A stretch of 64,000 bases of DNA from Curvularia clavata. Its lineage: Eukaryota. Below, piece by piece: positions 1 through 64,000 of the stretch. How positions within the stretch are numbered: the first letter of the stretch is position 1; the number at the start of each line of letters is the position of its first letter. Under the pieces are notes generated by a model. It worked only from the letters and a program-made list of their open reading frames with translations. It did no database searches and was not told where the DNA came from. The stretch is taken from assembly GCA_023920165.1 (NCBI GenBank), contig CP089279.1, positions 1,922,001-1,986,000 on the forward strand. Reading direction: 5' to 3'. The translations under genes were made by a program, and so were the position numbers.

Positions 1-1599
1 CTGCCGGACTTGACCTATAGAAAGAGATAGTGTAGCAGCTACAGCCTTTCTTAGACCAGACTCTCCATGCTCGCCTTCACGCAAGTCGTCGCTATGCTTA
101 AGAGCTGCTTGGTTGTATTCGTGTAGTCGTGCTTGGTACTGCTGCACTGTCATATTGCTCGCGTTTATGCACGCTGCCGCTTGCGACACTGCTAGAGGTA
201 GGTGCGATAGTTCTCTTAGCAGTCGTATAGCTCCCGGCTGCTCAGCATTAGAGAGCGGTGTTGATAGACGGGATTGCAACATCCTCAACGCCGTGTCTGG
301 CGTCAGCTCACGCAGCGCTACCACATCTTGTGGAGCAAGGGTCCTAGCCGTGTCGCTTTCTGTTGTTGTGAAAATGACAGAACACAGCTTGGATTGTGGC
401 AGGAAGTTGGCCAAGTCTGTAGTTTCTGCTGCTAACGAGCCGCCATGCTGGACAGTTGTGCCCTCAACATTGTCGAAGATTAGTAAACACTGTCGCGTAT
501 TCAGCTCTGCTATGCAACGTTTTACAATCTGCTCTATATCTACCTGGTCGTTATTATAACCAGGAATGCCGAGCTTCTGTGCAATACTAGTATAGGACTG
601 GTTGAGACTGTCTTTATCGCTCGCATCAATCCAGAAGACTGAGCAATGCTTCTGTTTCTTTAGTGTTCTGTGTGCGACTTCGAGCGCGAGCTGCGATTTC
701 CCTGTTCCGCTAGGCCCAACTATTGCAAGCATCGAGGTACTGTTCTGTGTGTTGCTGAAGAGCTTTGCCTCTAGTTCAGCCAGCTGTAGTTCGCGACCCA
801 CAAAAGACTTGTTACGCGAGAATGGAATAATTGACGGTGCGCAGTCGGCTCCCTCTACTTCAGCTTGTAGTCTTTCTAACGCACTCTCTCTTCTTTCGCC
901 ATAGGTTATAGGCATAGAGACGCCAAGAAGTCCAAGCAGGCAGTATACCATGTCTTCTGTCTCGGTCGTTTCGCGACCGCTAACCCATCGCATGCGCTCA
1001 GATATACTAAACTGGTCGAGAGGACAGTTACGTAGCGCTGCGAGTGGAATGCCGGTAATGCTGTGTAGTAGTTGGCCGAGAGAGGTTTTGTCGCCTATAC
1101 GCTGCCCTTCGCACGAGAAGAACTCCACAGATGCTGGCGCTATTAGCTCCTGTAGCGTCCATCCGCGAGTGAACCATTTGCTTCGCCGAAGCGGTACATC
1201 CCAGTCCCTGCATAAGACAGATTCTGTCGCGGTCGAGGTCAAAGTCGAAGTTGAGGTCGATGCTGACACATCTGACAAGAAAACGTAGCATCGTGCCGCA
1301 TTCTTGTACCACTGGAACATGGAGTTGATCGCCTTGGAACGCTCGTTGTTATTCCATCTGTCGATGCAGCATGTGTCGATCCAAAAGTACTGCAGCTCAT
1401 CTCGCGCCACCTGCTCAGCGCAAAAGATAAGTTTCTTATAGCCTTCCTCTCTCTCCCTGTACATTTCGTTCGCTATATCTTCCATAAGGATTTCTGAGTC
1501 GCTCCATCTGTGCGACAGGACGGCGTAAGGTGGGATCGGCTTGCCGCGAAAGTCTGTCAGGACAAGCCTGCCGAGCGTATCAAAGTGGAGAAGCCGCAT
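1..1599 (-). CDS. HET-domain + NB-ARC NLR-like protein (5' part; continues beyond the left edge)
   Basis: Hand translation from ATG at 1599 stays open for 533 codons to position 1 (absent from the ORF track because no stop is in the window). HET motifs PPYAVLSHRW, YFWIDTCCID, INSMFQWYKNA and WFTRGWTLQELIAP are followed by NB-ARC elements IPFSRNKSFVGRE, Walker A GPSGTGKS (about 694-717), VFWIDA, Walker B LLIFDNVE and GLPLA-like HLPLAVSQAAA. Confidence 0.92.
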   Translation of the reverse strand, partial: MRLLHFDTLGRLVLTDFRGKPIPPYAVLSHRWSDSEILMEDIANEMYREREEGYKKLIFCAEQVARDELQYFWIDTCCIDRWNNNERSKAINSMFQWYKNAARCYVFLSDVSASTSTSTLTSTATESVLCRDWDVPLRRSKWFTRGWTLQELIAPASVEFFSCEGQRIGDKTSLGQLLHSITGIPLAALRNCPLDQFSISERMRWVSGRETTETEDMVYCLLGLLGVSMPITYGERRESALERLQAEVEGADCAPSIIPFSRNKSFVGRELQLAELEAKLFSNTQNSTSMLAIVGPSGTGKSQLALEVAHRTLKKQKHCSVFWIDASDKDSLNQSYTSIAQKLGIPGYNNDQVDIEQIVKRCIAELNTRQCLLIFDNVEGTTVQHGGSLAAETTDLANFLPQSKLCSVIFTTTESDTARTLAPQDVVALRELTPDTALRMLQSRLSTPLSNAEQPGAIRLLRELSHLPLAVSQAAACINASNMTVQQYQARLHEYNQAALKHSDDLREGEHGESGLRKAVAATLSLSIGQVRQ

Positions 1600-2795
1600 G
1601 ACATGTAGAATTCAGCTTGATTTTACCATGGAGAGAGATGAGTGAATGACTTTATCGTGTTCGGTGTAGTACAACAAGGTCGTGTTGGCGCAGAGGAGGC
1701 GTAAGCTGGACTGCTGAGAAGGCAACCTGGCGAGGCAGTGCCTGCGACTAGGCTGAATGGGCTGGCTACATAACGTGCCCAGCGATAGACGCTGCTAAGC
1801 CTCACGATCTGCAATTTAGGCAGTTCTTGCCTTGCAAATCCATTCCTTGATGAAGGGTACGCATAAGCAGAGTAACTTAGCATTGAACAAAGCAGATCTA
1901 TCGTTGCAGCGCTGTCGCGGTACCAGGGTCGAAGAGGGAGCTTTCAAAAAGGCGTGAATTGTGCGAACGCAAAATCAGTACTGTGCTGCATATGTGAAAT
2001 AAATCGCTTCATAGGCTTTCAGAAGAATTCATCTAGGTACGTGGTTACAAAGCCGTGTAGAACGAGTCTGCTAATTATTACTGTAGTAAAACCTGTTAAC
2101 ACAAGCTCGTGGAGTGGCGCTCTGCAAGACGTGAGATGAGCCATGGACATCTTAGCACGCTACTGCCGCCAAAACTCGCTTAAGGTGCACAGCCAATCAG
2201 ATGCATTCCAGCGATTCTACAGGCTACGCGGAAAAACTGCCGGACTATACATTTTCTACCCTAAAATACTCTTTCGAGGCTGTAGTCTTAGTCCTTGCTT
2301 TATCAGCTCGCTCTCTAATCTGCCGAAACCTCTACGACTGTAGGTTACTACGAATGAACAGGAGGGCTTAGGGAGAGTTAATAGCGCTAGCAAGTCGATC
2401 GACATCATAGCAAGTGATACAATTTTTGGCACCAGACGGTGAAATGGCAGAAGAACCAAAGGTGAAGAATCGACCCGCGGTAGACAGGCCGAGTTGTATC
2501 AATTGCAGGAGTATACCGAGCACCCGAGAGAAGAAATGTCTCATCACGCTAGGCATTCCAGCACGCAGGGAATGATACTAAGTAGCTTGTACAAAGATAT
2601 GCTAGGCGAGCCTGACCTTGGAAGTCAGGTACGGCTTGCCCGATTAGGAAAACTATCGCATCTTACTACGAGTGGGGGAAATAATGCTCATAGAGCGCTC
2701 TTTACTGTTCTTATATCATGGGGTATATGCTTTTTAGGAGTTTGTACTTTTCATTTCGCCTTAGAAAATTGAATATATATTTTTCACCCCAAAAA

Positions 2796-3372
2796 AGTGA
2801 GTAAAATACCGAAAGAGCAATCGTAGTGTATAATAGAACTAATCGCCTATCTACCTACTACACAGTGTCTTCCCCTCTCGTCCCCCTCACTATCATCAAA
2901 GGCGCAGGCCATGAATTCATTCCTCTACCAGAAGGCGACAATGCTACCGTCGCGGACTTTCACTCGTACGTTCCCGTATCTGCTTGGATATCTCTCAAAC
3001 TCTCACCTCATCCTCCCCTATCCATCAACCCCACAAATTAACACTTTTCCTAGTATTCGTACCCAAACCACCGACAATCCCACACACTTGACCTCCGGCT
3101 TCTACAAAATCACCGCCGGCCCTTCCAAACCCGCACACTACACCTTTGAAGAGTCCAAATACGTACTGAGCGGTCAAATCGATATTCTCGACGAGGCAAC
3201 CGGAATAACGCATCATTTGGTAGCGGGCGACTTTGCCTTCTTCCACGTAGGATCCAAAGTGCAGTTTTCGACAAAGAGTCAAGGGATGGCGTTCTATGCG
3301 GTTACAAGGCCGGTGAGGGTTGGGCATCCGAATCTCAAGGGGAGGGAAGAGAGGGTCGGGGCCAAGTTGTGA
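2796..3372 (+). CDS. Cupin (EutQ/DUF861-like) protein with C-terminal PTS1
   Basis: Introns 2797-2865 (GTGAGT..ACTAAT..CAG) and 2966-3053 (GTACGT..ATTAAC..TAG) give MSSPLVPLTIIKGAGHEF...SGFYKITAG...YTFEESKYVLSGQIDILDEATG...LVAGDFAFFHVGSKVQF, a cupin_3-type barrel ending in -AKL*. Confidence 0.75.
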
Positions 3373-3834
3373 GGGCGTCGGGATGTATGAGAAGAAAGAA
3401 ATGACGAAAGAAATGCTGGAATGTTAGAAATTTTACTTTGGTATGGGGAAAAGTCTATTTCATAAGGTGCTAATGGCTAAATACTTTGCTATCAAAACAC
3501 TGGCTGCATGAAAGCTGTTTCCTCCTTCTCGAATTTAGACCTTCCTGCTTGATTCAAGTTAACAGTGGATATCCAAATGTCCTTGTTGCAACGCCAACCG
3601 TCATGGGACGATTTAATCAAGTGTGCCAAAAAAGATGGAAGGTGACTGAAGAACGACAAAGTAAAAAAAAAACAAAAACTCCCAGATGAGCTGTCTGGTG
3701 TCCCACACACACCATTTCGCACTCTCTACTGATTCCAGGTATACGCCACGCGACGCCTGGCACCACATCACATGCTTCCCTCTTACTTCAAACCCAGAAA
3801 AAAAAAACGAACAAAACTCCAGTAACAACGAGTC

Positions 3835-6258
3835 TCAAGCTCCTATTCCGGGAATACTCACACCACCGGCCGCCAAATTCAGCCCACCCCCTCTACTCCT
3901 CGGGCCAACAAAACCCTGTCTCTGCCTACCAGTACGTCCCCTACCCAACCAGTTATACTTGAGCTCCTTGTTCAACCTTCCAATCTTCTCCTGCGCGTCA
4001 TCACTGCTCTGCAGACTTACGAGCACAGAGACACACTGCAGCATGCGGCCCACAGTCTCTGTGACTTTGGCGCTGTCCATGGGCTGCTGACGCAGTGCGG
4101 TGGGCTGAGAATGCTGATTATGCGGGGTAGGTGTGGGATGTAAATGGGTAATGGTGGGTGGGTGTTGTGAAGGGTTTGAAGAGAAGGAACCAGCAGAGGT
4201 GTTTGACGTGGCGCGGGAGCGTGTGCTTGCAAAAGTGGAAGATGTGATGCTGGTGGTTGATTCAAGGTAGCCTCCACTGCTCTGGCTGGTCGAGTTGAGA
4301 CTGCCGAGCTGTGCGTCGTTTGTGCTGCCGGCAGTGCCAGGACGCGTGTCGTAGGGTATAGGCGAAGGCGATTCCAGACCTGCATTGAGATTTTCTAGGG
4401 AGAGACGCGAGAAGATTGCCATGAGGGCTTCGTAGCGCGGTAAGATGACAATGTCGCGGAACATGAGGAGGGTCATGCGGCGGACTTCGAGTTCGCCTAA
4501 TATGGGAATATTTTTGTGATTGGGGCTCTTGCTGTTCATTTCGTCGGGAAGCATGACGCCCCAGAACTCGGCAGCCTGGGCCGATGTCATAATGCCTGAG
4601 CCTCTGAACTCCATGTCAAGAGGAAGGAAAACAGCCTGGAGGAAGGGTAGTATGGTGGTGAACACGACAAGCCACATCTCGACTAGGTGCGGAATCAACC
4701 TGTCGTCTGGAACATGTCGGAGGGTCTGATCAAGTGAGCCAAAGCCTGTTTGAAGAAGCTCGTTGAGATCTTCGATAAGGATAATGGGCGAACGTTTGTG
4801 GATACACCGCTTGATATGAACAGTAACTAGGGCGTTAAAGTCTTCAACTGGCGGCCGTGGATCTTCGCCTTCAAATATCAACAAAACCCTTGCTTTCAGC
4901 AACGGCCAGGCATCGTCCGGCGATAAACCGTGTATACCAAAAGAACTCCCTAGATGAGACATTTCCGAGGTATGCGATATAGCTTGACCTGGTGTAGAAA
5001 GATTCGAAGTCGTTGTTATGTTGCCTGCCAACAACGGCCACTCTGATCTTTCTATACTAAAAGATTGGTTGCGTTCTCGATGCGGCGGATCCAGCTGTGC
5101 ATCCAAAAACGCTGCCGCCTTCTCTTCCTTCTTGGCTCGTCTCAAGTGACGTCCGCCATGCCTCAGATCCAAGCCAGTCACGGAACTGGCAAATGTGCTC
5201 GAGTGTCCTGGTGATGATGGCGCTGCGAATGAATAGAGAGGTTCAGGAGCACTGGGATTGGTGGGTTTCGAATTGCTGCTCGCTGAGGACAGCGGAAGAG
5301 CAAAGCTGTCTCCATCCTTCAGCTTGTGTTTTTGCCTAGACAAGAAATGATGCTTATGCTTTTCCTCTTTGCGTTCTGGTAACGAGTCGTTTCGTGGAGG
5401 AACCAGGGTCGATGTTGAAGCGTTGGCCGAGGAGTATAGTGAAGCATTTGGCGTAGTTGCGTTCGAGTCAATCAAGCTCGTCGTCGAACCGGCCATCATC
5501 ATGCGATTCAGCGCCTGGGAGCTATGAATGCCAATACCAATCTTTCCCGGCGAAGGCAAGGCCTGGTGCTTGCTCTCTGAACGGTTGTCCACCTTGATAT
5601 TCTTAGGCTTGGACGAAAACAGCTTCATCTTGCTCTTGCCCTCCTTTGGCTTCTGCAAAGGCGGCACCTCTGGTGTTGATGCTGCTGGCTTGGGCGACGC
5701 ATGTGGCTGGGTACCCTCGACGCCAGGCGAGTTGAGCGGACTCCGTGGAAAGGCAGCGTTTGCGGCCGTGGTCGCGGCCATTCTGCTGGCTCCGCCTGGA
5801 GTCGGGTAGGTGACACCATTGGTGCGGAACGTCATAGCCTGGGCGGGTGCTGCTGGAGGGCTCAAAGGCTGAGCTCGTTCGGCGGGCGCGGCATCACTTG
5901 GAGCGGGAATCGTGGTAGAGCGCTTACGGTAATGCTGAGGGTTCTGCGCATATGCGGCCTGGGCAGCAATCTGCGAGGCACTGAGCTGACTCTGCGGGGC
6001 CATGGCGGCATCCCTCTCTCGACCAGGGCTCTCTTTCATGGAACTCAGGCTGGGCTCAAAGTAGCCCTGGGAGCGCTGGCGAGGACGGTGGCCTATGTGC
6101 GCGCCGCCGACGTGAGTCTGGCTCTGTGTCGCATCGCGCACGATGGCTGGACGCGAATAGTTCTGTGCAGACAGTTGACCAGCCGTGCGCGAGTCGGCGG
6201 CTGTGGGCGACTTCAAGGCGGAGGGGGACAGGACCGAGGCGGGCAGAGGAGCGCGTCG

Positions 6259-6295
<37 letters not shown>

Positions 6296-6387
6296 GTCGC
6301 GTAGGGGCCGTCAGAGTCGGACTCGTCCTGGGAAACGGGGCGTCTGAGGGCGGGCGTCGCTGGCGGAGGAGGAGAAGACGAGGGCAT
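3835..6387 (-). CDS. HbrB-domain protein (Bit61/PRR5-like TORC2 subunit)
   Basis: 850-aa ORF with a long S/P-rich N-terminus and an HbrB-type core DDAWPLLKARVLLIFEGED...VEDFNALVTVHIKRC...LVEMWLVVFTTILPFLQAVFLPLD...RMLQCVSVL. Confidence 0.85.
6259..6294 (-). repeat. (CAG)n tract encoding poly-Q12 in the HbrB-domain protein
   Basis: The + strand reads ctgttg(ctg)10; the ORF translation shows 12 consecutive Q. Confidence 0.95.
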
Positions 6388-6754
6388 GGTGGGCGGCGAT
6401 TCTATCGGCCGGGTTGCTTTTGCGATAGGGTGGCTGCGTGCAGGGTCAGGGAACGACGTATGCGGCTGCGGCGTGCGGGTGCGGGTGCAGCAGATGCAGG
6501 CGACAACGGGCGCGCCAGGGGGAGGGCGCGTTGCAGAGTGGCTCCTAGTCCAGCGCTCTCATGGCCGGCAGGGGGAGCGTCGCAGATGCAGCAGCTGGTG
6601 TCGTGTATCAGCACCATCGGACAGACGAGTGGTTGCAAGAGACGACGTCGATTCAGACGCGGGTCGTTCCACCGCCGCTAACTCACTCCGCCCCGCCGCC
6701 CTTGGCTTCCCTCTCCCGACCCCGCCGCTCTTCTCTTCTTCACTCGTCCCAAAC

Positions 6755-7003
6755 ATGCCTACTCTGACAGCCAGCTACGCCGCTCCCACGTCATCGCAGA
6801 CGTTCAATGCCGAGCTCCCCGCACTGGCATCCCCGCCCTCAACCGAGGACCGCGTAGCCTACCTGACCGAGCTCGCCTCTGCGCTGAAAACCATGCAAAA
6901 GGACGTCAACGAGTTCCTCACCCAGAAGATGGCAGAAGACAAGGCTGCGGATGACGCCAAGGACGAGGAGACGTATGGCGAGGAGGTCGTCGACGAAGAT
7001 TGA
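6755..7003 (+). CDS. GON7: EKC/KEOPS complex subunit Gon7
   Basis: 82 aa MPTLTASYAAP...YLTELASALKTMQKDVNEFLTQKMAEDK...EETYGEEVVDED matches the fungal Gon7 pattern. The ATG is in a good context (AAACATG). Confidence 0.85.
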   Translation: MPTLTASYAAPTSSQTFNAELPALASPPSTEDRVAYLTELASALKTMQKDVNEFLTQKMAEDKAADDAKDEETYGEEVVDED

Positions 7004-7082
7004 GTCTACACATGCCTGTATTTTATAAGACAATTGGTACACGATTCATGGGTATCCTATCCACGCAAGCTACAAGACTCCG

Positions 7083-10000
7083 TTACCGCCATCCCGTCGT
7101 CCCAGACGTTCGTTTCCCCACGCTGCCCCTCATACATCCGCTGTGGACTACACTGTTGTCTGGAAATACGCGGATCGCACTTCCACCGAACCTCTTATGA
7201 CAGACTGCACAATGCCTGTCCTCGTCAATCACCACCCTTCTGTTGAGCCCACCCGGTATCTTCCTTCCATGTTGGTCTGTCTTGTTGTCAACACCAAGCA
7301 ACATTGCTGCCTCGACCGCCACCTTTTCGACGCCTCGCAGCCGTGAAACAATTCGTTCTTCGTTGAGAAGGGAGTTGGCATTGCGTATCCGACCAAAGAA
7401 GTACGACTCCAGGTCCTTGACGGGCAGTGTTGGCGGTATCAGGTCTAGTGTCGTCGCTGCAGGTAGTCGTGCTCCATGTTTGGAAAGAAGTTCGAGCGCA
7501 GGAGGCCAGTTGGGCTGGTGCGGGGGTGGAGGCGAGAGGTACAGAGACAGGAGGACATGGTAGATGGAGAGCTCCGTGTCTTCAATGGTGCCTTGGATGT
7601 TGGCATTGGGTTGCGGAGATCGGTTTGGTGCAGGAGCCTGTGGCGGTGCTGTGTAGACTTGATTGCAGTATCTAAGACCATGTTAGTCTCTCTAGTGTCA
7701 CAATGCCAACGAGTGTCTTACTCTTCGGCTTTCTTGTAATCCTTGAGCTGGAACACATAGATTGCTAGTGCTTGCTTATGCGAACCCATCTTGCTCAACA
7801 CAATAGCACGTGCTTCGTAGTAGTCCGGGTCTGAATGTGTTGTCAGCCACTGTGCCCAATTCCAATACTCAAGAACACCAATACGTACCGTTGGCTGGGA
7901 GCTGCTGAAACACGCGGTACCGATTGTACTGTGCGTTCTCTTTCTTCAAGAATATCTGCAGTCTCTCTCGCCAATCCGCCTTTTCTTCGTCGTTTGCAAA
8001 ATCCCCACTCTTCAGCCTTTCCAACAGCAGATCAACTAACCGCTGGTGGAAGTCCACATTGAGATCGTTCAGCTCCTCGATGATATGCTCTAGATACCTA
8101 ACCGCGAGCTTCAGATCGATCTTCTGCAGGAACTCGAGTACCCTGTCTCTTGGTAGCGTCTCTGCGTTCTCCGTATCGGCAAGGAAAACCTCCATTCCGA
8201 GATCGGGGTTGACCCGTAGTGGCCACTCGGCGTACTCAAGGATGAGGTCAATGAGCTCTGGGGGCAATGCCTGTAGGTATCCGACCGTTCGCTGCGGTCC
8301 TTGCAGGGCGGGGGAAACCTCCTCGTCCGCCTCATTCTTGCCGAATTTCTCCAGCAACTCTAGCGCCTGTCGATGTAGCTTCTTCCCGTGTAAGAAGTCA
8401 ATCAGATCCGCGTAGCGGCCCGTCTCGTACAGCTTCTCCTGGACCACGTCCGGCTCGCAAAAGTTAGGGAGACGGAAAAGTGAGCCTGCTACACTGGGGT
8501 TTGCAATCATGTATGCGCGGAACAGTGTTGTGTCGACTAGTTGCGCCACTTCGAGCAGCTTGGCCTTCCAGTCTACAGGACCTTGCAGCGAACTCTCTTC
8601 GATAAATATGTGGAAAGGCGGTTTCTCTGCTTCCAACTGGCTGCCACTAGGCGTCGGTAAGGGCTCCTTCAAGTTACCCTCTGTATCAATGTAGCGTTTA
8701 ATCTGCACACGGCATTGCGTGAGGAAGGACTGCAAAGCACGTACAGAGTCTTTGAACTCCTTCTCTGTGACTGCTTTGTCTGCTTGAGTTGGATCGGTTG
8801 TCCTCTTCTTGATGCTCCCCGTCTCTGCTGCTGCACCATCATCCTTCACAGCACTAGTGCGGATAGAGGCAGCGTCCGAGTCGACCTTTTTGTGTCCGCC
8901 CACGCCGAACCGGCCCATCATCGACCGTCCGATTGTTGATGCAGCAGGGACTGCGCTTTCTTCAGACTCCTTCGCTGGTTTCTCCCCATTTGGTTCCTCG
9001 TCTTCCGTGACGCTTCCATCGCCCTTTACGCTCTCCTCGGGCGCCAAGTTCCCAGCAATCGATCTTGGATACAGGGAAATGACGCGTTCAGGAGGTGCTC
9101 TGGCGTCGATGAAGAGCTCCATAGCCTCACGGTACTTTTTCATGTCAAACAAAGCCTGCGCTTTGAGTATCTGAATCTCTCTTATGCGCTCCTCCTTGTC
9201 CAGAAGTAAAGTATCTTCGAGCATGTTGAGGAGACTCAACGCTTCGTCGTAGCGCCCATTAGCGACTAGCTCGTCGATCTGCGTCTCATAACTCTGGGCT
9301 CCCATCCGCCATATGCACCTGTCGCTGGCGACCAGGAAGCCTTTGCCAGCATGGGCGAGGCTAATATTGGGCTGAGGCACATGAAGGAAGCTAGCGTTAG
9401 GCAAGGAGATGAGTTGCAGCAAGCTGAGTGTATCCGGGTTTCTGATTTCCAGACTACCCTTCGAAGGCGGCTGCAGGGTGAGCATGTACGGGTATGAGTA
9501 CGCGATAGTCTCAGGGGCAGATTGCCAGGGTACCTGTCGCTTTTCGAGGGCGTTGCCATCCGTGTCAATAAAGAGACTGTTGACGTCCTTTGCTAGCAGC
9601 ATCTCGCCCTCCTTAAGTCGCGTTGCAAGCGGCTTCGGCACCCAGCTACCCATGCCCATGTATCCCATGCCCGAAGATGAGACTGCACCGAAGCGCGCTC
9701 CGCCCTGACTCCCATTCTCTGCGAGTGCACCTGGCTTGATGATGTCTTGGACCTCCTGCGTCTCAATGTTGACCATGACAAACCCGGGATCCATACCAGC
9801 GACAATCTTAGTGCCAGTCGCCCATGTCAAGCTCTTGACCGAGGCAATGAGCGAGATCTCGACTGCGTCGCCCGTCAATTCCATGTCCTGCCATGTCCAC
9901 AATATGATCTTCCGCTTCACCGCAACAGCCAGATGGCTTACGATGGATGGAATTCCGGTCGACGGATCTTTGACGATATTACTGGCCGCAGCGAACGTGG

Positions 10001-10444
10001 TAGCACCCCGCGTCTTCTCTAGCTTCTCCTGTAGCGCGTACGTCTGGATGTCGTGAATGGAGACAAAGTTGTCCGACAGCGAGACAAGGATGTTGGCTTC
10101 TTTGATAATGGCTAGCTGCTGTATCGGTCGTCGCGAAAACTTCTCTTCTTCGCGGAGGAGGTCTGCGGGCTTGGGTTTGGGTGTGGAAGGTTGCTGTTGG
10201 TCGCCGTTGTGGTCGCCATTTTGCTGTTGCTCGGCTTCGACGTCTTCGGGCTCGTCGTTCACGCGGTATATACGTAAAGAGCCAGTGTTGAGTCCCACGA
10301 GTACACGGTCGCCTGATGTCGTTAGTAAAGAGGGCGAAATGCTGCATGTAGGCGCGGTATACCATAGGCCAGGATCGACTCGATCTTGGACTTGTCGCGC
10401 TGTTTAAGCTCGACGATGGGCCGGGCAGTGAATGCAGAGAGCAT
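7083..10444 (-). CDS. VPS39: HOPS subunit Vam6/Vps39 (AvaB-like): CNH domain, clathrin-like repeat, C-terminal Zn finger
   Basis: Starts MLSAFTARPIVELKQRDKSKIESILAYG. Introns 10313-10362, 7831-7888 and 7672-7721 join the 809-aa ORF to exons ending CAVCHKRFGGSAIRVFPDNSVVHSGC. Includes the VDTTLFRAYM/LFRLPNFC motif. Confidence 0.93.
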
Positions 10445-11016
10445 AGTTGGTATTATTCCGAACGCTGATTCATTGGGTCCCGGTGTTGTCGCTATGCGAC
10501 TGCTGTTGCGTGCTCTAAGAGCTCCTCCATGGGCGATGCCGGCGTGCGCTTGGAGCTCGGCGGTCCATCGTCATGGCCATGGAGCTTTGGCCAGGGTCTG
10601 TTAGCCACGTGCAGCCACATCACTCGAGCATGCTACAAGAGCCAAGCAGCTTAGTTCACTATGTCTGAGAAGATGCCAAAAGAAAAAGAATCTCTGAGAC
10701 CAGATAATTGCATTGATATTCTACCTAATCTACCTAAGGTGCTCTGTCCGATTCGCGGGCATATTTGAGCAAAGAACAGAAGGAGAGTGGGTGCTGCATG
10801 AGCGAGTGTGTATGTGAAATGACTTCAAGCAAAAAGTCTAGAAGTACAGTATGAGGGAGAATATTTGTCATTCTCTATCGATGGTCTTGAATACGTACAT
10901 TCTGAAGCAAGACCAAATCTCCCTCGATTTTCACACCCGCTGACAGGCCACTCGAGTGGGTTCGTAGGGCCATTTGGCACCACCACCTTTTCTAGAACGC
11001 GTAAAAACAAGTCCCG

Positions 11017-12120
11017 GGCGCAAGCGCCTCACAGGATCAACTCAGGCGGCGTTCAAAAGAACGCAAAAACCAACCCTTCATCCAAGGGACGAGGATGCTT
11101 CCATCCGTACACAGGCACAAAAATGTCGACTTTCAACGTCAGCACATCTTCCCTGTCTTCCAACACGGTCCTCTCAGAAAGCGCTGGAAGGAAAGAAGAT
11201 GGGAGGAAAGCACAACGCTTGTTACCAATCAGCACATCATCCTCTCTGCTGCTCCCCCCAGCAACAGCCACAAACAACGAGTGCAAAGCATACAAAAAAA
11301 GTCCAGATGTGGGCCGGTGGGTTGAATGGGAGAGAAAGAGGAGTGGCGAATGAGCGAGCCATATCCAACATATTGCCGGATCGTATCCAGCACACATCGC
11401 TACCCCATTGCGTCCTTGAACTGCAACATCATGTACACCAAGAGGTCACCTGTGCGACACACCAAGCGGGCAAGCCACGGCGAGATGTGTTACGGCGGTG
11501 ATACAGCGTCGAGGTGTAGGAATGGAGAGTAAGGGAAACGGGAAGTAGGAGGGCTGAAAAGAGGATCGGGCGTAAGGGACCTCGGGAACAGACATACTCA
11601 AGGAGATATGCACAAACCTCATCATTTGATGGAAAGGCATCTGCAGACAACACACATGTAGTCCCGGGATACAAGGGGAAATACATGGAAGATTGGATAG
11701 TAGTTGTCTGCGGAGCTTCGCTGTCAAACTTCGCGATGAGGGGATATCAATCCAACGCGCAACCGCAAGAGAGAGCAGTGACGCAAGACAAATAAACACA
11801 AAGAAATACATATGGTCGGGTATATTGATGAAAAAGAACCAAAATGTGAAATCAAAAACACCGACACACGCAAGCGGAGAAGCAAGCTTCGTCAACGCAA
11901 AAAACGTGTGCCCAAACTCCTTCTCCAGAGAGCGTTTCCGCATCATCATGGAGAGGGTGAAAGAAAACTTCAAGCGCAAGGTTCGGTCTGAGCAATTACG
12001 GCTCATCGCAGGTCGGTCAAGTCGATAGTTGTCTAGTATGATGCCCAGCCTTTGAACCGGTTGACGCAGAAGGCAAGCCGAAAGGTCAGGTGGTCAAAGA
12101 CTGGGCTACTGTTGGTCGAC
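11017..12120 (-). other. Highly structured non-coding region (probable PRM1 3' UTR or separate ncRNA) with repeated CUUG-tetraloop hairpins
   Basis: 13-bp stem 12043-12055/12094-12106 (fully paired on the - strand with one G-U), nested stems 11643-11651/11703-11711 and 11655-11660/11682-11687, and five G-CUUG-C motifs. No credible protein. Confidence 0.5.
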
Positions 12121-12131
12121 AAATACGGATC

Positions 12132-14426
12132 TTAGATGAAAGGGTTATGCTGCTGCTTTTCCTGTGGATAGGGTGACGGCGCATATTGGTTTGAAAATGG
12201 AGCGATGCGGTCGTCAGCAGGCGAGGGATCAGCGAGCTGTCCATGGCTACTTGTGCGCAGGTGCCCTGGTCGCTCCGACTCGGTCACTGCACGCGCACCA
12301 ACACGACCGACCTTTTCTGTAGTAGGCTCAACGTGGCTGTCGTGGTCGAACGTTGAGAAAGGCCGGGGTGCGAGGGTATAGGGCGCTGCCTTGTTGACGT
12401 TGTAGTCATTGGGCACGTACTTGGGTGGTGCGGTGGCAAGATAGTCGGCAGCAAGTTTGGACTCATGGTCGAGGGCGGGGTTGACAACATAGGGATTGCG
12501 TCCTGTTTCTGAATCGCCATAACGGAAGAGATGGGTCGACGCATAGATGAGACCACCGATGGCGACAGCAAGCCAGATCAGAACTAGAGCGGTGGAAATG
12601 AGGGCTTCGGTTTGAATGCCACTCATGAGCTTGGCAATCACACGCTCTATTGATTCGGTGACTTCATCTTTTGCTTTGCCGCTAGGGTCAGCAAGAAGTT
12701 CGGAGGCCGAGCCTGAGCCGCCTTCGACGGCAAGAGCACCAAGAGAAAAGGTGTCGTTAGCAACGCCAGGGAACTGGACGTGCGCATGCTCTTGAACCCA
12801 GGTAAGGCCGTTTTGGAAGCTGGCAATCTTCAGCCCAATCAAGCAGTTGAGGACTTCCTTGATTGGGTCGTAGAGAACGGTGCCACCGAACGTATCGTTG
12901 AGCGTGGTGCTCATCTGATCGACGAATGCATTCAGAGTATCGTTGACTGCAGTCGTACTTGTGTTGACCCAGGAAAATATGTCGTCGTTCATCTTGCTAT
13001 CCAAGTTGCCAACGGCGCTGTTGACGCCGTTGGACCATGCCATGGATGCGTTGTTGAGCGAGGTGACAACTTTGCCAGCAAAATCAGCGACTTGGTTCGT
13101 AAGTTCTGGGGTTTTGTCTTCGATGGCCTTGAGCAAAAGGAATTGGCAGAAGCACGCGAAAAGGCCAGCGAGACCCAGAGAAAGCAGAAACAGCATGGGG
13201 ACGGAGGTGGCGTAGGCCCAGGCCCAGCGCATGACAGCTTGTCGTCGAGCTGAGCCAAAGCGCCTGCCGAACCAAAGGCCGATGCCGGAAGAGGTTGGGC
13301 GGGACGCAAGATAGACGACGTCCATGGCCTCGTGGCCCTCAGCGAAGAGGGCGGCACGCTCTTGCATCTTCCGGTAGCGGCGCATCTCCATCCAGGCCAT
13401 GGGGGCGCAAGCAAGGATAGCGGCAACGATGAGCACACCGAGAGCGATCTTCCGTGCATTGTAAGCCAACTCAATAAGATCGTCGAAAAAGTTGTTGATC
13501 GAGTTGCCCTCGGAACAGAAGGTGAGTGCCTCCTTCTGTGGCACGGGAAGAACGGAGCGGTTGAACTCGAATGTGTTCATGCCCTTGATCAACTTCTTGA
13601 CTTCCTCAAAAGGGGTGCGGATGATGTTGTCGGTAAAGTTCTGCACCTCTTGGAAAGTCGGGATGGACTGGTTAAGCTTCTTGAGGCCCTCTGCCATGTC
13701 GGGAGGCAGTTCGAGGCTCTTGAGTTCTTCGATCTGCTTGTCCAGGTTGATTGTCGGCTTGTTGAATCCCGGAATGTTGAAGTTGATCTTGTCCATGATG
13801 GAGTTGATGCCGTCGGAAACGGATTTGACAGCGTCTCCCATGTCGTCGGTGACGGAGTTGATGGTCTCGTTCAGTTTCTTGTTGACAGCTTCGCCGATTT
13901 CGACAGCGGCATGCAGACTGCCACTGACTGCGAGGGTGATGAGGCAGAGATAGGTGCTTGTCATCATGTGAATGACGAAGAGGACAATCTCTTCGACACC
14001 AGTGACGGTCATTTCAAGCATCGTCATGAGGCCACTGACTGCCTTTTCGACCCCGGAGGCCGTCATTTCGTTGAGACCAGCAGACATGTAGTGGGGCATC
14101 GAAGCCATGGAGCTGCCGATCTTCTCGACTTGGGTGCAAGCACTGAGGGCTTCCCGACGTGCGGAAACGAGGCTTGAGTCAGTGCTTGCAATGGCAATGA
14201 GCAGTCGCACAAGGACTAGCAGCAGCAAAATGGTCCAGCGGTTGATCCATATCTGGGAGAGCCTAGCTCGAAGGCCGAGGTATGGTTTGAAGTTTGGTGT
14301 TTGGTTTATTGTAGGTCGTGGTGCATCTTGCGGTGGGTAGTAGTCTCGCATCTCATGGCTATCGCCAGCGGACATTAATGGAGGCACAGATGGGAAGATT
14401 TGCTGTTGGTTCGCGGAGGAAGCCAT
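12132..14426 (-). CDS. PRM1: Plasma membrane fusion protein Prm1
   Basis: 764-aa ORF with the Prm1 signature PYLGLRARLSQIWINRWTILLLLVLVRLL, ACTQVEKIGSSMASMPHY, STYLCL, CLIGLKI, several TM segments and many N-glycosylation sequons. Confidence 0.95.
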   Translation of the reverse strand: MASSANQQQIFPSVPPLMSAGDSHEMRDYYPPQDAPRPTINQTPNFKPYLGLRARLSQIWINRWTILLLLVLVRLLIAIASTDSSLVSARREALSACTQVEKIGSSMASMPHYMSAGLNEMTASGVEKAVSGLMTMLEMTVTGVEEIVLFVIHMMTSTYLCLITLAVSGSLHAAVEIGEAVNKKLNETINSVTDDMGDAVKSVSDGINSIMDKINFNIPGFNKPTINLDKQIEELKSLELPPDMAEGLKKLNQSIPTFQEVQNFTDNIIRTPFEEVKKLIKGMNTFEFNRSVLPVPQKEALTFCSEGNSINNFFDDLIELAYNARKIALGVLIVAAILACAPMAWMEMRRYRKMQERAALFAEGHEAMDVVYLASRPTSSGIGLWFGRRFGSARRQAVMRWAWAYATSVPMLFLLSLGLAGLFACFCQFLLLKAIEDKTPELTNQVADFAGKVVTSLNNASMAWSNGVNSAVGNLDSKMNDDIFSWVNTSTTAVNDTLNAFVDQMSTTLNDTFGGTVLYDPIKEVLNCLIGLKIASFQNGLTWVQEHAHVQFPGVANDTFSLGALAVEGGSGSASELLADPSGKAKDEVTESIERVIAKLMSGIQTEALISTALVLIWLAVAIGGLIYASTHLFRYGDSETGRNPYVVNPALDHESKLAADYLATAPPKYVPNDYNVNKAAPYTLAPRPFSTFDHDSHVEPTTEKVGRVGARAVTESERPGHLRTSSHGQLADPSPADDRIAPFSNQYAPSPYPQEKQQHNPFI

Positions 14427-17400
14427 AGCGAACGGGTATGGCTGCGAAACCTAGGTCTGGTTGGTGTATTAGAATCGGAAAGAAGCTTGTGTGGCTGGTG
14501 GAGTTGAAGTGTCGTGGTGTCAAGGACAAGACAAGAGCACCGTAGCAGATGTAGGCCGGCTAGATCTGTGTGGTATCTACGGCGGCGAGTAGTGGAGTGG
14601 GGATAGAATTAAGAGGAGGTAGAACAATGCAAGACAATAGGAAACAATAGGAAAAAGCCCAACGCTCCGCACAATGCAATAAAGGAAACTGGACGTGAAA
14701 GCAAGACTGGGAGTGAATGCAGGACAGACAGGGAAGCGACGGAGCGAGTGAATATCTACTTGACAACGTACCGCGAGTGAGCGAGGACCATCTGCAGGCC
14801 GCCGACCGGGTACCAATGGTACCGCGAGAAGAGGCCTGCACGACCCGATGGTTTCAGCAGAGCATTCGGGTTGCTGAGGCTCAAGTTAGAAGCGGCGATT
14901 CTGGGGCAAGGTGGTGGCCCGAATAGGCGCCCGCAGAAGTGGAGCAAGCCACTGCCGGCCAGTCGATTGCGAATGTCGTGGCCGGGCTGGCGACGGCTCG
15001 AAACAGGGCGCTAGAACAAAGTGGATTGGCAGCGCCTGTGGGAGTGAGCTGTCGGCGTCTCGAGTGGCTGTCGTGAGTTGTCGTCGCGGGTGTTTGTCGT
15101 CGTTTGCTCCACGGCTTGCGCTCCTGGACCTGCGCACCGTGGCCGAGACCAGCAAGAGACAGGCGGGTCTCGTGACGTGCACGGCGGGGTGCGCAGAGTG
15201 AGGATGGGGTCGAGCGCAAGGGACCACGACCTCTGGACGGCGGTGGTGCACAGAGGAGGTGCTCAAAGAATGCCAGACATGGGCGACGCGGCCGTTTTGT
15301 TCTGATGGCCACATGCCTGCGACGCTGTGGCGCACCGGCGCGCTGCCCTGTTTTCCGCACTCTGTGGTTGGCAACACGTCATAGCACACCACACACATTC
15401 CTTTGCGCCTCTGGCTCTGTCTTTGCCTCTGCACACAGCATGCCATGCTGTTGTTGGTCCCACCCGGCCTCTGCGCAAGCCGAGCAGGCAAAAATAGCTC
15501 GAGCACCCGAGAGCCAGGCGCCTGCGTGACCGGGCGGTCAAGATTGCAGATGTTAGACGATGCTTCTGCGTCCTTTCTACAATCATGCGTGGCTGCGGCG
15601 TAGCGCTCGTGTGGGGAAGCCACGGCCCCGTGCGCGGCCGCCAGTCGCTCCTGCCCAATCAACGCCCTGGCAGGTCTAGAGCCTCAAACACGGCGTTGCT
15701 ATGGTTCCGACCTCATCTCTTGGTCATGTCGTGCTACATCTGGACACGAATGTGCACCCATGGCCATATATTCTAGTCCTGTCCGCTTGTCTGCCAGAGT
15801 CTACGGCCTCTGTTGTCTATCGCGTCTTTGCCATGGCCATGTTTAGCAGGTCCTGTCGTGTCATTGACTAACTACATGCAAAGAATCCTCGCTGCAAAGT
15901 CAAGTCTCGTTCCGTCTTTGCTATACCTGAACACCTCCCTGATACAGAGCCAATCTTATGCTTGGGCTTTGATTTCTGGAGTGTGTAGACAACACTCGCC
16001 GTCTGTTTCCACTGCCCCTTATCTTATCAATACACACACCCAAGTCGTCGCTGCCTTCCAGAGAGGCCTTGTTGGCAGTCACTCGCTGCAGCAGGCACGG
16101 TGCTGTGTCGTGACTGCTCTTTGTGCCATTTCCTCCCAGCAAAACTCACAATGTTTCCTCGTCAGCCTCTTCGTCCCTTCGCCCTAAACCCTGTCATCAA
16201 GACGCATCCTCTCTCCAGTCTCTTATCTTCATCTCATCCTCTCGCCACTCCGGGGCGCTTGCCTGCCCTTTCATTTCCTTTTCTCGATGCCGTAAGGTAA
16301 ACGCAGCCTCTGCGGTTGTACAAACGCCCTCTTCTAGCCTGTTCTGGGGCATCGCGGTGGCGATACCCCCACACGTCATCTTCATCTTCATCACGCACTT
16401 CCAAATACGGAGTAGCGCCCGCAATATCAAGTCCTTTCCGCACGTCGCCTAATATTACTTACACGCCTTCTCCTACGCTGCCTACACTCAACTCCTCTCA
16501 TTCACAACTTCCCCGCATTCCGCCCGCAATCACCTCGTTTTTTTCAGTCACTTTCTGCCTCAAGACGTCTAGAAAAAGCTCATTGTTGCGCCTGCAATTC
16601 TCCCTTTGCCCACGTGCACCGTTGTCGTTGCCGGTTATCGCCCACTAGTCTGACCACTCGTCGATCAGGCGGTCGCGCATCTAGGCCTTGTCGCCGCTAT
16701 TATAGTCTCGTATTGAAGACATACTACTCTGTAACCATACCGAGGGTAGGTATTACTTTGCTTTACGGCGTTGCTTTACAACTTTGCTCTGTGGATCAAA
16801 GCTCCCAAACTCCCAAACCCCTAAACCCCTCAAAAAAACGCTGCCACCAGGCTGCGGTCAAGCTCATTAGAGGAATTGGATTGGTATCAACCTTTTTCTT
16901 CCTTTGTATATCAACGGCATTGGCCCAGTTGTGCAAAAAGGTCTTCTGGTAAGTTCTTCTAGTCTATACTCCAGACCTTTGCCAGCTGATTGCCCAGAAG
17001 CAGCTCATTCTCGAATCACAAGTACTTGACTAGAGTCACTCGTGCATTTGATTGCCTTCTTCCACAACCCGCGTACTCTCCGCCTCCCCAAGGCCTGGAA
17101 TCTCAGGTAGGTGAACAAGATAGCATCGCAGCTTATCAAGACCCTTTCGCCTAGCCGGAGGCGGTGACGAGTCGAGTCGTTGCTTATTGATTGGCTCGGT
17201 AGTTGGTTCAAATCAGGCATCACATGTCCGAGCAGTGCATACACGTCGCTTGCAGCCTGGCAGGCGGTGATACATTGGCTGCGTTTGCAACTCAAGGCTA
17301 CTTAACAAAAGCTGATTACATGTGATAGACAGTTCCATTGTGGATATTGCACAGTCAATATCTCTCACCGCTGAACGATTCCCCGGTACCGGATCGCTAA

Positions 17401-17596
17401 CGTATTGGTGCCTTACAGGTTGACTTATCAACACTCACTGTTTCTTAACACACTCAACACGTACGCTATACTCAGCAACTACATACATCGGGGTGGTTTG
17501 GAAACACGTCTTGACACAATTCCATAATTGACAGAGCTTGAATTTGGATTCCCCTCTTCCTCTCCCGGAACTCAGTATCATCGTCAATCAACTGAG

Positions 17597-18619
17597 ATGT
17601 CAAGTTCAGCCAAGAGTACGAGTGGCGAGAAGGCACCTGAAAAACTCAGCCATCTGGATCTCTCCTTGGACAAGGGTTTGGCCACATCGCCACCATTCAA
17701 GGGCAGCGGTGCTACCTTTCATGGTAATAAGGGTTGGAATACCCACGCCAGTCGCGATGATGCGGGTACTTGCAGCAGTCCTGTCGGCCCAGAGAGTCTC
17801 GATTTCAGCAGCCTGATCATTACCAACGAAGATGATCTTCCCCAGATTGGAAGCGTGGAGCGCTACATCCATCCTTTCCAGCGCGGTCCCACACAGCTTG
17901 GTGAAGGCCAGTCATACGCCGCCCCTGGACGGAATTTCGTCAGTCATCAACGACAAGAATCTTCATACTCTGACAAACGTGGCTCTGGAATCTCTCGCGC
18001 CCCGACGACATGGCTGTCACGCGATGCTCAGATTAACCAAGATTTTCTGCTGATCCGAAATTCAATGCGCCGTCTTTTCAAGAACTCCGAAGTCGCCAAG
18101 TGGAAGCTCAGTGATTACGTTGCACACCGAGAAGCGATGAACAAATCACGAACCAAGATCCTCGCACGTCAAGCTCGTCAGCAAGGTGCCCCCAGCTATT
18201 CTGTATTTATTTCTGAGGCTGCCGAGGCCTTTCTCCGCCGTTGCGGTCTGAATGGCAACTTCAAGGAAGTCGGAAACTTTGGTCGTGTTCTTGGGGAACC
18301 AACCATCTGGTGCAGGGATTGGCAGAACGGAAAGGACGAGGTTACGCCCTGGCCTTCAGTCGCCGAGATGAGGTGGGAAGGGGATGACCGTGCTAAGACA
18401 GGCGTTGGTCGCTTCCTCCCTCTACCCCGTGAAGAAGGTCCTCCAGGTCTCACGTGGAGCCAGCTTCCTGTCGTCGAGCAGTACCCTATGGACGAGGTCT
18501 GTAAGATTCCGACAATGGAGGACGTCTATCTCCCCGTCGACTACTACATTGAGCCCGAATACGAATACCTTTGGAGCAAGGAACTGGAGTACGACATGGA
18601 AGACCTTTTGGCTTCCTAA
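17597..18619 (+). CDS. Hypothetical protein (340 aa) with a conserved-looking C-terminal domain
   Basis: First in-frame ATG of the 363-codon ORF is at 17597. A low-complexity N-terminus is followed by a W/P/G-rich block PTIWCRDWQNGKDEVTPWPSVAEMRWEGDDRAKTGVGRFLPLPR. No family recognised. Confidence 0.75.
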   Translation: MSSSAKSTSGEKAPEKLSHLDLSLDKGLATSPPFKGSGATFHGNKGWNTHASRDDAGTCSSPVGPESLDFSSLIITNEDDLPQIGSVERYIHPFQRGPTQLGEGQSYAAPGRNFVSHQRQESSYSDKRGSGISRAPTTWLSRDAQINQDFLLIRNSMRRLFKNSEVAKWKLSDYVAHREAMNKSRTKILARQARQQGAPSYSVFISEAAEAFLRRCGLNGNFKEVGNFGRVLGEPTIWCRDWQNGKDEVTPWPSVAEMRWEGDDRAKTGVGRFLPLPREEGPPGLTWSQLPVVEQYPMDEVCKIPTMEDVYLPVDYYIEPEYEYLWSKELEYDMEDLLAS

Positions 18620-20681
18620 TCACACTGGAACCTTTCAAGGACTTCATTTGCTACGGTTATTTGCATCTATCCTCGAATTCTCCGTGTATCAGGCCCAGAC
18701 CCTTCCGCCTCGACGACGATTCCGGTTGCACATCGATTTAGCTCGTGTTCACGTTCCCATGTGATCACTAGTTACGACGACAGTCACCGACCCACTTACG
18801 CTTAGCTCGATGGACTTCTTGGACGACTTCCAGAAAGCGAACGCGTTGTATTATAACTGTTTGGCCTTATACCTTCCTGGAAGCTTTGTGCGTCTTTTGC
18901 TCTTGCGACATGGCCTTGTTTTCTTGCGATACGACCTTTAAATATCACGACGATTTCTTCTCCTCCTTGAAGACGCATCCCGTTACAATATGCTACAGCA
19001 CATCGATGGGTGATGCGGCCATCTCGGACTTCTTGATTCGAAATACCTCACAGCACTACACGTTGATGGGATTCAGCACTACTCCTCCTAGCTTGGATCA
19101 ATCAGAACCTATCACTGGTGGCTCGTTAAGAAGGTAGTTTTTCTTTGACTGGAATATTTGCGCCAGTTTTCTTGATTAGCGGAAGAAAGGGAGCCTATCG
19201 ACTGGTGGTGAAAGCAGATGGTGTTTTCTTTTTTTCGGATTCCTAGCGTTGGCATGCTCGCGGATTTTCAGATACCCTAATTACATTCCCTCGAAATAAA
19301 AACTTGCTTTCCTTGATGTTCGAATGGCCGTGCAATACCGAACCTGGATCCCGTGCTTGGAAGTTTCGGTTCGAGATAGCTATTCTTGGACAACCAAAGC
19401 TCGTTTTCAATCTCCCGATCTTCTTCTTTTCACCGCATTCATCTTTCTGTTGAAACCTTTACTCCTTTAAAAACTCCATACACCTGAAACAGCGCTCTTA
19501 ACCCAGTCCCTCACCATACGAAGCGCTTGGTTTCGTGGTTGGTATAGAAGGGATCTTTCGCAGTCTGCGCTACCCAAACGCCCAACTCCTGTGGTTGCAT
19601 CGTTCGACGGTACGAACAACTGTCATACAGGGATTTGGTGGTGAGACCCGAGGTGCTCTTTCCCCTACACACCCTTGTCGGGTCGGCGCCAGCTCTTACA
19701 GTCGGATCATCGGTGGTGAACTCGCGGTATGAGCCTCGCGCCTCGCTTCTCCCAAGTCTTTCCATCCCCAAAGTGACTGCCTGCATCTTGCAAGACGGTG
19801 TTTTCGCCATTTCGTACAAACTCCTGACCGTCCTTCCCTATCTGCTACGCTATGTCCCTGAGGGCACAGTGATGATGACAACAGCAGTGGACAATGCAGC
19901 GGCTTTTGGATCAGACATGTTGTTGGTGTGTTGATTAATCTTGTGTAGGGCCAGTTACTTTGGAGGACTGTATTTTCAATAACAAAGGCGGTGAGGGCGG
20001 TGTCCTCCAACAACACAGTACAAGGAGTACCTTGCAAAGAGAGAGTCAGAGAGAAAGAGTCAAAAGGTTTCAGCGGTGAACAAGTGACGAAATATGCAGA
20101 GAGAGAGAGAGAGCGCCTCCAAATATATTGACGTCGAACCCTCCGAGACCGAAGCTCGCCGAGTTTACGCAACTCCCGAAAATGACAAGATCACTAAATT
20201 ACCCAAAACAAGACATTTTAAAACAAGGTCCTTGTATCTCTAATCAACAGGAAAAGGGCCTGCATTTTTGCGGCGGCGCCACAAAAGAGTTATATTCTTC
20301 CTCATCGGGTGCCTTACCGCGAGGCCCCCATCATCCACACTAACGCAATGCGTTATACGACATCTTACTTTCCCCCTTTGCCAACGCATCAGCCGGGGTA
20401 GTTTTCTGGTCATTTGAGCAGGGTATAAAGGGAGAGATTGGAAATAGGAAAGAGGTAGAGAGGGAATTTGCCCACACATAGACAGTGACTATGACTGCAT
20501 TTGTGGGGATGTGTGTGTGAACATCAAGGCGCGCCATCTGCACCGCTTATCTCGATCCCAACGGTCGCGCGCCTAATAACTCGTCCCATTCTCGCATCCT
20601 CTTTGTCCATTTCCCCATCTTGTCGCTCGTCTTGGTCGGAGAAAGAGACAAAGAGACACAGCATCGACGCAACGGCGCGCC

Positions 20682-21480
20682 TTACTTCCTCGGCGTCTGC
20701 ACGGGAGCGCCGTCCTTGAGATCCTTGGTCATGTGCAGGATACGGATAGTCTCGCCATTGGGGCACTTTACCGCGTCTTCTCTACCACTCCTTAGGTAGC
20801 CGCACCGCTCGTACAGCGCCACTCCGCTCAGCGTTGCGCCCATCTCCAGGCGCGAGAACCCACCCGTCACGCCCCGTACCCCCTGTCGCGCGCGCTGCTC
20901 GCAGTATCGCATCATCATGGTGCCAAGACCCTGGCGCGCATACAACGGCGACGTGAAGATGGCGCGGATACTCGCGCGGTCAACGGCAGGATCTCGCTTC
21001 TCGGGCATGCGCAATGGCGACGGTGCAGAGTCCCCGCCATACAGTGTCTTGCGATATGACCATCCGCCACAGGCACAGATTTTGTCGGGTTGCGACACTG
21101 GGTGCAGGATGAAGTACGTCCTGCACGTTTTTTTGATTCCTTGATCAGTATTGAAGAGGATGCGTGGTGAGCGGGGGGTTACATAGAATCTGACAGGGGG
21201 ATGGATGGTTGGATGGATGGATGGTTGGATGGATGGATGGGATGACGATAATGATGATGGAACGCCTTACTTACTGATCGTGGATCAAGACTGAATCGGG
21301 GCCGAAGAGGTAACCTATTGAACCATCGAGCTCGGCTTGTGTATAGTATCCTTTTCCCAGTGCGCGGAGTGAATCGCCAATCATTTGCTGTAGGGCTGGT
21401 ATGTCGGCGGGTGTGGCCGCGCGAAAAGCGAAGTTGTGGCTTGCTTCTTGAGCTTTTGCCGAGGTGATGGGGTCGTGCAT
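20682..21480 (-). CDS. GNAT family N-acetyltransferase
   Basis: Intron 21121-21274 (GTAAGT..ACTGAT..CAG) joins FRAATPADIPAL... to ACGGWSYRKTLYGGD...IRAIFTSPLYARQGLG (acetyl-CoA motif A)...ATLSGVALYERCGY (motif B). Confidence 0.88.
21199..21240. repeat. (GGAT)n/(GGTT) tetranucleotide microsatellite inside the GNAT intron
   Basis: ggatggatggttggatggatggatggttggatggatggatgg read directly. Confidence 0.95.
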
Positions 21481-23724
21481 GTTTGATTTGCTTTTTGTGA
21501 AGGTAAGGTTAAGACTATTATAGACTCGATACTGGAGTACGTATGAATTGCTATGGAATCAAAATGCCCCTCCGCCAAAAGATATACGTACTCCAGTATT
21601 GCGGTGGTTTACTCGGCCTTACAATGTGCCCCATAATTGGCAGTACGGTCCATGGGTGGTGAACCTCTGATGGCTACCTTCTCCGTCGGAAACCTACCAT
21701 TCTTTATCAGTCGGCAGATGCAAAGCAACTTTCGACACCGAACTCTTCTCATTTCTCTTTGTGAAAGGTAGGTGAAGCGGCACAGAAAAAAATGATACAG
21801 AGATTAACTATGTCAAGAAATTCATCGAAAGCGCTGTGGTCAGCCTGACGGTATCTTGCACGTCTATTCTTTCGGCATCTTTTTTTTGTCACAATCTATC
21901 TCGCGAATTCGGTTCGCGCTGAAGCTGGCGCCAGCATCAAAAGCCGACCCCACCAGACATGATCTGCCTGCCTACTTGGGGAACTCGGCAAACGAAATCC
22001 TTGAAAGAATCAATCGATCAGGATTCAGATGACTTTTTGAACAGAGCACTTCGGCCGTTGCTCCCATTCCTACATCCCACTCCAAGCCTTGGTGTACTTC
22101 TTGTCCCCACACACTTCCGGCCGAGGTTACCAGGCGTGACTGGACCCACGTATGCATGTTGTACATAATCCCCACACCCTGCGCCGCTTCGGAGCAGGAA
22201 AAATCAATAAAGGGAGTCCTTGTCCAAGACCCGACTCGTGTTCGTAGCGTTTAACGCTTTCGGCCTTGTCCTAGTTGTGGATGACGGCGACACCCCGTTT
22301 ACAGGTTGTGCCGGTATAATTGAAACGATCGTGGCTTTCATGCGGATTGAGATTTGCAGGCTACGGGGCTGCAGGAGTTGTCCAATGTTTCGAAACGTCT
22401 ATTATAGTCGCCGTGATTGCCGACCATCGGCAGTTTGAGTCGTGACTATTGGTACCTCAGTCCCGTTCGCATGGCACCTGGCTTGTATCGGCTTGCCTCA
22501 CAATTTCAAATCAAGCGTGTCGCTATGAGCAGTCGGTTGATTGATGGCTAATGGTTGTCATCCAGCATAATCATCCTGTTGTTTGTTGCTGGACAGAATG
22601 TGTACCAAAATCCAATACTTACGACTCGTTGTGAATGGTCTAGTCGAGTCGAGCTACGTACTAGGGCGAGTCAAGTCAGGCCTATAGCGCGAGTCGATTG
22701 CGAACTAGTAACACACCTGATCATGTGGTCTAAGCCTCGCAATTAGCAGCTCATGCCCATCATGGGCTACCTCGAAGCTTAAGAATATTCCTTTACAACG
22801 ATGAACCCGTATCGTCGGTGTTGCCAGTGTTTCGGTATCACCCTGGCAGGTTGCTTCTTGCATCAGACTGTCGGGTCTGAAACGACTGGAAAATGCTAGC
22901 CCCCCTAGCGCTAGCCGAGATGGTCGGCGGTAAATAGCGGGACGGTCCCGGGGCACGTCGATCAGCTTTATACGGACGATGTTCATATCGCAAAAGCTTA
23001 TTTGTACTTGCAAGTCAGGCTTCATAGTATGCATAATGGTTTATGGGATAACTGTTACTCAGTAGCTTTGCAAATAGAGACTGTAGATTGCTTTCTTCAG
23101 CTCAATGCACTCACATTGCATTTATGAAGTCATTATAACATTCCGAGACGGACATTCGCCTGTCTTGTCAGAGTCTAACAGTGACAGCTTTAGGCCGCCG
23201 TTTCTACGGCCAATGATGTATGGTAGAGACTTTGCCCTACCGAGGCGACTCAGTTTCATTCGGTATGCTCCATGTAGATTGTCACACATGGCAGCGGGTT
23301 GTCGCATGTCTAGCGGGGATGCTTGAAAAAAGCAATATCAAAATGCAAAAGCGTTAGCCATGGTTTTCAGTACTTGGGACCCTGTCAGGTCTGTAACTGG
23401 CTAGGTGCCGTCTCCGGGGCTCAAGAGCCGTGGATCTTCATCCCAAGAGTCGTATTCCCCCGACATCTATTCTTATTGAGGCACTCCATCGAGACCATGA
23501 ACTTGGCAAACCCTTGGCTGACTCTTGCATGGCCATGGCTTTGTGCCCAAGACTGAGTTCATGCGGATTTGGCCAATGGTTTTTCCTACCGTCGAAGAGG
23601 TTCCTCGGTACACAGCATCGTATGATGACCAGTTTTGTGCTCCACGACTAAGAAACAGTGCTTTGGCATGGCCCATGCTACTGATCACCTTTGCGGTCCG
23701 CAAGTTCGCCATGGATAGATTGAA

Positions 23725-23764
23725 CCGAGGATCATCTGTGGGGTGACTTTGTTGAAGGTATAAG
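23725..23764 (+). promoter_or_regulatory. Cutinase proximal promoter: CCGAGG (FarA/CTF1-type site) and TATA-like box
   Basis: CCGAGG at 23725-23730 (also at 23240 and 22121) and TATAA at 23759-23763, about 180 nt before the ATG. Confidence 0.45.
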
Positions 23765-23941
23765 AAGACTTGATGCCATCTTGTAGTGATCGTTATCAAC
23801 CAACAGTTCCATCATCACAACAGAGCAGGTGCTCACGTTCGCTTCGCTTTCTCTTCTTCTTCACTTCTTCAGCACCTTTTCTCCAGCCTTTCATTGAATA
23901 AACAATTTTGCCAGCCATTAAAGTTTGCTCCAGTCGACAAG

Positions 23942-24739
23942 ATGTACGCCAAGTCCATCCTCATTGCTGCCCTTGCAGGCCTTGCGGCAGCCGGCCCCAT
24001 CGAAAGCCGCCAACTTTTCGGAGGTACCGGAACCAGTTCGAGCGAGTTTAGCCAGGGCGGTTGCAGAACAGTCCTCTTCGCTTTCACTCGTGGGTCTACG
24101 GAAATCGGTAACATGGTTTGTAGCCACCTTCCAAGTATGATTTTCCATTGCTAAAACAACCAGGGAACTGTTGTCGGACCACCCACCTCGGACGGACTCA
24201 AGAAGGCGTTTGGACAAGACCAGGTTGCCACTGAGGGCATTCCCTATGCTGCTGCGCTAGGCACGAATGCTCTTCCTGGTGGCACTGACAGCCTCTCCAA
24301 GGATCTTCTCAAGAGGACCCTCACCTCCATGGCTCAGAAGTGCCCAGACTCGGTCATTGTGTCTTCAGGCTACAGCCAAGGTGCCGCTGTCAACCACCGT
24401 GCGATTGAAGAGCTGGATGCAAATGTCAAGGATCAGATTGCCGGTGTGGTCCTTTATGGCGACACCCAAAAACTTCAAGACAGAGATCAGATTCCCAACT
24501 TCCCCAAGGATAAGGTCAAGATTATCTGCCAGCCTGGTGACGCTGTTTGCCTTGGCACTCTGGCGGTTCTTCCTGCCCATTTGACCTATGGTGTCCGGGC
24601 TGACGAGGGGGTTGAATTTCTGGTGCAGCAAGTCAAGGCCGCTCAGGCCAAGATCAAGGCTAGGAACGAGAAGCGCGAGGCTGAGAAGGCAGCCGCAGCT
24701 GAATCTGTTAAGCTTGTCGCAAAGGCCATTGCTGCATGA
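23942..24739 (+). CDS. Secreted cutinase (CE5)
   Basis: Signal peptide MYAKSILIAALAGLAAA, FTRGSTEIGNMG across intron 24116-24163, catalytic GYSQG, VVLYGD and CQPGDAVC...HLTY (Asp/His of the triad). Confidence 0.95.
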
Positions 24740-25216
24740 AACGGGGCGTGGAGTAGGCGGACTCTTGTGGCTGGATCACGTGGTCGTTTGGCAAAGCTGT
24801 TTGCCTTTTATTCATAGATCTCCTTCGCTGATCATTTCATGACTTGTGAATACAATCGTTTACACCGGCAAATATTTTTTTTCTGTTCCTATGCGAAATG
24901 AGATGAGTTTAGTTTACTGACTGTCACGGGTATACTTGGGCAATCGATAAGCCAAAGAGGGCTGCCTGACCCCGCAGGCCCCGCTCCTGCTTCCCTGTCG
25001 TAATGACGGGCGGCGATTGGACTATATATGGTCAGCAGTGATGGTATTGCACGTGTCTACTAGCCCTGTAAATGTATTTGGCATGTACGCGATGGATAGA
25101 AGTGCCAAGTTCTCCTGTTGAGATGTGCACTCTAGACTGACGTCCGGTCCCAATCACTCACGTCAAGCGGCATCACATTGTTTGCAGCGTCTACCGCCTG
25201 GTTGATTCATTCCAAT

Positions 25217-25645
25217 ATGACGAGCACCCAACCCACAGTCCCGAGTACGGCCGCCCCACAGGCTCTCAACATGGTTCCCTCAAGCCCATCTTCAGAAGAA
25301 GCAGCCCGCCGGCAGGCTGAAGCGCGCGCTGCCGTCACAGCGTCTCTGGCGTCTGTGGGAGCGTCGGTCGACAACGAAATGCGGACGCGAACGGCGGACC
25401 TGCATGCTAACGCGGCGGCCATATCCAAACAAGAGAAGGAGCTTGCAAAACAGACGGCGGCACTGGCCAAGCAAAGCGCCGAGTGGGACAAGCTGCTGCA
25501 GACTGGCACCAAGAAGCTGAACGAGGTGGGAGATATACAAAACTGGGCCGAGATGATTGAGCGCGACCTGCTCGTGTTGGAGGAGACGGTGCGGCTGGTG
25601 GACGAAGAGAGAGGGGAGGCAGCCAATGGGACGCGTAGACGGTAA
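25217..25645 (+). CDS. BLS1: BLOC-1 complex subunit 1 (BLOS1/GCN5L1 family)
   Basis: Coiled-coil protein ending in the family signature LNEVGDIQNWAEMIERDLLVLEET. Confidence 0.88.
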   Translation: MTSTQPTVPSTAAPQALNMVPSSPSSEEAARRQAEARAAVTASLASVGASVDNEMRTRTADLHANAAAISKQEKELAKQTAALAKQSAEWDKLLQTGTKKLNEVGDIQNWAEMIERDLLVLEETVRLVDEERGEAANGTRRR

Positions 25646-26457
25646 TAGGTCTATTTGATGCCATAGACGTACAAAGTACGAGAAAAGTGACTTTGACGCA
25701 AGGCGGGCGACGGTGCTGTCTATTGCTTGCACCAAAGCATCGTCATGTCGTGCGCGGGGGAATGCAAACGCCCATGTATGCAACCAGCAATTTATGCAAA
25801 GTGAAGGAGACGAAGCCGTTGCTTTTGGTGACGTGCTGCGCTCGGGCTCGGATCCGCCAGCACGGGCCAAGCCATGGATGTGCGGAAACTGCGAATGCCA
25901 CTACGGACTTGCCTGGTCGTTAGTCGTTAGTGAGGTCAAGCTCCTACAAGCACTTTGCCATCTCTCCCTCTCGGTCTGCATCTCACTCCCACGCTGCCCA
26001 CAAGCACCTGCGACCTAGATCAGCAGCTTCGGCGCAAACACCTCACCAAGAGATAGCCTTTTCCGCTGCACCAGATCCACGCCTGCACCGTGGTATCAAA
26101 GCAGCAACCTTACCCGCCCACGCCTCTTTTCCCACCAACGCCGCCCGCACTCACCTACCCACACGCCCTTTTCGCTACAAGCGCCCTGCTCCCTAGACGG
26201 CGACCGACGACATCACCAATCACGACCCCGCTTCTTCGCTCCACTGAAGCCGCTTTCTGCACGCCCGGACAGTAAAAGACATTCGCACTTGTCCAGACAG
26301 ACAACCAGACAGACAGGCAGCCCTTCGGCCGACCCTTCAATCCTGTTCACACAACAGGGCAAAACGACAACCACCACCGTCGCTACCGCCTGCCAGACCC
26401 CGGCTGCCGCGAGCTTGCATGTGAGCAAGTTTCGTCTTCCGAGCGCCCGGCGCAAAC

Positions 26458-29400
26458 ATGAAGATCAAGAAACAGGCTACCTCGCGGCATGAGTCGACTC
26501 TGTCGTCCATGATAGCTGATTTCGTCAAGGCAACCGAGTCAATACCCCTCTACCAGCTACCCGCACATCTGGCCTCGTTCCCCAAGCATTGGCCCTTCCC
26601 TCGCGGCGATGCCTATCATTGGATCCCCGCACTGGACCGCTTCGACCACATCCTCGAGCTGTTCAACAAGGAATATGGCCTGGTTGACGGTCCCCAGACA
26701 CAGCCCTTCCAGCGCCGGCTTTTGCTCAAAGGCGATGCTGATGAGACCAGCGCCACCTCTGATCACGCCACGACCGACGCCGTCCTCGATACCCTGCACC
26801 TCTCACAGGACGGCGATCGTGAACTGATCGAGCAAATCCTGAACTTCACTCGCATGCTGCTGGAAAATTGTGGAAACCGCAGCCTGTACTCGAGTAGCGA
26901 ACGTCTCGACAAACTGCTGAACACGACAAGTACTTCCCTGCTCAAGGCAACCCTTCGCCTCGGCCATCGCCTTGCTCAGCGCTATGCTGCCGCTCGCATG
27001 CGACACGCGCCTGCTACCCTACACCCGTCTGTCCTCTCTAGTCACTACAACATCAACCTCGACAAGATTCAGAAACTGGCGAGTCCATTCGCAAAGGGCC
27101 CCACTGTCGCCGCGCCTGTGTTTGGCACACCAACGGGTAGAGGAAAAGATCGCGCGAGCAATGCCGACAAAGTTAGCCCATCTGACCTCGTTGGAATGTA
27201 CTCTTTGTCCGACGCGGCGATGAAGAACGAGTTCGGCGGTGTCTTCATCTCATACTACGAGCCAACTCCTGCAGCCGAAGAAGGCAGCAGCGGTAAGCCT
27301 GCAACCACTGAAACGCCAGCCGCGGTACCCACCACACCAACGCCTGTACGAAGAACGTCGAATATGGGTCCAAACCGGACGCCGCGACAGCCTCAGTCTG
27401 CAGCACCTTCCGACTCGCCAAACACCCCAGGCCTCACCCCAGGACAGCCTGGCAGTAGAGCCAACGGGCCCAAGACATTCGAGCTCTCAGCAGACAAGGT
27501 TTCCAAGCGCAACATACATGAGCTCATCAAGGAGGGGCTTGAGAGCTTACCCGAAAGTGTGCACTATGAATTTCTTCACAAACTGCGCATCGCCAAAATG
27601 TTTGACAATGGTGCCGCCGGACGGGATGATGCAGTTGCTATCCGATTGTTGGCTATTGCCAACATGGGCTACGTACATGTTGAGAAGGACTTCATGGCCA
27701 AGCTGGGCCAGCAGGACGCAGATGAGCCGCGCAGGCTACAGCTGGCGCATCAACTGTCTGAGTTAGTCCACCCGCCCAACAACGGCCAAGCCGGCCTCTC
27801 GCTGGAGCTACAGACTCTTACCATGAATGCTCTTGAGGCTCTCGCGAAGCACAAGTCGAAAGCTCCCGATATTTGCGCCGCGCTCAATGTCAATGTGAAC
27901 CATGGAGTGCTGTTCTACGTCGTTCGCAAACTCGTCGCTGGTCTTGGCGACGAGACTGGCGACCCGGATGACCTAGAGGAGGACGCATGGCGCGATGCCC
28001 TCTTTTCTCTTCTGAATACTTTACCCAGCTCTCAAATACGCACTGGTGAGCAGATGGTGGCTGCAGGGCTCCTGGAAATTCTTGTCGATGTTCTTAGGCT
28101 TCGTACAGCAAAGGCCGAGCGTAATCACCCCAAGATTCTCAGCTTCCTTGACACGTTTGTGTACAATTTGCGCGACGCCTTCTCGGCTCTTGTGGCTGCG
28201 AAGGGACTAGATATCATCGCTGATCTTATGCAATACGAAGTCGACGTCTCCAAACAGCTTGCCGAGGAGGACAAGGGCATGCCCAAGGAGTACAAGACAC
28301 AGCTTACTGACTATCAAATCCCTTTTTACCACCAACAAAGCCTGCGCTGGCTGTTCAAGTTTCTCAATCACATGATGACGCACACAGGTGGCAACTTCGA
28401 TCGCTTGATGCGTAATTTGATTGACTCGCCCCAGCTGTTGAGTAGCCTGCGCACTGTGTTGTCGAATGCAAAGATCTTCGGTTCGACCGTTTGGAGCATG
28501 GCTGTTACTATCCTTGCTAACTTTATCCACAACGAGCCTACCAGTTATCAGGTCATAGCAGAGGCAGGCCTCAGCGAGGCATTTCTGGAGACAGTGGCTG
28601 GAGAGCCTGCTTTAGAATCAACAGCTGCAGCAAATGCCAATGCTAATGAAAATGCTGCCACTCCCGCCTCCTATCCTCCGCGAGAAACTGGAAAGCCGCT
28701 CGCAAAGGGTATCCTGCCTGTAGCTGAAGCCATCTCAACGCTCCCGCAAGCCTTTGATGCCATCTGCTTGGCAGAAGCTGGTATGAAGCTGTTTCAATCG
28801 TCGACTGCTCTTGAGCGATTTTTCGAAATTTTTGAAAGCCCCGTCCATGTCAAATCACTCGATGCCGACTCAGAGATGCCTACCATGATTGGTAACTCGT
28901 TTGACGAGCTCGTGCGTCATCATCCACCACTGAAGACTCGAGTTCTGTCATGTCTTAGCGAGCTCATAGCACGTGTGGTCCAGCTGTGCGCCAGCAAAGC
29001 TGAGAAAGAAGGTGCAGGAGCCAAACTATGGACCGAAGGCGACAATGGAAAACTCCTCGTAGCTGGTGGTCGCCAAGCTCTGTCGGGCTCACGCCCACAG
29101 CGCGTCTCAGGAACGACTGGCACTGATGTTGAGATGGAGGATGCCGACGAGACCCCCAACGAAATTGTGACCTTTGATCAGGTCACAGAAACCGAGGACA
29201 GCACCAAGGGCCCAACAACAGGGCAATACATCCGCGTGCTTTGTCGGTTTCTCTCTGGCTTCTTCTCTAATCATGCCATGTGTGCTGCCTACATCGAACT
29301 TGATGGTGTGGACTCTATTCTTGACATCTCTGATCTTGCTTGCTTGGATCCAAAATCGAGTGAGAATCGCAGCATGTGCGAGCAGTTTGGCCATGTTGTC

Positions 29401-32400
29401 CAAGCTCTCGTCGAACAGAAGCCACATATTGCTGTTCCATCGCTGATTAAGCGCACACAAAAAGCCTTGGAGCGCCTGCAACCTCTCCTCGATCACAATG
29501 GAAAGCAGGCATTCTTTGCACCATTTACGAGCACCACCAGTTCTCAAGATAGCGAGCACCTGCAACGAGGCACGCAATACGTCAAAGCACTAGTCTCGGC
29601 ACATACACTCGTTGGAGCCATGACTCTGACTTTCCAGAGTCAAATGTATAGCACACGTTCTGCCCACAATGTCTCAAGCCAGGTTAACCTCGCCGATATG
29701 TACGCACGCTTGGTTGACAGTCTCGGAAAGCTTCACCGTAGCTGCGTTTGGGAAGAGCTGCTCCTGCAACGCAATATGCCTTCTGAGTGGGAGAAAGAAA
29801 CCCGCGTCGCCAGCTCTGGTTTTGGCAACGACGAAGCTGATCATGTGTTCCGAATTGGTAACAGTGCGGTGGAATTGTCTGGTAGTGCTGAAGCAGGTTC
29901 TGGTGCCACTGCTGGTGGTGCAGGATCCAATTCCGAGAACACTGCTCTCAGTCAGAACAGTGCACAGTTCAAAAACACACAGACTCTTCGAAACCTGCTG
30001 AGCAAGATACCTACTGAGATTGCGCCTTTCTTCCAGTCCCTGGGCAAACTTCTTTTGTTCCGTCGCAGCCTGGAGGCATACCAGAGGCAGTGTGCTACGG
30101 TCGTCGCAGATCAACTTGCCCAAGCAGTCATCGATCAGCTCGAGTACGAGAGCCCAAAGGAATCAGACAACGTTGAAGATCGCTATGCGTATTGGATTGT
30201 CATACTTACCTCCTTGTCGCAACTCATTATTGAGCCGAACCTAGACCGACCACAAGCGCTGACTTTGCTGCTTGTGTCGTTCCGCAATCTTGGTGGATTT
30301 GACGTTCTAGCCCATATTCTCAATCAATTCTATGAGACTGCGCTTGAGATTACGCAGAAGCAGAGTGAAGACACTAGCGAGGGGTCGAAGCGATTGCTCA
30401 ATCTTTCGCTTGGCGGTATCAAGATCATCCTTGCCTTCTTCTCTCAGATCATCAACTACAAGGTCATTGGAGAATCGCCGCAGACGTCGTCGATGCAAAC
30501 TAGACCGGATCGTGATAGGGAACGATCAGACTACTTCCTGACAGCGCAGTTCCTCGTTGAGCTGCGTTTCGCTGTCATCAAGCCTGTAGAGAAGATTTGG
30601 AACTCGAATCTCATCGACAAGGCTACTAGCTCTATCGTGAAGACATCCGTCAATATCCTCAAGTCTGTCCTCGAATGCGATGGCGAACACGGAGCCTACA
30701 AGAGCATTGATAAAATTCCAAAGCGCAGCAAACCTATCATCAAGCCATGGTCTGCCCGAAATGGAGAACACTTGCTTCGTTTGAAAGAGGCTGGCTATGA
30801 TGACAGCCTTGCTGAGGAGGCGCTGTACCGCTGCTGTGACAACTACAACATGGCCAACGAATATTGCCGAAACCAGGCTCGCCCACAAGTTTCGAGGAAC
30901 CCAATTCCGCAATATGAGATTCAAGCGCGAGGCCCGCCATCTTCGTCACCTAGCCGTGCTGAAGTGGTCGTGCCCGAACCTACAGATGATGCCAGTATGA
31001 CATCGAGCGAGATTACTCGTGACGAGGATGAGCACGAAGAGCCAGAAACCCAGTCTGTTCAAATGGAAGATGCAGATGCTTCCGCTGCTACGGAACCTGA
31101 AGCGCCTACGTCTAGTACACCTGTGCTTGCTGAGCAGTCTAATCAATCGGCCACTACGCCACATGACGCACTGGCGTACCAAAAGCGCATGGCTGTTGGC
31201 AACTCGACTGAACCTGTGGCCTTGGATCAGCTTGACGAGCAGAGATCCAAACTTCGTCGCAACCTTGTTGACCGGTCTCTCGATGTGCTCAACTCACACG
31301 AGGATGTCACGTTTGAGCTTGCAGATCTCATTTCTGCTGCCGTCTCCAAAGCACCCGAGCCTGAGTCGATGCGGACAGAGATTGGAACTACGCTAGTTCA
31401 ATCGCTTATATCACTACAGAGCGAAGATGATTTCCGTACACAAAGCAAGAAGATTGCCGCCTCGGCTCACCTGCTAGCTCTTGTGCTCCAGGAGAAAGAC
31501 TTCTATGATGTTGTTGTCGGAGAGCTCAAGGACAACTTCACGACATTGTTGGGCTTCCTCAAGATCTTCCCGGATCAATCAGCTGAAGAATCTTCTCCTT
31601 GGATTGGGCAAGTCTTGCTGATCATCGAGCGATTACTGGCTGAGGATCAACTTCCACGTCAAATTTCATGGACTCCTCCTACAGAAGGAAGTCACCAGGA
31701 AACCTCTGTCGACGAGCTTCCGGAACCGATTGTGACTGAGGAAGAGAAGGACCAACTCTTTGCTGCTATAATTGAAATGCTGCCTCGCATTGGTAAAGAT
31801 GAATCATTGGCTCTATCAGTTACGCGAGTGTTGGCTATGCTTACACGCACACGCAAGATTGCCACACGCCTTGCAGAGAAGCGAAATATCCAGCGGCTCT
31901 TCCTCATGGTCAAGCAGCTTGCTGGTATCTCCAACGAAGGCTTGCGCAGTGCTTTCATGATTGTCTTGCGGCACATGATTGAGGATGACGAGATGATTCG
32001 TCAAATTATGCGTACCGAGATTCAGCAGATGTTCGAATCGCGCGATCGAAGACAGACAGACACAACTGGATACACACGCCAGATGTATGCACTAGCGATC
32101 CGCGCACCCGAAATCTTTGTTGAAGTCACGAACGAGAAGCTTCAACTGGCCCGCTTCGATCCACATCAGCGACCACAGACTCTCGTTCTAAAGAAAGTCG
32201 AGCCATCTTCAACCGAGACAGCTGATACTGCAGAACCTTCGGATGCAGTTGCAGAAGCCGACAAGCCCAAGGAATCTAGTGAAGCGCCCAAACAGCCGTT
32301 CCTTGAGCGGACAAAGACCTCGGACTTGAAGATTCCGGTCGTGGAGAATCCCGATGGCGTCATACACTACCTGCTCTGTGAGCTGTTAGCTTACAAGGAG

Positions 32401-35400
32401 GCTGAAGACAAACCCGAGCCTCCCAAGCCAGCCGACAATACATCCGGAGAGCAAACTACCACTGAGTCAAGCTCAGATGCGGCCGCTACACCTGCTTCAG
32501 CATCTACGGAGTCTACCAAGACCGAGAAGCCAGTGTTCAAAGCCGACGCGCATCCCATCTATATTTACCGCTGCTTCATCCTGAAGTGTCTTGCCGAGCT
32601 TCTCCAAAGCTATAACCGCACGAAGATTGAATTCATCAATTTCTCAAGGAAAGCGGACCCGTACACTGTGACCCCCTCGAAGCCGCGTTCTGGAGTTCTG
32701 AATTACCTCCTCAACAATCTTGTTCCTATTGGCACTCTGAACCATGAAGGCGATCTCTCATTCAAGAAGAAACTGGCAACATCGAACTGCGCAATCGACG
32801 TTATTGTCTCGCTATGCAATAAGACAGGAGAGCATACTCTCCCCAAGACTGACGTACCATTGTCGCCATATGCCGAGACTGAGCCTGACTTACTCTTCGT
32901 CCGCAAGTTCGTGCTCGAGCATGCTCTGAAGGCTTTCAAGGATGCGAATGCCTCCGACGAGCCACTCGATATGAAGTACTCAAGGCTACTAAGTATCGCC
33001 GACATCTTCTCCAGGATGGTGTCTCAGCGTCCCAATGGCGAGATGCTTACCCAGAATGCGGATTTGACGCCCAATCTCAAGCAAATGGCCAAAATCATGT
33101 ACGAGAAGAACTTCATCACGATTCTGACTACGGCGATTTCAGACATTGATCTCAATTTCCCCAATGCTAAGCGCGTAGTCAAGTACATCCTCAAACCTCT
33201 GAAATGGCTCTGCTACGTGGCTATGGATCTCAGTATGCACTACGATACTTCATCAGCCCCAGACTCCGGTGACGAGTACGAAATTTCGACCGCCTCGGAC
33301 GACGATCTTGTTGAGAACATACGCGAGGAGACACCCGACCTCTTCCGCAACTCAACCTTGGGCATGTTCGAGCCGCCTCATGAGTCTGAAACTGACGAAG
33401 ACTCCGAAGATGATGAGGGCGAAGAGATGATGTACGATGATCCTTATGCGGACGACATGGAATACGATGAGGCCGAAATTGGCGACGACGACGTTGTGTC
33501 TGAGGAGGACGAAGAGATATTAGAGATGGATATCGATGGCATGGGCCCAATCGAAGGGCTCCCCGGTGATGTCGATGTGGAGATTGAGCTTGACGACGAC
33601 GGTAACTCCATGGGCTCTGACGACGACTCGGAGGACGATGAGGAGGAAGACGACGAGGAAGACGAGGACGATATGGACGATATGGACGAAATGGACGACG
33701 AGGGTGACGATGATATGGATGAACTGGAGGATGCTATGGACGAACTGGAAGAAGTCACTGGCGATGATGAGAATGGCAGCCTAGCTGACGACCAAGAAGA
33801 CGAGTGGAGCGATGAGCAAGACGACTTTCCTGGTGGTGTCAATGGCGAGGCTGGTATGCCTCCAGGCATTGGGTTCGTCATCGATCCTCCACAGCAGCTT
33901 CTGGAGCAAATGCGCCAGCAAGGCGGAGGCGACATTGAAGACTTCCTAGACGATGAGATGGGCGAAGAAGGTCCGTTCCTACATAATGTAGAGCGTTTGG
34001 AGCGACTGCTAACCCAACTAGACGACGAAGAAGAGGATTACGATGAGGACATTCACTACGATCCTGGTGCGGAAGACGACGAGGAAGGACTGCCAGAACT
34101 TGGATGGGGTGGTGGCTGGGAGGATCCAGCACCTGCTGCGGTTCGCCACACACACCGTCTCAGTCCGTGGATGTTCCCTGCTGGTCCAGGTGACCGCATC
34201 CTTGTGCCGGCGTATCGATCGCATCGTCCAGGCGCTGGTCCTCGAGCCACTGACGACGGGATCAATCCCTTGCTTCAACGAGGTGGCCGGTCCGCTGGAC
34301 GTGATGGTCTTCCACGCAATGAAGGCAATAGCGACTGGGTACATGCTATCGAAAGTCGTGGCCCCCGTATCTTCAACCAAGCCGACAGCCCCGTATCCTT
34401 CATTAGCAACCTGCTAAACGCAATGAGCTCTGGTGGCGGCGGTACTACGCTACATCATCATGGAGGCGCGCTTCATCTTTCGTTCAGCAACTCGATGGGC
34501 ATGCCAACCTTGGACAGCAGCATGCGTCGGGACATTGCTCGAATGCGAGAGACATACAACTCACGCTCTGCTCGTGAAGACCCACATTCGGCTGTGGCCT
34601 TTATCAAGGCATACACCAGCCAGCGTTGGCAAGAGGAGGCTCGCATCCTATATGGGCCTGCTGCTATCGAGAAGAGCCAGCGTGTCATCAACTCCATCCT
34701 CAAAATCATGGTTCCACCGGCGATTGAAGCAGCCAAGAAGCGCCAGGAGGAGCGTGAAGCTGAAGTTGCTCGCAAGCTCAAGCAGGAGCAAGAACAGAAG
34801 GAGCAGCGAGAGCGTGAGGAGCGTGAGCGACGCGAGGCACAGGAAAAGGAAGACCGTGAGCGACAAGAACGGGAGGCTGCAGAAGCCGCAAGCCGTGCTC
34901 AAGATCAGACGTCATCGAACGAACCGACAAACGAAACAGCAGGCGCTCCTGAAGGACAAGCAATGGAGGGCGTCCAAGCTGGCCAGAGTTCTAGTGAGCC
35001 TGCAAGTGCGGAACCAGCACCTGTAGTACCCGCTGGGCCACCTGCGCCTCGGATTATGACGACCATTAGAGGCCACGAGTACGACATTACTGATTTGGGG
35101 ATTGACAATGATTACCTAGATGCCTTACCGGAGGATCTGCGAGAGGAGGTATTGTTGCAGCAGATAGCTGAGCGCAGAGCAGAACAACGGGCTCAAGCGC
35201 GACAGCAGCAGCAGCAGCAGCAGCAAATGCAGTCACAAAATCAGGCACAAGATTCAGCGTCGCAAGATGCTGATCAAGCCGGTGATCCACCCACTGACAT
35301 CAACGAGGATTTCTTGGCAGCTCTGCCAGCTGACATTCGCCGCGAGTTAATTCAACATGAGAACGCGGAGCGTCGACGTCGTGAGCGCGAGGAAAACCGT

Positions 35401-38400
35401 CGCCGCAACCAAAGCAGCGCAGCGGCACCACAAGCGGAAGAGATGGATACCGCCAGCTTCTTCGCATCTCTGGACCCCAACCTGCGCGCTGCTGTTCTTA
35501 TGGATACAGATGAGGAAACTCTACGACAGCTTCCGCCAGAGCTCTCTGCGGAAGCTCGAGCAATGGGAGGTGACCGCCGTCTACACCAGTTCAACGAGTT
35601 TGGGTACAGACGTGGCGACCGTCGCAGTCAGCCGGAAGATCCAAACCAGAAGAAGAAGGCCCGTCCCTGTGTGCAGATGCTTGACAAAGCAGGTGTTGCA
35701 ACCCTCCTGCGGCTTATGTTCATTCCTCAACAGGGCAGCGCCAAGGGCAGTCTCAGCTCCATTCTACGTTATGTCTGCGAGAACCGCCAGAACCGTGCAG
35801 AAGTCATTAGCATTTTGCTGTCCATCCTTCAAGATGGTAGCGCTGATGTCAACGCCGTCGAGCGCAGCTTTGCTCAGCTCTCGATAAGAGCCAAGCAGCC
35901 TCAGCAACCTGCGGAGAAGACACCAAAGATCTCTCGCAAAAACGGTGCTCTGTCCATCAATGCGGATGTGTCTCCACTTATGGTGGTTCAGCAATGTCTC
36001 AACACCCTCACTCAATTGACCGAGAAAAACCCTGCTGTATGGTCTTTCTTCTTGACTGAACACGAGACTGGGGTCGGCTTCAAGAACCGCGCCAGTCGCA
36101 AGGGCAAGGCGAAGGAGAGCAAAGCGAACAAGTACCCCGTCAATGCACTACTCACTCTGCTAGATCGTAAGCTCATTGTTGAGAGCTCTTCTATCATGGA
36201 GCAATTGACCACGCTACTCAAGGTCATCACGGCTCCACTGCAAGCTCTCAAGAAGGAAAAGGAGAAGGCTGTTGAAGAGGCGAACAAGACCGCTGAAAGC
36301 TCAGCAGAAGGCCAAAACACTGAGGACCAGCCCACTCAAGCCTCACCTACTGGGCGTGCTCCAGGTCAAGACACTGAAATGATATCTGCACCCGACTCTA
36401 GCACTCAGCAGGCATCTGCTGCTACCGAGGGCAATGCTTCCAAATCTGACGCCTTAAGAGCTGAGGACGACAAGAGCAAGAAGCACAAGTCTTTGACGCC
36501 GCCAGATGTACCAGAGGCCAACCTTCGACTCGTGGCCAAGATACTCGCAGCACGAGAATGCAACAGCAAGGTTTTCCAGGAGACATTGTCTGTCATCAGC
36601 AACCTATCGCCAATCCCGGGAGCAAAGGAGATCTTCGGTCAAGAATTACTTGGAATTGCAAAGGATTTAGCAAGCTCAACACTCCGTGATCTTGCCAGCC
36701 TGACAGTCCAGGTTTCAAAAGCAAGCTCCTCCACTGATGTCCAAGGCATAGCTCTCGCCAAGTTCTCACCCGCAAGCTCCGACCAAACCAAGCTGCTAAG
36801 AGCCTTGACTGCGCTTGATTATCTCTTTGATCCCTCGCGCGATAATAAAGACAAACCCGAAGCTGCAGCAGAGGCGCTAGAGCCAGCCCAAAAAGAAGAC
36901 ATCCTCTTGACGCTGTACGAGGATGCTGCCTTTGCTCCTCTTTGGGAAAAGCTCAGCGAGTGTCTCACTGTCATCCGCCAACGCGGTAACATGCTCAACA
37001 TTGCTACAACTCTGCTGCCTCTCATCGAGTCCCTCATGGTCGTCTGTAAGAACACCACGCTGAAGGATGCACCATTGTCCAAGATGCTTCCCAAGGAATT
37101 TACACTGTCGAGCCCGCCACCCGAGAACAAGATGGAGAATCTGTTCTTCAACTTCACGGAAGAGCATCGCAAGATATTGAACGATCTTGTTCGCCAAAAC
37201 CCTAAGCTGATGAGCGGTACCTTCTCGCTGCTTGTGAAGAACTCCAAGGTCCTAGAATTTGACAATAAGCGCAACTACTTCAACCGGAAGCTTCATTCCC
37301 GTGGTGGCGACCGACAAGCCCATCCACCATTGCAGCTTTCTGTTCGCCGAGACCAAGTCTTCTTGGATTCTTTCAAGTCCCTCTATTTCAAATCAGCTGA
37401 TGAGATGAAGTATGGAAAGCTCAGCATCCGCTTCCATGGCGAAGAAGGTGTCGACGCTGGTGGTGTTACTCGTGAATGGTTCCAGTCAATTTCTCGCCAG
37501 ATGTTCAACCCGGATTACGCTCTCTTCGTGCCTGTCGCATCCGATCGCACAACTTTCCACCCGAACCGACTGAGCTCCATCAACCCCGAACATTTGATGT
37601 TCTTCAAGTTCATCGGCCGCATCATTGGAAAAGCGCTTTACGAGGGCCGTGTCCTGGATTGCCATTTCAGCCGAGCTGTGTACAAGCAAATCATGGGCAA
37701 GCAGGTCAGCCTCAAGGACATGGAGACGCTCGATCTCGAATACTACAAGTCTTTGGAATGGATGATTCACAACGACATCACGGACATTATCACGGAAACC
37801 TTCTCCGTGGAAGTAGAAGCCTTTGGCGAAATGCAGACGGTTGATCTGATCGAGAACGGTCGCAACATTCCGGTGACTGAAGACAACAAACACGAATACG
37901 TTCGCCTTGTCACTGAACATCGCCTCCTTGGTGCTGTTCAAGAACAACTGGAACATTTCCTCAAGGGCTTCCACGACATTGTCCCTGCAGAGCTTGTTTC
38001 TATTTTCAGCGAACAGGAACTCGAGCTTCTCATTTCCGGTCTGCCTGACATCAATGTTGACGACTGGAAGAACAACACCGAATACCACAACTACACGGCT
38101 GCCTCGCCGCAAATTCAATGGTTCTGGCGCGCAGTGCGAACATTCGAGAAGGAAGAGCAGGCCAAGTTGCTTCAGTTTGTCACTGGTACCAGCAAAGTGC
38201 CCCTGAACGGATTCAAGGAACTCGAGGGCATGAATGGATTTTCCAAGTTCAACATCCATCGCGATTATGGCAGCAAGGATCGCCTACCATCCAGTCATAC
38301 TTGCTTTAATCGTAAGTCAACTTCTCCGGTTTTTATTGAATACATGCTAAATAATCTGCAGAGCTGGATCTTCCTGAGTATGAGACATATGAAGATCTCA

Positions 38401-38456
38401 GGAAAGCCCTTTATACCGCCATGACTGCTGGTGGCGAGTACTTTGGCTTTGCCTAG
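26458..38456 (+). CDS. TOM1: HECT E3 ubiquitin ligase Tom1/HUWE1
   Basis: About 4000 aa. DUF908/913-type N-terminus (WPFPRGDAYHWIPALDRFD), acidic tract, UBM repeats (YLDALPEDLREEVL) and HECT domain (GVDAGGVTREWF...SHTCFN). Intron 38312-38361 restores QLDLPEY...EYFGFA* (stop 38454-38456). Probable 51-nt intron at 33971-34021. Confidence 0.97.
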
Positions 38457-38961
38457 ACGTCTCGATTGCACGTTGTCTTTCAAAAGCCCTTCTTGGCTCA
38501 AACGAAAGTTCATCTATAACAGTGCTTTTCTGATACATTATTACAATAGGTTGCATTGCAGGCGCAGGAAGGTGTGTATGGGATATACCTACGATAGGGT
38601 GGAGGAAGGCGCATGAGTATTGGTATGAGAAGATCGGTCAACCTTGCTCCACTTCTGTACGAGTAGAAAACTTGGGAGGGTCGGCGAGATAAGGAACGAA
38701 CAGATGAGTACTTGAGAGAATTGTCGAGCTGATGGGAGACTGGGAGTGCAGGCCCGGTCTTTCTGATGTAAGACGGATTTTGATTGGATTGGTACGGAGT
38801 CGTATCTAATTTTTTTTCCTTCGATACCAGACTCTGGTAGTAAATAGATAGTTCAAATGGCCTATTTTCCAGTTTAACTTTGGTTCCTTTGGTCATGAAT
38901 CATGCTATGTATCCGAGTGTCATCAAGCTAATTCATGAGCACTCCTGAACCATGCACCTCA

Positions 38962-40238
38962 TCAATACTCGAACGTCGCTGGCCCCTGCTCCTCGAACTC
39001 GGTCTCAAAAGGTGGCTCCGCCTGAGGCGTTATTCTCGCCAGGTGTCTGCGTGCTCCGTCCTCCCAGTCCAGCAGCGCAGAGTGTGCAGTCACACGATTA
39101 TCCCACACCACCACCGTTCGAGGCGCCCACTTGACGCGGACCTGAAAATCCTGACCTTTGGCGATATGGTCGTAGAGAAAGTTGAGGAGGTAGTCGCTTT
39201 CTTCTTTTTTGAAGCCGACAACGCGCCGGCTGAACTGGGGGTTCACGAAGAGCGCTTTTTCGCCGGTTGCAGGGTGCGTGCGTACGAGCGGGTGGATAGA
39301 GGTTACGGGATCCCGCCGAACAATGCCGCCGCGGAGTTTGCTTGTTTCGGCTTGTTCGATGGCTGGGGTTATGGTCAGTTGGGTTTCCTTCTAACGTTTC
39401 CTTCTTTCTCTCTTTCTCTGTTTTCACGCCGCTTCAATGTACTCACCAGAATGTACGACCTTCAGTCCATGGAGTCGCTTCCTGAACTCTGGTGACAACC
39501 TCTTATATGCTATGACCTGGTTCGCGAATAACGTGTCGCCGCCTGCCTCAGGTCCGTCAAGAATATACAAGAATGTCGTTCCTGGGGGCTGCTTTTCGTA
39601 CGTTACATCGGAATGCCATGTAACCGAATTCGTCCGCTCCTCGAAGAAGTCGTGTGCAGTGGTATCGTCACTGCCCCGATGTACGAGGTGCACTTCAGGG
39701 TGCCCTTCTGGAGCACCAGAGATGGGATGGATGTGGTGACGGCCAAAGTAGCCACCGATGTCTAGGGCATCTTTGATAGGGATGTCGGCGAAGTCCTGGT
39801 CGCGGAAGACGACGACCTTCTTCTGGGCAACAAAGAGAGCGAGTTCATCTTTTTGTGCAGAGTTTAAACTGCTGAGTTGGACGCCATGGACCTCAGCACC
39901 AGTATTTGCGGTTAGGTTAGAGACCGTGGCGTCCTTGAGGAGGTTGGGAAAGGAAGGGTCTGCGTCTTTGCCATGTTCAATGTGAGTAAATGGTTCCAGA
40001 GGTGGATATCTGATACGAGTGAGTTTTGAAGAAAAATCACGGAATTAGGAAGGGCGCACTTTTGTCCCTTTTCGTTGTCCCACGTTGGCAGATAATGGGG
40101 ATATTTTGAAGGCGCGTGCCTGTCACTGCCGTGCAGCTCGAGGTCTTTGCGATAGAACTGGGGACCTCTGAAGCCAAATTCTTTGTATGGTCCAATACCA
40201 GACTTATACTCGGTAGTTTCATGTAGAACTGGTGCCAT
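38962..40238 (-). CDS. TauD/Jlp1-family Fe(II)/2-oxoglutarate sulfonate dioxygenase
   Basis: Introns 40010-40059 and 39363-39446. Motifs KKVVVFRDQ, WHSDVTYE (HxD), GGDTLFA, HPLVRTHP.TGEKALFVN and WDNRVTAH...R. Confidence 0.93.
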
Positions 40239-40388
40239 GTCGCTCTAGTAACAAAAAGACAGTCTTGTTAAGCACACTGCCAGTACCTTGTGCGACCATG
40301 CCGCATCGTTTTATGTAGGTTCTTATACACGTCAAGGGCAAATTAAGCATGCCTATAATGAGTCTACGGCTTCCGTCTCCCATCTGCG

Positions 40389-40841
40389 ATGACACAATCT
40401 GCAGCCACTAAAGGATGAGATCTAACAGCAACCCCACTAGAACCATCGCGGCATGAACGTGATCGACGCCCGTTCCATTCAATCATAACGCGATAACATC
40501 GCATCAAAAATGGAGTGTATTGCTCAATCCTGGTCACTAGATACAAGCTAGACAAAATAGGCAAAAGCTCGCTCAACATATGCGCGCTTCGCAGCAGGTA
40601 AGACCCCGCCTTGTCTTGGGCAAATGTCTCTATACAGACGTCAATCCATCACCCGCCCGCCCGCACGATCGGCACGAATCCCTGAGGGGAAGATGGCACT
40701 GCATACGGCAAATGAGGCAGCCAATTGGGGTCGGTTTGATGCTGATGGAATATAGTGAACCCCATTCGGATACGAGTCTCATGATCATTCCACGAGAATG
40801 CGACATTTGATGTAAGCTTTGCGTGCTCAAGCGACACGTGA
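40389..40841. promoter_or_regulatory. Candidate sulfur-regulon sites in the divergent TauD/MFS promoter
   Basis: ATGACACAAT (40389-40398) is a 9/10 match to the CYS-3/MetR consensus ATGRYRYCAT. TCACGTG on the - strand (40835-40841) is a Cbf1-type E-box. Confidence 0.35.
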
Positions 40842-41160
40842 TTGCACTTCAGTTTTGAGCAACACAGGATTTAAAACCTAGCAGTAGGACTCATCTGAAA
40901 AGCGAAACACGATAGCTAGGAATGTCACGTCGGTAGTTGAACAAGATGGCCCTACTTACATCTCCCCAAACCTTAATCAACTTGAAAACAGGGTCCTCGG
41001 AGAAGGCTTCGGGCCGAATCCTGGAGTCAACATTATCGTACCATGGGCTTCCTGGCAAGCAAAAATTGCTCTGATATAATGAGTCGTCGCCTATAATGAC
41101 AATTAGTGAAGTGAAAACCCTCTTTCCTCCAGTCTTGGGTGGAGAGTTGTGTGCTCGAGA

Positions 41161-42907
41161 ATGGCCCTCACATGCCCGCTTGATCACAAAGCCAACTCTG
41201 CTATCACAGCAAGTGCCAGTAATAGTGAGAAAGAGACCCAGAATGGAGGGCCCAAGGAAAATTTCGGTTCAACGTTTGTCACAGAAGGCCTTGCCAAGGA
41301 CCACTACAAACCCGTAAATAACTATGAGGGCATTCATCGATATGACCCAGACTTTGAATGGGAGCATGCAGAGGAAAAGCGCGTCTTACGCAAGGTAGAT
41401 ATCGAGCTCATGGTCTTTAAGTGGAAAAAGCCATACTGATACGCAACAGATCGACATGCGCATCATGACTTGGGTGTGTCTTATGTTCTTTTCCCTTCAA
41501 CTCGACCGAGGGAATATCTCCCAAGCTCTTAGCGACAACATGCTCGATGATCTTCACCTCAATACCAACGACTACAACTACGGCCAAACCATCTTCTATC
41601 TCTGCTTCTTGTTTGCCGAGCTCCCATCACAACTCATCAGTAAAAAGCTTGGGCCCGACAACTGGATTCCCGTTCAAATCATATTGTGGAGCTTAGTTAG
41701 CTGCTGCCAGGCTTTTCTTACTGGTCGCAAATCCTTCTTTGCTTGTCGAGGTGTACTGGGGATGTTAGAAGGCGGTTTCATTCCCGATATTATTCTTTAC
41801 TCTAGTTATTTCTACACAGGGCCTGAACTACCTCGCCGGATGTCTGTATTTAGCACGATTCCCTTCGCGACGAATATCATCGCGGCCTTTATCGCGTTTG
41901 GTCTCTTACGTCTCCGTGGATACAATGGAATGGAGGGCTGGAGATGGCTGTTCGCTGTCGAGGGATTAATCACGGGATGTATTGGTGTTGCATCGTGGTT
42001 TTACTTACCCGCGAGCCCGACTCAGACAGCGAGTAAGGCATGGAACCCCTTCCGAGGAGAGAATGGGTGGTTCGACGAGAGGGAAGAGAAGATTATGGTT
42101 AACCGAGTCTTAAGGGACGATCCAAGCAAGGGTGATATGCACAACCGCCAGGGGCTGAGCATCCAAATGTTGTGGGAATGCATGAAGGATTATCATATGA
42201 TGCCAATTTACCTGATTGGCCTGACCTGGTTTGTACCAAGTCAGCCTTCGAGTGCGTACCTTACACTTCAACTCAGATCGCTAGGATTCAACACGTTTGA
42301 AACCAATTTACTGACGGTAATTAAAGCCTTCTGTATGACTGTTAGTGACGCTGACAATGTGTAGATACCGGCGTTTGTTATTATAATCATTCAGATGCTC
42401 TTTTGGACCTGGGTGGCAGAGCGTTTGAACCAACGTTTTTTCGTCACTCTCATCTCCCAGGTCTGGGCCCTGCCGCTTCTCATTGCCCTCGAAGTCTTGC
42501 CTGCGAATACATCTCACTGGTCGCGTTGGGTGCTGTCTACAATGCTTGTCGGAGGCCCATTTGTTCATCCCACCTTCATGGGAATCACATCGCGCAACGC
42601 CGGCACGGTGCGTACTCGGACCGTCGCTTCGGCAATCTACAACATGACTTTCCAAGCCAGTACAATTATCTCTCAAAACGTATACCGACAGGATGATAAA
42701 CCGCTGTATCGGAGAGGTAACAAAATTTTGATAGCCATCTGCGCATACAATTTCTTACTATTCTTGGGCGCGAAGCAGTACTATGTGGTTGTAAACAGGA
42801 GAAGAGCGCGTGTCTGGGATAGCATGACAAAACGGGAGAAGGAGGTGTATTTGCAAACCACAAAGGACCAAGGAAATAGCCGGCTCGAATTCCGTTTTGC
42901 GCACTGA
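41161..42907 (+). CDS. MFS transporter, Dal5/anion:cation symporter family (Soa1-like)
   Basis: Introns 41395-41449 and 42317-42364. Motifs EEKRVLRKID, LQLDRGNISQA, ELPSQLISKKLG, EGWRWLFAVEG, NAGTVRTRT and C-terminal FRFAH. Confidence 0.92.
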
Positions 42908-43179
42908 ATGGTGGAGAAATGCGTTGGCAACCAGGTAGACTGCCAAAAGGTATCGTAGAACGACGACCTTCGCTTGGGTGGATTCGTGTCAACAGCATAA
43001 TGAATATTCTTTTCGGTATCTAAATTGTGACTTAGAGATATACTTGGAGTAAAAGAACGGCAGTAGCGCAAATTCGCATGTCCCTGGAAGGCACTAATGA
43101 AACATTGTTTCAAAGCAAAGTCTTTTCCACATCAAGCTTAGATTCCCTTTTGTTTTCCCAAAACTTCAAGCTTTGCCGG

Positions 43180-44479
43180 TTAAACAGAAGCTTCCTCGTC
43201 CTCGGGCTCCCCAGCTGCGTTCTCCACATTCGCCATTAAGATCCCATCCCTACACAAGAATCCAACATCTGCTCGAACTTTTCCATGAATATCCTCATCT
43301 TTCTCTCCCGCCTTATTTTCTTGATCGATTGCAGCAGCCATAGCATCCACGTCTCCACCAAAAGTCTCCCTGAGTCTTGTTTCGCAAGGCGTACATAACT
43401 TCAGCCCACAACCATCGGTTTCTCCCTCACCTGTCCAAAGGGACTCTTGTCGTTGACAGCAGGCATATGTTGCAGGCGAAAAGCACATTGAACACCATCG
43501 TTGAAGCTGTTCTTTGATCATATGAGGTGTTTCCTGTGTGAGCAAGTCCTCCAGCGCCTCTGCGAAGTCCAACGTACTCGGATTTACAGGGCGGATGTCA
43601 TGATTCTCACAACAAGCAATCTGCGCCCTTCCTAGCATTAAAGTTAGCCAAGTTGCTTCTCAAGGTGCAGGCGAACTTTGAACATACCCATTGTACAACC
43701 CTGGCACATGATGGTTGTAGTCTCGGCTCCTACGCCATTTAACGGAGTGAACCCCAGTCCATTGTCCCAGCGGATGCAGTGAATTTCCTTCTCAAAGGAT
43801 CCGACAAGGCCATAAGTAGGCAACTCGCAGAAGTGGCAGTCTGTTGTAGTGCCTTCGACGCCAAATTCAATAGGATGCGTGAAGCTGGTTTTGATCTTAG
43901 TCACCACACCCTTATGCCCGGCACTATCCTCTAGCACTTCTGGACTTGGCGAGCGCGATAGCTGCATTTGTACTCTTAAGTCTTCTAGATCTTCCAAGTA
44001 CTCAAAGTCTTCCTTGGTAAGATATTCCTCAGGTCGAAGAGGGTTTATAGGCCTGCGAGTTCTCGCCCAAGATTTGTTAGCTTCGTGAGATTTCACGATA
44101 GGAGCTTTGCGACCAGGTTTCTTTTGAGAGGAAGGAATGAAGCTTTGCTGCTTAGTCTGGGGTTTTAATTTGTTCCTGTTGTACTTGCGGCGTCGAGACT
44201 TAGACTGGTTGCTCTTCTCAACTTTCTCTTCCTCTTCTGGGTCCAAGTTACCTTCCTCTTCTGGGTCGAAATTTCCAGATTTATCCTCGTCATACATGCG
44301 ATCATAAGTGCGAGGGTCCCCTTGCTCAGTTCTTTTGCGTAGATCGTAGGCAGGCTAGGTAGTGCAATTAGTATGCGGCTCACGAGACATACGGAAGCAC
44401 TTACTTGCGTATCAGGAATCTCATCTTCGGATGGTGGGATGTCATCGATATCCATTGAATTCATGCTTCCGTTATCCAT
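43180..44479 (-). CDS. Hypothetical protein with C-terminal Cys clusters (putative Zn-binding); 5' end uncertain
   Basis: Introns 44355-44404 and 43632-43687 join three ORFs in frame. Motifs CHFC, CQGC, CCENH, WCSMCFSPATYACC, GCGLKLCTPC and RADVGFL. Confidence 0.72.
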
Positions 44480-45757
44480 TACATCAGCGCCGCGCAGGAC
44501 AAGATTATATGCGAGCCCAAAGTCGGAAGTAAGGTCGGTGGCTATTTTGTAGAGTTTTAGACTGTTGGAAGCTGGGGGGCTGAGGAAATGATGGTCACAT
44601 CATGTGTATAATATCTAAGCACCATACAGTTAGACAAGACCAATAGGACCGTTAGTAGCTTGGGGCGGTGAGGTGAAATGTTGTGTGTTCAAGTGAGAGA
44701 AATCAAGAAGATCACAGTGGAGCGCCATTGCATCTCCGATGACTGCAAGTAAAGTTGCGTGAAGTTCAACGTGTAGACAATTCCTCGCTTGCAAGAAGCA
44801 CAAGCACCAACGTCCCTGGATATAACTGCTGTATTCATGGCTCCAGAAGCGATGGTACGATACCCTGCTACCTCTTTCCGGGATTCTCATTCCCCCAATA
44901 GTGCACGGGATCCTACTTTTCAGTTGCTCGAGCGAAGGCTCGAGTGTCGCATGGTCTTTGCATGGCGGTAAGTAATCACTACCTATGACCTCATTAAACA
45001 GAATCTTTAGACATTCGCGTAAGATAGAACTCATGATATTCTTGTGAAAATATCTTGTCGAAACCACCTTTGTGGTCAAGAAAAATGGAACATTTGAGCG
45101 TACGTGGAGACTAAGAGCGCCCGTAACCGCCAACATCCTCTCCAATCGTTCAAAAAAGACCTCCGGTAGTAGCAACAAGTTTGACCATTCCAGTCACCGC
45201 TCACAGAAAACACGTCCCTACTACTTTTATGATCGTGTAAAAAGAACTCTCCAAACAGCAGCATGTCACGCAACAAACTCTACTGTGACTGCTAATGCAG
45301 CATCGCAAGGAAAGGAACCTCTTAGGAAATACCACCACGAAAGACAGCTTCGCAACCGACTCCTGCAATTATCATTTCAGCAATCTCGCGGGAGAAACTC
45401 TATAGAACATCTGGCGTCGACAATTTTAGAATTGATAAGCACCGTCCGGTAACTATATGCAGTAAAAAAACCAACACGTAACTTTGCACCTCAACAAGGG
45501 CCCCTGCTATGGTGAGCCAGCATACTTGACGTGTCGTAAAATATTCCAGGTAGCGACATCATCTCTACCAGGTAGCATTTGTCCGGCAGTTCCTGTTGAG
45601 GAGAGTAATCCACGGTATGGGTAAAATATTGCTCTTGGTACCGGACGTGTCACTTTAGAACTACACGAGATTTCATCGACAACAGATATCTGTGGAGTTT
45701 GCAATATCAACCTAGGGACTTCATATTAAAACTCGCTGTTAGGTTATTGTGAACTTA

Positions 45758-45806
45758 ACGTGCGCCACCAGTAAGCGGCCCACCCCAGTAAGTGGCCCAC
45801 CCCACC
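45758..45806 (+). repeat. Left TIR of the Fot1-like element
   Basis: ACGTGCGCCACCAGTAAGCGGCCCACCCCAGTAAGTGGCCCACCCCACC, containing two internal CCAGTAAGYGGCCCACCCC units. Confidence 0.97.
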
Positions 45807-45839
45807 CAACCTGACACGACTCTCCACACAATCACCACA

Positions 45840-47477
45840 ATGCCGCGACAACAACGCTCTATACAGACCTCTCGTGAAGCTAGAGTACTTCTAGCATCTC
45901 GTGCGCTTCAAGAGAAACGTGTAATAAGCCAGCGTCAGGCTGCTATGCTATACGACGCTCCACGAACGACGCTCCGACGACGTCTCCGCGGTACCCAGCC
46001 GCGATCAGAGACAGCCTCTGTCAATCGCAAGCTATCGCCAATTGAAGAGCAGTCTCTTGTTCAATGGATTCTAGAGCTAGATCGACGAGGCTTTCCACCC
46101 CATATCATCGACGTGCGACGAATGGCAGACGCTCTACTCGCCGCGCGTGGCCAAGATCCACCTCCACCACCTGTTGGTAAGAACTGGGTATCGCGCTTTA
46201 TCCAAAGCCAGCCAGAGCTTCAGACAAAGTGGACTAGACGATTGCATAGTCAGCGCGCCTCCTGCGAGGATCCTGCTATAATCGCAGCGTGGTTTAAGCT
46301 AGTAGAGGAGACGCGCCAGACGTACGGCGTTCTTGACCAGGATATCTACAACTTTGACGAGACTGGATTCGCTATGGGCGTCGCTGCAACGTCAAAAGTC
46401 GTAACTAGCTCTGATAGAGTCGGCCGCGCAGTCGTTATACAGCCAGGTAATCGCGAGTGGGTGACAGTAATCGAGTGTGTTAGCGCGTCTGGCTGGTCTC
46501 TACCACCGTTCATAATCTTGTCTGGTAAAGTCCATCAGAGCAGCTGGTACCGCGACCTCCCACTCGACTGGACTGTCGGCGTGTCAGACAACGGCTGGAC
46601 GACAGACGAGCTAGGCTTAGAGTGGGTGAAGCATTTCAATCAGCATACAGCGGCTCGGACAGCTGGAGTCTATCGACTTCTTATTGTAGACGGCCATAGT
46701 AGCCACGCCACGCCAGAGTTCGACCAGTACTGTACAGAGAACAAGATTATCACTCTCTGTATGCCGCCACATGCCTCCCATCTTCTCCAGCCTCTAGACG
46801 TGAGCTGCTACTCTCCTCTTAAGCGCGCGTACGGACGTCAGATTGAGGAGCTCGCCCGCCAAGGCGTCTACCATATTGACAAGACAGACTTCCTTACAGC
46901 CTATACACGGATCCGGCCGACTATATTTACGCAGCAGAATATCCAATCAGGCTTTCGGGCGACAGGTCTTGTCCCTTCTTGTCCAGATCGTGTTCTGTCG
47001 TCGCTAACTGTCGTCCGGACGCCGTCTCCACCACAGACAACTGTAGATGACAACGTTACAGCGCAGGCAGCTGCGCAGACAGAGACACCACATACAGTAG
47101 AGCAGCTTCAGCAGCAGGTGCGCTATCTCCAAGAGCGACTGCGGCGGCAGCCAGAGAGTCCAACAAGCCTTGCTATCCGCCAGCTTGCTAAGAGCGCTCA
47201 GCTTGCAATGCAATCAGCAGTAATACTCGCAGAGGAGAACAAAAAGCTACGTGAAGAAAATCAGCGCCAGCGACAAAAGCAGAATCAGCCGCGTCAATAT
47301 ATCGCTTCTGGTGGAGCTCTCCAGGTGCGACGGGCTCAGCAGCTTGCTGTAGAGGCAGAAAGGGTGGTTGTAGAGACTGAACAAGGTGAGAGCAGTCAGC
47401 GACGTCAGCGCGCGCCACCGACGTGCACAAAGTGCCACGTTCAAGGTCATACAAGAACTCAGTGTAGAGCTAGATAA
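45840..47477 (+). CDS. Fot1/pogo DD35D transposase
   Basis: N-terminal HTH domains, YNFDETG, LIVDGHSSH and LQPLDV (35 residues between the second and third Asp), coiled coil and CCHC knuckle CTKCHVQGHTRTQC. No stops or frameshifts. Confidence 0.96.
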   Translation: MPRQQRSIQTSREARVLLASRALQEKRVISQRQAAMLYDAPRTTLRRRLRGTQPRSETASVNRKLSPIEEQSLVQWILELDRRGFPPHIIDVRRMADALLAARGQDPPPPPVGKNWVSRFIQSQPELQTKWTRRLHSQRASCEDPAIIAAWFKLVEETRQTYGVLDQDIYNFDETGFAMGVAATSKVVTSSDRVGRAVVIQPGNREWVTVIECVSASGWSLPPFIILSGKVHQSSWYRDLPLDWTVGVSDNGWTTDELGLEWVKHFNQHTAARTAGVYRLLIVDGHSSHATPEFDQYCTENKIITLCMPPHASHLLQPLDVSCYSPLKRAYGRQIEELARQGVYHIDKTDFLTAYTRIRPTIFTQQNIQSGFRATGLVPSCPDRVLSSLTVVRTPSPPQTTVDDNVTAQAAAQTETPHTVEQLQQQVRYLQERLRRQPESPTSLAIRQLAKSAQLAMQSAVILAEENKKLREENQRQRQKQNQPRQYIASGGALQVRRAQQLAVEAERVVVETEQGESSQRRQRAPPTCTKCHVQGHTRTQCRAR

Positions 47478-47554
47478 TAAATTATATTTTTTAAGTTTTA
47501 TCTTATTTTATTACGTTGTTGTGGCTCAATTGCGCAGAACGTCAGGTCAAGTTT

Positions 47555-47603
47555 GGTGGGGTGGGCCACTTACTGGGGTGGGCCGCTTACTGGTGGCGCA
47601 CGT
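47555..47603 (-). repeat. Right TIR of the Fot1-like element
   Basis: Exact reverse complement of 45758-45806. Confidence 0.97.
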
Positions 47604-47745
47604 TACGATATCGGGTTACGTAATCCCGTGACGCGAACACAGACCACATGTAGGTAAATACGCTGCCGTCTGGAAGGCCTGGCTTCCCCACTACGCGTCC
47701 ATCCATGAAGCCCAACGATGCGCCCCGTCGCCCACTGAGGGCAGC

Positions 47746-48860
47746 ATGGTGCAAACGGTTAAGCTGTTTCTGATTCGCCATGGGGAGACAGTGGACAATG
47801 TTGCCCAAGTCTAGTAAGCATCCTACCACGTCGTCTCTTCAAAGCGTTCAATGCTAACTCTCTCAGTGCCGGCAGAAGAGATTCGTTACTCACCAACCAT
47901 GGCTACCAACAGGCTACCCGCCTGGGCCTATACTTCAAATCTCTCGGACTGACATTCACTCATCTCTTCTCCTCACATCTACGGCGAGCTGTGACCACGG
48001 CTAGCAGGATACGCGAGGCTCAATCGACACCGGTGGCTGATTGCCAGACTGCGAAAGCGGTGCCTGATATCGTGCAGCTGCCGATTTTAATGGAGAAGGA
48101 TTTTGGATCGTTGGAAGGGAAGAAATTTCACGTCCATCATCCCCAGATGAAGCTACCCAGCAAACGCCGGCCACACGAGAACAACCGTAAAGCGGGCTTT
48201 GTGGACGGCGAGTCGAAGGCCGATATGGTGCGTCGGGCCGATGCCTTTCTGGACAAACACCTCATACCTTTGTTTGAAGACTCGTCGAGCGATGATGATT
48301 TTGTTATTGCTATCGTTTCTCACGGCATCTTCCTTTCCACGTTGTGGAAACGCATACTACTGCGTGTTCCACCTCATAATACTGTCCTCTGTACTAGCCT
48401 CGAAGGAACGGTGCGGCAATCGCTGGAACATCTTGGTAGCTGGTCGAATACTGGCTATCTCGAGCTGTACTTCACAAGAGTGGTAGGCGAACACCGCAGC
48501 TCAACCACAGAGACGTGCGTAGTACCTAGTACAGCGCATTCAAAGTCGTTTGTTGAGGTCTCGGCTGCAGATGAAAGTCTGCGTAAGCATGGAATTCTAG
48601 TGTCGGTAGAGGAAACCACGGCACCATTCGATATTAGTGTCCCGCCAGCCTCTACGTCCCACGGGATGCAAGGATGGTCTATGTCTATTCTGAGAGTCAA
48701 CAGCAAGGACCATCTCCAGGGCCTCAAACGCGCGCGCGGTGGACTTGGAAGCTCAAGTCACGACGCATCGCAAATGAGCATTAAGGTGTTCTTTAAACGT
48801 TGCAAAACCGAACGAGAAAGTAAGCCAGAGGAAGTTCTTATCCCTTCGCACCTGCAATGA
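47746..48860 (+). CDS. Histidine phosphatase (phosphoglycerate mutase-like) family protein
   Basis: MVQTVKLFLIRHGETVDN (RHG motif), intron 47814-47866, then LTNHGYQQA, FSSHLRRA, LMEKDFGSLEG and IVSHG. Confidence 0.88.
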
Positions 48861-49760
48861 TGATAAAACATTTTATCACAGACCTGATCGGAATTTTCTG
48901 TCGACTAAAATTTGTACCAACTGCTGTCTGATTTGCAGCCATTATCCTCTTTCTCGCACTTCAACCCTCTTCAAGAGTTTTGCTAACAAGGGAAGCTACA
49001 GGTGCTGGACGGAGCTGTCATGGCCCGCATAACTCGAGTCATTGACGAACACCAATACATATCATACACTCTTGACCTTCTCCTGATTCGTGATTCTCGT
49101 ACTTTGTTGTTTCCTTATGAACATTAAAGTTGAATATCCCGCGGACCTGCCTTCCGCTCTTAAAGTTTATGCTTGACAACGACCGCCAATCTCTGTTGAT
49201 AGGCCTAGCGATGTGCCTCTTTCGTGATAGTGATACATATCGCTGGTAAAATGCTTTCACAATCGCTGAACCTTGTTGCATGTGCAAAGCATGCATTCGT
49301 GTCACGACACGGCTTTTGCTGGTTAGCTTTGCTGTGGAAGAGGCCCGTGTGAATACTGTCGTCGCTCACCGCAACACCAAAATGGCTTGGCGGCTGTGTC
49401 CTGAGCCCAAATCGATAGACCAGGTTGTTTCTTGTGATTTCCGGTGGCGGAGTATAGGCGCAGCGCTACGACCGACGTAGATGTGCGATGTCATGTTTCC
49501 AGACAGGTTTTGATGGGTGGCTGGGCAGCCGGCATCCCAGCCTCACGGCGACCCCAACCTTGGAAGACGTTTCTTCTTAATTCTCTTAGTATAAACTAAA
49601 AGAGTTCGGGGCCCGTCCGAATGGCGACGAAACTAAATTTGAAATATATTTCATTCGTTAACATACATTCATTTACCTGAGAGATTGGACAGTAAGATCT
49701 GCGTGCAGCCAATAGGAGCGCGTCACCGCTTGCGCCAGCAGGTTTCCACCTTCGTCCACC

Positions 49761-50723
49761 ATGAAACGAAGCACTTTAGTGTGGGTGTTGGGTGCAGTGA
49801 CGGCGCAGGCACTAGGCAGTGTGGCGCAGAAACCGTATGCAATGAATAGCAGTAAGTCAACAGTACCCTAGTACTCCTATATATGTTCGGGATCATTGAC
49901 TTTTATAGCTACGTCTGCTGGAATCCCACCGCCATATGCATCTGGCGCGAGATTGTCTATTTCATCACCATTATCGTCAAGGCCGTGCGACTCATGGACC
50001 AACTCATCTGAGTGGCCCACAGCAAGTGTCGCTCCATACCCAATTGTATCGCTGCCAGCTAGCTCTCTTGTCACTCCAACAGCAAGCCTAGTATCTGCTA
50101 GTCTTAGCGACGTGTTGAAAACGCAGCCTATGGCCGTTATGCCAACACTAAGCAGCTCAGCTGATCCGACGCCGGCTCTCCAATCTGTCAACACTGCCCA
50201 CGTTGCAGATAAGGCGGCGGCCATAGCGGCTGTAGCAGCAAGCTCAAGCATAGACCTCGAGCTGCTTTCCTCCATATTACTCTCCGGCCTCCCCGACACA
50301 CACACCAAAACAGAGACTGAAACAAAAACCGTCATCGTTAGTCTGACTCTACCCTTCCCTCTCCCGACACCCTCGTCAGACAGTGTCTCAAGCTCATTGG
50401 TTGCTTCCACCACGTCAATCGCAAACACACCTTCCCTATCTTCAGAGACTTCTACCACTGAATTTCCTACTTCACCACCTTTCTCATACAACCCATCTGC
50501 GTCTCGGGGCTCTGCGACTCCCATATCGAGACCTACACCAGATTCCTCGAGTGCAAACGTGGTGGGATCTACCCTCAGCACATCGTCAACACCCAGCGCA
50601 ACCGGAAACATGGAGATTCCACCTGCACCAAGCGCGGCGGGAGCCTCTGGCGGCTTGGGTGGGAGGGGTAAAGAGAGGGTATGGTGGGTTGCTTTCCTCG
50701 CTCCCTTCCTACTTGGGGCCTAA
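49761..50723 (+). CDS. Secreted Ser/Thr-rich, probably GPI-anchored cell-surface protein
   Basis: Signal peptide MKRSTLVWVLGAVTAQALG, intron 49852-49908 joining the S/T/P-rich ORF, then small residues (SAAGASGG) and a hydrophobic tail VWWVAFLAPFLLGA*. Confidence 0.78.
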
Positions 50724-51718
50724 GCGGGTGTGCTTTGTACGGGCGTAATGGGCTGTGAGAGTGGGCGGGCTGTGTGTTTCTTATGTGCGCATGCTTTACG
50801 ATATCATCGAATTTTTTTTCATGGACAGAATTACGAAGAGGAGGATATACCAGGTGCTCACACCATGCCAGGCGTTTACGACTTTACTTTTTCCGAGTTT
50901 AGCTGAGGATCTAGGCGGATAATGAGATGTTTGATATAGGAGAGCTTTGGAATTACCAGATGGCACATAATACATCAACATAGTAACACTTTGTTGTTCT
51001 TGCCTCGCGCTATTGTGAGAACTGTCAAGAGGTTCTTCTTTGTAAAACGGTGGGCTGAGGGCAGGGAAGTTCTTTGTAAGTTTACAGACATCTTTACGCA
51101 TGTGGTGGGGCTTACGGAACCGCTTCCTAGTTCCCGTGGAGTTTTGAGAAACATATGCAGTCTCACGAGATAGTTCTAGCGCCAAGTACCATGAGCGTGT
51201 AAATCCGGGGTTGTTGAGAGACAAATAGCACTGCGCGCTGAAGATCTCGGTTTGGGAGCGGGGGAAGGAGCGGCTTCGGCTAGTGCTATCACCATTTCTT
51301 CCGTCAATCAAACCGAGAGCCGTGCGTTAATTCTGTGAACCATTTTGTCGATTCGTACGACATCAACCAATCCACGTCCTGTCTTTAGTGATTTTGAAGT
51401 GACAGATGACTCTAGAGTATAGGATTGGCTTGTTTCTTCTTTCTCCAGAATCAGCATTCATTGAACCCGTATGAGGGGACCAGTCGATTGCAACGTCATC
51501 TTTGCCTTCAATGCAAATGAAATTGGATCCCTCGTCTTCCATTGAGCCGGTACCTTAATATACAGGCATCATTTCGGGAGACATTTGTCCGTGATACATC
51601 ACTGTGTTTGCATCCGTTCACTGGACGGCCCGGGAACCGTACTGGCAGCGTATAAAAACAATGGTACCTTGTCTATAGGTCAGTCTTTAGGCGAGTAACA
51701 TTCGCGATTCACCTCAAC

Positions 51719-54085
51719 ATGCGATCGTCTTTTTACAGGGCAACCTCGCTTCTGGTTGGGTGCATGCTGTACCTTCCCAGCAGCGCTATCGATCTTGTCC
51801 GGAGAGAGCAGGCAGCGGATGCAATATACAAAGATGCTTCTGCTTCCATTGAGGACAGGGTTTCTGATCTTCTTTCACGGATGACTATCGAAGAGAAAAC
51901 GGCCCAGCTCATCCAAGGAGACATATCAAATTGGATCAACACCACCACGAATGCTGTCAACCAAACAGGCCTAGAATGGAACTTCAGGGTCCGCGCGGGC
52001 CAGTTCTACGTCGGTTATCCCATGCCCGCAGAATGGATTAGCAATGGCATTAAAATTGGTCAAGAATATCTAATGCACAACACAACCCTAGGGATACCAG
52101 CGCTGGTCCAGACAGAGGCTATACATGGCTTGTTGGTTGGCAATGCAACCATTTTCAATAGCCCTATTGGGCAGGCTTGCTCATTCGACCCAGAGTTAAT
52201 CCACGATATGGCAGCGGCTATCGCAAAGGAAGCGCTAGCTTTGGGCGTCAACCAACTGTTTGCGCCACTCGCCGATTTGGCCCGCGAGCTGCGTTACGGA
52301 AGAGTAGAAGAAACGTACGGCGAAGATGGCTTCCTGGCCGGAGAAATGGCTTACGAGTATGTCAAAGGCGTGCAAAGCCTTAACGTAAGCGCTACTGTGA
52401 AGCATTTTGCAGGGTTCAGCGCTCCCGAGCAGGGTCTGAACACTGGACCAGTTCATGGAGGCGAAAGAGAGCTTCGGACGACTTGGCTCCCGTCATTCAA
52501 GCGAGCCATCATTGATGGAGGTGCCTGGAATATCATGGGAGCATACCATTCCTATGATGGCATACCTTCGATAGCCGATGGCCATCTGCAAGAGACTATT
52601 CTGCGCGACGAATGGGGCTACAAGTATTGGCTGACTTCAGATGCCGGAGCCACCGACCGTCTGTGCTGCAGCTTCAAGCTGTGTCAGTGCAAGACTAAAG
52701 ACAAACCAATCGACAGCGAGGCTGTGACACTTATGGCTCTTCCAAACGGAAATGACGTAGAGATGGGCGGCGGCTCATACAACTATGCGAACATTCCTCG
52801 GTTGGTGGAAGAAGGGAAGCTTGATATTGAGATTATCGACAGGGCAGTCAGTCGTCAGCTGCGTGCAAAGTTTCAGCAGGGCCTTTTTGAACATCCATAC
52901 CAAGGTCTTCCTTTGGATCAAATCGACTCTGCTATTCACACTGATGACCATGTGGCGCTTGCGCGGAAATTAGAGGCCGACTCTATTGTCTTACTGGAGA
53001 ACAAGAACAACATACTACCACTTTCGAAATCTGCTAATGTCGCTGTAATTGGGCCCATGGCTAACATCACCAACCTTGGCGACTACGTTGTGTATCGTTC
53101 GCAGTATAACCCCTCCAACGTCACGCCTTTGCAAGGAATTCAGAAGGCTTCAAATGGAACCGTCACGTTCGCACAAGGCTGCCAACGCTGGTCGAATGAT
53201 CAGTCCGGGTTCTCAGACGCGATCGCAGCGGCCAAAGCAGCTGACGTCGCCGTCGTTGTTGTCGGTACTTGGTCACGTGATCAGCAGGAGCTCTGGCAGG
53301 GCTTGAATGCAACAACCGGTGAGCACGTTGATCTTGCATCGCTCAACCTTGTGGGTGCTATGGGCCCACTCGTCCAAGCAATCATTGAAACAGGAAAGCC
53401 CACAGTCGTTGTGTACTCGTCCGGGAAACCTGTCACAGAGCCTTGGATTTCCGAGAATGCGGCCGGACTTCTGCAGATGTTCTATCCAGGCGAGCAGGGT
53501 GGCAACGGCTTAGCTGATGTACTGTTTGGTGACGTTACGCCCTCAGGCAAACTTTCTGTTTCGTTCCCATACGATGTTGGAACATTGCCAATCTACTACG
53601 ACTACTTGAACTCCGGCCGATCCACAGACCCTGGAGCAGTCTTGCCTAACGGAACCCTACAGTTTGGCCATCAATACGTACTCAACACCCCGCAACCGCT
53701 CTATGAATTTGGATATGGTCTCTCTTATGCGAACTTCACTTATTCTGGAGTTAAGCTCTCCAAGACTGAAGTAAGCCCCAGCGACACCGTATCCGTGACC
53801 GTGAGCGTCACAAATTCATCACCCGTGGATGGCAAAGAGGTCGTGCAAGTTTATGTACAGGATGTGTTTGCCAGCGTTGTGGTGCCTAACAAGGAACTCA
53901 AAGGTTTCAAAAAGGTAATGATTAAGGCTGGCGAGACTGTTGAAGTCACTATTGACTTGGATGTATCCAAGTGGGGCCTTTGGGATAGGAAAATGAATTA
54001 TGTGGTCGAAAAAGGCGATTTCATCGTCCATGTTGGTTCCAGTTCGTTGGATTTGAGGGGCAACGGCACAGTCACAGTAGTCTGA
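51719..54085 (+). CDS. Secreted glycoside hydrolase family 3 (beta-glucosidase/xylosidase) with FnIII-like domain
   Basis: Signal peptide, MTIEEKTAQL, RYGRVEETYGED, VKHFAG, nucleophile region WLTSDAG, PSGKLSVSFP, PLYEFGYGLSY and GKEVVQVY. TATAAAA at 51651. Confidence 0.96.
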   Translation: MRSSFYRATSLLVGCMLYLPSSAIDLVRREQAADAIYKDASASIEDRVSDLLSRMTIEEKTAQLIQGDISNWINTTTNAVNQTGLEWNFRVRAGQFYVGYPMPAEWISNGIKIGQEYLMHNTTLGIPALVQTEAIHGLLVGNATIFNSPIGQACSFDPELIHDMAAAIAKEALALGVNQLFAPLADLARELRYGRVEETYGEDGFLAGEMAYEYVKGVQSLNVSATVKHFAGFSAPEQGLNTGPVHGGERELRTTWLPSFKRAIIDGGAWNIMGAYHSYDGIPSIADGHLQETILRDEWGYKYWLTSDAGATDRLCCSFKLCQCKTKDKPIDSEAVTLMALPNGNDVEMGGGSYNYANIPRLVEEGKLDIEIIDRAVSRQLRAKFQQGLFEHPYQGLPLDQIDSAIHTDDHVALARKLEADSIVLLENKNNILPLSKSANVAVIGPMANITNLGDYVVYRSQYNPSNVTPLQGIQKASNGTVTFAQGCQRWSNDQSGFSDAIAAAKAADVAVVVVGTWSRDQQELWQGLNATTGEHVDLASLNLVGAMGPLVQAIIETGKPTVVVYSSGKPVTEPWISENAAGLLQMFYPGEQGGNGLADVLFGDVTPSGKLSVSFPYDVGTLPIYYDYLNSGRSTDPGAVLPNGTLQFGHQYVLNTPQPLYEFGYGLSYANFTYSGVKLSKTEVSPSDTVSVTVSVTNSSPVDGKEVVQVYVQDVFASVVVPNKELKGFKKVMIKAGETVEVTIDLDVSKWGLWDRKMNYVVEKGDFIVHVGSSSLDLRGNGTVTVV

Positions 54086-54395
54086 AGTCACAATGGAGCA
54101 GATACTGGAAAGCGAGATTACTTAGAAACATAATCCCTGTCTGGGCTTGCATGTGGCTATGTGTGTCTGTTGGCGAAAAGGAAGGCTTGCTAGTGCATAA
54201 CCCCAGCTGAACAAACGCATAACTAGTATCTTCTTGCGCCTGTTTTTTATCAAATACCATATTGATTGCTTGAACTTGCCACTCGTTTGACTAAGGTCGC
54301 GTTTCCTTTACGTACATTGTTCTTAGCTTTGTCTCTGAACGATCGCCGCACCTTCTTCATCGATGGCACCTCTCACTGTCTCCTGATCCCAGTTC

Positions 54396-55518
54396 ATGAC
54401 GGATGATGAAAGCAGCAATATTGAGGTCTCTTCTGATGACGACGAGAGGATACTAGATTTGAACGCTGATCTTATCGGTGTTGGTTGTGCTACAAAGGAT
54501 CTCAATATTGTCAACGGACACAGGCCTAGTTGGGGTCACAGAAAGACATTTCGGGGAGCGTATCAGAACTATTGTGTATTTCGGACACATGGATTTTATT
54601 TTGTGGCTACCTCTGACCCATTGTTGGAGAGATGGCATCGTGAGATCGTTCAACTTCAATTCAACTTCGTTCAACCCCATCTATACGCACAATAAGAAAG
54701 CAATCCTCATTGAGGTGAAGCATCCAACAACCAGCAAGCTTCTTTGTTCTATGAAATTCCAATATGACAAGTATGGATACTGCATGAGGGGCTTGAAGAT
54801 GGTTGACTTCAAAGCCGCACTCAAATACTGTCATTTAGGCACTGGTGGAACTACCAACGCAAATGAAAAAAGGTTGAATGGGCAACACGGCGACAGAATG
54901 AGGCTCTCTACCATTGTTTTCAGGCGCAAGATATTCAACATTTACTACAAAAGCGATGGTTCTAAGTGGAGATTCTTATTCAGGAAGGGCGACCTCACTT
55001 ACTTACTCACTTGCATCAGCAAGAAGAGCTTGGGCAAGATGAGTTAGAAGACTCGTATTCGGCCCAGAAATGCCGTCGCTAATCCCTGCGAAGATGTTTG
55101 TCTGAGAATAGATGCTCCAGGTACTGCTCGTACAATCCAGGGGATCAAGACCGGAGCCGACCGACCACGTTGGGTGCATTTAAGGAATAGCTTACTAAAA
55201 CTCGATCTCAGCCCGCCAACGGATGTAATCTGCACCAAGGACGGCGACCTGATCGCGGATTCTAAGTATCAATCGCTCATGTATATACGTGGTCCACTGT
55301 TGCCGAGTGGTGGTGCATTCCAGTCAAATTATGCCTACGGGTACAATTTCGTCGATGGAATAATCTCTTCTGGCCATAACATGCTAGTAGTCGTTGGTGA
55401 CGAGAAAGACGGTATCTTGGAAATTTGGACAGCTACAAGCCCGGTACCATTACCTGTACATGCACCCGTCGCCAAAAGGATCTGCAAGTGCGATAGAAAA
55501 AAAATCATAGCAATTTAG
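54396..55518 (+). pseudogene. Degenerate gene for a GHKL/HATPase-like fungal hypothetical protein
   Basis: Two same-frame ORFs (54478-55047 and 55174-55518) are separated only by one in-frame TAG at 55045. Decayed motifs resemble the GHKL N box (TFRGAYQN/WRDGI), G1 (LGTGGTT) and G2 (GQHGDRMRL). The sequence degenerates further 3'. Confidence 0.5.
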
Positions 55519-57018
55519 CCTCAGCTTTGTTACCAAAGATTTGGCTCCAACCTTTCGGAGCTCTTGGTGAAAAGATTGAGCACAAGTCGCTTGTTTGTGG
55601 TGGAGGCTTTCCTGGAAGCCATAATATCTATCGGATCCGAGATGCATCTGAACAGAAGATCTCCATTCTAAAGCCTAGTATTTAGACCGCAAAGCCAGCA
55701 CGCAAGATAATGCAGGGTAAAAAAAAAAGTGAGCAAGGTTTTGAAGAAGCCATGGACGACTAGGGCATCCAACTAGGCGGGCGCTTTGCCCAGGGAAGTG
55801 AGGAGTATGATTCCATCTTCACAAGGGGTTATATCGTGTTGCTATCGAAACAGTATTGCTAATAACCATATTTCATTGGCGCTGAAGGACTGGATGAGAA
55901 AGACTGGATTGAGCGAGCTGTGCGCTAAAGCTTTCGTGTAGACTGTTTCCCTGCTCTGCATATTTGGTGAACCCCATTATCGGGTTATCGGACGTCAAAA
56001 CTGGAAACAGAATCACCGGAAACACCCTATAGTGCGGTTTAAGTTCTCCTGTTGGCGTTTTGCACGCTTCTGATTCGCTCGAGTGTTTAGGGAGCATGTG
56101 CCATGTCTTCAAGGGCTGATGTAGGAAAGACGAAAGCTGTCTACAACTCTAGTGTAATCTCACTGGCTGGACTAGTTGAGTCTATCTTCGAGAGTTTATA
56201 TCCCTGTGTGTGCGGACCGAGCCGTACTGGTCGAATTTGAAATGCTGGCGTATTCGAGTGGCTAGCATCTTTCACAATTGCGTACAAGTCTTCCACCATG
56301 CTTTCACTATCCCAACAAGAGCCCATCCAATATTTCTAATTTGAAGTCAAATACTTCAAAGATGGAATCTTTGTATCGCCAATAACATTAAATGTCATGG
56401 TTGTCTAACAAAGCTCCACATGAACTTCGTCAGCGGCTGCGACGAGTCCACCAGCTTCGTTTTTCGACGATTCCGCCACATACGAGTAGTACTGCCGCCC
56501 TACAAGACATAGCTTGCCCATTCGACAATAGGAGATGGAGATGGCTACAACTGTCGCGCCGCGATGCATTAACTTACCCAATGGCGTTAACGTGCATCTA
56601 GTTCCCAATCTGGCATTCAGCTCGCTTACCAGCGGCCTCGGAACCGACGGTCACGACTGCGCAAGTGCTCGAGACTTTGATATCAGCAGATACGTAGGCG
56701 ATCCACCACTTGTCATCTCCAATTGGAGCCATGGCAGCCGGCGGTGAGGGCATCGGAAAACTGCTGCGTCTTGCCCGCCGCAAAGATTTGCTCAATGAGG
56801 AAACCGGCTCCATAAATGCCCCGCGCCTAGTCTACCCACGACCACAACGACGAGGCCGAGAACGGCCCACTTATCGTATCAACCGATTTGGGAATTGAAG
56901 TGGGAATTGTAATGGAGACGAGTATAAATATAATGCGCGGCGATAGGGCTTCCTCATCGCTGTATCAAACCTCTACCACTTCATGCTCTGCGACGATAAG
57001 CCCTGGATCTTGAACAAC

Positions 57019-58398
57019 ATGGCATCCGGTAAACCCTCATACCTCGTCGTTGGCGCTGGCGTCTTCGGCATTTCAACTGCCTACCACCTCATCAAGAAGT
57101 ATCCTGACCGCCAGGTCACCGTTGTCGACCAAGATGCTTGGGACGCTGACAACCGCGTTGCTGCGTCGTGGGACTGGAACAAGGTTGTGCGCGCTGACTA
57201 CGACGATGTCATCTATTGCAGACTTGCTCTAGAAGCCCAGGACGTCTTCAAGGAGGACCCCCTCTGGAAACCGTACTTCCACGAGACCGGTATCTTCTGG
57301 ATCTGCCGTTCAGACTACGCCCAAGATGTCATTGACAACTACAAAAAGCTTGGCCGAGAGGCAGACCTCCAGGCTGTTTCTGTTGAGGAAGCAAAGAAGA
57401 TGTTTGGCGGGCTTTTCGAGGAGGCCAACTATGACGGCGCCAAGAGTGTTCTAGTCAACAAGACCAGTGGATGGGCACAAGCTGGCGACGCACTGAGAGC
57501 CGTTACCAAGTGGTCCATTGGCAAGGGAGTCAATTACGTTACTGAGAAGGTTGAGAGTCTCGAGTTCGACAACACCGGCCGCTGCACTGGAGTAAGGACC
57601 GAGCAAGGCAACACTCATTCTGCTACACACGTCGTTCTCTCCACCGGCGCCTACACAGCAAAACTGCTTGAGCAGGCTGCAAAGAAAAGCGGAAACAACA
57701 ACCTCCGTGCTGGATCGAGAATTGTTGCTGGTGGCATCACGACCGGTATGACCACCCTCGACGAGCAATCATATGAGCGATTCAAGCACATGCCAGTCGG
57801 TGTTCAAGGCTACACCGCTGCTTACGGACCCTTCATCGGCAGCTTACCGCCTACCAAGGACCGCGAGCTCAAGTGGTGGGGTGAGAAGATCTTCAAGAAC
57901 ACACATGAGGTTCTCCCTGGCCGCTTCGTGTCTGCACCGCCATCAGGAAAGGACTACAACCAATGGGATGTTCCTAGCCCGCTGAAGCTTGACATTTCGC
58001 ACGCCAACGACGTCTTCTACGGCAAGAAGGGTGCTAACTGGAAGATGGACAAGCACCGAATTTGCTGGTGAGTTTAGAATTCTACATTTCTCTTAACTCT
58101 TTCTCGTAATACTAACCACCACGCCAGGGACGCCTTCACAACCTCATCCGACTTCATCATCTCACCCCACGCCGGTGCAAAGGGTCTATACGTCGCAACA
58201 TGCGGCTCCTTCCACGGCTACAAGTTCTTCCCCGTTCTTGGCAAGTACGTCATACAGATGCTAGAAGAAGAGCTCGAGCCCGAGCTCAAGGAGAAATGGG
58301 CCTGGGACCGTGAAAGGCCCGCCCCAAGTCTCAACCCCGATTGGCCGCGCTTCGAAATGACGGATCTGTTGGACCAGTGGCCAAAGGCTAAGTTGTAA
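57019..58398 (+). CDS. Peroxisomal FAD-dependent amine oxidase (sarcosine/pipecolate/fructosyl-amino-acid oxidase family)
   Basis: YLVVGAGVFGIST (GxGxxG), AASWDWNKVVRADY, intron 58068-58127 giving RICWDAFT, GSFHGYKFFP and C-terminal -AKL*. An in-frame upstream ATG lies at 56983 and TATAAATA at 56923. Confidence 0.92.
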
Positions 58399-59008
58399 GA
58401 TTTATTGCATGTGTTTTATGAGAAGAAGAAGAGCTTGTTGGGCGTGATGAAGTAATGAATTCATGTGCATATTTGCATGGCGTCTGGGAGTAGGCCTTGT
58501 ACCCAGTAGGATAGATGCATCGATTTACGTTTCTCGTTTTCGTCTTCGAAAAGAACGGTCTATTGCAGTTTTTTGTTGCGACAAGAAACTCATGCTACTC
58601 AAGTGGCTTTTTGTGACTATGTCAACTGAAATGACGACCTTGAAAGGTGCGAGTAAGTTTTGTGGCTCTTGGTAGAAAGAACCCAACGTTTGTGTCAGAG
58701 TCATATAATTTCTTTGTATATATGAATTAAGTAAGCAAAAGCACCACTAATAATTCTTTCATATGACGATTGTCATTCTGAGCAATTTGCAAAAGATAAT
58801 GCCTTGAGCTCCCCAGTTTTACATGCTGTTCCGCAATGAAACAGATGGCTTGTGCAAATAGGCACATCAGTATGTTCGAAAGAGGTTATTTCAAGGTCGA
58901 AGTAATATATACATGTCATAAAGTTGATATTTACATCAAAATAGGCCGTCACATTTAGGCCTTTACACGTCCCTTCCTCTTTTCACCTCCTGCGCGTACA
59001 AGACACGT

Positions 59009-59803
59009 CTAAGCAGTGACCTTGCTCTTGATGAAGTTGAGAGCCTGCGAACCGTAAATGCTGACGTACTGCTGGTGGTGGTTGGCGTCATTGCCATTGC
59101 AGCAGTAGGGGTCCTGAGAGTCGCAGTAGCTCTGGATAATGCTGCTGCTGGCTGGGGAGCAGGTGAAGCCGCTTGGACGGGCGGCAAACTAATGCAGCTG
59201 TTAGATACATCCTTGATATTCTAAGATGCTCAGGAACTTACGCCTTGAGCGCGGCAAGTGCCCACGTTGTACGGGAGACCGCTGCGGTTGTGTGGGTCGC
59301 CCATGAAGATGGCGGCCTTCACGGCCTTGAGAGCGTTGCCAGTAAGAGTGGAGCCCGCGCCGCCGCAGAGTGCGTTGTCCATAATTTGACCACCCTGCGT
59401 TCTGTTAGCATTTTCTTTTCATTCGTAGTTTGGAGCACTCGTGACGAACCTGAGAGTATCCAATGAGGACGATCTGGGTGTCGGGGCATCTCTGGTTGTA
59501 GGCAGTAACAGCCTTGACAACAGCTGCAGTACCCTGAGAAGCTGAGTTGTCATAGCTAATGCCACCGCAAGCCGATCCACCACCGCAGGCAGGATACACA
59601 ATAGCCTCGGAGCCAGCGCCAGGGTAGGCCGACTTGACAGAGTTGACAAGACCACCAGCAGTTCCGTACCCGTTGCTTTGAGGGACAGTGGTCTCACGAG
59701 CACCGAAAATGTAGACCTTTGGGCAGCTCTGGCGCTCAGTGAGCTCGACAGGGCCTGCAGCCGCGAGGCCGGCAAAGAGAGCTGCAGCAGTTGTAAACTT
59801 CAT
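59009..59803 (-). CDS. Secreted acetylxylan esterase (CE5, AXE II-like)
   Basis: Signal peptide, CPKVYIFGARETT, YPACGG, GYSQG across intron 59395-59449, IFMGDP, intron 59189-59241 and SYCDSQDPYCCNG...HQQY. Confidence 0.94.
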
Positions 59804-60262
59804 TTTGGAGATTGTTTGCGGGATGATGATGGTGTGAGGAGAGGCTGATGTTCACTTCAAAGCAGCGAACGTATCCATATATAAAAAGACAGTTTCACAT
59901 AGTATGCAGCCTTGAGTTGTTTAGGCAGAATACCAGTCTCCTCAACTAGTTTCATATTGAATAGTGGGGCAGAAACTGCTGGTTTGTTTTCTTTGGCGCA
60001 GAGAAGGTCCTTTCATCCGTTGTCGCAATCTATTTGAGTAGGCATGTGGCGATGATCAGACAGGGGTATTGCCGTGATTCGTGTCGCTTCGATGCAGGAT
60101 CATACGGCGGCGCTCTGGGGTGCATATGCAGTCGGAAAAAAATGCATGAAACGAGCAAATGAAAGCCTTCAATAGGGCAAGACTGCCGGTAATCCCTCGG
60201 CCGGATGGCGGCTTTGCGGCCGCGTGGACAGCCGGTCTACGGTTGTGGAGCCGAACGGCAAT

Positions 60263-60269
60263 GGCTAAA
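60263..60269 (+). promoter_or_regulatory. Candidate XlnR/XYR1 site upstream of the acetylxylan esterase
   Basis: GGCTAAA about 460 nt upstream of the ATG at 59803. Single short motif. Confidence 0.35.
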
Positions 60270-61699
60270 TGGCAGTTGTCGAGACAAGCGTGACTTGACA
60301 CATAGCTGATCCGGGGTAAAATGCTTATTTTCATAAAACATGATGCCAAAACCAATCAAGTCTAGTCTTGGATGAGGTACATCTCCGTTTGTGCGAAAAG
60401 AGGGTATGCCTGGGGCTGAAAGGAGCAGAACTCGAATATTGTGTTCACCGCTCTTCGGTGATTTCGGAAGGATGCAGTACCGAATTAACCTACTGACAGT
60501 GAGTATACTACGGGTCAAAGGCGCATTTGTCGGCCTGCATGGTGAGTGTAATTACATCGCTGAAACAATGACGACGCCAGTCCATGATACCGGGCTCTTT
60601 TAGACAGCCGACGACACTGGCATTTAATATGGGCTTAGCTGAGGAATCCAGGGCTGAAAGCATGCTGTGATCATAACTTAGTACGGGACACATTTCAAAT
60701 TCGAGCAAGGGGTAATTCAAGGACAGCAGCATTCTTTCGGGTGACGCCATCTACAGGCTGGTAGGTTTCACGCTAACGTAGCCTCACTAAAACTGCTGCA
60801 ACGACCCTATGTTCATACTGCTTATATCGCTGCCCAGCCAAACTTTTACAATCCAAAGTATAGAGATTGATACTGTTTTTGTGCTTTGTGGTAAGAATAA
60901 CCTGAGCATCGGGGAGAGATCAAGAAAGGTGAGCCACAGACGACACAGACAAGCACGACCTACTCTATAGATTCGATCCTACCATTATGCTCGTAATATC
61001 ACCATATCCCAACACAACAATCTTGCGGTATGACATCCTAGAGAAATTTTGCGAGATAATCTTGAAAAGTTGGCACTCATTAATTGATGATTTCGGAGGT
61101 TCGATCTGACGTTGTCCTTTACACATTTTCACCACTATTCTAGAGCATACCCAGCAAACAAGACCTATTCAAAGCTGAGGAACTCGCAAAAAAGAGAAAG
61201 TGTGTATCATTACGTAGGCCGAACCCAACATAGTTCGTTCTCTACTGTATTGGCTTTCATAATGAGTAAGTGCATCTTCTTTGCCTCTTCAGATGATAGC
61301 CTGTGACATACAATACAACCCGAATTTCCACCACCATAGACTCCTCTTGATATCACATCTTCTGGATGCAAGAGATTGTACATATATGCACCCTCAAATT
61401 GCTTTGGAACTAAAGCGGTGTGAACAGAGTGGTTAAGCAAGCAAAACACTGGTGGCCGGTAGTTTGGGAATTTAACTGGACACAAACACATTTTGTAACT
61501 ATTCAGTTCACTCAGACTGCGTATCCGAAATCAGGGAGTAATCAAGCAAAAGTGCTAGACCAAGTTGCACCCACAGTGAACGCCCAGCCAAGCCACTAGT
61601 CCCGTGACGCTCTAGTGCAGATCAGCACTCTTCCCTACACACCGACTTCGTCCTATGCTTCTACAAACCAATCGAGCATAACTCGAGAATAACACCAAG

Positions 61700-62854
61700 A
61701 TGCTTCCACCAGTCGACCCAGCAGTTCTGCAGCGCAACCCCAACTTCGAAGTCTTGTACAAAGATCTTTGTACGAGGAAACTCAACGCTAGTGGTTCGAC
61801 GAGAGAGACAAAGAAGCAGCGTGTGCATGATGAGATTCGTAGGGTATGATGATATTTAAACTCTTCAAGATGATTTTTTGGCTTTCTCTTTAGATCCTCA
61901 GCTTACCTCTTCTTTTAAAGCCTCTCTCTAATGCTGTGTTTTTTTATTTGTTTACTTGTTTACATCCGACTTTCCTCGATCTCATTTTAGCCCACCAAGT
62001 CCAACAACATGACATTCAAGAACCAAACATTTCAAGTTCTTTCCATACATAATCAAGATTAACACTACCCCCAGGCTCTCTTCACCGCTCGGTCATCCCT
62101 CCTGTCATCCCAGATCCTCATCAACTCACTATCGGACCTACCCTCCAAGGCACCCGATCTCCCAGCCGAACTCCACCCTCTTATCGACATAGCCACCGCC
62201 CAACTCCGCGGCCAAATCCCCGCCCCAGACCGTGAGATCCTCTCTAGCGACATTGAATCCTTCCTCTGCAACGCCGACATTATCGCCGACGCCCTCTCCA
62301 CCCAACTCGGCACAATCACCAAGCACCTCTGCAAAATCGCCGATCCACTCAACTCACCTCCCACCCCGGATCTCAACGCAAGAGCAACCTCTCTCCATGA
62401 AGAAGCCACTTGCAAACTCCCGGCAGAACTCCAATCTGCCCAGCTGCATCTAACCCACAGCTTCACAACACTCCTAGCCACACACTCCACCCTCCTCAGC
62501 GCCGCCATCAAAATCCTCGAGCAAACGCAGCAAGGCGCTCTAGCCCGACACACGCGCTCATCTGCCGAGCTCCTGCACACGCGCGCCACGCTGCTCAGTC
62601 TGCAGGCTAAAATCCACTCGTTCAGCCATCCACCGCCGGCAGAGTTTGTGGCTGCGCTCAAGCAGTTTAAGAAGAGCCAGGGGAGTGGAGAGAAGGCGCT
62701 GAGGGATCGCGAGGCGCTGGCGAGACAGGAGTTGGAACTTTATGAGAGGGCAGGCGAGAGGGGGATGCGGGATTTGGCGAAGAGGAAGGAATGGTTAGTT
62801 GCAGAGGTGCGGAGGGTGGAGGAGGAGATTGGGAAGTTGGAGCGGGGGGTGTGA
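61700..62854 (+). CDS. Coiled-coil protein, probable augmin/HAUS4-like subunit
   Basis: Exon 61700-61843 (MLPPVDPAVLQRNPNFEVLYKDLCTRKLN) and intron 61844-62074 lead in frame into a 260-codon helical exon ending EEEIGKLERGV*. The family call rests on remembered resemblance only. Confidence 0.65.
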
Positions 62855-62961
62855 AAGATAGTTATTGAAGAATTTAACCATGGCTACTAGATGTATCTAG
62901 CTTTCTTTCGATCGTACTTCTCTATTGAATGATATGGCTAGAAGAAAACAACACAAGAGAT

Positions 62962-63999
62962 TCATTCAAATATTCCCTTCGCTGCAACAACCTTATACTG
63001 CTCATCCAGCACTTCTCCCTCGCCCTCATGCGTCCCGCTCCAAATCTTCTTAGCCCCCATTTCACAGATGCAGACTCTATCTACGCGTACGTCGCGCGCC
63101 CACACAAAGTCCTTATACTCTTCAATCAGATTTATCGTGTCGAATTGCATCCAGCTCTTTGCGTCGGGGCCGTGGCCTTCTCCCCGTCCGGGCGGTGCTT
63201 GATTTTGAGTACCTTTAGCGGTAGAAGATTCACCGAGACCAGACGCGTCACCATCTACTGACCCCGCTGTCGATGCTTCGTCATTTTCTCCGTCACCATG
63301 TGCTTCGTCATCGCTCTTGTGATGCGGCGAAATCCTATGTTCTACATACTTCAACCCATGTTTCAACTTCGCCGTCTTCGACCTTCCTCTACTCGCCTTC
63401 GGCTTCGCATAAATCGTATTCATAATCGTAGCATGTAACTTCAACGGCCTTGTATCCGGAACCATAAATCCCTTTTCCGTGAACTGCTCCCTTAATGCCA
63501 ACGCAAACAGCGGTAAGCGCAGGGACGGATCCCGCGGCTCGGCGTACAAGATGCTTGTTTTGTGCGGTGCTTGCATGGGTACTAGGGCTTCGAGATTGAG
63601 ATACATGGCATCCGTGTCCGGCATGCTTGCAGGTGTGAGGTTTTCGCCTATCTCGCCTTGCTCTGCGGCCTTTTCGGCTATTCGGCGGTGCGTGATGTCG
63701 CGGAGGAGATTGTGGAGGTCCAAGTCTTCCAGATATTGTTTCGCTTCTTCCAGCTCCCGAGGGTTGAGACTCATGACGCCTAGGGTGAGATGAAGCGTGC
63801 CCACTGGTCGCACGGCTTTGACGGATACAGAGTTATCGTTGATCAGATCTTGTTTGAACTTGTCAAGCCCTTGTTGGAGCTGTGGTCTGCTGGTATCCGT
63901 GACAAGTGGGAGACACAAGAAGTGTGTGAGTGGGGGTTTCTTTCCTGCGCTCTTGCCCGGCTTCTTGCTTCCTCTAGAATGCCGGCCTGTCGGTACCGA
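62962..63999 (-). CDS. 2H phosphoesterase (AKAP7/ASCC1-like 2',5' RNA ligase-like domain); 5' end beyond the right edge
   Basis: Frame is open from 63999. Contains PPLTHFLCLPL and two HxT motifs: GTLHLTLGVM and PLKLHATIMNT. Confidence 0.88.
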   Translation of the reverse strand, partial: SVPTGRHSRGSKKPGKSAGKKPPLTHFLCLPLVTDTSRPQLQQGLDKFKQDLINDNSVSVKAVRPVGTLHLTLGVMSLNPRELEEAKQYLEDLDLHNLLRDITHRRIAEKAAEQGEIGENLTPASMPDTDAMYLNLEALVPMQAPHKTSILYAEPRDPSLRLPLFALALREQFTEKGFMVPDTRPLKLHATIMNTIYAKPKASRGRSKTAKLKHGLKYVEHRISPHHKSDDEAHGDGENDEASTAGSVDGDASGLGESSTAKGTQNQAPPGRGEGHGPDAKSWMQFDTINLIEEYKDFVWARDVRVDRVCICEMGAKKIWSGTHEGEGEVLDEQYKVVAAKGIFE

Positions 64000-64000
64000 C

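Follow-up and report, generated by a model that had tools for sequence, protein, structure and literature searches.

What is the DNA downstream of PRM1, in which the hexamer GCUUGC recurs five times within 1.1 kb (11017-12120), and does it act as RNA? The locus lies in a 64-kb stretch of Curvularia clavata DNA (contig CP089279.1), called the window here. An initial annotation had proposed either a repeated protein-binding array in a long 3′ UTR or an unannotated non-coding RNA. Prm1 is a fungal cell-fusion protein. How it merges membranes, and how its action is restricted to the time and place of fusion, remain unsettled.

The interval belongs to the PRM1 transcript

The best named homologues of the upstream gene product are annotated 'plasma membrane fusion protein prm1' in Pleosporales (93-63% identity), confirming the gene name; all named PRM1 relatives at 63% identity or above belong to this order. 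The identity of the downstream gene, VPS39, was likewise borne out by Pfam (Vps39_1, CNH). The PRM1 locus is organised as follows.

14427-15248, minus strand: PRM1 5′ UTR, with exon 1 at 14772-15248, an intron at 14457-14771 (GTACGT..CAG) and 30 nt of exon 2
12132-14426, minus strand: PRM1 coding sequence, an open reading frame of 764 aa (ATG at 14426, stop codon at 12134-12132)
10694-12131, minus strand: PRM1 3′ UTR, about 1.44 kb, with a putative poly(A) site near 10694
10444-10693, minus strand: PRM1-VPS39 spacer, 250 nt from the putative poly(A) site to the VPS39 ATG (10444)

Transcription was followed in assembled contigs from four metatranscriptome runs (X5, X16, X18 and X19); strand, ends and level cannot be read from such contigs, and overlapping transcripts may be merged in them. 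These contigs were continuous from the PRM1 coding sequence to 10746 (X16), 10721 (X5), 10852 (X18) and 10978 (X19), with the X19 contigs broken inside the 3′ UTR by a gap at 11780-11944. Early polyadenylation after the stop codon, named beforehand as counting against a long UTR, was not seen, as RNA contigs ran on for about 1.39-1.41 kb. A single 4188-nt contig from X16 spanned 15248 to 10746. Contig 5′ ends fell at 15246-15248, and the 5′ UTR intron was removed at the joint 14456/14772 in all four runs; its ends read CT..AC on the plus strand and GT..AG on the minus. After splicing, the leader measures 507 nt; it retained 66-77% nucleotide identity over long aligned stretches in 37 loci, without a dominant frame. 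The region 10010-10611 (in all four runs) and most of VPS39 had no RNA-contig cover and were excluded as evidence.

Related transcripts gave a matching picture. The full-length transcript contig L001 lacks the intron present in its genomic twin L002, and comparison with that twin shows that its homologous 3′ end finishes in 100 nt of untemplated poly(A). Among 72 related loci, 44 lay in contigs of at most 5.1 kb with 0.86-2.07 kb past the stop codon, and three more short contigs stopped 0.4-0.7 kb past it. The proposal that the interval is PRM1 3′ UTR thus holds, since spliced RNA contigs cross it and L001 is polyadenylated at the homologous end; in the spliced mRNA it comes after the stop codon and before the poly(A) site. 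At about 1.44 kb this UTR is unusually long compared with the median of 184 nt given for Aspergillus fumigatus in PMC12810187.

The 3′ UTR is conserved beyond neutral sequence

In the close relatives L002, L024 and L028 the PRM1 tail aligned over 91-99% of its length, compared with 17-21% of the PRM1 intron and 15-36% of the promoter. Against L006 it was 84% identical over 1439 nt, with 0.63 of four-fold sites identical; against L011, L026 and L034 identity was about 76% over about 640 nt, with 0.46-0.55 at four-fold sites. The UTR is therefore conserved beyond neutral sequence (76-84% versus 0.46-0.63). Its conserved blocks could be traced to about 50% Prm1 identity, the most distant match (L067) being nearest to non-Pleosporales Dothideomycetes, at 54-58%. 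Toward VPS39, conservation fell below 10990 from 0.5 to 0.2, and the spacer past the poly(A) site aligned in only two of eight genomic loci. About 1.1 kb of the UTR (12118-11008) is a chain of conserved blocks common to the Pleosporales and partly to other Dothideomycetes.

A reading frame does not account for this conservation, because the 47 ORFs of 20 aa or more present in the six frames of the interval gave weak matches only and showed no dominant frame. Pfam returned no match for six ORFs of the interval. With no frame-specific conservation, no Pfam match and a 1-nt insertion polymorphism at 11293 in the RNA contigs, a protein-coding gene or small ORF was rejected.

Four of the five CUUG motifs cap covarying hairpins

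The five hexamers were all found at the minus-strand places reported for them.

11028-11017, minus strand: motif 1, GGCG-CUUG-CGCC
11476-11469, minus strand: motif 2, GG-CUUG-CC
11876-11869, minus strand: motif 3, CG-CUUG-CG
11890-11879, minus strand: motif 4, GAAG-CUUG-CUUC
12079-12072, minus strand: motif 5, GG-CUUG-CC

None occurred on the plus strand of 11017-12120. The earlier estimate of about 0.3 hexamers at uniform composition is arithmetically correct, and dinucleotide shuffles of the minus strand of this interval averaged 0.64 GCTTGC, with 0 of 5000 reaching five. The hexamer has no window-wide excess (62 on both strands of the 64 kb versus 53.9±8.7 in shuffles). When any 1104-nt window on either strand was allowed, 19 of 300 whole-window shuffles reached five, and the GCTTGC count alone is therefore borderline.

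The weight of the motif evidence comes from relatives. At motif 2, 27 of 29 relatives retained GCTTGC; at motif 5, so did 16 of 28 model matches (the window counted), whilst motif 4 was kept in 10 of 29 relatives and motif 3 in none of 29. At motif 1, GGCGCTTGCGCC was kept in the window and 11 of 33 matches. Thirty non-redundant tails held 68 GCTTGC in sum against 17.9 expected, these tails being related and hence not independent. The claim of five CUUG tetraloops stands for motifs 1, 2, 4 and 5, where CUUG is closed by G-C and caps a hairpin whose stem is kept by compensation, and falls for motif 3 (11869-11876), which forms no hairpin. The loops at motifs 1, 4 and 5 were often swapped in relatives for UUCG, UUUU, UUUC, CAUG or triloops, and UUCG closed by C-G took the same hairpin tips.

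G(CUUG)C and C(UUCG)G are extra-stable tetraloops. The UTR resembles them in its four hairpins with G-C-closed CUUG and in the UUCG swaps of relatives; such tetraloops, however, are a general building block of folded RNAs and define no functional family.

Arrangement of domains and blocks

From the stop codon towards the poly(A) site, the following elements were distinguished.

12031-12118, minus strand: domain I, a long hairpin beginning about 14 nt past the stop codon
11915-12022, minus strand: block II, near-invariant GCCGUAAUUGCUCAG, UUGAAGUU and GAUGAUGCGA..ACGCUCUCUG
11858-11913, minus strand: domain III, a nested hairpin with outer stem CACACG/CGUGUG, middle stem GCG/CGC and apex GAAG-CUUG-CUUC (motif 4)
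11725-11845, minus strand: block IV, conserved AAUACCC, AUGUA, UUUAUUUG and GCUCU..UUG, with small helices only
11643-11711, minus strand: long hairpin of variable sequence, GCAGACAAC / GUUGUCUGC
11525-11625, minus strand: block V core, AUCUCCUUGAGUAUGUCUGUUCCCGAGGUCCCUUACGCCCGAUC and UUUCCCUU
11455-11492, minus strand: motif-2 hairpin, invariant UGGCUUGCCCG, CUUG loop at 11474-11471, the tip of a long multi-helix arm
11175-11430, minus strand: block VI, CAAGGACGCAA, GAACCGGCAAUAUG..GGAUAUG, CUCGCUCAUUCGCC, UGCUGAUUGGUAACAAGCGUU and GCUUUCCUCC
11008-11112, minus strand: domain VII, three hairpins (H2, H3 and H4) from RNAalifold
11096-11073, minus strand: domain VII H2, AUCCUCGUCC/GGAUGAAGGGU
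11064-11049, minus strand: domain VII H3, GCGUUC/GAACGC
Around 11028-11017, minus strand: domain VII H4, UCCUG/CGGGA enclosing GGCG-CUUG-CGCC (motif 1)

Domain I combines a variable outer helix with a conserved internal loop (CUGACCUUU / UUCUGNGUC) and an apex, GG-CUUG-CC, that is motif 5. It folded with a z of -3.2 and took the same architecture in single-sequence folds of L011, L041 and L044. Duplexes between its arms averaged -22.9 kcal/mol for cognate and -13.3 kcal/mol for non-cognate arms. The covariance model R1 for this domain gave 28 matches. Model R2 for domain VII gave 33, comprising the window itself, 31 in loci (some at only 48-51% Prm1 identity) and one probable noise; the R2 match at 48637-48747 of the window (plus strand, E 0.38) was taken as noise. 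In alignments that the models had fitted to their structures, 90.1% of domain I cells were paired versus 76.8% in shuffles, with 11 of 16 pairs compensatory, and 94.3% of domain VII cells versus 85.1%, with 16 of 24 pairs compensatory. Relatives carried UUCG, UUUU, UUUC or UUAG in place of the motif 1 loop. Two further hairpins had been proposed here. GCGUUC-UUUU-GAACGC at 11064-11049 is real and covaries, whereas the one at 11093-11106 was not kept in relatives, a covarying alternative at 11096-11073 taking the same bases.

The CACACG/CGUGUG stem pointed out earlier (11910-11865) recurs in relatives and proved to be the outer stem of the nested domain III; motif 3 simply combines the 3′ strand of the middle stem with that of the outer stem. 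Variants of the domain included GGAGC-CAC-GCUCC, GAAC-UUCG-GUUC and GAAGCU-UACGCG-AGCUUC, and at helix 7 of the whole-UTR test, 7 of 10 pairs were altered on both sides. Model R3, built on close relatives for domain III, gave 14 matches when run with default filters and 8 when these were off; it recovered close relatives only and missed most of the distant loci. As R3 is too specific, support for domain III comes from the single-sequence folds and the whole-UTR count. The hairpin at 11643-11711, in the least conserved part of the UTR, was also borne out (z -2.6): near relatives keep it with compensated stem changes, and z lay below -2 in 9 of the 29 sequences folded. In the motif-2 hairpin (helix 22), the two closing G-C pairs were invariant (29/29) and the lower stem covaried (GC:18 CG:6; CG:22 GC:3; CG:24 UA:2); compensatory pair types were also present in the helices of its arm.

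Between the arms lie the most constant sequences. Positions 12014-11975 of block II had 0.83/0.71 of positions identical to the window, and most pairs of its predicted helices were invariant. Identity reached 0.92 at 11594-11575 in block V and 0.94 at 11234-11215 in block VI. The block V core gave 0 pairs in a local RNAalifold window and no local consensus fold; its predicted longer-range pairs to 11382-11370 were invariant. Local windows on block V core and block VI gave 0-5 pairs, none compensatory, and a long arm of block VI, pairing 11352-11312 with 11269-11226, showed compensatory types. As blocks II, IV, V and VI are mostly invariant, with little or no local covariation, their conservation could be at the DNA level.

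Covariation supports a whole-UTR fold on the sense strand

The consensus for the whole UTR comprised 192 pairs in 38 predicted helices. Compensatory cells numbered 285 versus 115.5±10.5 in shuffles, counted on the same alignment from which the structure was derived. Of all cells, 88.4% were paired; shuffles gave 83.7±0.2, and sliding the partners lowered the figure to 37-46%. None of 500 shuffles matched the observed value on all five measures, although these counts are not probabilities, as the sequences are related. Covariation thus supports the fold of the PRM1 3′ UTR, with alignments and structure not independent of the test. In agreement with the original prediction, orthologous regions retain stems with compensatory changes, both in the domain I and VII models and in the whole-UTR count.

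Single-sequence folding was better than in shuffles, as had been anticipated, but modestly so on average and alike on both strands: mean z was -1.0 (minus) and -1.15 (plus) within the region, compared with -0.36 and -0.19 outside it, and the best window (12000-12149) reached -4.2. Strand was indicated by the alignments. The domain I and VII model matches in loci lay on the sense strand throughout, and 111 of 724 domain VII cells were G·U, a pair impossible on the opposite strand. The compensatory changes and many G·U pairs indicate selection on the sense-strand RNA.

Comparison with known RNA families

The earlier statement that this is not a known family stands for Rfam 15. Searches returned only LINC00901 (E 0.93) in window 10000-12800, only PVT1_7 (E 0.84, within a CDS) in nine related transcripts (36.8 kb) and nothing relevant in 14300-15400. 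With TTAGGG as the telomere repeat unit for a template, telomerase RNA was rejected, as 10600-12131 holds no CCCTAA, TAACCC or TTAGGG. Block II conserves AUGAUGA, which is C-box-like (box C/D consensus RUGAUGA, CUGA); by inspection, no CUGA stands in register beside the UCUCCA/UGGAGA stem, and Rfam gave no match.

In the literature on PRM1 with UTRs, mRNA localisation or conserved RNA structure, represented mostly by titles and abstracts, this element was not found. PRM1 has no mention in the main text of two fungal RNA-structure screens (Gao, Jones & Rivas 2021, PMC8216456; Li & Breaker 2017, PMC5640933), whose structures, as given there, span 48-170 nt. The closest parallels in the main text of the former are Pezizomycotina 3′ UTR structures in messages for thioredoxin, a RING-finger protein and a thioesterase. 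Like the PRM1 UTR these are single-copy, covariation-supported and located in 3′ UTRs of fungal protein-coding genes, but they are single motifs of 85-170 nt, compared with about 1.1 kb and 38 predicted helices here. As far as the literature was searched, the PRM1 UTR would be by far the largest conserved fungal mRNA structure reported.

Alternative explanations

Much of the same evidence bears on whether the conserved 1.1 kb is instead a functional non-coding RNA of its own, acting in trans as a 3′-UTR-derived fragment or from its own start, with PRM1 a mere host. Being multi-domain, deeply conserved and covarying, it resembles a structural RNA more than it does a typical UTR, and the X19 piece 10978-11779 is a separate contig with a depth of 13.6 versus 3.8-6.5 for the CDS pieces; across the gap in the X19 UTR, the downstream piece has 13.6 against 6.3. 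Contig depth, however, cannot rank parts of a gene and was left out of any ranking of PRM1 against VPS39; domain I starts so close to the stop codon that a PRM1 terminator and a second promoter could not fit between them; and in both X16 and L001 a single contig carries the CDS together with the entire tail, ending in poly(A) in L001. We therefore regard an independent RNA as rather unlikely. A single RNA-binding protein reading the G-CUUG-C hairpins as repeats of one site is quite unlikely. Four CUUG tetraloop hairpins do occur within one UTR, the near-constancy of motif 2 and the excess of GCTTGC across tails fit such a reading, and 23 of 62 leaders carry a conserved GAGUGGCUUGCUCCAC in the 5′ UTR. 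Yet loop replacement at motifs 1, 4 and 5 agrees with selection on the stability of the cap rather than on a sequence that is read out, and stems and flanks differ among the four hairpins. The proposed repeated array was correct in its four real CUUG loops; with these in four different structural contexts and no hairpin at motif 3, an array of one binding unit is not supported.

We consider it very unlikely that conservation acts mainly on DNA, as the VPS39 promoter or enhancers or as downstream PRM1 enhancers, with RNA folding incidental. Its attraction lies in the gene order, as VPS39 follows PRM1 on the same strand in all seven genomic loci with enough flank, and in the poly(A) site some 250 nt ahead of the VPS39 ATG, so that sequences controlling VPS39 may lie partly within the UTR. 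Invariance without covariation is seen in several blocks as well, and TTCTTTGTG-like words in block IV resemble what we take to be putative HMG-box sites. Against this, compensatory changes and G·U pairs point to sense-strand RNA, conservation fades toward VPS39 and the spacer beyond the poly(A) site is seldom alignable. A plain intergenic spacer in which hexamers happen to cluster, or an unannotated small protein gene, is hardly conceivable: the weak scan-corrected enrichment and two ORFs, one of 186 aa on the minus strand (11446-12006) and one of 175 aa on the plus strand (10974-11501), speak for it, but the RNA contigs, the poly(A), the conserved tail, the lack of a dominant frame or Pfam match and the compensatory pairs contradict it.

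Probable function of the PRM1 3′ UTR

The interval is a long, conserved, folded 3′ UTR of PRM1, and in our judgement it quite probably acts in cis as a platform for RNA-binding proteins. Its function is most likely post-transcriptional control of PRM1 in cis, and this new RNA element probably controls when and where Prm1 is made. The UTR folds into numerous hairpin arms with compensatory changes in their stems; G-C-closed CUUG caps four of these arms, and invariant, mostly pyrimidine-rich stretches separate them. This fold could serve as the cis platform, and proteins bound there may determine how stable the PRM1 message is, how it is translated or whether it is brought to the place where cells fuse. 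In fungi, nonsense-mediated decay is triggered by long 3′ UTRs, and in a plausible sub-role, domain I just past the stop codon and overall compaction may let this UTR escape it. A further proposal, which we hold to be rather unlikely, is that the 0.5-kb 5′ UTR and the 1.1 kb of 3′ UTR form a Dothideomycete RNA device that does more than tune its host message, either as a scaffold or sensor silencing PRM1 until a fusion signal or as a released non-coding RNA acting in trans on cell fusion or VPS39.

Known systems offer partial parallels to a cis-acting PRM1 UTR. In Drosophila, bicoid and oskar have long multi-stem-loop 3′ UTRs, conserved among related species, that form RNPs for localisation and translational control of an mRNA whose use is timed in development. 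The PRM1 UTR is also long, multi-stem-loop and kept among related species; the Drosophila examples, however, are animal systems with known binding proteins, whilst the PRM1 UTR is known from sequence and RNA contigs. Protein-bound 3′ UTR elements that place or stabilise mRNAs, serving polar growth and proteins of the cell wall or membrane, occur in fungi, as in ASH1-type zipcodes and in endosomal mRNA transport (Rrm4/Khd4 in Ustilago, GUL-1/Ssd1 in Neurospora); unlike the PRM1 UTR, these are short motifs or single stem-loops. The conserved AAUACCC in block IV contains AUACCC, the Khd4 motif, one hexamer being within chance. The Rous sarcoma virus stability element, and folding that brings the poly(A) tail near the stop codon, protect long 3′ UTRs from nonsense-mediated decay. 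Domain I resembles such elements in being conserved and immediately following the stop codon in an mRNA whose 3′ UTR is very long; they differ in showing no sequence likeness to it.

That selection has retained a 1.1-kb folded RNA across a fungal order, and in part outside it, indicates a layer of regulation acting on the message itself. Its hairpins and invariant boxes are precise targets for mutation. The layout, too, is unusual: the PRM1 3′ UTR occupies nearly the whole gap up to VPS39, raising the question of whether PRM1 transcription and the VPS39 promoter are coupled.

PRM1 mRNA is long, spliced and polyadenylated

Two genes on the same strand flank the interval under study:

12132-14426, minus strand: PRM1, a 764-aa ORF assigned from named homologues
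ATG at 10444, then a short intron, minus strand: VPS39, with Pfam Vps39_1 and CNH domains

The best named relatives of the PRM1 ORF were Pleosporales proteins called 'plasma membrane fusion protein prm1', with identities of 93% in Bipolaris, 89% in Exserohilum, 86% in Pyrenophora and as low as 63% in further genera of Pleosporales.

The stretch examined was present in 19 public runs, six of them recorded as RNA. Assembled contigs from four RNA runs (one oligo-dT tick, three root metatranscriptomes) supplied the transcript evidence. All four carried an identical joint removing 14457-14771, and its ends read GT..AG on the minus strand (CT..AC on the plus), indicating that the contigs come from spliced minus-strand RNA. 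The intron lies within the PRM1 5' UTR and splicing leaves a leader of 507 nt. One 4188-nt contig (run X16) spanned 15248-10746, taking in the joint, the complete CDS and the stop codon; contigs of runs X5 and X18 ended at 10721 and 10852, and X19 gave two separate pieces (10978-11779 and 11945-12990), all being assemblies whose ends and strand are not deducible and which may merge transcripts. This gap is filled by L001, a 4372-nt contig from a related locus (88% Prm1 identity). Compared with its genomic twin L002, L001 is without the leader intron (leader motif at -209 vs -510) and closes with 100 A's in place of the AGACGACG... of L002. The PRM1 mRNA is thus long, spliced and polyadenylated. 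The L001 poly(A) point corresponds to ~10694 in the window, giving an inferred 3' UTR of ~1438 nt and leaving 250 nt before the VPS39 ATG. PMC12810187 gives a median 3' UTR of 184 nt and a mean of 268 nt for Aspergillus fumigatus.

Among 72 related loci from metagenome collections, 44 were contigs of at most 5.1 kb with 0.86-2.07 kb past the stop codon; three more short contigs stopped 0.4-0.7 kb past it. Where related contigs extended to the 5' end, the leader was mostly ~0.5 kb.

The 3' UTR is conserved, but not as protein

By blastn, the sequence after the stop codon (tail) matched L006 at 84% over 1439 nt and L011, L026 and L034 at ~76% over ~640 nt (Prm1 identity of the latter three 75-78% by tblastn). 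At loci with just 55-57% Prm1 identity it matched as short cores, such as 31 nt at 97% in L060. Identity at four-fold degenerate CDS sites was 0.63 for L006, 0.46-0.55 for L011, L026 and L034, and 0.38-0.49 for more distant loci. In the three closest genomic loci the aligned share was 91-99% for the 3' UTR vs 17-21% for the 5' UTR intron, 15-36% upstream of the transcript start and 0-69% in the spacer past the poly(A) site. A MAFFT alignment of 30 non-redundant tails showed blocks of 0.6-0.94 identity across 12094-11015, with conservation dropping off below ~10990. Core motifs kept the same order in tails of loci with Prm1 identity as low as ~55%; L058, L061 and L067 showed this in part.

Protein-level conservation was sought by translating every stop-to-stop ORF that reached 20 aa in any of the six frames (47 in all). 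Searches of relatives' tails with these gave only weak matches, which fell in five frames without favouring any one, and amino-acid identity was below nucleotide identity. Judged from these comparisons, the UTR is under selection, but not as protein. The element probably ranges wider than Pleosporales, since L067, the most distant locus with a match, has non-Pleosporales Dothideomycetes as its nearest named relatives (54-58% identity). Among the four RNA runs, the UTR varied by a 1-nt insertion in a T-run at 11293 (one run) and nine SNPs, all outside the CUUG motifs; SNP density was similar in UTR and CDS (9 in ~1.4 kb vs 18 in ~2.3 kb).

The 3' UTR forms a conserved multi-domain fold

The initial annotation would have been refuted by folding no better than that of shuffled sequence. 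Single-sequence folding was better by a modest margin only, to about the same degree on the two strands: mean z was -1.0 on the minus strand and -1.15 on the plus strand, compared with -0.36 and -0.19 elsewhere. A strong hairpin straight after the stop codon (12000-12149, z -4.2) stood out. Two parts of the UTR, numbered from the stop codon onward, were modelled individually:

12118-12031, minus strand: domain I (single-sequence folds, arm pairing, covariance model)
11112-11008, minus strand: domain VII (RNAalifold, covariance model)

When the window, L011, L041 and L044 were folded one by one, domain I took the same architecture each time. Its arm duplexes reached -22.9 kcal/mol with the cognate arm vs -13.3 with arms of other sequences, and cognate pairing ranked first in 14 of 25 cases and first or second in 23. 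With a covariance model from seven close sequences, 28 of 47 sources each yielded a single copy, always on the sense strand. For domain VII, RNAalifold (14 sequences) gave three helices, to which the inner GGCG/CGCC stem was added by hand. The model's 33 matches comprised the window itself, 31 in loci and one probable noise match in the window, and reached L061 and L067 (51% and 48% Prm1 identity). In these model alignments, which are fitted to their own structures and whose sequences share ancestry, paired cells amounted to 90.1% in domain I (shuffles 76.8%; controls with pairing partners slid 20-45%) and 94.3% in domain VII (85.1%; 26-48%), with 11 of 16 pairs changed on both sides in the former and 16 of 24 compensatory in the latter. 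G·U pairs, formable on the sense strand only, filled 111 of 724 domain VII cells. A third covariance model matched too narrowly to pick up distant loci.

For the whole UTR, 29 sequences were aligned with MAFFT, folded to an RNAalifold consensus (192 pairs, 38 helices) and counted; the structure thus derives from the alignment used for counting, and the sequences share ancestry.

Whole-UTR pairing, observed; shuffles; slid controls
Cells paired: 88.4%; 83.7±0.2; 37-46%
Pairs changed on both sides: 70; 50.5±3.8; 35-47
Compensatory cells: 285; 115.5±10.5; 76-117
Covariation score: 0.221; 0.149; 0.07-0.10

Blocks II, IV, V and VI were mostly invariant, and local folding there yielded few or no pairs. 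These results show that the 3' UTR folds into several conserved domains, specific to the sense strand, with invariant pyrimidine-rich stretches in between.

GCUUGC motifs mostly cap hairpins

The five GCUUGC hexamers with flanking pairs were located by sequence check exactly where first described:

11028-11017, minus strand: motif 1
11476-11469, minus strand: motif 2
11876-11869, minus strand: motif 3
11890-11879, minus strand: motif 4
12079-12072, minus strand: motif 5

Locally, five compares with 0.64 expected, a count reached in none of 5000 dinucleotide shuffles. There was no window-wide excess (62 vs 53.9±8.7), and 19 of 300 whole-window shuffles held some 1104-nt window with five. By itself, the hexamer count is not compelling. 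Elsewhere in the window, three GCTTGC spaced exactly 51 nt apart (36670-36777, minus strand) suggest a tandem repeat.

All five had been proposed as CUUG tetraloop hairpins, which holds for motifs 1, 2, 4 and 5. Motif 3 forms no hairpin; its bases belong to the middle and outer stems of domain III, as their 3' strands, and the hexamer is kept in none of the relatives. At the tip of domain I sits motif 5, on stems that read GG/CC, GGG/CCC, GAA/UUC or CG/CG in relatives. Motif 4 caps domain III on a helix with 7 of 10 pairs changed on both sides in the whole-UTR count (variants GGAGC-CAC-GCUCC, GAAC-UUCG-GUUC and GAAGCU-UACGCG-AGCUUC). The inner H4 hairpin of domain VII ends in motif 1, whose place is taken in relatives by GC-UUCG-GC, GGC-UUUU-GCC, GGC-UUUC-GCC or GC-UUAG-GC. 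Loops are swapped at three of the four motif-capped hairpins, which suggests selection there for a stable cap rather than a specific read-out sequence. Motif 2, with the sequence UGGCUUGCCCG, hardly varies (27 of 29); in its hairpin (helix 22) the two closing G-C pairs never vary and the lower stem covaries. This invariance suggests putative sequence-specific recognition at motif 2.

Possible roles of the folded 3' UTR

We infer that the folded 3' UTR would serve as an RNP platform in cis, affecting message stability, translation or placement. Shielding of this very long UTR from nonsense-mediated decay is a plausible sub-role, given the position of domain I immediately after the stop codon. 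Chance is one rival to this reading, and none of 500 whole-UTR shuffles matched the observed value on any measure. Another is a repeated array for a single protein, against which the loop swapping described for motifs 1, 4 and 5 speaks.

A released or independent trans-acting RNA is hinted at by the split X19 contigs of unequal depth, but contig depth is not usable as evidence. The conserved sequence could instead act as DNA-level control for VPS39, which starts ~250 nt past the inferred PRM1 poly(A) site (10444-10693, minus strand) and follows PRM1 on the same strand in all 7 genomic loci whose flanks were long enough. Given this short gap and kept order, the PRM1 3' UTR may overlap with VPS39 control sequences, and PRM1 transcription may disturb their action.

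Conserved structured 3' UTR elements are a kind already known. As the initial annotation had it, no known family was recognised: no Rfam family matched the interval, related transcripts or 5' region. PRM1 is absent from the main text of two fungal RNA-structure screens (PMC8216456, PMC5640933), and literature searches at the level of listings gave no report of a PRM1 UTR element. Within its kind, the PRM1 3' UTR element seems to be new, as do its size and its host gene.

Other conserved elements of PRM1

Block IV (11815-11825, minus strand) carries an AAUACCC word conserved in most relatives. It contains AUACCC, the sequence bound by Khd4, a KH protein of Ustilago; one hexamer alone is within chance.

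In the 5' UTR intron, an island of ~57 nt (14631-14687, minus strand) is conserved, still at 88% in L045 (60% Prm1 identity), and the rest is unalignable. Its sequence, for which Rfam gave no match, is UUAUUGCAUUGURCGGAGCGUUGGG and then recurring (C/U)AUUGU words. Such words resemble HMG-box factor sites, which would suit a mating-regulated gene.

The 507-nt spliced leader (14427-15248, minus strand) is likewise conserved: where it aligned at length to 37 related loci, with Prm1 identity as low as 60%, nucleotide identity was 66-77%, and no reading frame was dominant. In 23 of 62 leaders a conserved GAGUGGCUUGCUCCAC lies ~207 nt upstream of the ATG, which places the GGCUUGC word in both PRM1 UTRs.
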